NCBI GenBank assembly: GCA_964426185.1
Contig: CAYRPF010000016.1
Coordinates: 16,191 to 48,190, forward strand
Source: an uncultured archaeon
GTDB lineage: Archaea; Asgardarchaeota; Lokiarchaeia; Sigyniarchaeales; Promethearchaeaceae
Direction of reading: 5' to 3'
Length of the DNA stretch: 32,000 nt
A program made the position numbers and the translations under genes. Of the stretch, positions 1 through 32,000 are shown in pieces. The notes under the pieces were generated by a model. The model was not told the origin of the DNA and searched no databases. It saw only the letters and a list, made by a program, of their open reading frames with translations. How positions within the stretch are numbered: position 1 is the stretch's first letter; every line of letters starts with the position of its first letter.

Positions 1-2
1 AT

Positions 3-95
3 AATAAGAAATTAGTGCATCGACAGGTAGGAATGGCACCAAAGCCGCAATTTGCGCAGATCATTGATGCAGTTTTGAAGAAAATTAAGCAATAA
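3..95 (+). CDS. 3' end of a probable thioredoxin-family protein (partial)
   Basis: Frame from nt 3 reads NKKLVHRQVGMAPKPQFAQIIDAVLKKIKQ*, matching the thioredoxin C-terminal pattern (..V.R.VG..PK..+helix). The CxxC site lies outside the window. Confidence 0.6.
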   Translation, partial: NKKLVHRQVGMAPKPQFAQIIDAVLKKIKQ

Positions 96-260
96 GCAAC
101 AATCGATATTACCTATAATTTGAGCAGAATCCCTTTTTTTTCAAATTCTATCAAATAGAGAATTTTACACCGATTCATTTGTTTGCACGCTACCTGCACT
201 TAGCAAATTTTTTTAATTAAGAAAATCAGAAAATGAAAAGAAATTTTTAGGAAGATCGTT

Positions 261-689
261 ATGGTTACCTTAGAAATCAAGATGAACGATAACCACGCCA
301 TGCACGAATTTGAGCAAATCCTACGTTCCGTATTCCACTTGACAAAAAAAGATGTCGAATGTTTCATGAAACTGCGTAAATTCGGGTCCGATGGAACATG
401 TGTACAGAATCTTACTAATCAAACCAATACCGATCGGAGCGTAGAACAAAAGAAACTTAACAAATTACGTGAACTTGGCTTGGTGACTCGTGTTCAGCTT
501 ACTTTGAGTCAATTTCAAGATCGATGTTCTCAAAATCAGCGGGAAGAATTAGCGCCTAGCACGAAAAAAGGGTATCTCTACGTTTACAGAACAATACCTG
601 ATTCGGAATTGTATGAAAAAATACAAAATACCACCACTGATTGGCTGAAAATTCTGAGAGACATATTTCTTTTAAGCGTTCAAGAGTAA
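261..689 (+). CDS. TrmB/COG3355-like winged-helix transcriptional regulator
   Basis: LTKKDVECFMKL, HTH-like DRSVEQKKLNKLRELGLVTR and wing KKGYLYVY..PDSELYEKI. Carries an insertion of about 20 aa in the wing. Confidence 0.7.
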   Translation: MVTLEIKMNDNHAMHEFEQILRSVFHLTKKDVECFMKLRKFGSDGTCVQNLTNQTNTDRSVEQKKLNKLRELGLVTRVQLTLSQFQDRCSQNQREELAPSTKKGYLYVYRTIPDSELYEKIQNTTTDWLKILRDIFLLSVQE

Positions 690-793
690 CTAAAAAATTT
701 GAGTCTCCATAACCCAAATCATTTTAAGGTAAATGATCACAATATAAAGTATAGAGTTTTTGCACTAGTTAATAAAAAGGGATCGAATACACC

Positions 794-1324
794 ATGGTTG
801 ACTTCGTTTTAAAAATTGTACTATTAGGAGAAGGAGGGGTTGGAAAAACTTCTCTCGTTTACCGCTATATCGAAAATCGTTTCAGTCAAGATTTCAAATC
901 TACGCTCGGAGTAAACCTCTTGAAAAAAAAAGTTGCCTTGGAAGATGAATTTGCTGGAAAATCCGCATCAATTCAACTATGGGACTTAGGAGGACAAAGT
1001 GCGTATCGAAAACTCCGAAAATTGTATTTAGAAGGTTCTCAAGGTGCACTGGTGGTATTCGACGTTACTTCACGTGAAAGCTTCGAGGCGCTTGAGGATT
1101 GGATTGAATCTTTGATAGAGATTCGTGGCAAGGAGGTTCCCATGATTATAATTGGAAATAAGATAGATTTGGAACCAGATCGCGTTATTAGCGATGAAGA
1201 AGCGCGTGAATATGCGAAAAAATATAATACTGATGTGCTTTTTACTTCAGCTGCGACTGGTGAGAAAGTTGAAGATTCGTTTAAAGATTTAATTATGACA
1301 ATTGTTCGAAAAATTTCGACCTAA
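794..1324 (+). CDS. Rab-like small GTPase (Ras superfamily, Asgard eukaryotic signature protein)
   Basis: G1 GEGGVGKT, G2 STLGV, G3 WDLGGQ, G4 NKID, G5 SAAT. No C-terminal Cys prenylation motif. Confidence 0.95.
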   Translation: MVDFVLKIVLLGEGGVGKTSLVYRYIENRFSQDFKSTLGVNLLKKKVALEDEFAGKSASIQLWDLGGQSAYRKLRKLYLEGSQGALVVFDVTSRESFEALEDWIESLIEIRGKEVPMIIIGNKIDLEPDRVISDEEAREYAKKYNTDVLFTSAATGEKVEDSFKDLIMTIVRKIST

Positions 1325-1486
1325 GAATTATTTTTTTATTAATTTTGGGATATTCTTTTACACACATTGTTAGTAAATTAAAGTAATTTATGATTTCTCT
1401 CTAATCATGTATATAACGAAAAGTGAATTAAGAGTCAGTTAAAAAAAAAGAATAAGAAAAGAAAAATGAAAATGCATTAAGGGCGG

Positions 1487-2863
1487 TTATTCTACTAAAA
1501 TTTCGCCTTCCTTTTCAATTTCGGTTGTGCAATTCGATTCAATTTTCACATTGCTTGATGAATCGTCTTCTACAATGTTTTCATAGCGTCTAAAATCAAT
1601 TTTTGCAATCTGTTTTGTAAGCACAAATATCGTAATTACACTCATTGCTGTAATAGCACAAACCGAGAATAAATTACCAATTCCAAGCCAACTGGCGGCA
1701 ACTGGGGCCAATAACATCCCAACAGGACTGGCAATGGAACTTAAAGCCCGATCTAAAGCAAATACGCGCCCTTGTAACTCTTTTCGCACAGCAAGTTGGA
1801 TGTAGGTGAGATAAAAGGTGTTTATCACAGGAATGCCGAACAAGAAAACAAAACCCGCTGCAGAAACCAACCATAAGGTGCCTTTTGGTGCTAAACCTAT
1901 TATAAAATACCCTGTAAAAGCAATGTAATGCCATAGTATAAAGTGAAAGCGTTTATTTTTCCAATTCTTTTTGATTGACATCAATAATGATCCACCAATG
2001 ATACCAGCTTGAATGAAAAATCCGACGATGGCAAATTGAGTTGAAGTTCCATTATGTTCATAAAGAATTAAATATGAACTTAGCACGTTGATTGGCGTGA
2101 TTAGAAAATTGTTAAAAATTGCGGTTGCAATAAGTACCCATAATCCAGGTGTTTCTTTTACGGCCCGCATTCCTTCTTTTAAATCAATTAAGAAGGAAGA
2201 AACTTTTTTTTCAGCTAAAATGGCTTCTTTTGGTGAAGATTGCACTTTTGAAACATTTGGAATTGTAATGAAAAATAGTGGGATCATCGCGAAGCCAAAT
2301 GTAATCACATCTAACCACATTAGTTGCACGAGACTGAAATAATTCAATAATAATGCTCCCAATAAAGGTGCGCTCATTTGAACAAGCGTGTCTACAAGTC
2401 CTTTGATTCCATTCAGCTGGGAAAGCTTCTCATCAGGAACCATAGTCGACACTACAGCTGATGTAACTGGATAGTGAAAACAATTACCAATATATCTAAA
2501 TGCATATAAGATCATAAAAAGAATCATATTGGAAAGTAACCAAGGTGCTAAGATAATTAATACTAAAGTAACAAAAGCTTGCGATCCATCGGCGATTATT
2601 ATAAGTTTTTTACGATCATATTTATCTGCAACCACACCTGCAACAGGGCTTAGGATTATGTGGGGAAAGAATGAAATAACCATGAAAATTCCCATCAGCA
2701 TTGCATTTTCAGATTGTGAAGTCAGATACCAAGTAAAAGCAAATTGAACAATAGAGCTTCCGAATAAAGATACAAGTTGACCAATCCAGAAGAAAATGTA
2801 TTGGCGAAAAGTGTCAGAATTTTTGACAATTGTGGTGAGCTGTAAATTTTTTGTAGTTTCCAT
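1487..2863 (-). CDS. MFS transporter, DHA3/MefA-like efflux family
   Basis: FFWIGQLVSLFGSSIVQFA, motif A GVVADKYDRKK, QGRVFAL; about 12 hydrophobic segments. Confidence 0.85.
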   Translation of the reverse strand: METTKNLQLTTIVKNSDTFRQYIFFWIGQLVSLFGSSIVQFAFTWYLTSQSENAMLMGIFMVISFFPHIILSPVAGVVADKYDRKKLIIIADGSQAFVTLVLIILAPWLLSNMILFMILYAFRYIGNCFHYPVTSAVVSTMVPDEKLSQLNGIKGLVDTLVQMSAPLLGALLLNYFSLVQLMWLDVITFGFAMIPLFFITIPNVSKVQSSPKEAILAEKKVSSFLIDLKEGMRAVKETPGLWVLIATAIFNNFLITPINVLSSYLILYEHNGTSTQFAIVGFFIQAGIIGGSLLMSIKKNWKNKRFHFILWHYIAFTGYFIIGLAPKGTLWLVSAAGFVFLFGIPVINTFYLTYIQLAVRKELQGRVFALDRALSSIASPVGMLLAPVAASWLGIGNLFSVCAITAMSVITIFVLTKQIAKIDFRRYENIVEDDSSSNVKIESNCTTEIEKEGEILVE

Positions 2864-3389
2864 TTTGATGTTTCACCTTAAATGGGGAAAAAACGAATCA
2901 AAAATCCACTTCTCAATAAAATTATAGTTATATGTAAATATTTACCACATTTTAAAATCTTGCAGAAGATTTTGCAAATCTGCAGATATGAAGCAATAAG
3001 GATTTAAGATTTTTCTTCCTAATATTGTGATACACACTCCAATATTTAAATGTTGTGTATTAGTGTGTAATAATAAGGTATAACCGACTTACTTTTTTGT
3101 AACAATGTATAATTTATTAATATTTTGCTTTAATTGTAATCCGGTATTTCACTGTATTAACTCTTTGGAGTTATTAATTAACTTAATTGCCATTTAAGCA
3201 ATGTATTTGAAAGGTTACAACCATAATGGCTTCAATTTTTAATTATAAAAATTAGAATTCCTTTCATTATGATACACACTCACTCACAAGTGATCTTTTT
3301 TCAAAATTCTTTCCGAATTATAACGAAAACGGAAAACGATTATTTCAATTAAAATTTATAACTTCGTTGGATTAAATTTTCATAAGCGT

Positions 3390-4682
3390 ATGTTAACAAA
3401 GCCAATTACCACTCGTTTTTTAATTAGCATTTCGATCCTGGCGTGGATAGGTGATTTTTGCAATTCGATACTGGATGTATTGTATATTTTCTATACGGTA
3501 GAACTCGGATTTGCACCTGGACCAATTGGTTTAATCTCTTCTACTTACGGTATTTCCTATGTTATCGGGGCCATTATTTTCGGTAGATTAATCGATAAAT
3601 TGCCTCATAAAACAAGCCTTCTGATTGCTACAGGGGGACAAGTGGTAATTTCCAGCAGTTACATATTCTTAATTATTTTTTCAACGCATCTTCCTAATAT
3701 TTTGTTGTGGATTTTAGCCGGACAGGTAATTCGTGCTTTGGTATATTCATTTTTTTGGCCCACCATCGAAATGCTATATTCAGAAATTGCTCAAGGAAAC
3801 AAACGATTACATGAACGTTTTATCAGCATATTTTGTATTTCTTGGTCTTTGGGTGCGGCTATGGGAACTTCTTTCGCAGGAATTTTTGGGGAATGGCTCA
3901 TATTGGGTGGTTTTATCAGTACAACGCTGATTTATGCAATTGGTTTTTTAATCGTATTTTTTGGAATCAACTCAAATATTAATTCTGGGGCAGATAATAG
4001 TGCAGCCGATAATCTCTCAAACCACCATCCCAAATCATCCTTTATGCAAGATGGAGATTCAGATAAGTCGGAAAATTCTTCCTCTCGAGTGATTTGGCTG
4101 ACATTGACAGGAACATTGGTGTTTGCCATTATATCCAAAGGACTTTTAGCATATGTTCCTAATTATGCCGTGATTCCTGAAGGATTGGGCTTATCGAATT
4201 TAATTTCTGGTCAAATTATTTTTGCATTTGGGATCGGTCGATTTTTGGGCTTTTTAGTGGGTCAATGGATTCCTAATTCCTTTCATAAATTGATTCAGAA
4301 TATTAGTATAATTGGAATTTTCATGATAGCAATGGCTTTTACTAAGAACTCTTGGCTTTTAGTGGGTGAACTTCTTATAGTTGGATATTTTGCAGGAAGA
4401 GTTTATTATATTGGGTTAGAAATGCTCATGAAATATGTTTCCCATGGGAAAGGTTCAAAAGCAAGTCTTTTCGAGAGTATTGTAGGGTTGGGCACGGTAT
4501 TTTCACCGTTCATTGCAGGATGGTTGGCAGAATTAAATGTAATTATTCCATTTTTCTTTTTTAGCATCATGGCGGGCTTAAGTGCTCTTTATTTAAGATT
4601 ACGGGGAAAATCATTGATTAAAAGCGAAATACACTTGAAGCAAAAGAATATTTCGAATTTTCGAGAGAAAAACAACACTTAA
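3390..4682 (+). CDS. MFS transporter
   Basis: Motif A GRLIDKLPHK; two hydrophobic halves separated by a polar central loop. Confidence 0.8.
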   Translation: MLTKPITTRFLISISILAWIGDFCNSILDVLYIFYTVELGFAPGPIGLISSTYGISYVIGAIIFGRLIDKLPHKTSLLIATGGQVVISSSYIFLIIFSTHLPNILLWILAGQVIRALVYSFFWPTIEMLYSEIAQGNKRLHERFISIFCISWSLGAAMGTSFAGIFGEWLILGGFISTTLIYAIGFLIVFFGINSNINSGADNSAADNLSNHHPKSSFMQDGDSDKSENSSSRVIWLTLTGTLVFAIISKGLLAYVPNYAVIPEGLGLSNLISGQIIFAFGIGRFLGFLVGQWIPNSFHKLIQNISIIGIFMIAMAFTKNSWLLVGELLIVGYFAGRVYYIGLEMLMKYVSHGKGSKASLFESIVGLGTVFSPFIAGWLAELNVIIPFFFFSIMAGLSALYLRLRGKSLIKSEIHLKQKNISNFREKNNT

Positions 4683-4717
4683 AGCAGAAGTAATATTTTG
4701 AATTTTCGAGAGAAAAA
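4631..4717. repeat. Imperfect tandem duplication, period about 44 bp
   Basis: acacttgaagcaaaag-aatatttcgaattttcgagagaaaaa (4631-4672) versus acacttaaagcagaagtaatattttgaattttcgagagaaaaa (4675-4717). Confidence 0.85.
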
Positions 4718-4719
4718 TT

Positions 4720-5019
4720 ATGGAACTTACTCGTGAAAATGTGTTACAAGTCTTAAAACCAGTAATGCATCCTATGATTAATGCTTCTTTGCTGGATCTT
4801 GATATTATCAAAGATGTTCAAGTGAAAGATGGTGAAATACACATGGTTATGGCCATGCCATTTGCGCAAATTTATGAGAATGTAAAAAGGGTTTTAATTG
4901 AAGCTGCAACTCAACCTTTGGCCGTATTTGATGCCAAAGTAAAAGTTAAGTTAACTATTATGGACGATGCGGCTCGAGAGCGTTTTTTGGAATTAGAAAA
5001 TAAAAATTGGAAGCAGTAA
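4720..5019 (+). CDS. DUF59/MIP18 (SufT/PaaD-like) family protein, Cys-less variant
   Basis: Size and pattern REN VLQVLKPVMHPMINASLLDLDIIKDVQV match the DUF59 fold (..L..V.DPE...SIVDLG.I..V.V). The canonical Cys is absent. Confidence 0.75.
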   Translation: MELTRENVLQVLKPVMHPMINASLLDLDIIKDVQVKDGEIHMVMAMPFAQIYENVKRVLIEAATQPLAVFDAKVKVKLTIMDDAARERFLELENKNWKQ

Positions 5020-5307
5020 TTGTTACCATTCATTTTCATTATTCATTTCTTACTTCTCTTTAATTATTATTCAAACGATTTAAGAATTTAATGGAAGAAT
5101 AATACAATAACGCTTCCAAAATTCTATTTCCATGCTGTAACTGTACCCCCATTAATCGATGACGGTAAGCCTCAACTGTGTTTCCATATAAATTGCCAAT
5201 TGTAATCATCCAACACGAAGCTATAATTTGCTTAGTTCGATGTAATCCATAGTATCTTAGCAATTTCTTGACTGTTTTTTTCACCGAATGTAGGCGAAGA
5301 CTTCACT

Positions 5308-5345
5308 TTTTTAAGATTCGAGTGAATTTTTAAGATTCGAGTGAA
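5308..5345. repeat. Perfect 19-bp tandem repeat, two copies
   Basis: tttttaagattcgagtgaa at 5308-5326 and 5327-5345. Confidence 0.9.
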
Positions 5346-5388
5346 TTAAAAAAAAATAGAGATAAACAATGCAGAAAAATTAATCAAG

Positions 5389-5682
5389 CTATAATAATTT
5401 CTCAATTTCATTAATCCGATTCCAAATTTTCACACCTTTCTCAGTTAAATAAATTACTTTATTATTTTCTTTATCTAATTTATAAGCGATTAAATTATGT
5501 TTTAATAAATCACTTTTTACCCGGAAGAATATATTTGGATAAGAATTAGAATTTGTTAATCGTTTGAAGAAAAGGGATTGTTGTAATTCAAAATTTGGAC
5601 ATTCTGCTAAAATTTCCAAGGTTTCAGAAAAACCGCGTCGACGAAATAATTTGAAGAAATTTGTACCTGAATTGTTTGACAT
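5389..5682 (-). CDS. Small winged-helix DNA-binding protein (MarR/HxlR-like)
   Basis: C-terminal LLKHNLI...KVIYLTEKGVKI wing/helix signature; purine-rich AAGAAGGA upstream of the ATG. Confidence 0.7.
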   Translation of the reverse strand: MSNNSGTNFFKLFRRRGFSETLEILAECPNFELQQSLFFKRLTNSNSYPNIFFRVKSDLLKHNLIAYKLDKENNKVIYLTEKGVKIWNRINEIEKLL

Positions 5683-5783
5683 TGATAATTCCTTCTTTGT
5701 ATTTTTGTTAAGTATCCTCCCTTAGTAGTAATGTCAGAGAAGTTGAATATAAAAAAATCGAATCCTATTTAAAAATTTGGAAA

Positions 5784-5798
5784 GGTAGATTTTCTACC
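5784..5798. promoter_or_regulatory. Putative palindromic operator GGTAGA-ttt-TCTACC
   Basis: Perfect 6-3-6 inverted repeat between the divergent wHTH gene and the flavoprotein gene. Confidence 0.4.
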
Positions 5799-5905
5799 AT
5801 CGTAGGATCATTTCATTATTGATGGATTGAAAGATAAATACTGCCCGAAACAGAATGAGGAGAAAATTTCAAAAGGGAAGAATATTTGCATGAATATGAA
5901 TACAT

Positions 5906-7291
5906 ATGGGTGAAAAAATCTCATCAACTCAAGTTGATTTTGCCATTATAGGAGCGGGAATGGCGGGTTGCAAAATTGCATATCATCTATCCCAATTTGC
6001 TTCTTGCGTCCTAATAGAACAATCCTCACCAATAAAACCCTATTTAAATGCGAAAGTTATGTGCAAACATTCTTGGAATTGGTATTCTGAATTAGATATT
6101 GGTAATTCAAGCAATTGTCAAATTTCTACTTTGTCTCATTGGAAGACAATTTATGCCAGCCGAGAACATGAAGCCATTATTGACGGTCATGAATTTCAAG
6201 AGCAATTAGGTGTGGTGTTTAATGAATATGAACTGCGAGATTGGTACTTGAGTCATGCAGACAGAAATAATTTTGAAATTTTCTGGAATCAAAAATGCAT
6301 TGAGGCAAAACGAATTTCTTCTACTCAAGTCGGTGACCAAAAGTGGAAAATAATCAGTCAATCCACCTTGCGACCAAAAGATAAAACAGATGAATCTAAA
6401 ACTATAGTTTTTTTGGCTAAATGTGTGATTTTGGCAACAGGTTCCACAGAATTAGATGTTCCCAATAATATTCAAAGTGTTTTTGGGTTTGAACCGTTAA
6501 AACAGCTGCATTCAATTAGCTACTCATTTTCGGCATCGCCTGAGATTCTCGACCAAAATTTGCCTGTACAATATATTTATCGACTTCATCCACAAGTTAG
6601 TTTGAAGGGAATGTTGTTTTTAAACCGTACGGTAGAATTCTTTACAATAGGGTTTGTTGACGATGCGTCCTATCCCGAAATGTCCACCAAATTTCATCGT
6701 ATACTTCGAAATTATAAACCCATTCAAAGATATTTCAAAGATGTCACACCCAATCCAAACACATTAACCGATAAGGATTTTCATTATGGCACTACTTGCG
6801 TAGGGCAAATTTCTTCTATAGTTAAAGACGGCGTTATAGCAATTGGAGATGCTGCTGGATTGCTCTACTCCATGTATTTCGAAGGAACTTTAGGAATTGG
6901 AGCTTCAACAAACATCCTTGCAGAAGAATTACAGTCAATATTGCAAAACGGAGAAAATTTCTCTTCTTTCAATTTAAAATCCTATGAGGATCGTGTAAAT
7001 CGCGAAATTAGCGAGCGTTATCTTTTAGCAGGTAGAATGGCTAAAGAATTATTTTATCAATTCGGTGAGAGCCCACCATTTTCAATTTGGGATGTGTATC
7101 TTCAAAATATCAATGATCTTTCTCAAGTTCGAAAAAATATTCATGATGCTTATGTTAATCCCAATCTGAAAGAATATCCACTTGATAATGACTTTTGGGT
7201 GGGTGAGCAGCTCTTTCATCGTCTTCCCTCCATGAAAAAGGTGGTTTTACTCCCAAAATTTCTGCAATTTAAGCTAAAATATTCCTCCTAA
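5906..7291 (+). CDS. FAD-dependent oxidoreductase, geranylgeranyl reductase/FixC-like superfamily
   Basis: IIGAGMAG Rossmann motif, VILATG, and the IGDAAG flavin-binding motif. Confidence 0.75.
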   Translation: MGEKISSTQVDFAIIGAGMAGCKIAYHLSQFASCVLIEQSSPIKPYLNAKVMCKHSWNWYSELDIGNSSNCQISTLSHWKTIYASREHEAIIDGHEFQEQLGVVFNEYELRDWYLSHADRNNFEIFWNQKCIEAKRISSTQVGDQKWKIISQSTLRPKDKTDESKTIVFLAKCVILATGSTELDVPNNIQSVFGFEPLKQLHSISYSFSASPEILDQNLPVQYIYRLHPQVSLKGMLFLNRTVEFFTIGFVDDASYPEMSTKFHRILRNYKPIQRYFKDVTPNPNTLTDKDFHYGTTCVGQISSIVKDGVIAIGDAAGLLYSMYFEGTLGIGASTNILAEELQSILQNGENFSSFNLKSYEDRVNREISERYLLAGRMAKELFYQFGESPPFSIWDVYLQNINDLSQVRKNIHDAYVNPNLKEYPLDNDFWVGEQLFHRLPSMKKVVLLPKFLQFKLKYSS

Positions 7292-7472
7292 TAAATACTA
7301 TTTTTTCAAATATCACAAAAATGTAAATCATAATTTTTATCTACTTTCAGAACGAGCTATTATTACCTCTTACTTGAGTGAAAATTTAACCCCGCTTCAA
7401 GGTTTTTGCTTTTACAGATGTAAAAGTTTAATTAAAACTTGAAGTGGTGAAATTTAGTGTAGTTGATAAAAA

Positions 7473-8963
7473 ATGACCGAAGAAGGAAAAGATAGTCATC
7501 TAGTTACCGAAGAACCTATTTTTAAGCCTCGAATGTCCCCAAATAAACCTGGAAAATTGAAATATGGGCGCACTTTCTTAATCGGGCTAGCGTTTTTCTG
7601 TTCATCGTTGGCGTGGAATTATTACAATTTCATAATGCCCATACTTTTAAAAGATTACTATAAAAGCATGGGATTGATACAAGGAATTGACACTGCAATC
7701 GGAGTGGTTATGATTTTAGATAACATTATCGCTATCGTTTTGCTGCCTATATTTGGAGCTCTATCAGATAAAACCAAATCGAAATTTGGTAAACGAATGC
7801 CTTATATCTTGATAGGTGCAAGTTCCGCAATCATTGCCTTTTCAGTAATTGGATTATTATCCCAAAATCGAGGAGTAGCCGCTTTTGTCGGATTTATTTC
7901 TGTGGTGATGTGGTTTAATTTATCCATGGCATTTTTCCGTAGTGCCAGTGTTTCATTAATGCCTGATTTGACAGATCCGGAGGTTCGTTCAACAGGAAAT
8001 GCCATTATTAATTTGATGGGTGCATTTGCTATGGTTATTGCCTTAATTGGACCAACATTAATGGGAATGATTTATGATGTTCGATGGATTTCATTTGAAA
8101 ATAAGTCACGCGCTGGTGGCTTTTATTATGTAAGCATTTTGACAGCACTTGCATTAATTATTTTGTTTTTGACCATTAAAGAAACACCTACAGGTAAAAA
8201 ATTCATGGAAATAGGAGATCATCCTATCGCTGTTGATCCGATTACCTTAGAATATATCGGAGAAAATGTTGAAGAGAACAAGCAAAAAGAAACCATTTGG
8301 CAGAGTCTGAAAGCAATTTTCACTGAAAAAGAAAAAAGTGCGATCTTCATGCTTTTAGTGATTTTTACCTGGTTTTTGGGTTATAACGCCATGGATACGT
8401 ATTATTCTCTCTATGCTACTCAATTATTGGGTTGGGAAGAGTCTAGTGCTTCACAAGCTTTAATGGTTGCTCCAATAACCATGATTATCACCGCGGTATT
8501 TTCGGGAAAATTAGCTGAAAAAATTGGCCGAAAGCGAACCATCTTTATCGGTTTAATCGGATTGAGTGCAACTATTTTAGTCCTTATGTTTGTGAAAACC
8601 TTTATCTTAGTGGTTATTCTCATTGCCATCGTGGGGGTTTTCTATGGAATGATAAATATTAACACCATTGTAATTATATGGCAAATGGCTCCCGAAGGTA
8701 AATTAGGGACATACACTGGTGCTTACTACTTTTTCAGTCAAATGTCAGCAACAGTTGGGCCATTAGCTGCTGGAGTGACCTTTGATATCTATAAAAGCAT
8801 TACAAATGCAGTTGAAGGAACTCAATATGTAATGTTATTCCCATATTTGGTGTTTTGGGAATTAGTTGCTATGGTATTTCTCAGCCGTGTAAAAAGAGGT
8901 GAGACAAAAAAGTTTTCTGAGAAGAAATTGGCCGAGTTGCGCGATAAATATGAGGAGGATTAA
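7473..8963 (+). CDS. MFS/GPH-type sugar (glycoside) transporter
   Basis: GALSDKTKSKFGKRMPYI, SLMPDLT..RSTGNAIINLMG, GKLAEKIGRKR, GTYTGAYYFFSQ; MalT-like. Confidence 0.85.
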   Translation: MTEEGKDSHLVTEEPIFKPRMSPNKPGKLKYGRTFLIGLAFFCSSLAWNYYNFIMPILLKDYYKSMGLIQGIDTAIGVVMILDNIIAIVLLPIFGALSDKTKSKFGKRMPYILIGASSAIIAFSVIGLLSQNRGVAAFVGFISVVMWFNLSMAFFRSASVSLMPDLTDPEVRSTGNAIINLMGAFAMVIALIGPTLMGMIYDVRWISFENKSRAGGFYYVSILTALALIILFLTIKETPTGKKFMEIGDHPIAVDPITLEYIGENVEENKQKETIWQSLKAIFTEKEKSAIFMLLVIFTWFLGYNAMDTYYSLYATQLLGWEESSASQALMVAPITMIITAVFSGKLAEKIGRKRTIFIGLIGLSATILVLMFVKTFILVVILIAIVGVFYGMININTIVIIWQMAPEGKLGTYTGAYYFFSQMSATVGPLAAGVTFDIYKSITNAVEGTQYVMLFPYLVFWELVAMVFLSRVKRGETKKFSEKKLAELRDKYEED

Positions 8964-8975
8964 AGGAGGGAACAA

Positions 8976-9710
8976 ATGATGAAGAAAAAAACTTATCTTA
9001 CTATTGGAATTCTGATGGTTTTTTGCATGAATGCAATTTTGATCAGTCCAATTTTTGCAGCTACAGAGTGGACTGTCGAATCTGGGGATTATTTACTGTA
9101 TTCAGTCAAAATTCAAGATGCAAGCGCAATAACTAATGAGGGAACTTTTAATCTTAGTATTGATGCAATAGATACTGTTGCAGAAACGATGCAGTATTCA
9201 ATTAAACCCGACCTATCGACTGATACAACTAATTTAGCTGCTTCTTTAGATGTATCCGATCAACAAGCCAGCGGTAACAATCTTTACCTATCTATATTTA
9301 ATGTGATTGTTTTGTATGATTTACAAACATTTGCTGATTTTAAAAACCATATCGGTACGTATTTGAAGGATTTGACCAGTTCATACCTCGAACTTTATGG
9401 CGATTATCAACATTACCGCTATGGAATAAAGCAATTGTCATATGGGTGGGAAATTAAGTGGTGGGATATGACCCAAGAAATCAGTACATATCAAAAGATT
9501 CAATACAATAAAGATGGGATTCTCACCGCTTATGAAAACAGCAGTCTTTCTGCAGACGGCAAAGAAACCGGAGTAAAACTGAGTTTACAAACATATTCTG
9601 GAGCTTCAGGCGGAATTCCTGGTTATTCGTTGCAAATTATTTCTGGAATTATGCTTTTTACATTTGCAGGTTTAATTTGGAGTAAAAAACGAAATCTCAT
9701 TAAAAAATAA
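8976..9710 (+). CDS. Secreted/surface protein with C-terminal IPGY-TM-basic (Loki-CTERM-like) sorting signal
   Basis: N-terminal KKK plus hydrophobic signal peptide; C-terminal SGGIPGY, TM helix and KKRNLIKK. AGGAGG SD upstream. Confidence 0.8.
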   Translation: MMKKKTYLTIGILMVFCMNAILISPIFAATEWTVESGDYLLYSVKIQDASAITNEGTFNLSIDAIDTVAETMQYSIKPDLSTDTTNLAASLDVSDQQASGNNLYLSIFNVIVLYDLQTFADFKNHIGTYLKDLTSSYLELYGDYQHYRYGIKQLSYGWEIKWWDMTQEISTYQKIQYNKDGILTAYENSSLSADGKETGVKLSLQTYSGASGGIPGYSLQIISGIMLFTFAGLIWSKKRNLIKK

Positions 9711-9721
9711 AATATTCATCA

Positions 9722-9758
9722 TCCCCTAAGGGGGAAAATGTTTTTTTCTTTCTTTTTC
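9722..9758 (+). terminator. Putative terminator (short hairpin plus T-tract) between convergent genes
   Basis: tcccc-taag-gggga followed by ttttttttctttcttttt. Confidence 0.4.
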
Positions 9759-9828
9759 ATTATTCATGTCGTATTATGATTTTAGGATGTTAAAAAGATG
9801 AAAAAATAAAAGAATTGAAAAAAAAATA

Positions 9829-11172
9829 TTATCTATTCTTTAATTCGACCAGCACTTTTTGTGCTGCAGTAATGATTGGATAGGTGGTTGGGGCTGAGGT
9901 TATAAGGGGATGGGTTCCAAATTGTAAGGTAAATAATTCTGCTATGCTCATTCGCTGCTGAATCGCTACAGAAATTACATTAATCATTTCAGCAGCGCTT
10001 TTACCTCCAGAAATCACTTGACCTCCTAAAATTGTTCCACAGTTTTTTGAAAAGATTAATTTTACTTTTACATCAGAAGTATCAGCAAATTTTCCTGGAT
10101 GACGGTCTTTTGAAGATGTAGTGCCAGTAACTATATTAAAACCTGCTTCTTCTGCGAGTTTTTGGGTTAATCCTGCTGTGGCAATAGTTAATCCTTGTAA
10201 ATTGGTTGAAAACACACCAATTGTTCCCTTGTTTTCCCGAACTACTTGTAATCCAAATAGATTTGCTCCAGCTATCCTAGCTTCAGCACAAGCAGTAGAT
10301 GCTAACATCACCTTGCTAGGACGTCGAGTGAAGAAATCAATTTTAGCCGCACAATCTCCTACTGCAAAAATATCTTTGTCAGAAGTTCGCAAATATTCAT
10401 CAACCCAAATACCATTTCTTTCAACCCGTAACTCAAGTTTGGTTGCAAGTTCAGTATTAGGTCTCGCTCCAATGGCACAAATAACCATGTCAGCTTCAAT
10501 TTGTTCTCCTGTTTCAAGATGAACGAAATTATCATCAATTGCAGTAACCTTTTTGCCTGTTAGGAGATTAACACCAGTAGCTCTAAATTTCTCTTCAACC
10601 ACATCAGAAATTTCACGATCAAATGCCACACCTAAGATGTTTGGGAGCATTTCGATAATTGAAATCTTCTTATCTCTTTCTCGGAGTAATTCATCAGCAA
10701 ATTCCATTCCAATGAAACCCGCTCCAATAATCACTATCTTTTTCGCAGATTTAGTTGCTTCATAGGCTTTTTCTAAATAGGAATTATCTTTGGAGACATA
10801 ATAAACATGAGGTTTGTCGTATCCAGTTATAAATTTTGGAACAATTGGTTTTGAACCCGTTGCAAGTACAAGTTTGTCATATTTAATTTTTTCACCGCTC
10901 TTCAATTCCATAATTTTCTTAGATTTATCGCCATCGACAACTTCATCAATGACCAGATCTATATTAAATGCTTTATAACTAGCGTCTGGCATTACGTTGT
11001 TTCCAATGCCTTTTAATTGTCCGAAGGCATAAGGAATCCCGCATGGGATCGGAACATTTGGAAAATTGCGAACAGTCATAATTTTTTTGTTCGGATTCAT
11101 CTGGGCAGCAACTACAGAGGTGATCAATGCAGCAGGACCGCCTCCAACCACTAATACATCAGTTTCTTTCAT
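9829..11172 (-). CDS. CoA-disulfide reductase/NADH oxidase family flavoprotein
   Basis: VVGGGPA, redox Cys in PCGIPY, ATG, IGAGFIG, GDCA and a C-terminal dimerisation domain. The ATG at 11172 is preferred over the track start at 11262. Confidence 0.9.
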   Translation of the reverse strand: MKETDVLVVGGGPAALITSVVAAQMNPNKKIMTVRNFPNVPIPCGIPYAFGQLKGIGNNVMPDASYKAFNIDLVIDEVVDGDKSKKIMELKSGEKIKYDKLVLATGSKPIVPKFITGYDKPHVYYVSKDNSYLEKAYEATKSAKKIVIIGAGFIGMEFADELLRERDKKISIIEMLPNILGVAFDREISDVVEEKFRATGVNLLTGKKVTAIDDNFVHLETGEQIEADMVICAIGARPNTELATKLELRVERNGIWVDEYLRTSDKDIFAVGDCAAKIDFFTRRPSKVMLASTACAEARIAGANLFGLQVVRENKGTIGVFSTNLQGLTIATAGLTQKLAEEAGFNIVTGTTSSKDRHPGKFADTSDVKVKLIFSKNCGTILGGQVISGGKSAAEMINVISVAIQQRMSIAELFTLQFGTHPLITSAPTTYPIITAAQKVLVELKNR

Positions 11173-11410
11173 GATTCTCACGCTTTTTGTTAAGTATTTT
11201 TGAAAAAATAATGAAGTAATTATACAAAAATTTATACAATCAATTTTTGTAGTTCCTCTCACCTATTAAATGTCGTGAAAGTGCAAAACAATGTTCAGAA
11301 ATGATCACAAATTTTCGCACTTCAGAGCGCAAAGTGGAATTTAAAGTTCAATTGAGAGAATAAGATCCCCACAAACTTTATTAATTACGGCATTACTTTT
11401 TTCACAAACT

Positions 11411-11968
11411 ATGACTAAAAACTCTAATACAATAGGGAAAATGCATTTTTATTATGGAATGGGTCCTGGAAAAACTTCCATTACACTTGGTCGGATAATC
11501 CGTGCTTTAGGTCATGGATTAAAACCAATTTTGATCCAATTTCTAAAGAAACATGACCCTTCTGGGAAGAAAGGCTTTTTCTATGGAGAATATATTACAT
11601 TAACTGAACTTCTCAATGTACCGATTATGCAATTCGGAAATTATCATTTTGTAAAAACTACCTCACAAGTTGAGGCTAACCGTCAAATGGCAGCAGATGC
11701 CCTCCAACAAATGCAAGAAATTTTGCACTCTGACGATTACGATCTAATTGTGTTGGATGAATTGGGTTCGATGATTGAACTGAACCTTTATTCCGAAGAG
11801 CAAATTTTCGCTCTTTTGGCTTCACGCGACCCCCATGCAGAGATTATAATCACTGGGCATCAGCCTATTGAAAAAATTATTGAAATCGCAGATTATGTCA
11901 CTCATCTGCAAGAAGTTAAGCATCCATTTCAACAAGGGATTCAAGCGAGAGAAGGCATCGAATATTGA
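11411..11968 (+). CDS. cobO: Cob(I)alamin adenosyltransferase, CobA/CobO/BtuR type
   Basis: YYGMGPGKT P-loop, IQFLK, YDLIVLDE, IIITG, ADYVT, KHPFQQGIQAREGIEY. Confidence 0.92.
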   Translation: MTKNSNTIGKMHFYYGMGPGKTSITLGRIIRALGHGLKPILIQFLKKHDPSGKKGFFYGEYITLTELLNVPIMQFGNYHFVKTTSQVEANRQMAADALQQMQEILHSDDYDLIVLDELGSMIELNLYSEEQIFALLASRDPHAEIIITGHQPIEKIIEIADYVTHLQEVKHPFQQGIQAREGIEY

Positions 11969-12070
11969 GCAAAAAGAAAATATTCAAAATGGATACCTCC
12001 GACATTATATCATTAAACATGTTTTTTTGGAACTATAACACTAATCAACCTTAATCAAATCGTGAGAAAT

Positions 12071-13783
12071 ATGACTGAAAATTCTCAAAAAAATCTCCAG
12101 CAAAAGCTGGTAGAAGAAACGGAACGATGGATTAATTCCACCGTAGCAAAATCCTTGGAAAAAGTGCCAGAACGGAAAAGAAAATTTAAAACTCTATCTG
12201 ATATCCCCGTAAAAGCTCTCTACACACCTGCAGACATTGCGGATCTAGATTATTTTAGGGATTTAGGCTTTCCAGGTGAGTTTCCATTTATTCGAGCGGC
12301 GCAACCCACAAACTATCGGGCGCGCTTTTGGACTATGAGGCAATTTGCGGGTTTGGGTACTGCGAAAGAAACAAACCAACGATTTAAATACTTAATCAAG
12401 AACGGCCAAACTGGATTATCGGTGGCTTTCCACCTACCTACTCTATATGGACATGAATCCGGGTCTCCTATGAGTGCGGGTGAGATTGGTAAAGAAGGTG
12501 TGGCTATCGATACACTTGCCGATATGGAAGTAGTCTTTGACGGAATTGACCTCAGTAAAATAAGCACTTCTATGACGATTAATGCCCCTGCTTCGATTTT
12601 ACTGGCAATGTATCTTGCCGTAGGAGAAAAAAAAGGTATTCCTATGGAAAAACTCACGGGAACTATTCAAAACGATATCTTAAAAGAATATCAAGCCCAA
12701 AAATCTTATATATTCCCTCCGGAGCCTTCAATGCGATTAATTGTAGATACAATTGAATTCTGTACAAATCACGTGCCTAAATGGAACACTATCAGCATCA
12801 GTGGTTATCATATTCGTGAAGCAGGATCCACCTCCGTTCAAGAGTTGGCTTTTACGTTGGCGAATGGTTTTGCTTATGTAGAAGCAGGAATGGAACGAGG
12901 ACTAAATGTGGATGATTTTGCTCCCCGATTATCTTTCTTTTTTAATGCACATAACAATTTCTTTGAAGAAATAGCAAAATACCGCGCTGCTCGTAGAATT
13001 TGGGCTCGTCACATGAAGGAGATCTACCATGCTAAAGATCCTCGTTCCTGGCGCTTGAGATTTCACACCCAAACTGCTGGAGTATCGTTAACCGCTCAAG
13101 AGCCCTATAACAACATCATTCGAGTTACTCTTCAAGCGTTGGCTGCGGTTCTAGGAGGTACGCAATCCTTGCATACCAATTCATTTGATGAAGCTCTGGC
13201 GCTACCTTCAGAAGAAGCGGTGAAAATCGCCTTGAGAACCCAGCAAATAATTGCCTATGAATCTGGTGTTCCTGATGTAATTGATCCTCTTGGTGGTTCC
13301 TACTATGTAGAATGGTTAACTAACCGGATGGAGGCAGAAGCAGAAAAATATTTCGAGCATATTAAAAAATTGGGTAATGGTTCTATGCTACAAGGGGCTT
13401 ATGTCGGAATAAAGAACAATTTTTACCAACGAGAGATTGCCAACTCATCCTATCATTATCAGAAAGAAATTGAATCGAAAGAGCTGGTACAAGTAAGCGT
13501 AAATAAATTCAATCAAGTCGCAGAAAAGGAGAAAAAACCCGAAATTCTTAAAATTTCCGAGAAAGTGGCTGAAGAACAGATTGCATCTCTTCAAAAGATA
13601 AAATCGGAACGTAATAATGAAAAAGCAAATGCTTGTCTGGAAATTTTGCGAACAAAGGCTAAAACGAATGAGAATTTAATGCCATATATTTTAGATGCTG
13701 TGAAAGCCTACTGTTCGGTGGGAGAAATCGTAGATGTATTTAGAGAAGTTTTTGGAGTTTATCGGGAGGAATCTATTTTTTAA
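12071..13783 (+). CDS. icmA: B12-dependent acyl-CoA mutase large subunit, isobutyryl-CoA mutase-like
   Basis: WTMRQFAG, QNDILKEYQAQK, SGYHIREAG, RFHTQT, LGGTQSLHTN, DPLGGSYY. Has Phe/Gln rather than Tyr/Arg at the specificity sites. ATG 12071 preferred over GTG 12062. The family call is firm; the icmA specificity call is an inference. Confidence 0.85.
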   Translation: MTENSQKNLQQKLVEETERWINSTVAKSLEKVPERKRKFKTLSDIPVKALYTPADIADLDYFRDLGFPGEFPFIRAAQPTNYRARFWTMRQFAGLGTAKETNQRFKYLIKNGQTGLSVAFHLPTLYGHESGSPMSAGEIGKEGVAIDTLADMEVVFDGIDLSKISTSMTINAPASILLAMYLAVGEKKGIPMEKLTGTIQNDILKEYQAQKSYIFPPEPSMRLIVDTIEFCTNHVPKWNTISISGYHIREAGSTSVQELAFTLANGFAYVEAGMERGLNVDDFAPRLSFFFNAHNNFFEEIAKYRAARRIWARHMKEIYHAKDPRSWRLRFHTQTAGVSLTAQEPYNNIIRVTLQALAAVLGGTQSLHTNSFDEALALPSEEAVKIALRTQQIIAYESGVPDVIDPLGGSYYVEWLTNRMEAEAEKYFEHIKKLGNGSMLQGAYVGIKNNFYQREIANSSYHYQKEIESKELVQVSVNKFNQVAEKEKKPEILKISEKVAEEQIASLQKIKSERNNEKANACLEILRTKAKTNENLMPYILDAVKAYCSVGEIVDVFREVFGVYREESIF

Positions 13784-13815
13784 AAAAATATAGAAAAATA
13801 AAAGAAGGTGTGAAG

Positions 13816-14211
13816 ATGGAACAAAAAATACGCATAATTGTGGCTAAACCAGGACTTGATGGGCATGATAGAGGTGCAAAAGTTATTTCTCGCGGATTGC
13901 GGGATGCTGGATTCGAAGTGATTTATACAGGATTACATCAGACTCCAGATGATATTGTACAAAGTGTGCTTCAAGAAGATCCAGATGCTTTATTGTTATC
14001 AATTCTTTCAGGCGCTCACCCTGTGTTATTTCCAGAAATAATGAAGAAATTGCATGAAAATGGGATTGATGATGTGTTAGTTCTCGGTGGTGGGATCATA
14101 CCGGAAGAAGATGTTCCAGCTTTAAAAGAAACTGGTATTGGTGAAGTATTCGGACCTGGAACCAAGATTCAAGAAATAGCCGATTATATCCGTGCACATT
14201 TGAAACGCTAA
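13816..14211 (+). CDS. icmB: Acyl-CoA mutase cobalamin-binding small subunit
   Basis: KPGLDGHDRG (DxHxxG), SILSG, GGGIIP, FGPGT. GAAGGTG SD precedes ATG 13816. Confidence 0.92.
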   Translation: MEQKIRIIVAKPGLDGHDRGAKVISRGLRDAGFEVIYTGLHQTPDDIVQSVLQEDPDALLLSILSGAHPVLFPEIMKKLHENGIDDVLVLGGGIIPEEDVPALKETGIGEVFGPGTKIQEIADYIRAHLKR

Positions 14212-14285
14212 ATATTTTTTCATTCTATTGTAAAAAAAAAAAATTTCAATTGAATACTTAAAAAAATACTTGGAATAGAATATAC

Positions 14286-15335
14286 ATGACTTTATCTAAG
14301 ATATCTGATGAAAATATAAAAAAATTTATAGATTTACTCAAAGATCCTACCGATTCTGTCAAAAAAAAGAGAGCTTTAGCCAGATTAATTACCTTCATCG
14401 AAAATGGTGGACCTGAAATTGCTAAAAAAATCATACCTCAAATTTATCATTTGACAGGTCACGCTCAAATAATTGGGATTACTGGAGCACCAGGTTCGGG
14501 AAAATCTACTTTAACTGCAAAAATTGCCGCACACTTCTTAGATCAAGGATTAAAAGTTAGTGTGGTGGCAGTTGATCCTACTTCTCCTTTTAGCGGTGGC
14601 GCTCTTTTAGGTGATCGAATCCGGATGAAAGATATATTTACTCATCCTAATTTCTTTATCAGATCAATGGCCAATAGAGGTCAACTTGGCGGATTAGCCA
14701 TGGCTACAAAGGATGTAATCCATGTTTTAGATGCATATCATAGTGATATAATCATTGTTGAAACGGTAGGTGTGGGGCAATCGGAAATTGATATTTTTAA
14801 AAGCGCTCATACTACCTTGGTTATCACACCACCTGGTTTGGGAGATGAAATTCAAGCAATCAAGGCTGGGTTGATGGAAATTACCGATATTTTTGTAGTA
14901 AATAAAATGGATCGAGAAGGTGCTGACAAAAGGGTGGCTGAATTGGAAACTATGCTAGATTTTGCTGAAAATATTGATGTGCAAAGTGATCAAACCCAAG
15001 CTAAAGTGGTGCGTTGTGATGGGTGGCGTCCACCGGTCATTAAGACTAATGGTCTTACAGGAGAAAATGTTCAATTACTCTTGGAGAACATCAAAAAACA
15101 TCAAGAATTTTTAGAAAAATCAGGTTTTAAAAAGCGACGATTGCAATTTCGATATAAACACTATATTATTGAGATATTAAAGTATTTTCTTGTGAAAAAT
15201 GTGGAAGAAATAGTGTTTACCAATGAGAAAATTAATGAATTTATCGAAAAAATCCTAAGTTATGAGCATGGTTCAGACCCCTATTCTATCTCAGAGGCTA
15301 TTATGGAAATATTTCGCGATAGGTATTTCACATGA
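14286..15335 (+). CDS. meaB: MeaB/ArgK/MMAA GTPase chaperone for the B12 mutase
   Basis: GITGAPGSGKST, AVDPTSPFSGGALLGDRIRM, VETVGVGQSE, GDEIQAIKAG, VNKMD. Confidence 0.95.
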   Translation: MTLSKISDENIKKFIDLLKDPTDSVKKKRALARLITFIENGGPEIAKKIIPQIYHLTGHAQIIGITGAPGSGKSTLTAKIAAHFLDQGLKVSVVAVDPTSPFSGGALLGDRIRMKDIFTHPNFFIRSMANRGQLGGLAMATKDVIHVLDAYHSDIIIVETVGVGQSEIDIFKSAHTTLVITPPGLGDEIQAIKAGLMEITDIFVVNKMDREGADKRVAELETMLDFAENIDVQSDQTQAKVVRCDGWRPPVIKTNGLTGENVQLLLENIKKHQEFLEKSGFKKRRLQFRYKHYIIEILKYFLVKNVEEIVFTNEKINEFIEKILSYEHGSDPYSISEAIMEIFRDRYFT

Positions 15336-16102
15336 ACCCCCCGATTCTTCTAGTATATGGTGGTGGCAAATTTGGAACGATAGTATTTCAAAAATTTCAT
15401 TCCACCCATCGCCTGCTGATAATTGATAATGATCGAGAGTGTGCTGCAGCTCAACTTCCTATTCCTAAAATTATTGAGAAAAACCTCAAAGTTCAAACTG
15501 CTCAAATAATGCAAACAAAGGATTCATGTTTTATTTTAGGTGATATCGAGACCGTTGTCTATTTATTGGACAAAATTTCAATTGATTTTCTGATCCCAGT
15601 GGCACCAATTCACATTATGAAGGAGATACTAGTTTCACATTTCATTCAGCAATTTCCTTCTTTATTGATTTCTGAAGATGTAGAACTTGCATTGCCTTCG
15701 GATTTAATCCCCCCAGAACTCCAAATATTTTCAAATTCGCCCCAAACTCTTTATCTTTCTTATGCGAAATGGGAAGAACGATGCCCTGACAATTGTCCAG
15801 GGCCAACTGGATATTGCCGTATTCACAAACGCCTTAAACCGATTTCAGTTACTGATCTTTGTAATACTGCCTGGCCTGGACCTTTTACCTTCATTTTTGA
15901 GAGTTGGCAGCTTTCTCCTGGGATTGGAGGTATTCCTATTTCTAGTATTCAAAAACATTTTAATCGTTTAAAACATGCAGGTACAGAAATAATTAATTCA
16001 TTTAGTGAATTGAATGTTTCAAATCGCACCATTATAATTGGAACAACATGCAATTGCCATGGGGTTGTATCAGCTATTAAAATCAGCAATAAAAAAAATT
16101 AA
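15332..16102 (+). CDS. Uncharacterised Rossmann-like protein with Cys clusters, translationally coupled to meaB
   Basis: ATGA overlap with meaB; VYGGGKFG...IID; CPDNCPGPTGYC; SWQLSPGIGG; TCNCHGV. Confidence 0.7.
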   Translation: MNPPILLVYGGGKFGTIVFQKFHSTHRLLIIDNDRECAAAQLPIPKIIEKNLKVQTAQIMQTKDSCFILGDIETVVYLLDKISIDFLIPVAPIHIMKEILVSHFIQQFPSLLISEDVELALPSDLIPPELQIFSNSPQTLYLSYAKWEERCPDNCPGPTGYCRIHKRLKPISVTDLCNTAWPGPFTFIFESWQLSPGIGGIPISSIQKHFNRLKHAGTEIINSFSELNVSNRTIIIGTTCNCHGVVSAIKISNKKN

Positions 16103-16551
16103 TTTGGTGGTGTTCGCATCAAATTGTGATATTCTTTTTCGAGATCAGCGATGTAAGCTCGCTGATTTTGAAGTTCTTGAATAACATTACTTAGATGGAA
16201 GAATACATGTTTTTGAATGTCGTCTGTATGGTCTCCTGCTTGGACAAATCGAGTAATTTTTACTATTTGTTGGGCGCTGTCATGGTATCTCTTATTTATA
16301 TTCTCCAGTTCTCGCGAAGTATGAATGTCATAGTAATAATTAACTGCATTTGCTATATTTTGAATATTTATTGAAACCATTTTACATTTCAATGAACTTT
16401 TGATGCACTCTTCTAGTTTTATTCGGATTTCTTCTAATTTTCGGTTTAATTTTTGTCGTTTTTCTTCATAGTCTTCTTGAGTGAATTTATGCTCAACTTT
16501 AATGATATTTTTTTCATTTTTTCTTTTACCAAACATGTGATTTTGAACCAT
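16099..16551 (-). CDS. Hypothetical helical/coiled-coil protein
   Basis: Strong AAGGAGG SD upstream; heptad-like charged segments; its stop overlaps that of the convergent gene at TTAA 16099-16102. Confidence 0.6.
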   Translation of the reverse strand: MVQNHMFGKRKNEKNIIKVEHKFTQEDYEEKRQKLNRKLEEIRIKLEECIKSSLKCKMVSINIQNIANAVNYYYDIHTSRELENINKRYHDSAQQIVKITRFVQAGDHTDDIQKHVFFHLSNVIQELQNQRAYIADLEKEYHNLMRTPPN

Positions 16552-16819
16552 TTAGAATTTTTCCTCCTTGATCATCTTTATAATGATTTTACGTTATTAA
16601 TAAGTTCTCATAGATTGATGCATTATGTAAAATTTGAAATAGATTGCACGAAAATCCCCACATTGAATTTTAGAAGGTCGTAAAAGTGATTTGTAATCTT
16701 AATTTTTTACTTAGAAATTCAATTGCATCGATCGATTAATTCTTCTTATCATATTTACCGAGTAGAAGCATATTAATGTATTGTATTTCTGATTGCCGAC
16801 AAATTAATTTTAATGAGAA

Positions 16820-19237
16820 TTAACTGATTTCTATCATCGACCATATCGTAGCAGCTAATGATAAATTTCCAGAATAAAACCATTTTAAGCCAATCGAAAA
16901 TAACAGCCAGTTAATTTGCTCCGAAAAACCATAAAATTCCTCAATAAAGGTGAAGCTGTTAAACTGTTCCAAGAAATTAATCATGTTAGGAGTAGGCAAG
17001 TTAATAAATTCTGCCACTAACGATGCATTCATGTATTTTACTATTTCAGGAATTTCGGCTTGTTGATTCATTAAGCGCACTGCGTTTAAAAAATTTACAT
17101 AAATATCCAGCGAAGAAAATTGAAATGAACCAAGATAATCATCCCAATTATTGGAAATTTGGGCTAATTTTAAATGAGAAAGTAAAATTTTTTGGGGTAG
17201 CAAATCTTCATTTAAGTTCCCAGTTAAATAAATTTGAAAGTTTTGTAGTCCTTCTCCCAATTTTGCACGCCTGGTAATCAGCGGATTACGAGGAATCATT
17301 AAAACTTGGGGTCCTCCCCTTGGATTCTCATAGACGTAGAACTGATGGGGTATTTTTTCAAACTTGAAATAATATAAGGAATTAGTAGGAAGGTTGATAC
17401 CGTGGCTGCACAAAAATTCTATCTCAGCTTGATTTAATACTTTACCTTGATTATGCTTTTTAAGATACACATATATCTTTTTTAAAGATTTAGTTTCAAG
17501 ACTATCTTGAACAAAATTATCTACTGCGGTGGTTGAAATTAGTCGGGTTTGATTTGGATCGATAATTTGGGTAGATTCGTGAGATGAAAACCATGTCGAA
17601 TCAATTAATGAATTGGTTATTTCTTCAGTGTTTTTAGAAAAAGGGGCTGTAATAGTATCAAGATTCGGTGCAATTGACTCAGGAAGTAAATCTAAATCCA
17701 TATTTTGGGTCATATTTTCTTTATTGGCTTGAGAAGAGAATAAAATTTGAGTTTTATTATCTAAATCGGCATTTTCTTGCTGATTTTGGAATAATTTTTG
17801 GGGTTGATAATCTAAATGTAAGAAATATTTTTGCTTTTTCATCTCCTCAATTTTCTGCCAATTGACTTTGGGCTTTAATTTTTCAATTTCTTGGGCGATT
17901 TTCTGCGTATTTTTTTCCATATTTATTTCATAGCTGAGTAAATGGAGCTCTTCCAATAATAGGAATATTTCTTCAGTATTTTGTTTTTTTCTTGCCTCTT
18001 GAATCGCCTTTGATATGATTTTATACCTGATTTTATTGATTTTTTCCAATTCAGCTTGAATCTTCTTAATTTTCTTAGCATTCTCACTTTTTTGATAATG
18101 GTATTTTGCTTCATTTAGATAAGATACTTTTTTTTGTAATTCTTCTGGTGAAATATCAGAAAGATTATGGGCTTGGGATGTTGCAAAATCCCCCTGTTTT
18201 TCATAGAATTGATGGATTTCTCCAGAAATGCGTGTCAATTCCTTCTTTGCATTAATTTCTTTGAAAATATGATATGCTTTTTCATAATATTCTAATGCAA
18301 TCTTGGTATCGTTTTGAGTCTCTAATTCTTTGGCTTTGTTCTCATACCACCTTCCAAGTTGGATATTTACTTCCAGGAATTTAGTTTTAGCTTGCTTCTT
18401 ATGGCTTTCATCTCCAATAGAGTGGAATTTTGTATAAGCAGATTTATATTTCTGGATACTGGCACAATATTCATGTTGTTGGGCAAGCATATCTCCATGA
18501 TTGAGATCGATATATGCCAGTTTGCTAATTAACTTCATCTGTGCTTTTTGAAACATTAATGTGATTTTCTTTGGATTTTCTTTTTCTTTTATTAAATTCT
18601 TTATTTTTTGCCACGTTTCGAGCGCCTGAATGATCTTATCTTGCGATATTACCTGATCAAATTTATCGAGTAAGTAGTAGGTTATTTCTTTTTCCACATA
18701 TTGCTGAATTTTTTGGAATTCTGACTTATTTGGATTGAAGAATTTAGTCAATTGTGGAATGCGTAAGAAGAAATCCGTATAAAGTAATGAGACATAACCA
18801 AATAAGTTAATAATTTCCGAAAAATGGCGTTCTAAATGGCGTCTCTTTAGTTCTACACTCCGAATAGTGGTTAATACCTTAAAAACCCATGTTTCAAAGA
18901 GTTTAAATGCATTTTTTGAGTTATTAATCAAAGTTTTATCAAAATCATTTAAAAATTGATAAAGTGAATTTTGGAGATCCAGCAAATTGATTAAAAAAAC
19001 ACTCGATTTGCGGTCATCATTACCTCGAACTGCTTCTTCAGCCTTTGCCAATTGCTTATCAAAGAGAATTTTTAGACAGAGAATAAAATTCTGCTCTACT
19101 TCAAATCTGTCCGTTGGAGATAGAATTTCGCTGTTACGTTTTAAATAATAGAGGTATTTTAATGCAGGTTGAAATTGTCCACTTTTTAAGAACCTTACTG
19201 CTTTTGCAACAGTAATTTTAGGGGGATTACCAACCAT
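16820..19237 (-). CDS. Large helical-repeat (TPR/SNAP-like) protein with a low-complexity linker and an unknown C-terminal domain
   Basis: Repeated TPR-like helix pairs (GDMLAQQHEYCASIQKYKSA; AKELETQNDTKIALEYYEKAYHIF; KVSYLNEAKYHY) and a polar linker at about aa 475-585. Confidence 0.65.
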   Translation of the reverse strand: MVGNPPKITVAKAVRFLKSGQFQPALKYLYYLKRNSEILSPTDRFEVEQNFILCLKILFDKQLAKAEEAVRGNDDRKSSVFLINLLDLQNSLYQFLNDFDKTLINNSKNAFKLFETWVFKVLTTIRSVELKRRHLERHFSEIINLFGYVSLLYTDFFLRIPQLTKFFNPNKSEFQKIQQYVEKEITYYLLDKFDQVISQDKIIQALETWQKIKNLIKEKENPKKITLMFQKAQMKLISKLAYIDLNHGDMLAQQHEYCASIQKYKSAYTKFHSIGDESHKKQAKTKFLEVNIQLGRWYENKAKELETQNDTKIALEYYEKAYHIFKEINAKKELTRISGEIHQFYEKQGDFATSQAHNLSDISPEELQKKVSYLNEAKYHYQKSENAKKIKKIQAELEKINKIRYKIISKAIQEARKKQNTEEIFLLLEELHLLSYEINMEKNTQKIAQEIEKLKPKVNWQKIEEMKKQKYFLHLDYQPQKLFQNQQENADLDNKTQILFSSQANKENMTQNMDLDLLPESIAPNLDTITAPFSKNTEEITNSLIDSTWFSSHESTQIIDPNQTRLISTTAVDNFVQDSLETKSLKKIYVYLKKHNQGKVLNQAEIEFLCSHGINLPTNSLYYFKFEKIPHQFYVYENPRGGPQVLMIPRNPLITRRAKLGEGLQNFQIYLTGNLNEDLLPQKILLSHLKLAQISNNWDDYLGSFQFSSLDIYVNFLNAVRLMNQQAEIPEIVKYMNASLVAEFINLPTPNMINFLEQFNSFTFIEEFYGFSEQINWLLFSIGLKWFYSGNLSLAATIWSMIEIS

Positions 19238-19300
19238 AGATAATAGTAAAACATTCCACCAAAAAAATCCTTACCATCAAAGAGATTACACGGATTTTTT

Positions 19301-20434
19301 TTATCTTGGTGTAACGAAAATATTCAAACCAGAATCATCTATTTCGGTAAATGACTCAGATTTATTCTTTTCAATTTCTGTAATTTCCTGCCAAATTTCA
19401 ATTTTTTTCCGATTAATTAACTGTAAAAGATAAAGAACTGTTTGAACTATACCTTCAGGTTCTGGAGAAATTATAAGAGAAAGAAACGAAACTGGGCAGT
19501 TAGGCTTATAACATTCTTTAATTTTTTGGTATAAATCCGATATCTGTTCTTCCACATATACTCGCTTTTCTTCCGCCTTTTTTAAAAGATTTGCATGCAG
19601 AACATTATCTGGGCTTTTAGTCAGTGGAGAAAATTTCAATGTTTTTGAAGGCGTACGAATTTGAGTTTTAAACGTTTTTATCAAAGCGGAACCTAATTCA
19701 GAGAAATTTACCTTGCGATATACCTTTCGTAAAGGTGAAGATAAATAGCGGTTTCCGTCTCGATCTTGGTTGAAGAAGCGATTAATTGATGTCATTTGCG
19801 CCAACATAGCATTCCTTTCTTGTAAGTACTGCGATAATTGCGCATCATCTACAATTTCGGTGTTATTGTCAAATGCTTGACGTTTTTGTGATTTACCTAA
19901 AATTGATTGCATAGATATCTTTCTATTGGCGAAGGAATCATCATCTTCGAAATCTTCATCATTATTTTGGAATTCATCTTCCAAAACTTCAATTTCTTCT
20001 AAAAAGTCTTGGGTATTTTGAGAATCATGCAGAATACTGGTTGATTTGACATTTATTAAACGTGAAGTCGAATAAAGAACCCGACCTCCTATCCGAAGTT
20101 GAATCTCGCTGTTGGAGTATAATCGCTTTTGAATTTTTTCCAAAGTGGATTTAACATCTATTTGCCATGGATTCTGTTTGAGTAGCTTGGAAAATTCATC
20201 AGAATCAATTAGTATCCCCAAATCTGCAGCTTTTTGGGAAATATTCAAATTTGCAGAAGAAGAAAATGAAGAAGAATTTATGTGTGAGATGGAAGGTGGA
20301 GATTGAATGTAGGGATAAGAATGAGAGGAAATGCTATTTTCAATATCTTTTACAATATTCGAGTGATTTTGATTCGATTTTTGAAAATTTTTCTTCAAAT
20401 CGTTATCATTGTTTAATTTAAAGTCGTTGTTCAT
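19301..20434 (-). CDS. scpA: Kleisin ScpA (segregation and condensation protein A)
   Basis: NPWQIDV...LRIGGRVLYSTSRLINVKS N-terminal domain; PLRKVYRKVNFSEL; C-terminal winged helix VSFLSL...VQTVLYLLQLINRKKIEIWQE...IFV. Confidence 0.85.
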   Translation of the reverse strand: MNNDFKLNNDNDLKKNFQKSNQNHSNIVKDIENSISSHSYPYIQSPPSISHINSSSFSSSANLNISQKAADLGILIDSDEFSKLLKQNPWQIDVKSTLEKIQKRLYSNSEIQLRIGGRVLYSTSRLINVKSTSILHDSQNTQDFLEEIEVLEDEFQNNDEDFEDDDSFANRKISMQSILGKSQKRQAFDNNTEIVDDAQLSQYLQERNAMLAQMTSINRFFNQDRDGNRYLSSPLRKVYRKVNFSELGSALIKTFKTQIRTPSKTLKFSPLTKSPDNVLHANLLKKAEEKRVYVEEQISDLYQKIKECYKPNCPVSFLSLIISPEPEGIVQTVLYLLQLINRKKIEIWQEITEIEKNKSESFTEIDDSGLNIFVTPR

Positions 20435-20679
20435 AAGATTCTATTCCCTATAATGGTATCTGCTAAAACAATAAAGACGAAACAAAAGCAATAAATTTAT
20501 AATGCTATTATAGAGATATCATAGTGATAATGTAAGCATATTACCCATGAACATCCAAGGGAATTATTAAGCAAGATTTATATATCACTTTTTCTTTCAT
20601 CGAGAAATGTTCAAATAATTATTTAAGCCAAAAAATCAAATACTTAAGAGAAGGATCATTGAGAAAATAGTGACATATC

Positions 20680-20988
20680 ATGATAGATTCAAAGGCTATT
20701 AAAGCAATAATTTCTAAATTTATGCAAGATGAACAGACACGCGCTGTTATCATTTGCGATTCAGAAGGACTACCTATTCAATCTTCCTATCGAGGGGAAC
20801 AGATCGAGAAAACTGAAGAAATTGCGGCTTATATTACGGCATTAATCTCACGAGGGAAGCAAACCGTTGAAGTTTTAGGAGAAGGGCGTTTGAATTTTGT
20901 TCGTTTAGAAACCGATAAAGGAGAAGTCATGATTGCTCCTCAGGAAGGTTTAATTTTAATTGTGTTACGAAATACAACAGAAATATAA
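20680..20988 (+). CDS. Roadblock/LC7 (MglB/LAMTOR-like) domain protein
   Basis: AVIICDSEGLPIQSS...EEIAAY...GRLNFVRLETDKGEVMIAP..LILIVL. Confidence 0.9.
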   Translation: MIDSKAIKAIISKFMQDEQTRAVIICDSEGLPIQSSYRGEQIEKTEEIAAYITALISRGKQTVEVLGEGRLNFVRLETDKGEVMIAPQEGLILIVLRNTTEI

Positions 20989-21060
20989 TTTTTAAACATT
21001 AAATTTAAATTACTAATTTTTATCGCTAATTTTTTATAGATTTTTAACTAATTGACATAT

Positions 21061-21402
21061 ATGAACATCGAAGAAGTGGGACCGAAATTAGCTGCCGCAA
21101 TGGATGCTGTTCCAGTTTGTGAAGGCTTAATATTGGCAAAAATAAGCGGGGAAGTATTGATTGGACAAACTCTTACAGAGCTGAATCATGGAGAAATCGC
21201 TAAATCTTTTAGTAAACTTTTCGAAGTGGACTTTTCTTATTTAGAAAGAGGAAAATTGCAAGATTACACCATTAATTTGGAAAATGGGTCAATTATTGCG
21301 GTTAGAAATGAAGATCATATGTTGATTGGTTTACTTGGTGCTGACGGGAAATCTTCTGTTGGTTTATTAGTGAGGCAATTAAGAAACATTATGTGGAAGT
21401 AA
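21061..21402 (+). CDS. Roadblock/LC7 domain protein with C-terminal helix
   Basis: EGLILAKISGEVL...GKLQDYTINLENGSIIAV...SVGLLVRQLRNI. ATG 21061 preferred. Confidence 0.8.
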   Translation: MNIEEVGPKLAAAMDAVPVCEGLILAKISGEVLIGQTLTELNHGEIAKSFSKLFEVDFSYLERGKLQDYTINLENGSIIAVRNEDHMLIGLLGADGKSSVGLLVRQLRNIMWK

Positions 21403-21466
21403 TTTTTAGTGACATTTTTTTATTTTCCTTCTCATATTGTATTTTTAACGAATATAATCAAGTATT

Positions 21467-21595
21467 CTACCAGGTCTTCTTAATCTTACATTTATCTCTC
21501 CACGAAATCGGAAGCGTTTTTATATCACCAGAAGGTGTTTCTATCTCAAAATCTCGAAAGATCTTGGTTTGGGGTTTTCGGGGGCGACCTACCAT
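21467..21595 (-). CDS. Small basic protein with an AT-hook-like GRPRK motif (not in the ORF track); may be a gene remnant
   Basis: ATG at 21595 gives MVGRPRKPQTKIFRDFEIETPSGDIKTLPISWRDKCKIKKTW* (42 aa), in a locally GC-richer patch of an AT-rich intergenic region. Confidence 0.45.
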   Translation of the reverse strand: MVGRPRKPQTKIFRDFEIETPSGDIKTLPISWRDKCKIKKTW

Positions 21596-21947
21596 ATAAA
21601 TTCGAGTTTTTAATGTGATAAAAACTTTGTGGAAAATATCCAATAGAAGATTCTTATGTAAAAAGACAACTTTTTCTTCGCTTTAACAGATATTATTCTT
21701 CAAATTCATAAATAAAATGAAAATTAAGAAGATAGAATAAAAAAAAGGAGTATCCAAATTGATCCTTGAATTTTGAAATTCATCCAAATTAATTTTTTTC
21801 ATTTTTCCGACGAAAATTATACTTTTTTATTAATTAAGAGCCCTTTTTTTGGACATTTTGCTTTTTCCAAAATAATTTAGGTTGAATTGTGAAGTTGATT
21901 ATATATACGCAAAAATTTTACTAAGATCAAACATTAAGTGATATAAG

Positions 21948-22355
21948 ATGAGTAAACGACGCGAATTATATGTACTTGATAAAGGTGGTCAAATATTATA
22001 TTACTTTTCCACAAAATATGACTCAAAAGAAGATCAATCCATGCTTCTTACAGCAAGTTATCTAACTGGTGTATTGCAATTTGCCCGCCGGGCATCAGGA
22101 GACTTTATTTCCACTTTCGAATTGGGAACACTTCGAATAATGTTACGAGTTGGGAAAAATTTACCTCTTTATTATGTCTTAATTGCAGGAAAAGAAACAA
22201 AAATTAAAGAAAAACAAATTGACCAGATGTTAACTGCGATTATAGAGGCATTTGAAGAAATTTGCACACTTGAAAAATTAAACAATTGGAGTGGAAATAT
22301 TTACGAATTTGAAGAATTTACTCCAAAGGTCAAAAAAATTCTGAAGGTTAAATAA
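21948..22355 (+). CDS. Longin-like domain protein (Asgard eukaryotic signature protein)
   Basis: LYVLDKGGQILYYF beta-hairpin, LTASYLTGVLQFA helix, YYVLIA strand, and LTAIIEAF...WSGNIYEFEEFTPKVKKIL. Confidence 0.75.
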   Translation: MSKRRELYVLDKGGQILYYFSTKYDSKEDQSMLLTASYLTGVLQFARRASGDFISTFELGTLRIMLRVGKNLPLYYVLIAGKETKIKEKQIDQMLTAIIEAFEEICTLEKLNNWSGNIYEFEEFTPKVKKILKVK

Positions 22356-22388
22356 TCAAATTAATTTGGATAATTGTGTAAAGAAATA

Positions 22389-25064
22389 TCACTTATTCTT
22401 ATTTTTTCCCCAAGTTATCTTAATCTGGCATTTGGGATCGGCATAAACATGAATTTTGTATAAGGTTCCAAAATAGGTGGTTTTTTTAGATATCGGTTGA
22501 TTGCATTCTACCTCCATTTCTTTAGAATTGATTTTTGGTCCCAAGAAATAGAGATCACCAGCATGTTTTCCTGGAAGCGACACCTCAATAGCCATTATAT
22601 TTTCTTTGATATTCATCTTATATTCTTTTATTTCCATCGCACCTTGCGAAATATGAATGGTGGAGGAAATAAAAAAAGGTAAAGATAAAGCAGAACGGGG
22701 ATTTTCTGAATGACTTGGAGAGACGGGGACTAATGCCAAGTATCGACATCCATGACGGGGAACATCTGAAAGCACAATTTTTTCATCGATGCGCTTGCGT
22801 GCCAAAATTTTTTCATTCCAATAGTCAAACACGATGAATTCTTGTTCTTTGCAATAACCAATTTGATCTTGATAAATAATAAGATCGCGAATTCGATATG
22901 TCATACTTGTGGGTGATTTTTGCCAATTAATGCAACATACCAAATGCCGGATGGAAGGATTAGCATCACCAGAAATTTTCACCGTTTTAGCATAAAGAGT
23001 AGGCTCGGACCTGGAAAATAAATCTAAAGGAACGACCTCTGGCAGTTTAATAGAATAAGGGGGTAAAATTCGATTGAGAAGATCCAATCTTTCTCTATTG
23101 ACCTTCTTTTCATCATCCGAAATTAAGATTTGTCCCCCAGAAAGTCCGAACACCGTTAGTTCTAGAATAACTTCTTCAATTGTTAGTTGAGAGCGATTTT
23201 CTCGGACAACTACGCAGTCCGGGTCGTTAACCCACCAAGTATTGTGCATGTAAGATCTTTGAATTATTGATTTTAAAGCAACTTTTAGGGAAGGTGCAGA
23301 AACTTTTCCAATTTTATAGAAAAGTAACTCATTATTAGACCAATTAGCTGCGGTATCCGGCCCGATACGCATAATGTCTACAATTCCAACTGCTGGTCCA
23401 AGAGGACATCCACATCCTAAGACGATCTTTGAATCTCCGAAACCTTTTCTGATAGCCTCCAACCCTCTTCTTAGAATTTGGGCACGAGAAAATCCTGGCT
23501 GCTGGTATATGAAATCAATTGCTTCCGAAGCATATAAAAAGTCAATTTTTAAAAAATCAAATCCCCAATCATTTGAAATTACCTTGGTTTGTGCAGTTAA
23601 ATACTCACGCACTTCAGAAAGGCTTAGATCGATGGCATACTGATTCGCACCCCAATTCAAAGCAGTAGATACTGGCCTATTAAGCCGGTTTTTCAACATC
23701 CAATCACTATGTTTATGATAAAATTCTGATTTCTTAGTCATGAAAAATGGAGCAAACCATAACCCGGCCATAAAAGAACGTGCGTGTATTTTTTCCACTA
23801 GCCATCTCAAACTGTGTGGAAATTTATTATTGAAAACTTCATTATCTATGCCCCAGTCTCCGATAGTAGTTTGATATCCATCATCCAGTTGAATAAGATC
23901 GATGGGATATTCTGGGTGCTCTGAAAAAAACTCCAGATTGGATAGCACATCTGTCTCTTTCACTTTTGTATAATAATAATACCAAGAGCACCACCCCGTG
24001 AGAATTTGCTGAGACTTTCGATTATTTTTTAGATTTGATGCATAAATTCCAGCCATCCTGCACATTTCTGTCAAGATATCGTATCCTTCGGGGGTTGATG
24101 TTAAGCTTAAAGCAAGTTTTTCAGATTTTCTAAGGCCATCGTTTAAAAGCGAAAGTAAAATTCCGTCAGTTTGCGAATAGGCGCATAACCATTTGACTTT
24201 ACCTTCGAATTGAAGGCGATCCATGATAACTCTGCTGAACTGATCCTTTAAGGTTAAAAATCCTAACACCAAGCTGCATTGAGAGTTTTTATTATAAATT
24301 ACAGTATGATACTCACTTTGATACCGGCCTACCAGTCGTTTTTCTTGATTTTCCATATTAATTCGGCCCAATTTCACCGGAGATGAAGGCCATTTATCAT
24401 AATATGTCAATAAATAATTATTTGACCATGATTGCCATCCATTCGAATAGAAAGTGATATTTTCAGGATTTTGGGGTTTGGGTTTTTGAGGGATTGGAGA
24501 ATTTGGAGAGTTTGGAAAATTTAGAGAGTTTTGAGATTTTTGAATGTATTGAGCTTTTTGATTAAGATTTAGCGCGCCTTGATTCTTCATGTAAAGCGGA
24601 GCGTATGCATATAATCCATATGATTTCACTTCAGAAGGAATCAAATCAAGAAAAATTTGACTGGTTAGAAACATAGGTTCAGATACAAATTTGATTCCAT
24701 CAGTACGTTCTGTTAAAATTTGAAATCTCCAGCGACAAGGCAGTTCAATTTTCACATCAAGTTCTTCAGATTTAAATATGCAATGAAATTGTATCTGAAT
24801 TCCTGAACCAAGATTGTCCTTATATTCTGTGATTTCAACGGATTCAAGAGTATTATGAACTAATTTGGGGATTAAAGTAAGTAATTTGTTTTTTTGATTT
24901 TTAAGAAAAATCGCTCCAGAGGCTTCTTGTAAGAAAATATCTTCAGATTTTAAGGAGTAATGCAGTTTATTGTCCACCGAAAAGAAGGATACTCTATGGT
25001 TTTTCCAACTTAAGGTTAGTTTGTCTGAGGATTGTTCGACATTTACGTTTTGAAAATCGGTCAT
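22389..25064 (-). CDS. Alpha-galactosidase, glycoside hydrolase family 36
   Basis: NGWQSWS, GWCSWYYYY, IQLDDGYQ, GLWFAPF, nucleophile motif FLKIDF, acid/base motif RIGPDT, NDPD. Confidence 0.9.
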   Translation of the reverse strand: MTDFQNVNVEQSSDKLTLSWKNHRVSFFSVDNKLHYSLKSEDIFLQEASGAIFLKNQKNKLLTLIPKLVHNTLESVEITEYKDNLGSGIQIQFHCIFKSEELDVKIELPCRWRFQILTERTDGIKFVSEPMFLTSQIFLDLIPSEVKSYGLYAYAPLYMKNQGALNLNQKAQYIQKSQNSLNFPNSPNSPIPQKPKPQNPENITFYSNGWQSWSNNYLLTYYDKWPSSPVKLGRINMENQEKRLVGRYQSEYHTVIYNKNSQCSLVLGFLTLKDQFSRVIMDRLQFEGKVKWLCAYSQTDGILLSLLNDGLRKSEKLALSLTSTPEGYDILTEMCRMAGIYASNLKNNRKSQQILTGWCSWYYYYTKVKETDVLSNLEFFSEHPEYPIDLIQLDDGYQTTIGDWGIDNEVFNNKFPHSLRWLVEKIHARSFMAGLWFAPFFMTKKSEFYHKHSDWMLKNRLNRPVSTALNWGANQYAIDLSLSEVREYLTAQTKVISNDWGFDFLKIDFLYASEAIDFIYQQPGFSRAQILRRGLEAIRKGFGDSKIVLGCGCPLGPAVGIVDIMRIGPDTAANWSNNELLFYKIGKVSAPSLKVALKSIIQRSYMHNTWWVNDPDCVVVRENRSQLTIEEVILELTVFGLSGGQILISDDEKKVNRERLDLLNRILPPYSIKLPEVVPLDLFSRSEPTLYAKTVKISGDANPSIRHLVCCINWQKSPTSMTYRIRDLIIYQDQIGYCKEQEFIVFDYWNEKILARKRIDEKIVLSDVPRHGCRYLALVPVSPSHSENPRSALSLPFFISSTIHISQGAMEIKEYKMNIKENIMAIEVSLPGKHAGDLYFLGPKINSKEMEVECNQPISKKTTYFGTLYKIHVYADPKCQIKITWGKNKNK

Positions 25065-25149
25065 TATAAGAAATAATTGGTGAAACTTCCATAAAAACTT
25101 CTTCCAATAAGATGAATTGATCGATGATAAAAAGTTGTCGCTTGATGCT

Positions 25150-25935
25150 TTATAATTTATAAAGAGTTATGTTTCGATCTTTGAATAAATCGTTATAAGT
25201 ATTTAATTGTTTATCACGCGCTGCAGCGGAATCTATCTCCACAATTTGAATAGAATCGGATTGTTCGGGCGCACTCGCCAACAAATTACCAGTAGGGTCT
25301 GTGATTTGGGATTTACCTGTAAAATTAAAATGATCAGTCCCTCTCTTTTCTTCACCATAGCGATTAGCAGTAATTGTATACACTCGATTTTCTAAACTAC
25401 GGGTTATCATAGCTCGTTGACAGTAAGGTAAGACTAAATTGGCAGGATGAGCTATGATTTCTGCCCCTTGTAGAGCCAATGAACGACAAGCTTCGGGAAA
25501 GATCCAATCGAAACAAATCATTACACCCAGTTTGAAATTTTCCAGTTCAAACACTTGAAATCCACAGTGCCCGGGAGTGAACCACAATTTTTCTTTGTAA
25601 AACAAATGCACTTTTCTATATATTCCAAGGATTTCAGCTTTTTTTACCACAATCGCTGTATTATAAATTTTTCCTTCCATTTTCTCTGCAAATCCTCCAA
25701 CTATGATAGCTCCAGTGGTTCGTGAGAGTTCTTGCAAGAATACGGTTGTTTCACCATCTGTAGGTTCTGCTAGAGATTCTACTTCCTGGTGTGAGGTAAA
25801 GGTATAACCTGTTGCAAATAATTCTGGTAAAACTAACAAATCTGCCTTAACGCCGCGAGTTAGAAGGCGAAGATGCTGAAAATTCTTTTTCTTTTCTCCA
25901 AATTGGGGATGATATTGAATAAATCCGATTTTCAT
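25150..25935 (-). CDS. Nitrilase/carbon-nitrogen hydrolase family amidase
   Basis: Glu-Lys-Cys triad motifs LPEL, YRKVHL and ICFDW. ATG 25935 preferred. Confidence 0.92.
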   Translation of the reverse strand: MKIGFIQYHPQFGEKKKNFQHLRLLTRGVKADLLVLPELFATGYTFTSHQEVESLAEPTDGETTVFLQELSRTTGAIIVGGFAEKMEGKIYNTAIVVKKAEILGIYRKVHLFYKEKLWFTPGHCGFQVFELENFKLGVMICFDWIFPEACRSLALQGAEIIAHPANLVLPYCQRAMITRSLENRVYTITANRYGEEKRGTDHFNFTGKSQITDPTGNLLASAPEQSDSIQIVEIDSAAARDKQLNTYNDLFKDRNITLYKL

Positions 25936-25950
25936 AGCAATAAGCACCAA

Positions 25951-26916
25951 TTAATCTTCAATTTTAGCCCAAAAAACTTCAAAAAAGGTGGTTAAATCAA
26001 CATTACCGCCACTGAGAATAACACCCACTTTTTTTCTTGCAATTTTGATCTCCCCAGTTCGTAAAGCAGCTAAAGGGACCGCACTGGAAGGTTCTACAAT
26101 AATTTTCATTCTTTCCCAAAAAAATCGCATGGCATCCAGAATCTCTTGTTCGCCCACTCTAACAATCTCGGTTACATTTTGAGAAATAATTTGAAAAGTT
26201 CGGGGGCATAGGTTAGTTCGTAAGCCATCAGCTATGGTATTTGGATCGGAATTTTTCTGAATTATTCCAGAATGAAAGGATCTATATGCATCATCGGCAT
26301 TATAGGGTTCTCCTGCATAAACATCGATTTTAGAATTAAATCCTTTAGCAGCAATGCTTGTTCCACTTAATAGACCGCCCCCCCCAACCGGTGCAATAAT
26401 TAATTCCAAGTGGGGATATTCTTGTAATAATTCATAAGCAGCCGTTCCTGCACCAGCAATAATCTGATCATTGTCGTAGGGATGAATTAGGGTTTGTCCC
26501 TCTTTTTCCATTATTTGCTGGCAAGTTTCTTGTCTGGATTGCACGTTATTTTCACATTGAACCACTCGAGCACCATAAGTATCGCACGTAGCACGCAATT
26601 TTACTTGGGGAGAATTTTTTGGCATGACGATTGTAGCAGGAATACCAAGAATTGAAGCAGCCAGTGCAACCGCTTGCGCATGGTTTCCGCTTGAATGTGT
26701 GATTACTCCGCTTGCTTTCTGCAGTGAACTGAGCTGACTTAAAGCATTAAATGCACCTCGAAATTTAAAGGCACCTACCCGCTGGAAATTCTCGCATTTA
26801 AAGATAATCTCTGCATTCAATTCTCGATTTAAGGTGCGGGAAGTCATCACCGGCGTATGATTGATTTCCGATGAAATGCGATGGTGAGCTTGTATAATAT
26901 CGTTATATGTGACCAT
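25951..26916 (-). CDS. PLP-dependent serine racemase/serine-threonine dehydratase (fold type II), no ACT domain
   Basis: KCENFQRVGAFKFRGA, THSSGNH, PVGGGGL, EPYNADD, TIADG, SGGNVD. ATG 26916 preferred. Confidence 0.9.
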   Translation of the reverse strand: MVTYNDIIQAHHRISSEINHTPVMTSRTLNRELNAEIIFKCENFQRVGAFKFRGAFNALSQLSSLQKASGVITHSSGNHAQAVALAASILGIPATIVMPKNSPQVKLRATCDTYGARVVQCENNVQSRQETCQQIMEKEGQTLIHPYDNDQIIAGAGTAAYELLQEYPHLELIIAPVGGGGLLSGTSIAAKGFNSKIDVYAGEPYNADDAYRSFHSGIIQKNSDPNTIADGLRTNLCPRTFQIISQNVTEIVRVGEQEILDAMRFFWERMKIIVEPSSAVPLAALRTGEIKIARKKVGVILSGGNVDLTTFFEVFWAKIED

Positions 26917-26999
26917 AGATCTTACCAATATTAGGTGGTTATTTCTTCTAACAATTAAAAAGAGAAAATATTTTCTTTTTCATTGCATTGAGCTAGGTA

Positions 27000-28178
27000 A
27001 TGTCGCAGTCATTTAAGAAATCTTCATCTCAAATCAATGTGGATGTAACAACTACTTCTGACACTTTAAATTTACAACCCAAATCAGTATCTCTTAAATC
27101 AATTCTGAAAGAGGCATGGATTCTCTTTAAAAAAACAGCCTTACCTACTCTCGGATTAGTTATTCTTCTTAGTCTAATTACTGCAGTGTTTCGCTTAGTT
27201 TACATTCCTGGAGATTGGTATATTCACGCTAATCAATCATCTTATAACTCAATTTTAGAAAAATTATCATCTGGACAAACTGAATTGACACAAGAAGAAA
27301 ATTCTTTGCGGTTTGCTTATCAAATAATTACCAGCCTTACTTTATGGGGAAGATGGTCCATTCCTTTCTTTGCATTGCTATCAGTTGTCCTATTTTCTAC
27401 TGGTAAAATTTATTTCTTACAAACTCATGAACCCGATAGTCCACAAACTTGGAAGGAATCGATTTTGGTACCCTTTCACACCAAATCTCAAGGATTTACT
27501 GCGGTTTTGTATATACTTATTTATCCTCTGCTGATTACAGTTGGGTTGTTGATATTTATTATTCCGGGAATCTATATTTTTCTTCGAGGTATTTTTATCA
27601 TACATTCGATTATTGTAGATGAACACGGTGGAAGAATGGCATTTCGCGGCGGAAAATTCTACCTGCGAGATAATGTTAAACCTTTGATAGTTGTCTTTCT
27701 TATTGGCGTACTTATTCCATTATTCATAGGATCTTTGGTTTCAAATCCGATTATGAAAGCAATTGGCTACTCTGAAGATAAATACTTCACATTAATCGAT
27801 CCTTCCAACCAGCATATTGGATTAGTGCTGGTTTATTATATTTGTATGCACATCTTAGAAAATATTTGGTTTCTTCCAGCTCCAGCCTTGTTTGGAAGCG
27901 CTTTCTTCCACATTAGACAGCAAAAGCTCGAATTATACCGCAGTAATTCGGATTTCGAAATTAAATTACCTTCTTCTGCAGTCGATTTGTCATCTGGAGC
28001 TCCGGCTAAAGTTCTTAAAGAAGATATGGAAACAAATAACAAAACGGCATACATCTATACCGTTATAGTTGATCCAGCAACCGATTTTTATTATTGTCCT
28101 GTTTGCAAGAAAAAACTTCCCCTGTCGGCTAGAAAATGTACTAAATGTGGTGCGCTAATTCAACTCCTCAGAAAATAA
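27000..28178 (+). CDS. Multi-pass membrane protein with C-terminal zinc ribbon
   Basis: Several TM segments including GLLIFIIPGIYIF; C-terminal CPVC-x9-CTKC. Confidence 0.7.
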   Translation: MSQSFKKSSSQINVDVTTTSDTLNLQPKSVSLKSILKEAWILFKKTALPTLGLVILLSLITAVFRLVYIPGDWYIHANQSSYNSILEKLSSGQTELTQEENSLRFAYQIITSLTLWGRWSIPFFALLSVVLFSTGKIYFLQTHEPDSPQTWKESILVPFHTKSQGFTAVLYILIYPLLITVGLLIFIIPGIYIFLRGIFIIHSIIVDEHGGRMAFRGGKFYLRDNVKPLIVVFLIGVLIPLFIGSLVSNPIMKAIGYSEDKYFTLIDPSNQHIGLVLVYYICMHILENIWFLPAPALFGSAFFHIRQQKLELYRSNSDFEIKLPSSAVDLSSGAPAKVLKEDMETNNKTAYIYTVIVDPATDFYYCPVCKKKLPLSARKCTKCGALIQLLRK

Positions 28179-28410
28179 CCTTGAAGTAGTGTTACCAAAG
28201 AAATTCCAATACTTCAAGCATTTCACCCATTTCACAAAATTTTTTAGATATAATTATATTAGGGAACCATATCACAGATTATAAAATGTTGGGTATTGTG
28301 GTATATAACTGCTATATATTGATTGATACAAGCAGTATGAGAATAGGTATTTAAGGAAAGAACACTTTGCATTAGCACCCAGAATTGAATTGGGAAAATA
28401 AGTGAAATTG

Positions 28411-29973
28411 ATGAGAAGAATTCAACCCGTGGCAAAATTATTGGGAAAATTTGGCCAAATTTTAGTCCTTATGCTGATTTTATTAATTGGGGCCACTGTG
28501 GTTAATTTAATCCCAGCTATTTACAGTATCATCATCGATTACTACGAACTCCCCTCTTTGACTTATATTATGCTGGAAGAAGCAGTTTTTATTTTAATTG
28601 GAGCCATAATTTCCCTCGTATGGGGATATTCAATTGATAAATTGCACCACAAACGTATTTTATTATTCACTTTAATATTATTTTTAACTGGATTGCTGAT
28701 TTGCACCCTATCCACCCAATTTACCAATTTTTTCATTGGTCGGGTAATTACAGCACTTGGTTACGGGGCTTTTATTCCAATTATTTATTCTTTGCTATCG
28801 GATTACATTCCTGCCAAATATTGGTCAACCATCTTTGGAATTCTCGCTTTTATTAATTCTTTAGGCAATGTAACTGGTAATTTCTTATCAGGTTTCATTT
28901 CTCCGCTAAATATATGGAATCTACACTGGAAATTTTCTTTTGTGATTTTATCCGTGGTTACCTTGATTTTGGGAACTATTTTGATTTTTTTCCGATTTCC
29001 ACATCGAGGAGCAAGTTCGGTGGAGGTTGTTAATAAGGAGTTGGGTGAAATGCTTCGTGAAGGAAATCTTGCCTACCCTTTTCGAATAAAACGTCGAGAT
29101 TTACGTAAATTATGGAAAATAAAAACTAATCGCCGTTTGATCATTCTATCCTTTTTTGCGGTCATCCCAGGCTCGATTATGAGTTCCTTTTTAATTTATT
29201 ATATGTCTACATATCCCTTTGTTTCCTTTCCACAGGAAATTCGAATTCAGATTTCCCAAATTTTCGCGGGAGCGGTAGGAACGGGTTATTTCGTAGGAAC
29301 TTTTACCTTAGGTCCAGTTTTTGATCTATTGCATCGAAGATCTCCACGTTTAAGGGCATATTATACTTTCATTGGTCTATTAATTGCAATACCAATGATC
29401 ATATTCGCCTTTTTATTGATAGTACCAGTAAATTATGAGAAGTTAAATCTTGATCCAGCCCTTTTAGATAATACAATTAATCCCAACTTATATTTTGAGT
29501 TGGTCACCTCGATATTTTTTTATTACCCCACTTATACTTTTTACGTTTTTATGATGTTCGTGGGAAGTTTTTTAATCAGCGGTATCACCATTAATCGAAC
29601 GCCTACTCTTCTGGAGGTTAACGTTCCCGAACATATGGGTACCTCACAAGCCATGCTCCATTTTTCTGACCAGTTCGGAAAAGGCTTCACCTATCTCTTT
29701 ATCGCATTTCAATATTACATTTATGAATTTCTATTTTCAGTGGTCAACGGATTAATCATCTTGATTACCAGTATATTATTCTATATCGTTCCCTTATTGC
29801 TTTGGAAAAATATATCCAAGGATATTGAAGAAGAAAGTCATCGAGCCGCAGAAATTATTCGAGACAGATCTTTAAAAGAACCCGGTGAAATATCATCTCG
29901 CACATATACAATTTGCCAAGAACTAGAAGAAGAACTTTCGCAGAGTGAGACAAATTTTAAGGAAGATGGATAA
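28411..29973 (+). CDS. MFS transporter (spinster-like archaeal/bacterial group)
   Basis: WGYSIDKLHHKR, GRVITALGYG, SLLSDYIP, P.RGASS, LEVNVPEHMGT. Start is GTG 28402 or ATG 28411. Confidence 0.8.
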   Translation: MRRIQPVAKLLGKFGQILVLMLILLIGATVVNLIPAIYSIIIDYYELPSLTYIMLEEAVFILIGAIISLVWGYSIDKLHHKRILLFTLILFLTGLLICTLSTQFTNFFIGRVITALGYGAFIPIIYSLLSDYIPAKYWSTIFGILAFINSLGNVTGNFLSGFISPLNIWNLHWKFSFVILSVVTLILGTILIFFRFPHRGASSVEVVNKELGEMLREGNLAYPFRIKRRDLRKLWKIKTNRRLIILSFFAVIPGSIMSSFLIYYMSTYPFVSFPQEIRIQISQIFAGAVGTGYFVGTFTLGPVFDLLHRRSPRLRAYYTFIGLLIAIPMIIFAFLLIVPVNYEKLNLDPALLDNTINPNLYFELVTSIFFYYPTYTFYVFMMFVGSFLISGITINRTPTLLEVNVPEHMGTSQAMLHFSDQFGKGFTYLFIAFQYYIYEFLFSVVNGLIILITSILFYIVPLLLWKNISKDIEEESHRAAEIIRDRSLKEPGEISSRTYTICQELEEELSQSETNFKEDG

Positions 29974-29988
29974 AAAAAAAGAGAACAT

Positions 29989-31467
29989 ATGAAGATGAAC
30001 GATTTATTAACTTTTTTAAATAAGATATCGCACCGACCCTCTCAAATCTTTCATTATGAAAGAGAAATTCTACGACATCGTAATCAATTACAATACATCG
30101 CCCGCAAATCTATTCGTATGCCTTCCCCGATATCTTTCCAAAAATCACCTCATATATCTACTAAAAATCCTTCTCAAACAGTTCAATCATTAAGAAATTT
30201 ATCCCCACTGCTCGAGTCCAGTATTGTGCTTTATTTAGTCTACCGAATTCGCCATGAAAATGTACATTTTACTTCTTTATGGTCCGAATTAGAAAGTTTT
30301 CTTAAAATTTATTTTACTTCAAAACAATTCGCTTATCTCTATAAAAGAATTAAGAATTTTTCATGGGATATCGCTCTCCGTGGTAAAACCCCCGTTGAAA
30401 GACTTAGTTTGCGATTCGCGATGCCTTCATTTTTCATTCAGCAGCTTGTGAAGAAATTGGGAATGAGTGAAGCAGAAAAGCAGATCAAAGCTATATCTAA
30501 AGCTCATAAAATGGGTAAATTCTCCGTCGTATTTCCAAGTTCATATTCAATTCCTCAAAATCAAAATCTTACTCAAAATCAAAATTCAGAACAATCTACT
30601 ATATATTCATTATTAAATATCTGCGCTCAAAAAAAAGTTCACTATCAGCAACACGCACATATTCCCTCCCTGTTCATCTTCAATAATCGTGATAAATCAC
30701 ACCTTATTGTCTTACCCGAGTTTAGAAATGCACATGCCATGATTCAAGAAATTCCCTCGTATATTACCATCTATGTCGGGCTTGAAGCAGCACGTTCAGC
30801 TTCTCTCTTGAAAAATAAAAACTTAACTTCCATTCCACTCTCGATTTTAGAATACTGTGCTGCTCCTGGGAGTAAAACCCGACTAATAGAGACTTTGAAA
30901 CAACCAAATGATAGGGTTATAGCCCAAGATATCCACACGCAACGGATACATACGATTCCTCAATTAATTCAAGCACCAAATCTTAATTTTTTGCAGGCTG
31001 ATGGAATTACGCCTTGCTATAGGCTTGAAATGATGGCTGATAATTTCGACGGTGCAAAATTTGATCTTATATTTTTAGATGCTCCTTGCACGGGTAGTGG
31101 AACTCTTCATGTAAACCCGGAGTTGAAATGGCGCCAATCTGAAAATTTCTTATATAAACATGTAAAATTACAAGAAAAATTGCTTCAAAATGCTGTAACT
31201 ATGCTAAAACCAGGAGGTATTCTTATATACTCAACTTGTAGCCTTTACTCAGAAGAAAATGAACGACACTTCACCCCCTCTGCTCTGAAAGAATTAAAAA
31301 TTCGCCCATTGAACTTGCCATCATGGATTTCACAGAAAGAAACCATTCCTCTTGCCCCAATCCCAGAAATACATCAATTGATTAAATCCATGCATTACTT
31401 TTCTCCCATGCATAATAGCACGGCAGGATTTTTTCTTGCTTCTTTTAAAAGAATCCTTTCTGAATGA
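29989..31467 (+). CDS. RsmB/NOP2/NSUN family RNA m5C methyltransferase
   Basis: CAAPGSKT SAM-binding motif, DAPCTGSG (motif IV Cys), YSTCS (motif VI Cys), EENE, GFF. Confidence 0.92.
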   Translation: MKMNDLLTFLNKISHRPSQIFHYEREILRHRNQLQYIARKSIRMPSPISFQKSPHISTKNPSQTVQSLRNLSPLLESSIVLYLVYRIRHENVHFTSLWSELESFLKIYFTSKQFAYLYKRIKNFSWDIALRGKTPVERLSLRFAMPSFFIQQLVKKLGMSEAEKQIKAISKAHKMGKFSVVFPSSYSIPQNQNLTQNQNSEQSTIYSLLNICAQKKVHYQQHAHIPSLFIFNNRDKSHLIVLPEFRNAHAMIQEIPSYITIYVGLEAARSASLLKNKNLTSIPLSILEYCAAPGSKTRLIETLKQPNDRVIAQDIHTQRIHTIPQLIQAPNLNFLQADGITPCYRLEMMADNFDGAKFDLIFLDAPCTGSGTLHVNPELKWRQSENFLYKHVKLQEKLLQNAVTMLKPGGILIYSTCSLYSEENERHFTPSALKELKIRPLNLPSWISQKETIPLAPIPEIHQLIKSMHYFSPMHNSTAGFFLASFKRILSE

Positions 31468-31574
31468 GATGCGCATATTTATATTTAAAGAATAGTAACA
31501 TAATATAGTGGGATTTCTTTAGTGAATACTGAACATCTCACAGAAAAATCTAATTTTGGAGTGAAAATAAAAAC

Positions 31575-31895
31575 TTGCCGAAAGATTTAGTAGGAATATG
31601 CCCTAAATGCTCTCTCCCTATAGAGCTTTGTGTTTGCGAATCGCTGGCTCAAGAAGATCAAAAAATTACTATTTCCATTGATAAAAGAAAATGGGGTAAG
31701 CTAACGACTGTAATAAATTTTAATAATTTTGCTGGAGCGAATTTGAAAAAAATTGCCAAGAAAGCAAAATCTTACTGTGCCAGCGGAGGAACTGTAAAAG
31801 GGAATTCCATCGAGATTCAAGGAGATCATCGCAAGAAGATGAAACAATTTTTAGAGAAATTGGGTTATGCTGAAGAAAATATCGATATAATTTAA
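31575..31895 (+). CDS. sui1: Translation initiation factor aIF1/SUI1
   Basis: ICPKCSLPIELCVCE, KRKWGKLTTVI, CASGGTVK, IEIQGDHR. TTG start with GGAGTG SD upstream. Confidence 0.95.
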   Translation: MPKDLVGICPKCSLPIELCVCESLAQEDQKITISIDKRKWGKLTTVINFNNFAGANLKKIAKKAKSYCASGGTVKGNSIEIQGDHRKKMKQFLEKLGYAEENIDII

Positions 31896-31951
31896 ATGCG
31901 CATTTTTTTCAACTGTTCTAAAATAATTTTTTTCTTTCTTTCTTCGATATA

Positions 31952-31999
31952 TTAGATCTTCTTTGGCCATGCTTTTAAAAGATTTTTAGGAAGGGCATT
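31952..31999 (-). CDS. Possible 3' end of a gene entering from the right edge (partial)
   Basis: Open minus-strand frame NALPKNLLKAWPKKI* ending before an A/T-rich tract, convergent with sui1. Confidence 0.35.
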   Translation of the reverse strand, partial: NALPKNLLKAWPKKI

Positions 32000-32000
32000 T

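Follow-up and report, generated by a model that had tools for sequence, protein, structure and literature searches.

PF27252, a candidate cobamide-processing factor encoded with the acyl-CoA mutase genes of a Lokiarchaeia genome

Analysis of a 32,000-nucleotide stretch of Lokiarchaeia DNA (the window) showed that the last gene of a cobO-mutase-meaB run encodes a member of Pfam family PF27252 (AF_1314_C), which probably prepares B12 for use in unrelated anaerobic microbes. The probability that PF27252 has some role in B12 handling was put at about 0.75. The more specific reading, CblC-like processing of cobamides to the cob(II)amide form, is tentative, at a little under even odds. A B12 link of PF27252, broader than the acyl-CoA mutase, was well supported by its gene neighbourhoods, which recurred in B12 contexts, and by its occurrence, which was nested with that of the mutase and RACo. 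To our knowledge, the conversion of imported or spent B12 by anaerobes to the cob(II) form used by adenosyltransferases and methyltransferase activators is poorly known.

The gene, its operon and its family

The ORF encoding P0001 was a real, single-copy gene of the host genome, a member of Lokiarchaeia. As proposed in the initial annotation, it was the last plus-strand gene of the run, and its ATG overlapped the meaB stop as ATGA (Table 1). This overlap was not general, gaps of 12-87 nt being found in most relatives measured; the gene lay directly after meaB in 15/16 Lokiarchaeia and likewise in locus L141. No plasmid match was found, and a promoter/terminator scan came out at about chance level. 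Phe and Gln at the specificity positions of the mutase are an established mark of the isobutyryl-CoA mutase type; Gln was present in 16/16 related mutase loci read, and Phe was present wherever its motif was readable.

Table 1. Features of the window around the PF27252 gene.
Feature	Position	Strand	Length, basis or remarks
Flavoprotein, CoA-disulfide reductase/NADH oxidase-like; real gene	9829-11172/11262		divergent from the operon
cobO/cobA-type ATP:corrinoid adenosyltransferase	11411..11968	+	PF02572 (1e-48)
Acyl-CoA mutase large subunit, Phe/Gln specificity residues (isobutyryl-CoA mutase-type)	12062..13783	+	PF01642, motifs
Mutase B12-binding small subunit, DxHxxG intact	13810..14211	+	PF02310, TIGR00640
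MeaB G-protein chaperone	14286..15335	+	PF03308, TIGR00750; stop overlaps PF27252 gene start
Candidate cobamide-processing factor, PF27252 (AF_1314_C)	15332..16102	+	256 aa (P0001)
Small Rossmann-like domain, N-terminal, TrkA-N/pre-ATP-grasp-like	15332..15607	+	residues 1-92; GxGxxG 10-15, Asp32
AF_1314_C domain, C-terminal	15608..16102	+	H94, S143, C151, C155, C162, C240, C242, H243
ORF convergent with the PF27252 gene, genus-conserved	16099-16551		150 aa; no Pfam match; stop overlaps PF27252 gene stop by 4 nt
ScpA/kleisin-like gene (19301-20434) directly before TPR-like gene (805 aa)	16820-20434		order kept in same-genus relatives
Roadblock/LC7 gene, then a second small ORF	20680-21402		typical of Asgard archaea

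The nearest named homologues of P0001 were hypothetical proteins of Promethearchaeota (Lokiarchaeia). One search returned 143 homologues, and 500 representatives were obtained at 50% identity, a number beyond chance that indicates a modest-sized family. The precomputed annotation PF27252 was carried by P0001 and by all 120 homologues listed; the family has no function attached to it. PF27252 was also the family of the top atlas matches (0.94-0.95), with structure matches at TM 0.86 and 0.76. Its namesake is the uncharacterised AF_1314 of Archaeoglobus fulgidus, which belongs to the same Pfam family as P0001. Members were seen in sequences from Asgard archaea, Methanosarcinaceae, Syntropharchaeia and Bathyarchaeia-like and Ignisphaera-like organisms, and a Desulfobacterota-type subfamily was represented by 404 genome stretches. 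Local Pfam, NCBIfam and PDB sequence searches with P0001 gave nothing useful, and an atlas feature search that left out PF27252 gave no usable match. No study of PF27252 and no paper naming it were found in the literature searched. The protein had been described as a candidate new factor; in the sense of an unrecorded family this did not hold, PF27252 having been catalogued previously. What is new is the B12 link, which comes from the present analysis and is reasonably supported.

Conserved residues and predicted structure

The motifs named in the initial annotation were all present in P0001: GGGKFG (10-15), Asp32 ending strand 2, QLSPGIGG (193-200), C151-x3-C155-x6-C162-x2-H165 and C240-x-C242-H243-G244. 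Alignment of 127 diverse members showed that G12, S143, C151, C155, C162, G199, C242 and H243 were invariant, and that D32, H94 (115/127), S191, T238 and C240 (121/127) were near-invariant. Among these residues, H94, S143, S191 and T238 had been missed by the earlier reading. The Cys/His residues were conserved as a set, but H165 was not (T in 64, F in 27 and H in 19 of the 127 members). The conserved ligands (C151, C155, C162, C242, H243, C240 and H94) were numerous enough (at least 3-4) for an Fe-S or Zn candidate, and they may form a metal site. In-frame TGA/TAG codons flagged in two Asgard matches were normal stops and did not encode selenocysteine.

The predicted Rossmann start was also supported, with GxGxxG, strand 5-9, helix 13-22 and strand 27-32 with its acidic end. 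The glycines were kept in nearly all members (G10 in 126/127, G12 in 127/127, G15 in 125/127), and position 32 was acidic in 127/127 (125 D, 2 E). An acidic residue at strand 2 favours NAD, FAD or an adenine nucleotide over NADP, so the NADP binding admitted by the initial annotation was not upheld. No known B12-binding motif was present in P0001.

The AlphaFold2 model of P0001 (pLDDT 95, pTM 0.90) paired a short Rossmann domain (residues 1-92) with a C-domain of the alpha/beta type, which bears the Cys loop and a terminal CxCH hairpin; the C-domain modelled separately also had a pLDDT of 95. The full-length model had no Foldseek match at E<=0.001, and its best VIA match, an aspartate kinase (Z 8.2, rmsd 2.2, 89 aligned), covered the N-domain only. 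No solved structure clearly matched the C-domain when it was modelled alone (best Z 3.8, rmsd 4.0, 83 aligned), which does not prove a new fold. The likeness of the N-domain to TrkA-N, SDR and pre-ATP-grasp domains was weak. The TrkA-N match of P0001 (E 0.095) was below the cut-off, and 39/127 members matched at E<=0.01 (best 2.6e-9). P0001 had in common with TrkA-N/RCK-N and pre-ATP-grasp proteins the short Rossmann sheet, the GxGxxG and the strand-2 Asp; however, the match spanned the first 40-100 residues only, the C-domain was unrelated, and there was no channel or ATP-grasp partner.

Gene neighbourhoods and presence across genomes

Enrichment of homologues near B12 genes, the check on which the initial annotation had staked its proposal, came out in its favour. 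In 80 Desulfobacterota loci, the commonest neighbours were CobO, RACo/AcsV, MeaB, CobW-like GTPases, MtaA, CbiR and thioredoxin-like proteins. The observed numbers exceeded the expected ones for CobO (14 vs 0.19), RACo (13 vs 0.35) and MeaB (10 vs 0.26), corresponding to 75-, 37- and 39-fold, respectively, over their density in five genomes. A B12 marker was present in 31/80 of these loci vs 1/40 random windows, a comparison whose p-values are overstated by the kinship of the genomes and by a marker list chosen partly from the same 80 loci.

The B12 contexts were spread over about eight separate parts of a rough family tree, and they differed in kind. In unrelated archaea, the gene was embedded in clusters for cobamide salvage and in btuFCD clusters. 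The gene lay between cbiB-cobS-cobD-cobY-cbiZ-cobT and btuF-btuF-btuC-btuD in L148, adjoined cobZ-btuFCD-cobT-cobS-cobY in L056 and headed btuFCD...cobS in L245; cbiM and cbiD were near it in L058. In L146 and L147 it was found among MtrH, B12-binding, URO-D and cobW genes, between MtrH/B12-binding and URO-D. In L155 and L165 it was convergent on cobalamin-riboswitch btuFCD operons, and none of 13 loci had a riboswitch immediately 5' of the gene. Other copies stood apart from B12 genes. When the Desulfobacterota were sampled evenly, strict B12 markers were present within about 7 kb at 0/35 loci; two adjoined riboswitch-btuFCD, and most copies were orphans amid housekeeping genes. A strict marker was present in 1/13 other Asgard loci, and B12-handling genes were found at none of the Methanosarcinales-type and Helarchaeota loci.

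Three further arrangements were observed. A stand-alone B12-binding-like domain with a degenerate DxHxxG was paired with MeaB at L090 (4237-4677) and related Desulfobacterota loci, within thioredoxin/MtaA/CbiR clusters and mostly with no mutase large subunit nearby. In several orphan contexts, namely L166 (6220-7056), L161, L167, L168, L170, L171, L174 and L184, the gene directly upstream encoded a protein of 275-295 aa that was similar from locus to locus, had an apparent signal peptide and gave no NCBIfam match. In one Asgard family (L043-L045), the gene was divergent from an operon of ferredoxin and a 482-aa unannotated oxidoreductase-like protein.

Comparison of 151 Desulfobacterota genomes, in which kinship inflates significance, showed that PF27252 was present in 36/112 mutase-positive vs 0/39 mutase-negative genomes. 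By genotype, the counts were 34/79 where mutase and RACo occurred together, 2/33 where the mutase occurred alone, 0/27 where RACo occurred alone and 0/12 where both were missing. Because the 36 carriers all had a mutase, even orphan copies lay in B12-mutase genomes, mostly with methyl-corrinoid systems too. B12-binding domains were encoded in 13/13 other Asgard carriers. In a sister family of the host, full-length PF27252 was found in 4/42 genomes, as against the mutase in 41/42, MeaB in 41/42 and CobO in 38/42; since 38 genomes of a family in which nearly all keep the mutase system lacked PF27252, the gene is dispensable. The status of an obligate, MeaB-like mutase accessory was rejected on the 4/42 and 36/112 counts. 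No recurring replacement gene followed meaB in 20 mutase loci lacking the PF27252 gene.

The B12 users of the host were a MetH-like enzyme, the acyl-CoA mutase and lysine 5,6-aminomutase. MetF and the 820-aa MetH-like enzyme were encoded on contig C51 (4567-8627); contig C9 (29965-30780) carried the gene for the lysine 5,6-aminomutase beta subunit, and contig C84 (883-1572) that for a 229-aa corrinoid protein. CobS, CobT, RACo and BtuF were not found in the host genome (92% complete), nor was CobS in the closed genomes of two relatives (G001 and G011). The failure to find a BtuF-type binding protein (PF01497) contrasts with the several B12 enzymes that the host encodes. As neither CobS nor CobT was found, it is unlikely that PF27252 assembles or remodels the nucleotide loop in the host, and the factor likely acts on the intact cofactor or on client enzymes. 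Searches for CblC and CblD in four Lokiarchaeia gave no match, and the control genomes likewise gave none.

Proposed role and comparison with known B12 factors

PF27252 may be a soluble, single-copy, dispensable factor with which anaerobes process the complete cobamide between its arrival and its use. It would bind incoming or spent cobamide (aquo, cyano, methyl and damaged adenosyl forms), take off the upper ligand and/or reduce Co(III), and yield cob(II)amide. This product would feed the adenosyl branch, through CobO and then mutase loading gated by MeaB, and also the methyl branch, through MetH and RACo-served corrinoid proteins, in parallel with CblC in animals. This job was proposed because uptake, adenosylation and methyl-corrinoid activation have the making of cob(II)amide in common. 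The cobamide binding, the metal, the nucleotide and all of the chemistry are putative. The ligand of the Rossmann half may be NAD(H)/FAD or a different adenine nucleotide; an Fe-S cluster or Zn may sit on C151/C155/C162 with C240 or C242; and cobalt may be ligated by a thiolate or a His of the CxCH end. A point against such a mechanism is its redox wiring, since reduction of an Fe-S cluster by NAD(H) requires a flavin.

The initial annotation had instead proposed that the protein is dedicated to one of two tasks, Co(II)-to-Co(I) reduction for CobO or reactivation of the acyl-CoA mutase, and that the NADH flavoprotein encoded nearby could supply the electrons. The conserved position after meaB, the rank of CobO as the most enriched neighbour, the mutase in 36/36 Desulfobacterota carriers and the lack of the gene in all 27 RACo-only genomes agree with such a role. 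However, the gene was missing from most sister-family genomes that have mutase, MeaB and CobO, which speaks against a needed CobO reductase, and general reductants can serve adenosyltransferases (PMC4083273). Specificity for the mutase system was likewise not supported, as the gene was also part of clusters for uptake/salvage, of modules with corrinoid methyltransferases and of the genomes of two Asgard carriers, G066 and G073 (92% and 95% complete), in which no mutase was found. The flavoprotein was not syntenic, being missing from all 38 related operon loci tested, and so the suggested electron source was not supported; the reductase or reactivase reading is distinctly unlikely. A salvage or lower-base remodelling enzyme (a CbiZ/CbiR/CobZ-like step) would account for cbiZ, cbiR, cobZ, cobT and cobS among the neighbours, but it is very improbable, as, with no CobS or CobT found in the host and no CobS found in the two closed relatives, its products could not be rebuilt.

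The neighbourhood and presence data also fit a non-catalytic, CblD-like carrier or sorting chaperone. Its Cys/His residues would hold cob(II)amide before its transfer to CobO or to B12-binding domains, with ATP/ADP at an RCK-like Rossmann site as the gate; the TrkA-N matches of the N-domain and the frequent G3E GTPase neighbours (MeaB and CobW-like proteins) are in keeping with this. The four invariant Cys, together with an invariant Ser and an invariant His, point instead to a catalytic site with a cofactor, and the carrier was considered rather unlikely. It is also unlikely that PF27252 lacks B12 specificity and that the gene of a general oxidoreductase, of the thiol/metal (Zn, Co, Fe-S) or the acyl-CoA-related kind, drifted beside B12 genes in some lineages. 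The many orphan contexts amid housekeeping genes and the common thioredoxin-type neighbours would suit such an enzyme, but repeated independent placement in differing B12 clusters of both archaea and bacteria is hard to obtain by drift.

Processing of cobamides to cob(II)amide remained the preferred reading. As a candidate for it, PF27252 is small and soluble, its model is confident, its C-domain had no match in solved structures, and its conserved residues are clear targets for mutation. The B12 set of the host was animal-like (MetH-like enzyme, mutase, MeaB and adenosyltransferase), with no loop-assembly genes found. If the reading is true, the factor would show how B12 is handled in relatives of the eukaryotic host lineage. 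In its fullest form, which is doubtful, PF27252 would be a prokaryotic counterpart of CblC on an unrelated scaffold, a Rossmann domain with a new Cys/His (Fe-S) domain, that strips upper ligands and moves one cobamide pool between methyl and adenosyl uses in anaerobes, including Asgard archaea.

Among known systems, RACo/RamA/AcsV and the GlmL/MutL-type reactivases are also B12 maintenance factors, and RACo is a frequent neighbour of PF27252. They are ASKHA-fold ATPases, whereas P0001 has no such domain; neither P0001 nor the 127 members gave a RACo/RamA or GlmL/MutL profile match, while true RACo neighbours scored 1e-100. PduS has an FMN domain and two CxxCxxCxxxC ferredoxin motifs and is much longer than P0001. 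P0001 lacked this motif and had no RnfC-like profile match, and no flavin-reductase profile match placed it or the 127 members with CobR. CobR and PduS carry out corrin reduction for adenosyltransferases, with a protein axial ligand to cobalt (PMC4083273). Like P0001 they are encoded with adenosyltransferases, and cobalt reduction is proposed for P0001 as well. BtuM decyanates cobalamin via a Cys axial ligand, a precedent for Cys-thiolate cobalt ligation and for decyanation tied to uptake (PMC6072759). BtuM is a membrane transporter, whereas P0001 is a soluble alpha/beta protein.

The fold of CblC is nitroreductase-like, and glutathione or flavin is used in its reactions. P0001 had no sequence match to it (MMACHC profile, E<=0.1; none among the families matched by the 127 members) and has instead a Rossmann start and a Cys cluster; for the nitroreductase-like fold, the fold searches gave no clear match either way. 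In CblC, dealkylation or reduction yields cob(II)alamin (PMC11910325). CblC/MMACHC serves both the MetH and the mutase branches (PMC11910325); B12 users of both these kinds are present in the host, and PF27252 is proposed to occupy the same place in the pathway.

Follow-up and report, generated by a model that had tools for sequence, protein, structure and literature searches.

Among the described systems that lie closest to the locus presented here are Smc-ScpAB, which contains the KITE subunit ScpB, and eukaryotic condensin and cohesin with their HAWK subunits. How condensin and cohesin came to exchange KITEs for the large HAWK solenoids, together with the elongation of the kleisin, is an unresolved question. 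No prokaryotic HAWK is known (bioRxiv 10.1101/2024.01.07.573240).

In a Lokiarchaeal genome, the gene of an ScpA-type kleisin is followed by that of an 805-aa protein, and the original prediction was that this helical-repeat protein, standing in the position of scpB, may be a solenoid partner of the kleisin. In the current study the two genes were analysed in their window, the whole 32,000-nucleotide stretch of DNA (on contig C16) to which the positions given below refer, as well as in the remainder of the genome and in related genomes.

The kleisin gene and the SMC gene sets of the genome

The locus comprises the following features:

16820-19237, minus strand: gene of the 805-aa protein (P0002), an open reading frame
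16820..17506, minus strand: conserved C-domain of P0002, residues 578-805 (228 aa) plus stop codon; 35 invariant columns in the alignment
17507..17803, minus strand: variable low-complexity linker of P0002, residues 479-577; poorly aligned and of differing length among orthologues
17804..19237, minus strand: N-domain of P0002, residues 1-478, a predicted TPR-like alpha-solenoid (AlphaFold2, Foldseek, VIA-align)
19238..19300, minus strand: 63-bp spacer between both genes, with the inverted repeat AAAAAATCC...GGATTTTTT and a T7 run, read directly from the sequence
19301..20434, minus strand: scpA-type kleisin (P0001), 377 aa; open reading frame and orthologue-profile matches
19385..19582, minus strand: C-terminal winged-helix domain of the kleisin, approximately residues 285-350; profile positions 271-329 against 4i99_C and 5xns_C, NCBIfam ScpA at residues 282-350
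19583..19993, minus strand: extended middle region of the kleisin, approximately residues 148-284, from orthologue alignments; residues ~222-262 correspond to 6ivh_A residues 85-123
19745..19882, minus strand: kleisin insert, approximately residues 185-230, with invariant D224, G227 and R229 in the alignment
19994..20212, minus strand: N-terminal helical domain of the kleisin, approximately residues 75-147; Rad21_Rec8_N at residues 82-147, profile positions 61-119 corresponding to 6ivh_A residues 18-76
20680..21402, plus strand: two roadblock/LC7 genes (Rbl1, Rbl2), divergent to the kleisin gene; Robl_LC7 E 5e-12
21948-22355: longin gene, after the roadblock genes

As had been described from the DNA alone, scpA is the first gene on its strand and the 805-aa gene lies 63 bp downstream; its upstream neighbour (20680-20988) is read from the plus strand, so that the kleisin gene opens its transcription unit. 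Co-expression of the kleisin and partner genes as one unit would seem likely, against which must be counted the T5-T7 runs present in most of the orthologous spacers (6-68 bp), such T-runs being archaeal termination-like signals. A scan for bacterial-type promoters and terminators, whose model is unsuited to archaea, gave nothing above shuffled sequences, while the locus of Promethearchaeum syntrophicum MK-D1 was present in one RNA-labelled run on a 39-kb Logan contig of flat depth, although such depth cannot reveal either a transcript or co-transcription. Neither the kleisin nor the partner was matched by the PADLOC defence models.

Considered as a single sequence, the 377-aa protein is matched by the Pfam models Rad21_Rec8_N (E 5.4e-4) and SMC_ScpA (E 8.2e-4), both under the cut-offs, and fails the gathering score of PF02616 with 19.9 bits against a cut-off of 24.6. 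Among 13 orthologues tested with PF02616, four match at E <= 0.01 (best 3.8e-5), and the sub-threshold score reflects divergence rather than a missing fold. A profile built from the alignment of these 13 orthologues matched the solved N-domain of an archaeal ScpA (6ivh_A, E 1.2e-11) and the ScpA C-terminal winged helices (4i99_C, E 1.1e-10; 5xns_C, E 5.7e-10), which bears out the scpA identity proposed originally and indicates that the protein is a genuine, divergent and elongated ScpA kleisin. Its N-terminal domain, in which W90, G117 and K130 are invariant across the orthologue alignment, and its C-terminal winged helix are by these comparisons homologous to the SMC-neck-binding and SMC-cap-binding domains, respectively.

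The middle region consists of an acidic run followed by a lineage-specific insert and then the canonical P-x-R-K-V-Y-R strand/helix. The insert is found in the eight partner-linked kleisins and is absent or unalignable in the kleisin of genome G005 and in the neighbour-less kleisins of families f3 and f4; with its invariant D224, G227 and R229 it may be regarded as a candidate docking motif. The partner-linked kleisins measure 367-397 aa, compared to 299-323 aa for the P0001-type kleisins of families f3 and f4 and open frames of 225-297 aa for the remaining Asgard ScpAs. The latter are exceeded by 80-150 aa in the case of the 377-aa kleisin and by ~100 aa in that of the partner-linked kleisins overall. 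That elongation and insert coincide with the presence of the partner was counted in favour of a functional link.

The window is, as had been noted, devoid of smc and scpB, and it had been suggested that these be located elsewhere in the genome. Genome-wide searches placed SMC-hinge matches on contigs C3 and C1 only and ScpB matches on contigs C6 and C3 only. At C3:63042-67238 a strong-hinge smc gene (1203 aa) is directly followed by a short scpB (189 aa), the second ScpB being placed in another operon, and the kleisin gene, on its different contig, is unlinked from this smc-scpB pair. The 805-aa protein, which PF04079 (ScpB) did not match in the Pfam-A hmmscan, consequently does not replace the KITE, and the notion that it occurs instead of scpB had to be abandoned, as ScpB is kept directly after smc on C3 and again elsewhere. 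Three SMC-like gene sets occur in the genome; a 256-aa protein encoded on C1 showed no similarity to the kleisin profile.

Among the complete or well-assembled genomes of the order, the kleisin, strong-hinge SMC and short ScpB are found together in genera g1, g4, g5, g6, g7, g10, g13 and g17, and none of the three was found in g2, g3, g9, g11, g15 and g16; a few fragmented assemblies show just one or two of them. By co-distribution, the kleisin therefore belongs to a patchily distributed set whose SMC is the strong-hinge protein and whose ScpB is the short one.

Architecture of the 805-aa protein

The AlphaFold2 model of residues 1-478 (mean pLDDT 88.8) contains 19 helices up to residue 472, in agreement with the earlier description of the first ~460 aa as helical repeats. 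Foldseek aligned this domain at a probability of 1.00 to the TPRs of LGN/Pins, APC5, Tom71, OGT and Ctr9 (E from 3e-5), and those of the listed matches that reach significance belong to TPR-type or designed helical-repeat proteins; with VIA-align the best matches reached Z 9-11.5, headed by the TPR protein 4i17 (Z 11.5). The caution attached to the original prediction, that the repeats look TPR/SNAP-like rather than HEAT-like, was thereby upheld by both programs. On the basis of this model, the N-domain is a member of the TPR-like helical-repeat superfamily, a fold of peptide-binding type. Its TM-scores to the matched structures are low (0.11-0.18), which would mean that its superhelical geometry differs from theirs, and its repeat period in the model is ~54 aa, formed of one long and one short helix. 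The canonical 34-residue TPR motif was not recognised in P0002, which scored 13.6 bits (E 0.077) with the Pfam model TPR_12, whose cut-off is 30.1.

A Pfam-A hmmscan at E <= 1 returned only sub-threshold DUF3791, TPR_12, PriX and MIT for P0002, the NCBIfam search assigned no family, and no match to HAWK family models (Cnd1, Cnd3, STAG, Pds5, Nipped-B type) was obtained in either collection. The MIT match (E 0.77 in P0002, 3.9e-4 and 6.4e-5 in relatives) was judged to be generic TPR-like similarity. A Foldseek comparison with CAP-D2/G, Scc3, Pds5, Scc2 and MAU2/Scc4, proposed at the outset, found none of these in the top 50, and the same held for a wide VIA-align search and a second look with that program, although no family is excluded by its absence from such structural top-50 lists. 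In VIA-align, separase scored Z 7.9-8.1 and gamma-SNAP/Sec17 Z 7.9-11.1, both tied with generic TPR proteins; the solenoid also resembles SNAP and 14-3-3 proteins.

The C-domain was modelled with lower confidence (pLDDT 69) as helix-helix-three strands, a start that could be winged-helix-like, followed by a helical bundle. Foldseek found nothing in the PDB at E <= 0.001, the best Z of a wide VIA-align search was only 5.9, and the ESM Atlas search returned no usable match. Papillomavirus E1, the best match by PDB sequence profile (E 0.016), was judged a chance result. The C-domain module occurs in other architectures too, namely P0022 (462 aa) and P0024 (738 aa), and the 738-aa relative in G005 adjoins neither kleisin nor roadblock genes.

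Conservation of the pair and its possible role

In all eight assemblies (four genera) that carry both genes on one contig, among them Promethearchaeum syntrophicum MK-D1, Lokiarchaeum ossiferum B35 and Harpocratesius repetitus, the kleisin gene is followed by the partner gene on the same strand with a gap of 6-68 bp, a pairing that extends to the cultured Asgard archaea. The partners share 22-61% identity in the alignment and the downstream flanks differ. The synteny proposed as a check on the original prediction thus holds, albeit within one family, so that these cases are not independent. The 805-aa family yielded 35 matches in a set of 1.84 billion representatives; within the searched genomes it is confined to a single Lokiarchaeal family (the GTDB family with Harpocratesius, Promethearchaeum and Lokiarchaeum).

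The link between the two genes is separable in both directions. Genera g2 and g3 (three genomes, of which one consists of 40 contigs and is 91% complete) are without this kleisin and equally without its strong-hinge SMC and short ScpB, and yet a partner orthologue of 1015-1091 aa still occupies this locus, next to the roadblock genes, from which it follows that the partner has a kleisin-independent role; with a threshold of E <= 1e-3, tblastn detected no kleisin remnant in the interval from Rbl1 to the long partner. In these long forms the linker is extended by ~200-300 aa and the last ~100 residues have lost most invariant positions, the first half of the C-domain still being conserved, a divergence after kleisin loss which fits, weakly, a lost SMC-specific interface. 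Genus g4, conversely, possesses kleisin, SMC and ScpB without an adjacent partner and encodes, at another place in its genome, no more than a distant relative of 738 aa, and the kleisins of families f3 and f4 likewise have no partner. Roadblock genes are conserved beside the kleisin in six genomes of family f1 and also in family f3, and since they are equally kept there, even order-wide, gene order in this region is sticky and a weaker sign of function than usual. The partner and Rbl1-Rbl2 form one conserved block in 6/6 genera having the partner, and are directly adjacent in g2 and g3.

Based on these findings, we tentatively propose that the partner serves the strong-hinge SMC complex as an accessory or adaptor that is lineage-specific and dispensable, being neither a core subunit nor a KITE substitute; a probability of roughly 40% is attached to this proposal. 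Of the solenoid partner as initially envisaged, the real kleisin, the large predicted alpha-solenoid and the conserved adjacency stand, but the protein has no HAWK or KITE match, ScpB is retained and the genes are separable. The concave face of the TPR solenoid would bind, as an extended peptide, the insert with D224, G227 and R229 that lies within the lengthened middle region of the kleisin, and the C-domain, on its flexible linker, would engage a second client (DNA or another protein), by which means the partner may recruit or regulate the SMC complex. A complex prediction of the 805-aa protein with kleisin residues 150-300 scored 0.00 and, being without controls, counts neither way. The wider interpretation, that in the family to which the cultured Asgard archaea belong an Smc-ScpAB paralogue independently gained a non-KITE, non-HAWK TPR-like solenoid subunit docking on a newly elongated kleisin, in a convergent and still dispensable parallel to the KITE-to-HAWK transition, is rather unlikely.

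It is also quite possible, if again doubtful, that the 805-aa protein serves as TPR scaffold in a non-SMC process and that its adjacency is a historical accident frozen in the stable neighbourhood of one family. The persistence of the partner without kleisin, SMC and ScpB in g2 and g3, the partner-less kleisins of g4 and of families f3 and f4, the equal conservation beside the kleisin of presumably unrelated roadblock genes, the T-runs within the spacers and the recurrence of the C-domain module in P0022 and P0024 would all be expected of such a scaffold. What speaks for the proposed SMC accessory instead is that same-strand adjacency at 6-68 bp is maintained in every one-contig genome despite a changing downstream flank, and that insert and elongation of the kleisin track the presence of the partner.

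It is improbable that the partner works with the roadblock/longin GTPase-regulator genes in place of the kleisin, as it would if it formed, for instance, a SNAP- or TPR-like platform in a module for trafficking or signalling: the conserved block with Rbl1-Rbl2 in all six partner-bearing genera and their direct contact in g2 and g3, the nearby longin gene and the Sec17/alpha-SNAP structures among the tied top matches (Z 11.1 and 10.0) are in its favour, but the roadblock-kleisin arrangement is older than the partner, since family f3 has the arrangement and lacks the partner, the partner and roadblock genes are on opposite strands with the kleisin between them in four genera, and the SNAP match, at an rmsd of 12.8 Å, ranks level with generic TPR proteins. 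Least credible, and disfavoured, is that the partner is a homologue or forerunner of the HAWKs (CAP-D2/G, Scc3, Pds5, Scc2) or of MAU2/Scc4, the loader subunit with TPRs. A large alpha-solenoid gene does follow a kleisin with a sub-threshold Rad21_Rec8_N match, and this kleisin is elongated like those of eukaryotes (bioRxiv 10.1101/2024.01.07.573240). Against this, Pfam at E <= 1 gives no HAWK or MAU2 but only sub-threshold TPR_12, MIT, DUF3791 and PriX, the listed Foldseek matches of significance are to proteins with TPR-type or designed helical repeats, the family has only 35 matches in 1.84 billion representatives and occurs, within the genomes searched, in one Lokiarchaeal family only, the KITE is retained, and a dedicated study saw no prokaryotic HAWKs (bioRxiv 10.1101/2024.01.07.573240).

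Significance and comparison with known systems

If the interaction is real, the locus would offer a testable archaeal kleisin that recruits a helical-repeat partner, in MK-D1 and L. ossiferum, by analogy and not homology; if the two proteins do not interact, what remains is a TPR protein specific to one family, whose conserved C-domain is new, and the interest is modest. The three SMC-like sets and the patchy strong-hinge set are useful for discussing how SMC complexes were duplicated among Asgard archaea.

With Smc-ScpAB (B. subtilis; Pyrococcus/Thermococcus 4i99, 5xns, 6ivh) the Lokiarchaeal system shares a strong-hinge SMC with ScpB and a kleisin with an N-terminal helical domain, P-x-R-K-V region and C-terminal winged helix, from which it differs in that scpA is unlinked from smc-scpB, its kleisin belongs to one of three SMC-like sets and the TPR-like gene after scpA has no counterpart in known systems. 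The generic TPR scaffolds (LGN/Pins, APC/C TPR subunits, Sec17/alpha-SNAP, 14-3-3, sNASP) are the best structural matches of the solenoid, whose repeat is however ~54 aa instead of 34 aa and for which Pfam TPR models remain below threshold. As with the HAWKs (CAP-D2, CAP-G, Scc3/SA, Pds5, Scc2/NIPBL), an alpha-solenoid gene is tied to a kleisin, and the proposed docking on an elongated kleisin middle region would be analogous; in contrast to them, the repeats appear TPR-like rather than HEAT, sequence homology is absent, the KITE is not replaced, and the protein, which related lineages can do without, is limited to one archaeal family. The role proposed for the partner may be likened to that of the MAU2/Scc4 TPR and Nse5/Nse6 alpha-solenoid proteins, which are optional helical-repeat loader or regulator modules and not ring subunits, although no homology with these was detected, the conserved Lokiarchaeal C-domain is without equivalent there, and the partner of MAU2 is Scc2, not the kleisin.

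The kleisin locus and its history

The two ORFs of the gene pair, and the 63 bp between them, lie exactly where the original prediction had placed them, and the roadblock-roadblock-longin cluster noted at the same time is borne out by a Fuz_longin_1 match (E 3.6e-8) of the gene at 21948-22355 (+), which follows two roadblock genes. The source genome, G000 (3.26 Mb, 92% complete; the window is its contig C16), belongs to the genus of Candidatus Harpocratesius repetitus FW102.

19301-20434, minus strand: kleisin gene (P0001), ORF of 377 aa
16820-19237, minus strand: gene of the TPR-like partner (P0002), ORF of 805 aa

The kleisin gene opens its unit, as its upstream neighbour (20680-20988) is on the opposite strand. 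The spacer (19238-19300) carries a 9-bp inverted repeat, AAAAAATCC(21 nt)GGATTTTTT, which runs into a T7 tract and could represent an attenuator or terminator; its sequence is not kept in other genera, where T5-T7 runs recur and are present in most orthologous spacers. Co-transcription of the two genes is plausible given the gap of only 6 bp in Harpocratesius repetitus, while these T runs and the inverted repeat ending in T7 leave it unproven.

Kleisin followed by partner on a shared strand, 6-68 bp apart, was observed in G000, G001, G010 (L. ossiferum B35), G011 (P. syntrophicum MK-D1), G007, G012, G013 and G008, this order being kept in every assembly with both genes on one contig, across four genera and at an aligned partner identity of 22-61%. 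The genes downstream of the partner vary between genera, and the two divergent roadblock genes upstream are conserved too. The roadblock-kleisin arrangement also occurs in sister family f3 (G021 and G039), where unrelated genes come after the kleisin gene (GH57 in G021, a 146-aa ORF in G039). This head-to-head arrangement is thus conserved at the order level, and its history is most parsimoniously explained by an ancestral Rbl2-Rbl1<>scpA locus to which the partner gene was added downstream within the family of Harpocratesius, Promethearchaeum and Lokiarchaeum.

The roadblock/LC7 gene pair (20680-21402, +) stands head-to-head with the P0001-type kleisin gene family-wide and in f3 (further loci L046:2582-3451 and L047:1862-2634). 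In the other genera compared, the kleisin locus does not retain the longin gene. Located 268 bp downstream of the partner gene on the same strand is the gene of a 150-aa coiled-coil protein (P0003, 16099-16551, minus), which has no family match and whose conservation does not extend beyond the genus (identity in G001, 59%).

The kleisin and the SMC sets of the genome

Searched alone against Pfam, P0001 matched Rad21_Rec8_N and SMC_ScpA (E 5.4e-4 and 8.2e-4, respectively), neither match reaching the Pfam cut-off. A profile of 13 kleisin orthologues matched the solved archaeal ScpA N-domain 6ivh_A (E 1.2e-11) and the C-terminal winged helices of ScpA (4i99_C, E 1.1e-10; 5xns_C, E 5.7e-10), and by these profile matches P0001 is therefore assigned as a genuine kleisin of the ScpA family, with both predicted SMC-binding ends present. 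Its long middle region comprises an acidic run, an insert and then a canonical P-x-R-K-V-Y-R segment, which aligns with residues 85-123 of 6ivh. The insert (approximately residues 185-230, with invariant D224, G227 and R229) is common to the partner-linked kleisins (367-397 aa) and is missing from the aligned kleisins without an adjoining partner (G005, families f3 and f4); since this reflects a single evolutionary event, the correlation of insert and elongation with partner presence is only suggestive.

Three SMC-like sets are encoded in G000.

Set i, contig C3: smc of 1203 aa (hinge E about 1e-31), then short scpB of 189 aa; no adjoining kleisin
Set ii, G000:C6:12915-19477 (locus L100): SMC-like gene of 1487 aa, then kleisin paralogue of 381 aa, then long ScpB of 295 aa
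Set iii, G000:C1:13514-18365 (locus L007): weak-hinge SMC of 1177 aa, then genes of 256 aa and 193 aa

Across the order (41 genomes), the P0001-type kleisin, strong-hinge SMC and short ScpB are all present or all missing, bar a few fragmented assemblies, and on this three-way co-occurrence P0001 is the kleisin of set i. The distribution of this set is patchy (nine genera; not found in the 12 genomes of g15, the largest genus sampled), which suggests that an entire SMC complex was repeatedly lost or transferred. The ScpB type of set ii is found in 39 of the 41 genomes. The SMC-like protein of set ii has a split SMC_N head without a detectable hinge, and its kleisin paralogue was recognised by hhalign (83%, E 8e-6). 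ScpAs elsewhere in the phylum are encoded by open frames of 225-297 aa within classic smc-scpA-scpB operons; these operons bear the closer likeness to set ii, which, by kleisin and ScpB similarity, is the nearest equivalent of the standard operon in Asgard archaea, although its SMC is some 300 aa longer than usual. Neither small gene of set iii has a Pfam match, and the G001 counterpart of the 193-aa gene shows a weak ScpB match (E 2.7e-6); set iii could therefore encode an SMC5/6-like kleisin and kite.

The partner protein and its separability from the kleisin

The partner belongs to no Pfam, NCBIfam or PADLOC family, and in an alignment of 11 homologues a variable linker (residues 479-577) separates two conserved parts. 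The N-domain (residues 1-478) is predicted to form 19 helices (pLDDT 88.8), with a period of approximately 54 residues, a long helix and then a short one, from residue 223 onwards. Foldseek matched it to the TPR proteins LGN/Pins, APC5, Tom71, OGT and Ctr9 (probability 1.00, E from 3e-5, low TM-scores), and VIA-align to a Bacteroides TPR protein (Z 11.5) and to Sec17/alpha-SNAP, LGN, 14-3-3 and sNASP (Z 9-11), scores of a size that, by the tool's own caution, helical repeats often reach. The C-domain (residues 578-805) has 35 invariant columns; its model is of medium confidence only (pLDDT 69), and structure and sequence searches found no match. Its first half (N-x4-L...NLP...P-V-x2-P...G...A-W) is an uncharacterised mobile domain, as it recurs in several architectures (P0022, P0024, P0026; G005:C144:6730-8946, locus L102), namely in a protein of 462 aa whose N-terminus is zinc-finger-like, in 738-aa proteins and, standing alone, in a form of 170 aa. 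The partner is a TPR-like protein outside any described family. A profile search retrieved 35 proteins from 1.84 billion representatives, and among 41 related genomes it is restricted to the Harpocratesius, Promethearchaeum and Lokiarchaeum family (12 of 13 genomes; 0 of 27 in sister families).

In genera g2 and g3 (G003, G004 and G009), a partner orthologue of 1015-1091 aa adjoins Rbl1-Rbl2 with no kleisin between, and neither a strong-hinge SMC nor a short ScpB was found in these genomes; the only kleisin-profile matches (G004 and G009) adjoin a long ScpB, as in set ii. These long forms retain the N-domain and the invariant residues of the first half of the C-domain, while in roughly the last 100 residues most of the invariant positions are gone. 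Conversely, the kleisin, SMC and short ScpB are all present in G005 (genus g4, 85% complete), where no partner adjoins the kleisin and the only relative is a distant one of 738 aa, encoded on a different contig. The partner is therefore not an obligate subunit.

Possible roles of the partner and comparison with known systems

The reading we favour, with a probability of approximately 0.4, is that the partner is a lineage-specific, dispensable accessory or adaptor: it would be co-expressed with ScpA, its TPR groove would dock on the extended middle region of the kleisin, and the tethered C-domain would contact a second client. The conserved gene order and the kleisin insert are consistent with this. 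The main rival, itself a real possibility, is a scaffold unrelated to SMC that resides in a sticky gene neighbourhood, with which the persistence of the partner beside the roadblock genes of g2 and g3 accords. That same adjacency would suit a function with the roadblock/longin module, which we consider improbable; f3 has the roadblock genes and kleisin followed by unrelated genes. A true HAWK or MAU2 homologue is very unlikely: the matches of the N-domain model support the first description of the repeats as TPR/SNAP-like rather than HEAT-like, and the idea of a solenoid in place of scpB fails because ScpB is retained in the genome.

No description of the kleisin-partner gene pair was found in the literature searched. 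New here are the persistence of the partner after kleisin loss in g2 and g3, the assignment of P0001 to the strong-hinge SMC set by three-way co-occurrence, the linkage of the kleisin locus to roadblock genes at the order level, and the kleisin insert. The presence of several SMC complexes in Asgard archaea agrees with a dedicated study of SMC evolution, in which no HAWK was reported in prokaryotes (bioRxiv 10.1101/2024.01.07.573240). In sequence the partner matches neither HAWK nor KITE families, and the elongation of its kleisin parallels the lengthening of kleisins in eukaryotes as HAWKs were acquired (bioRxiv 10.1101/2024.01.07.573240).
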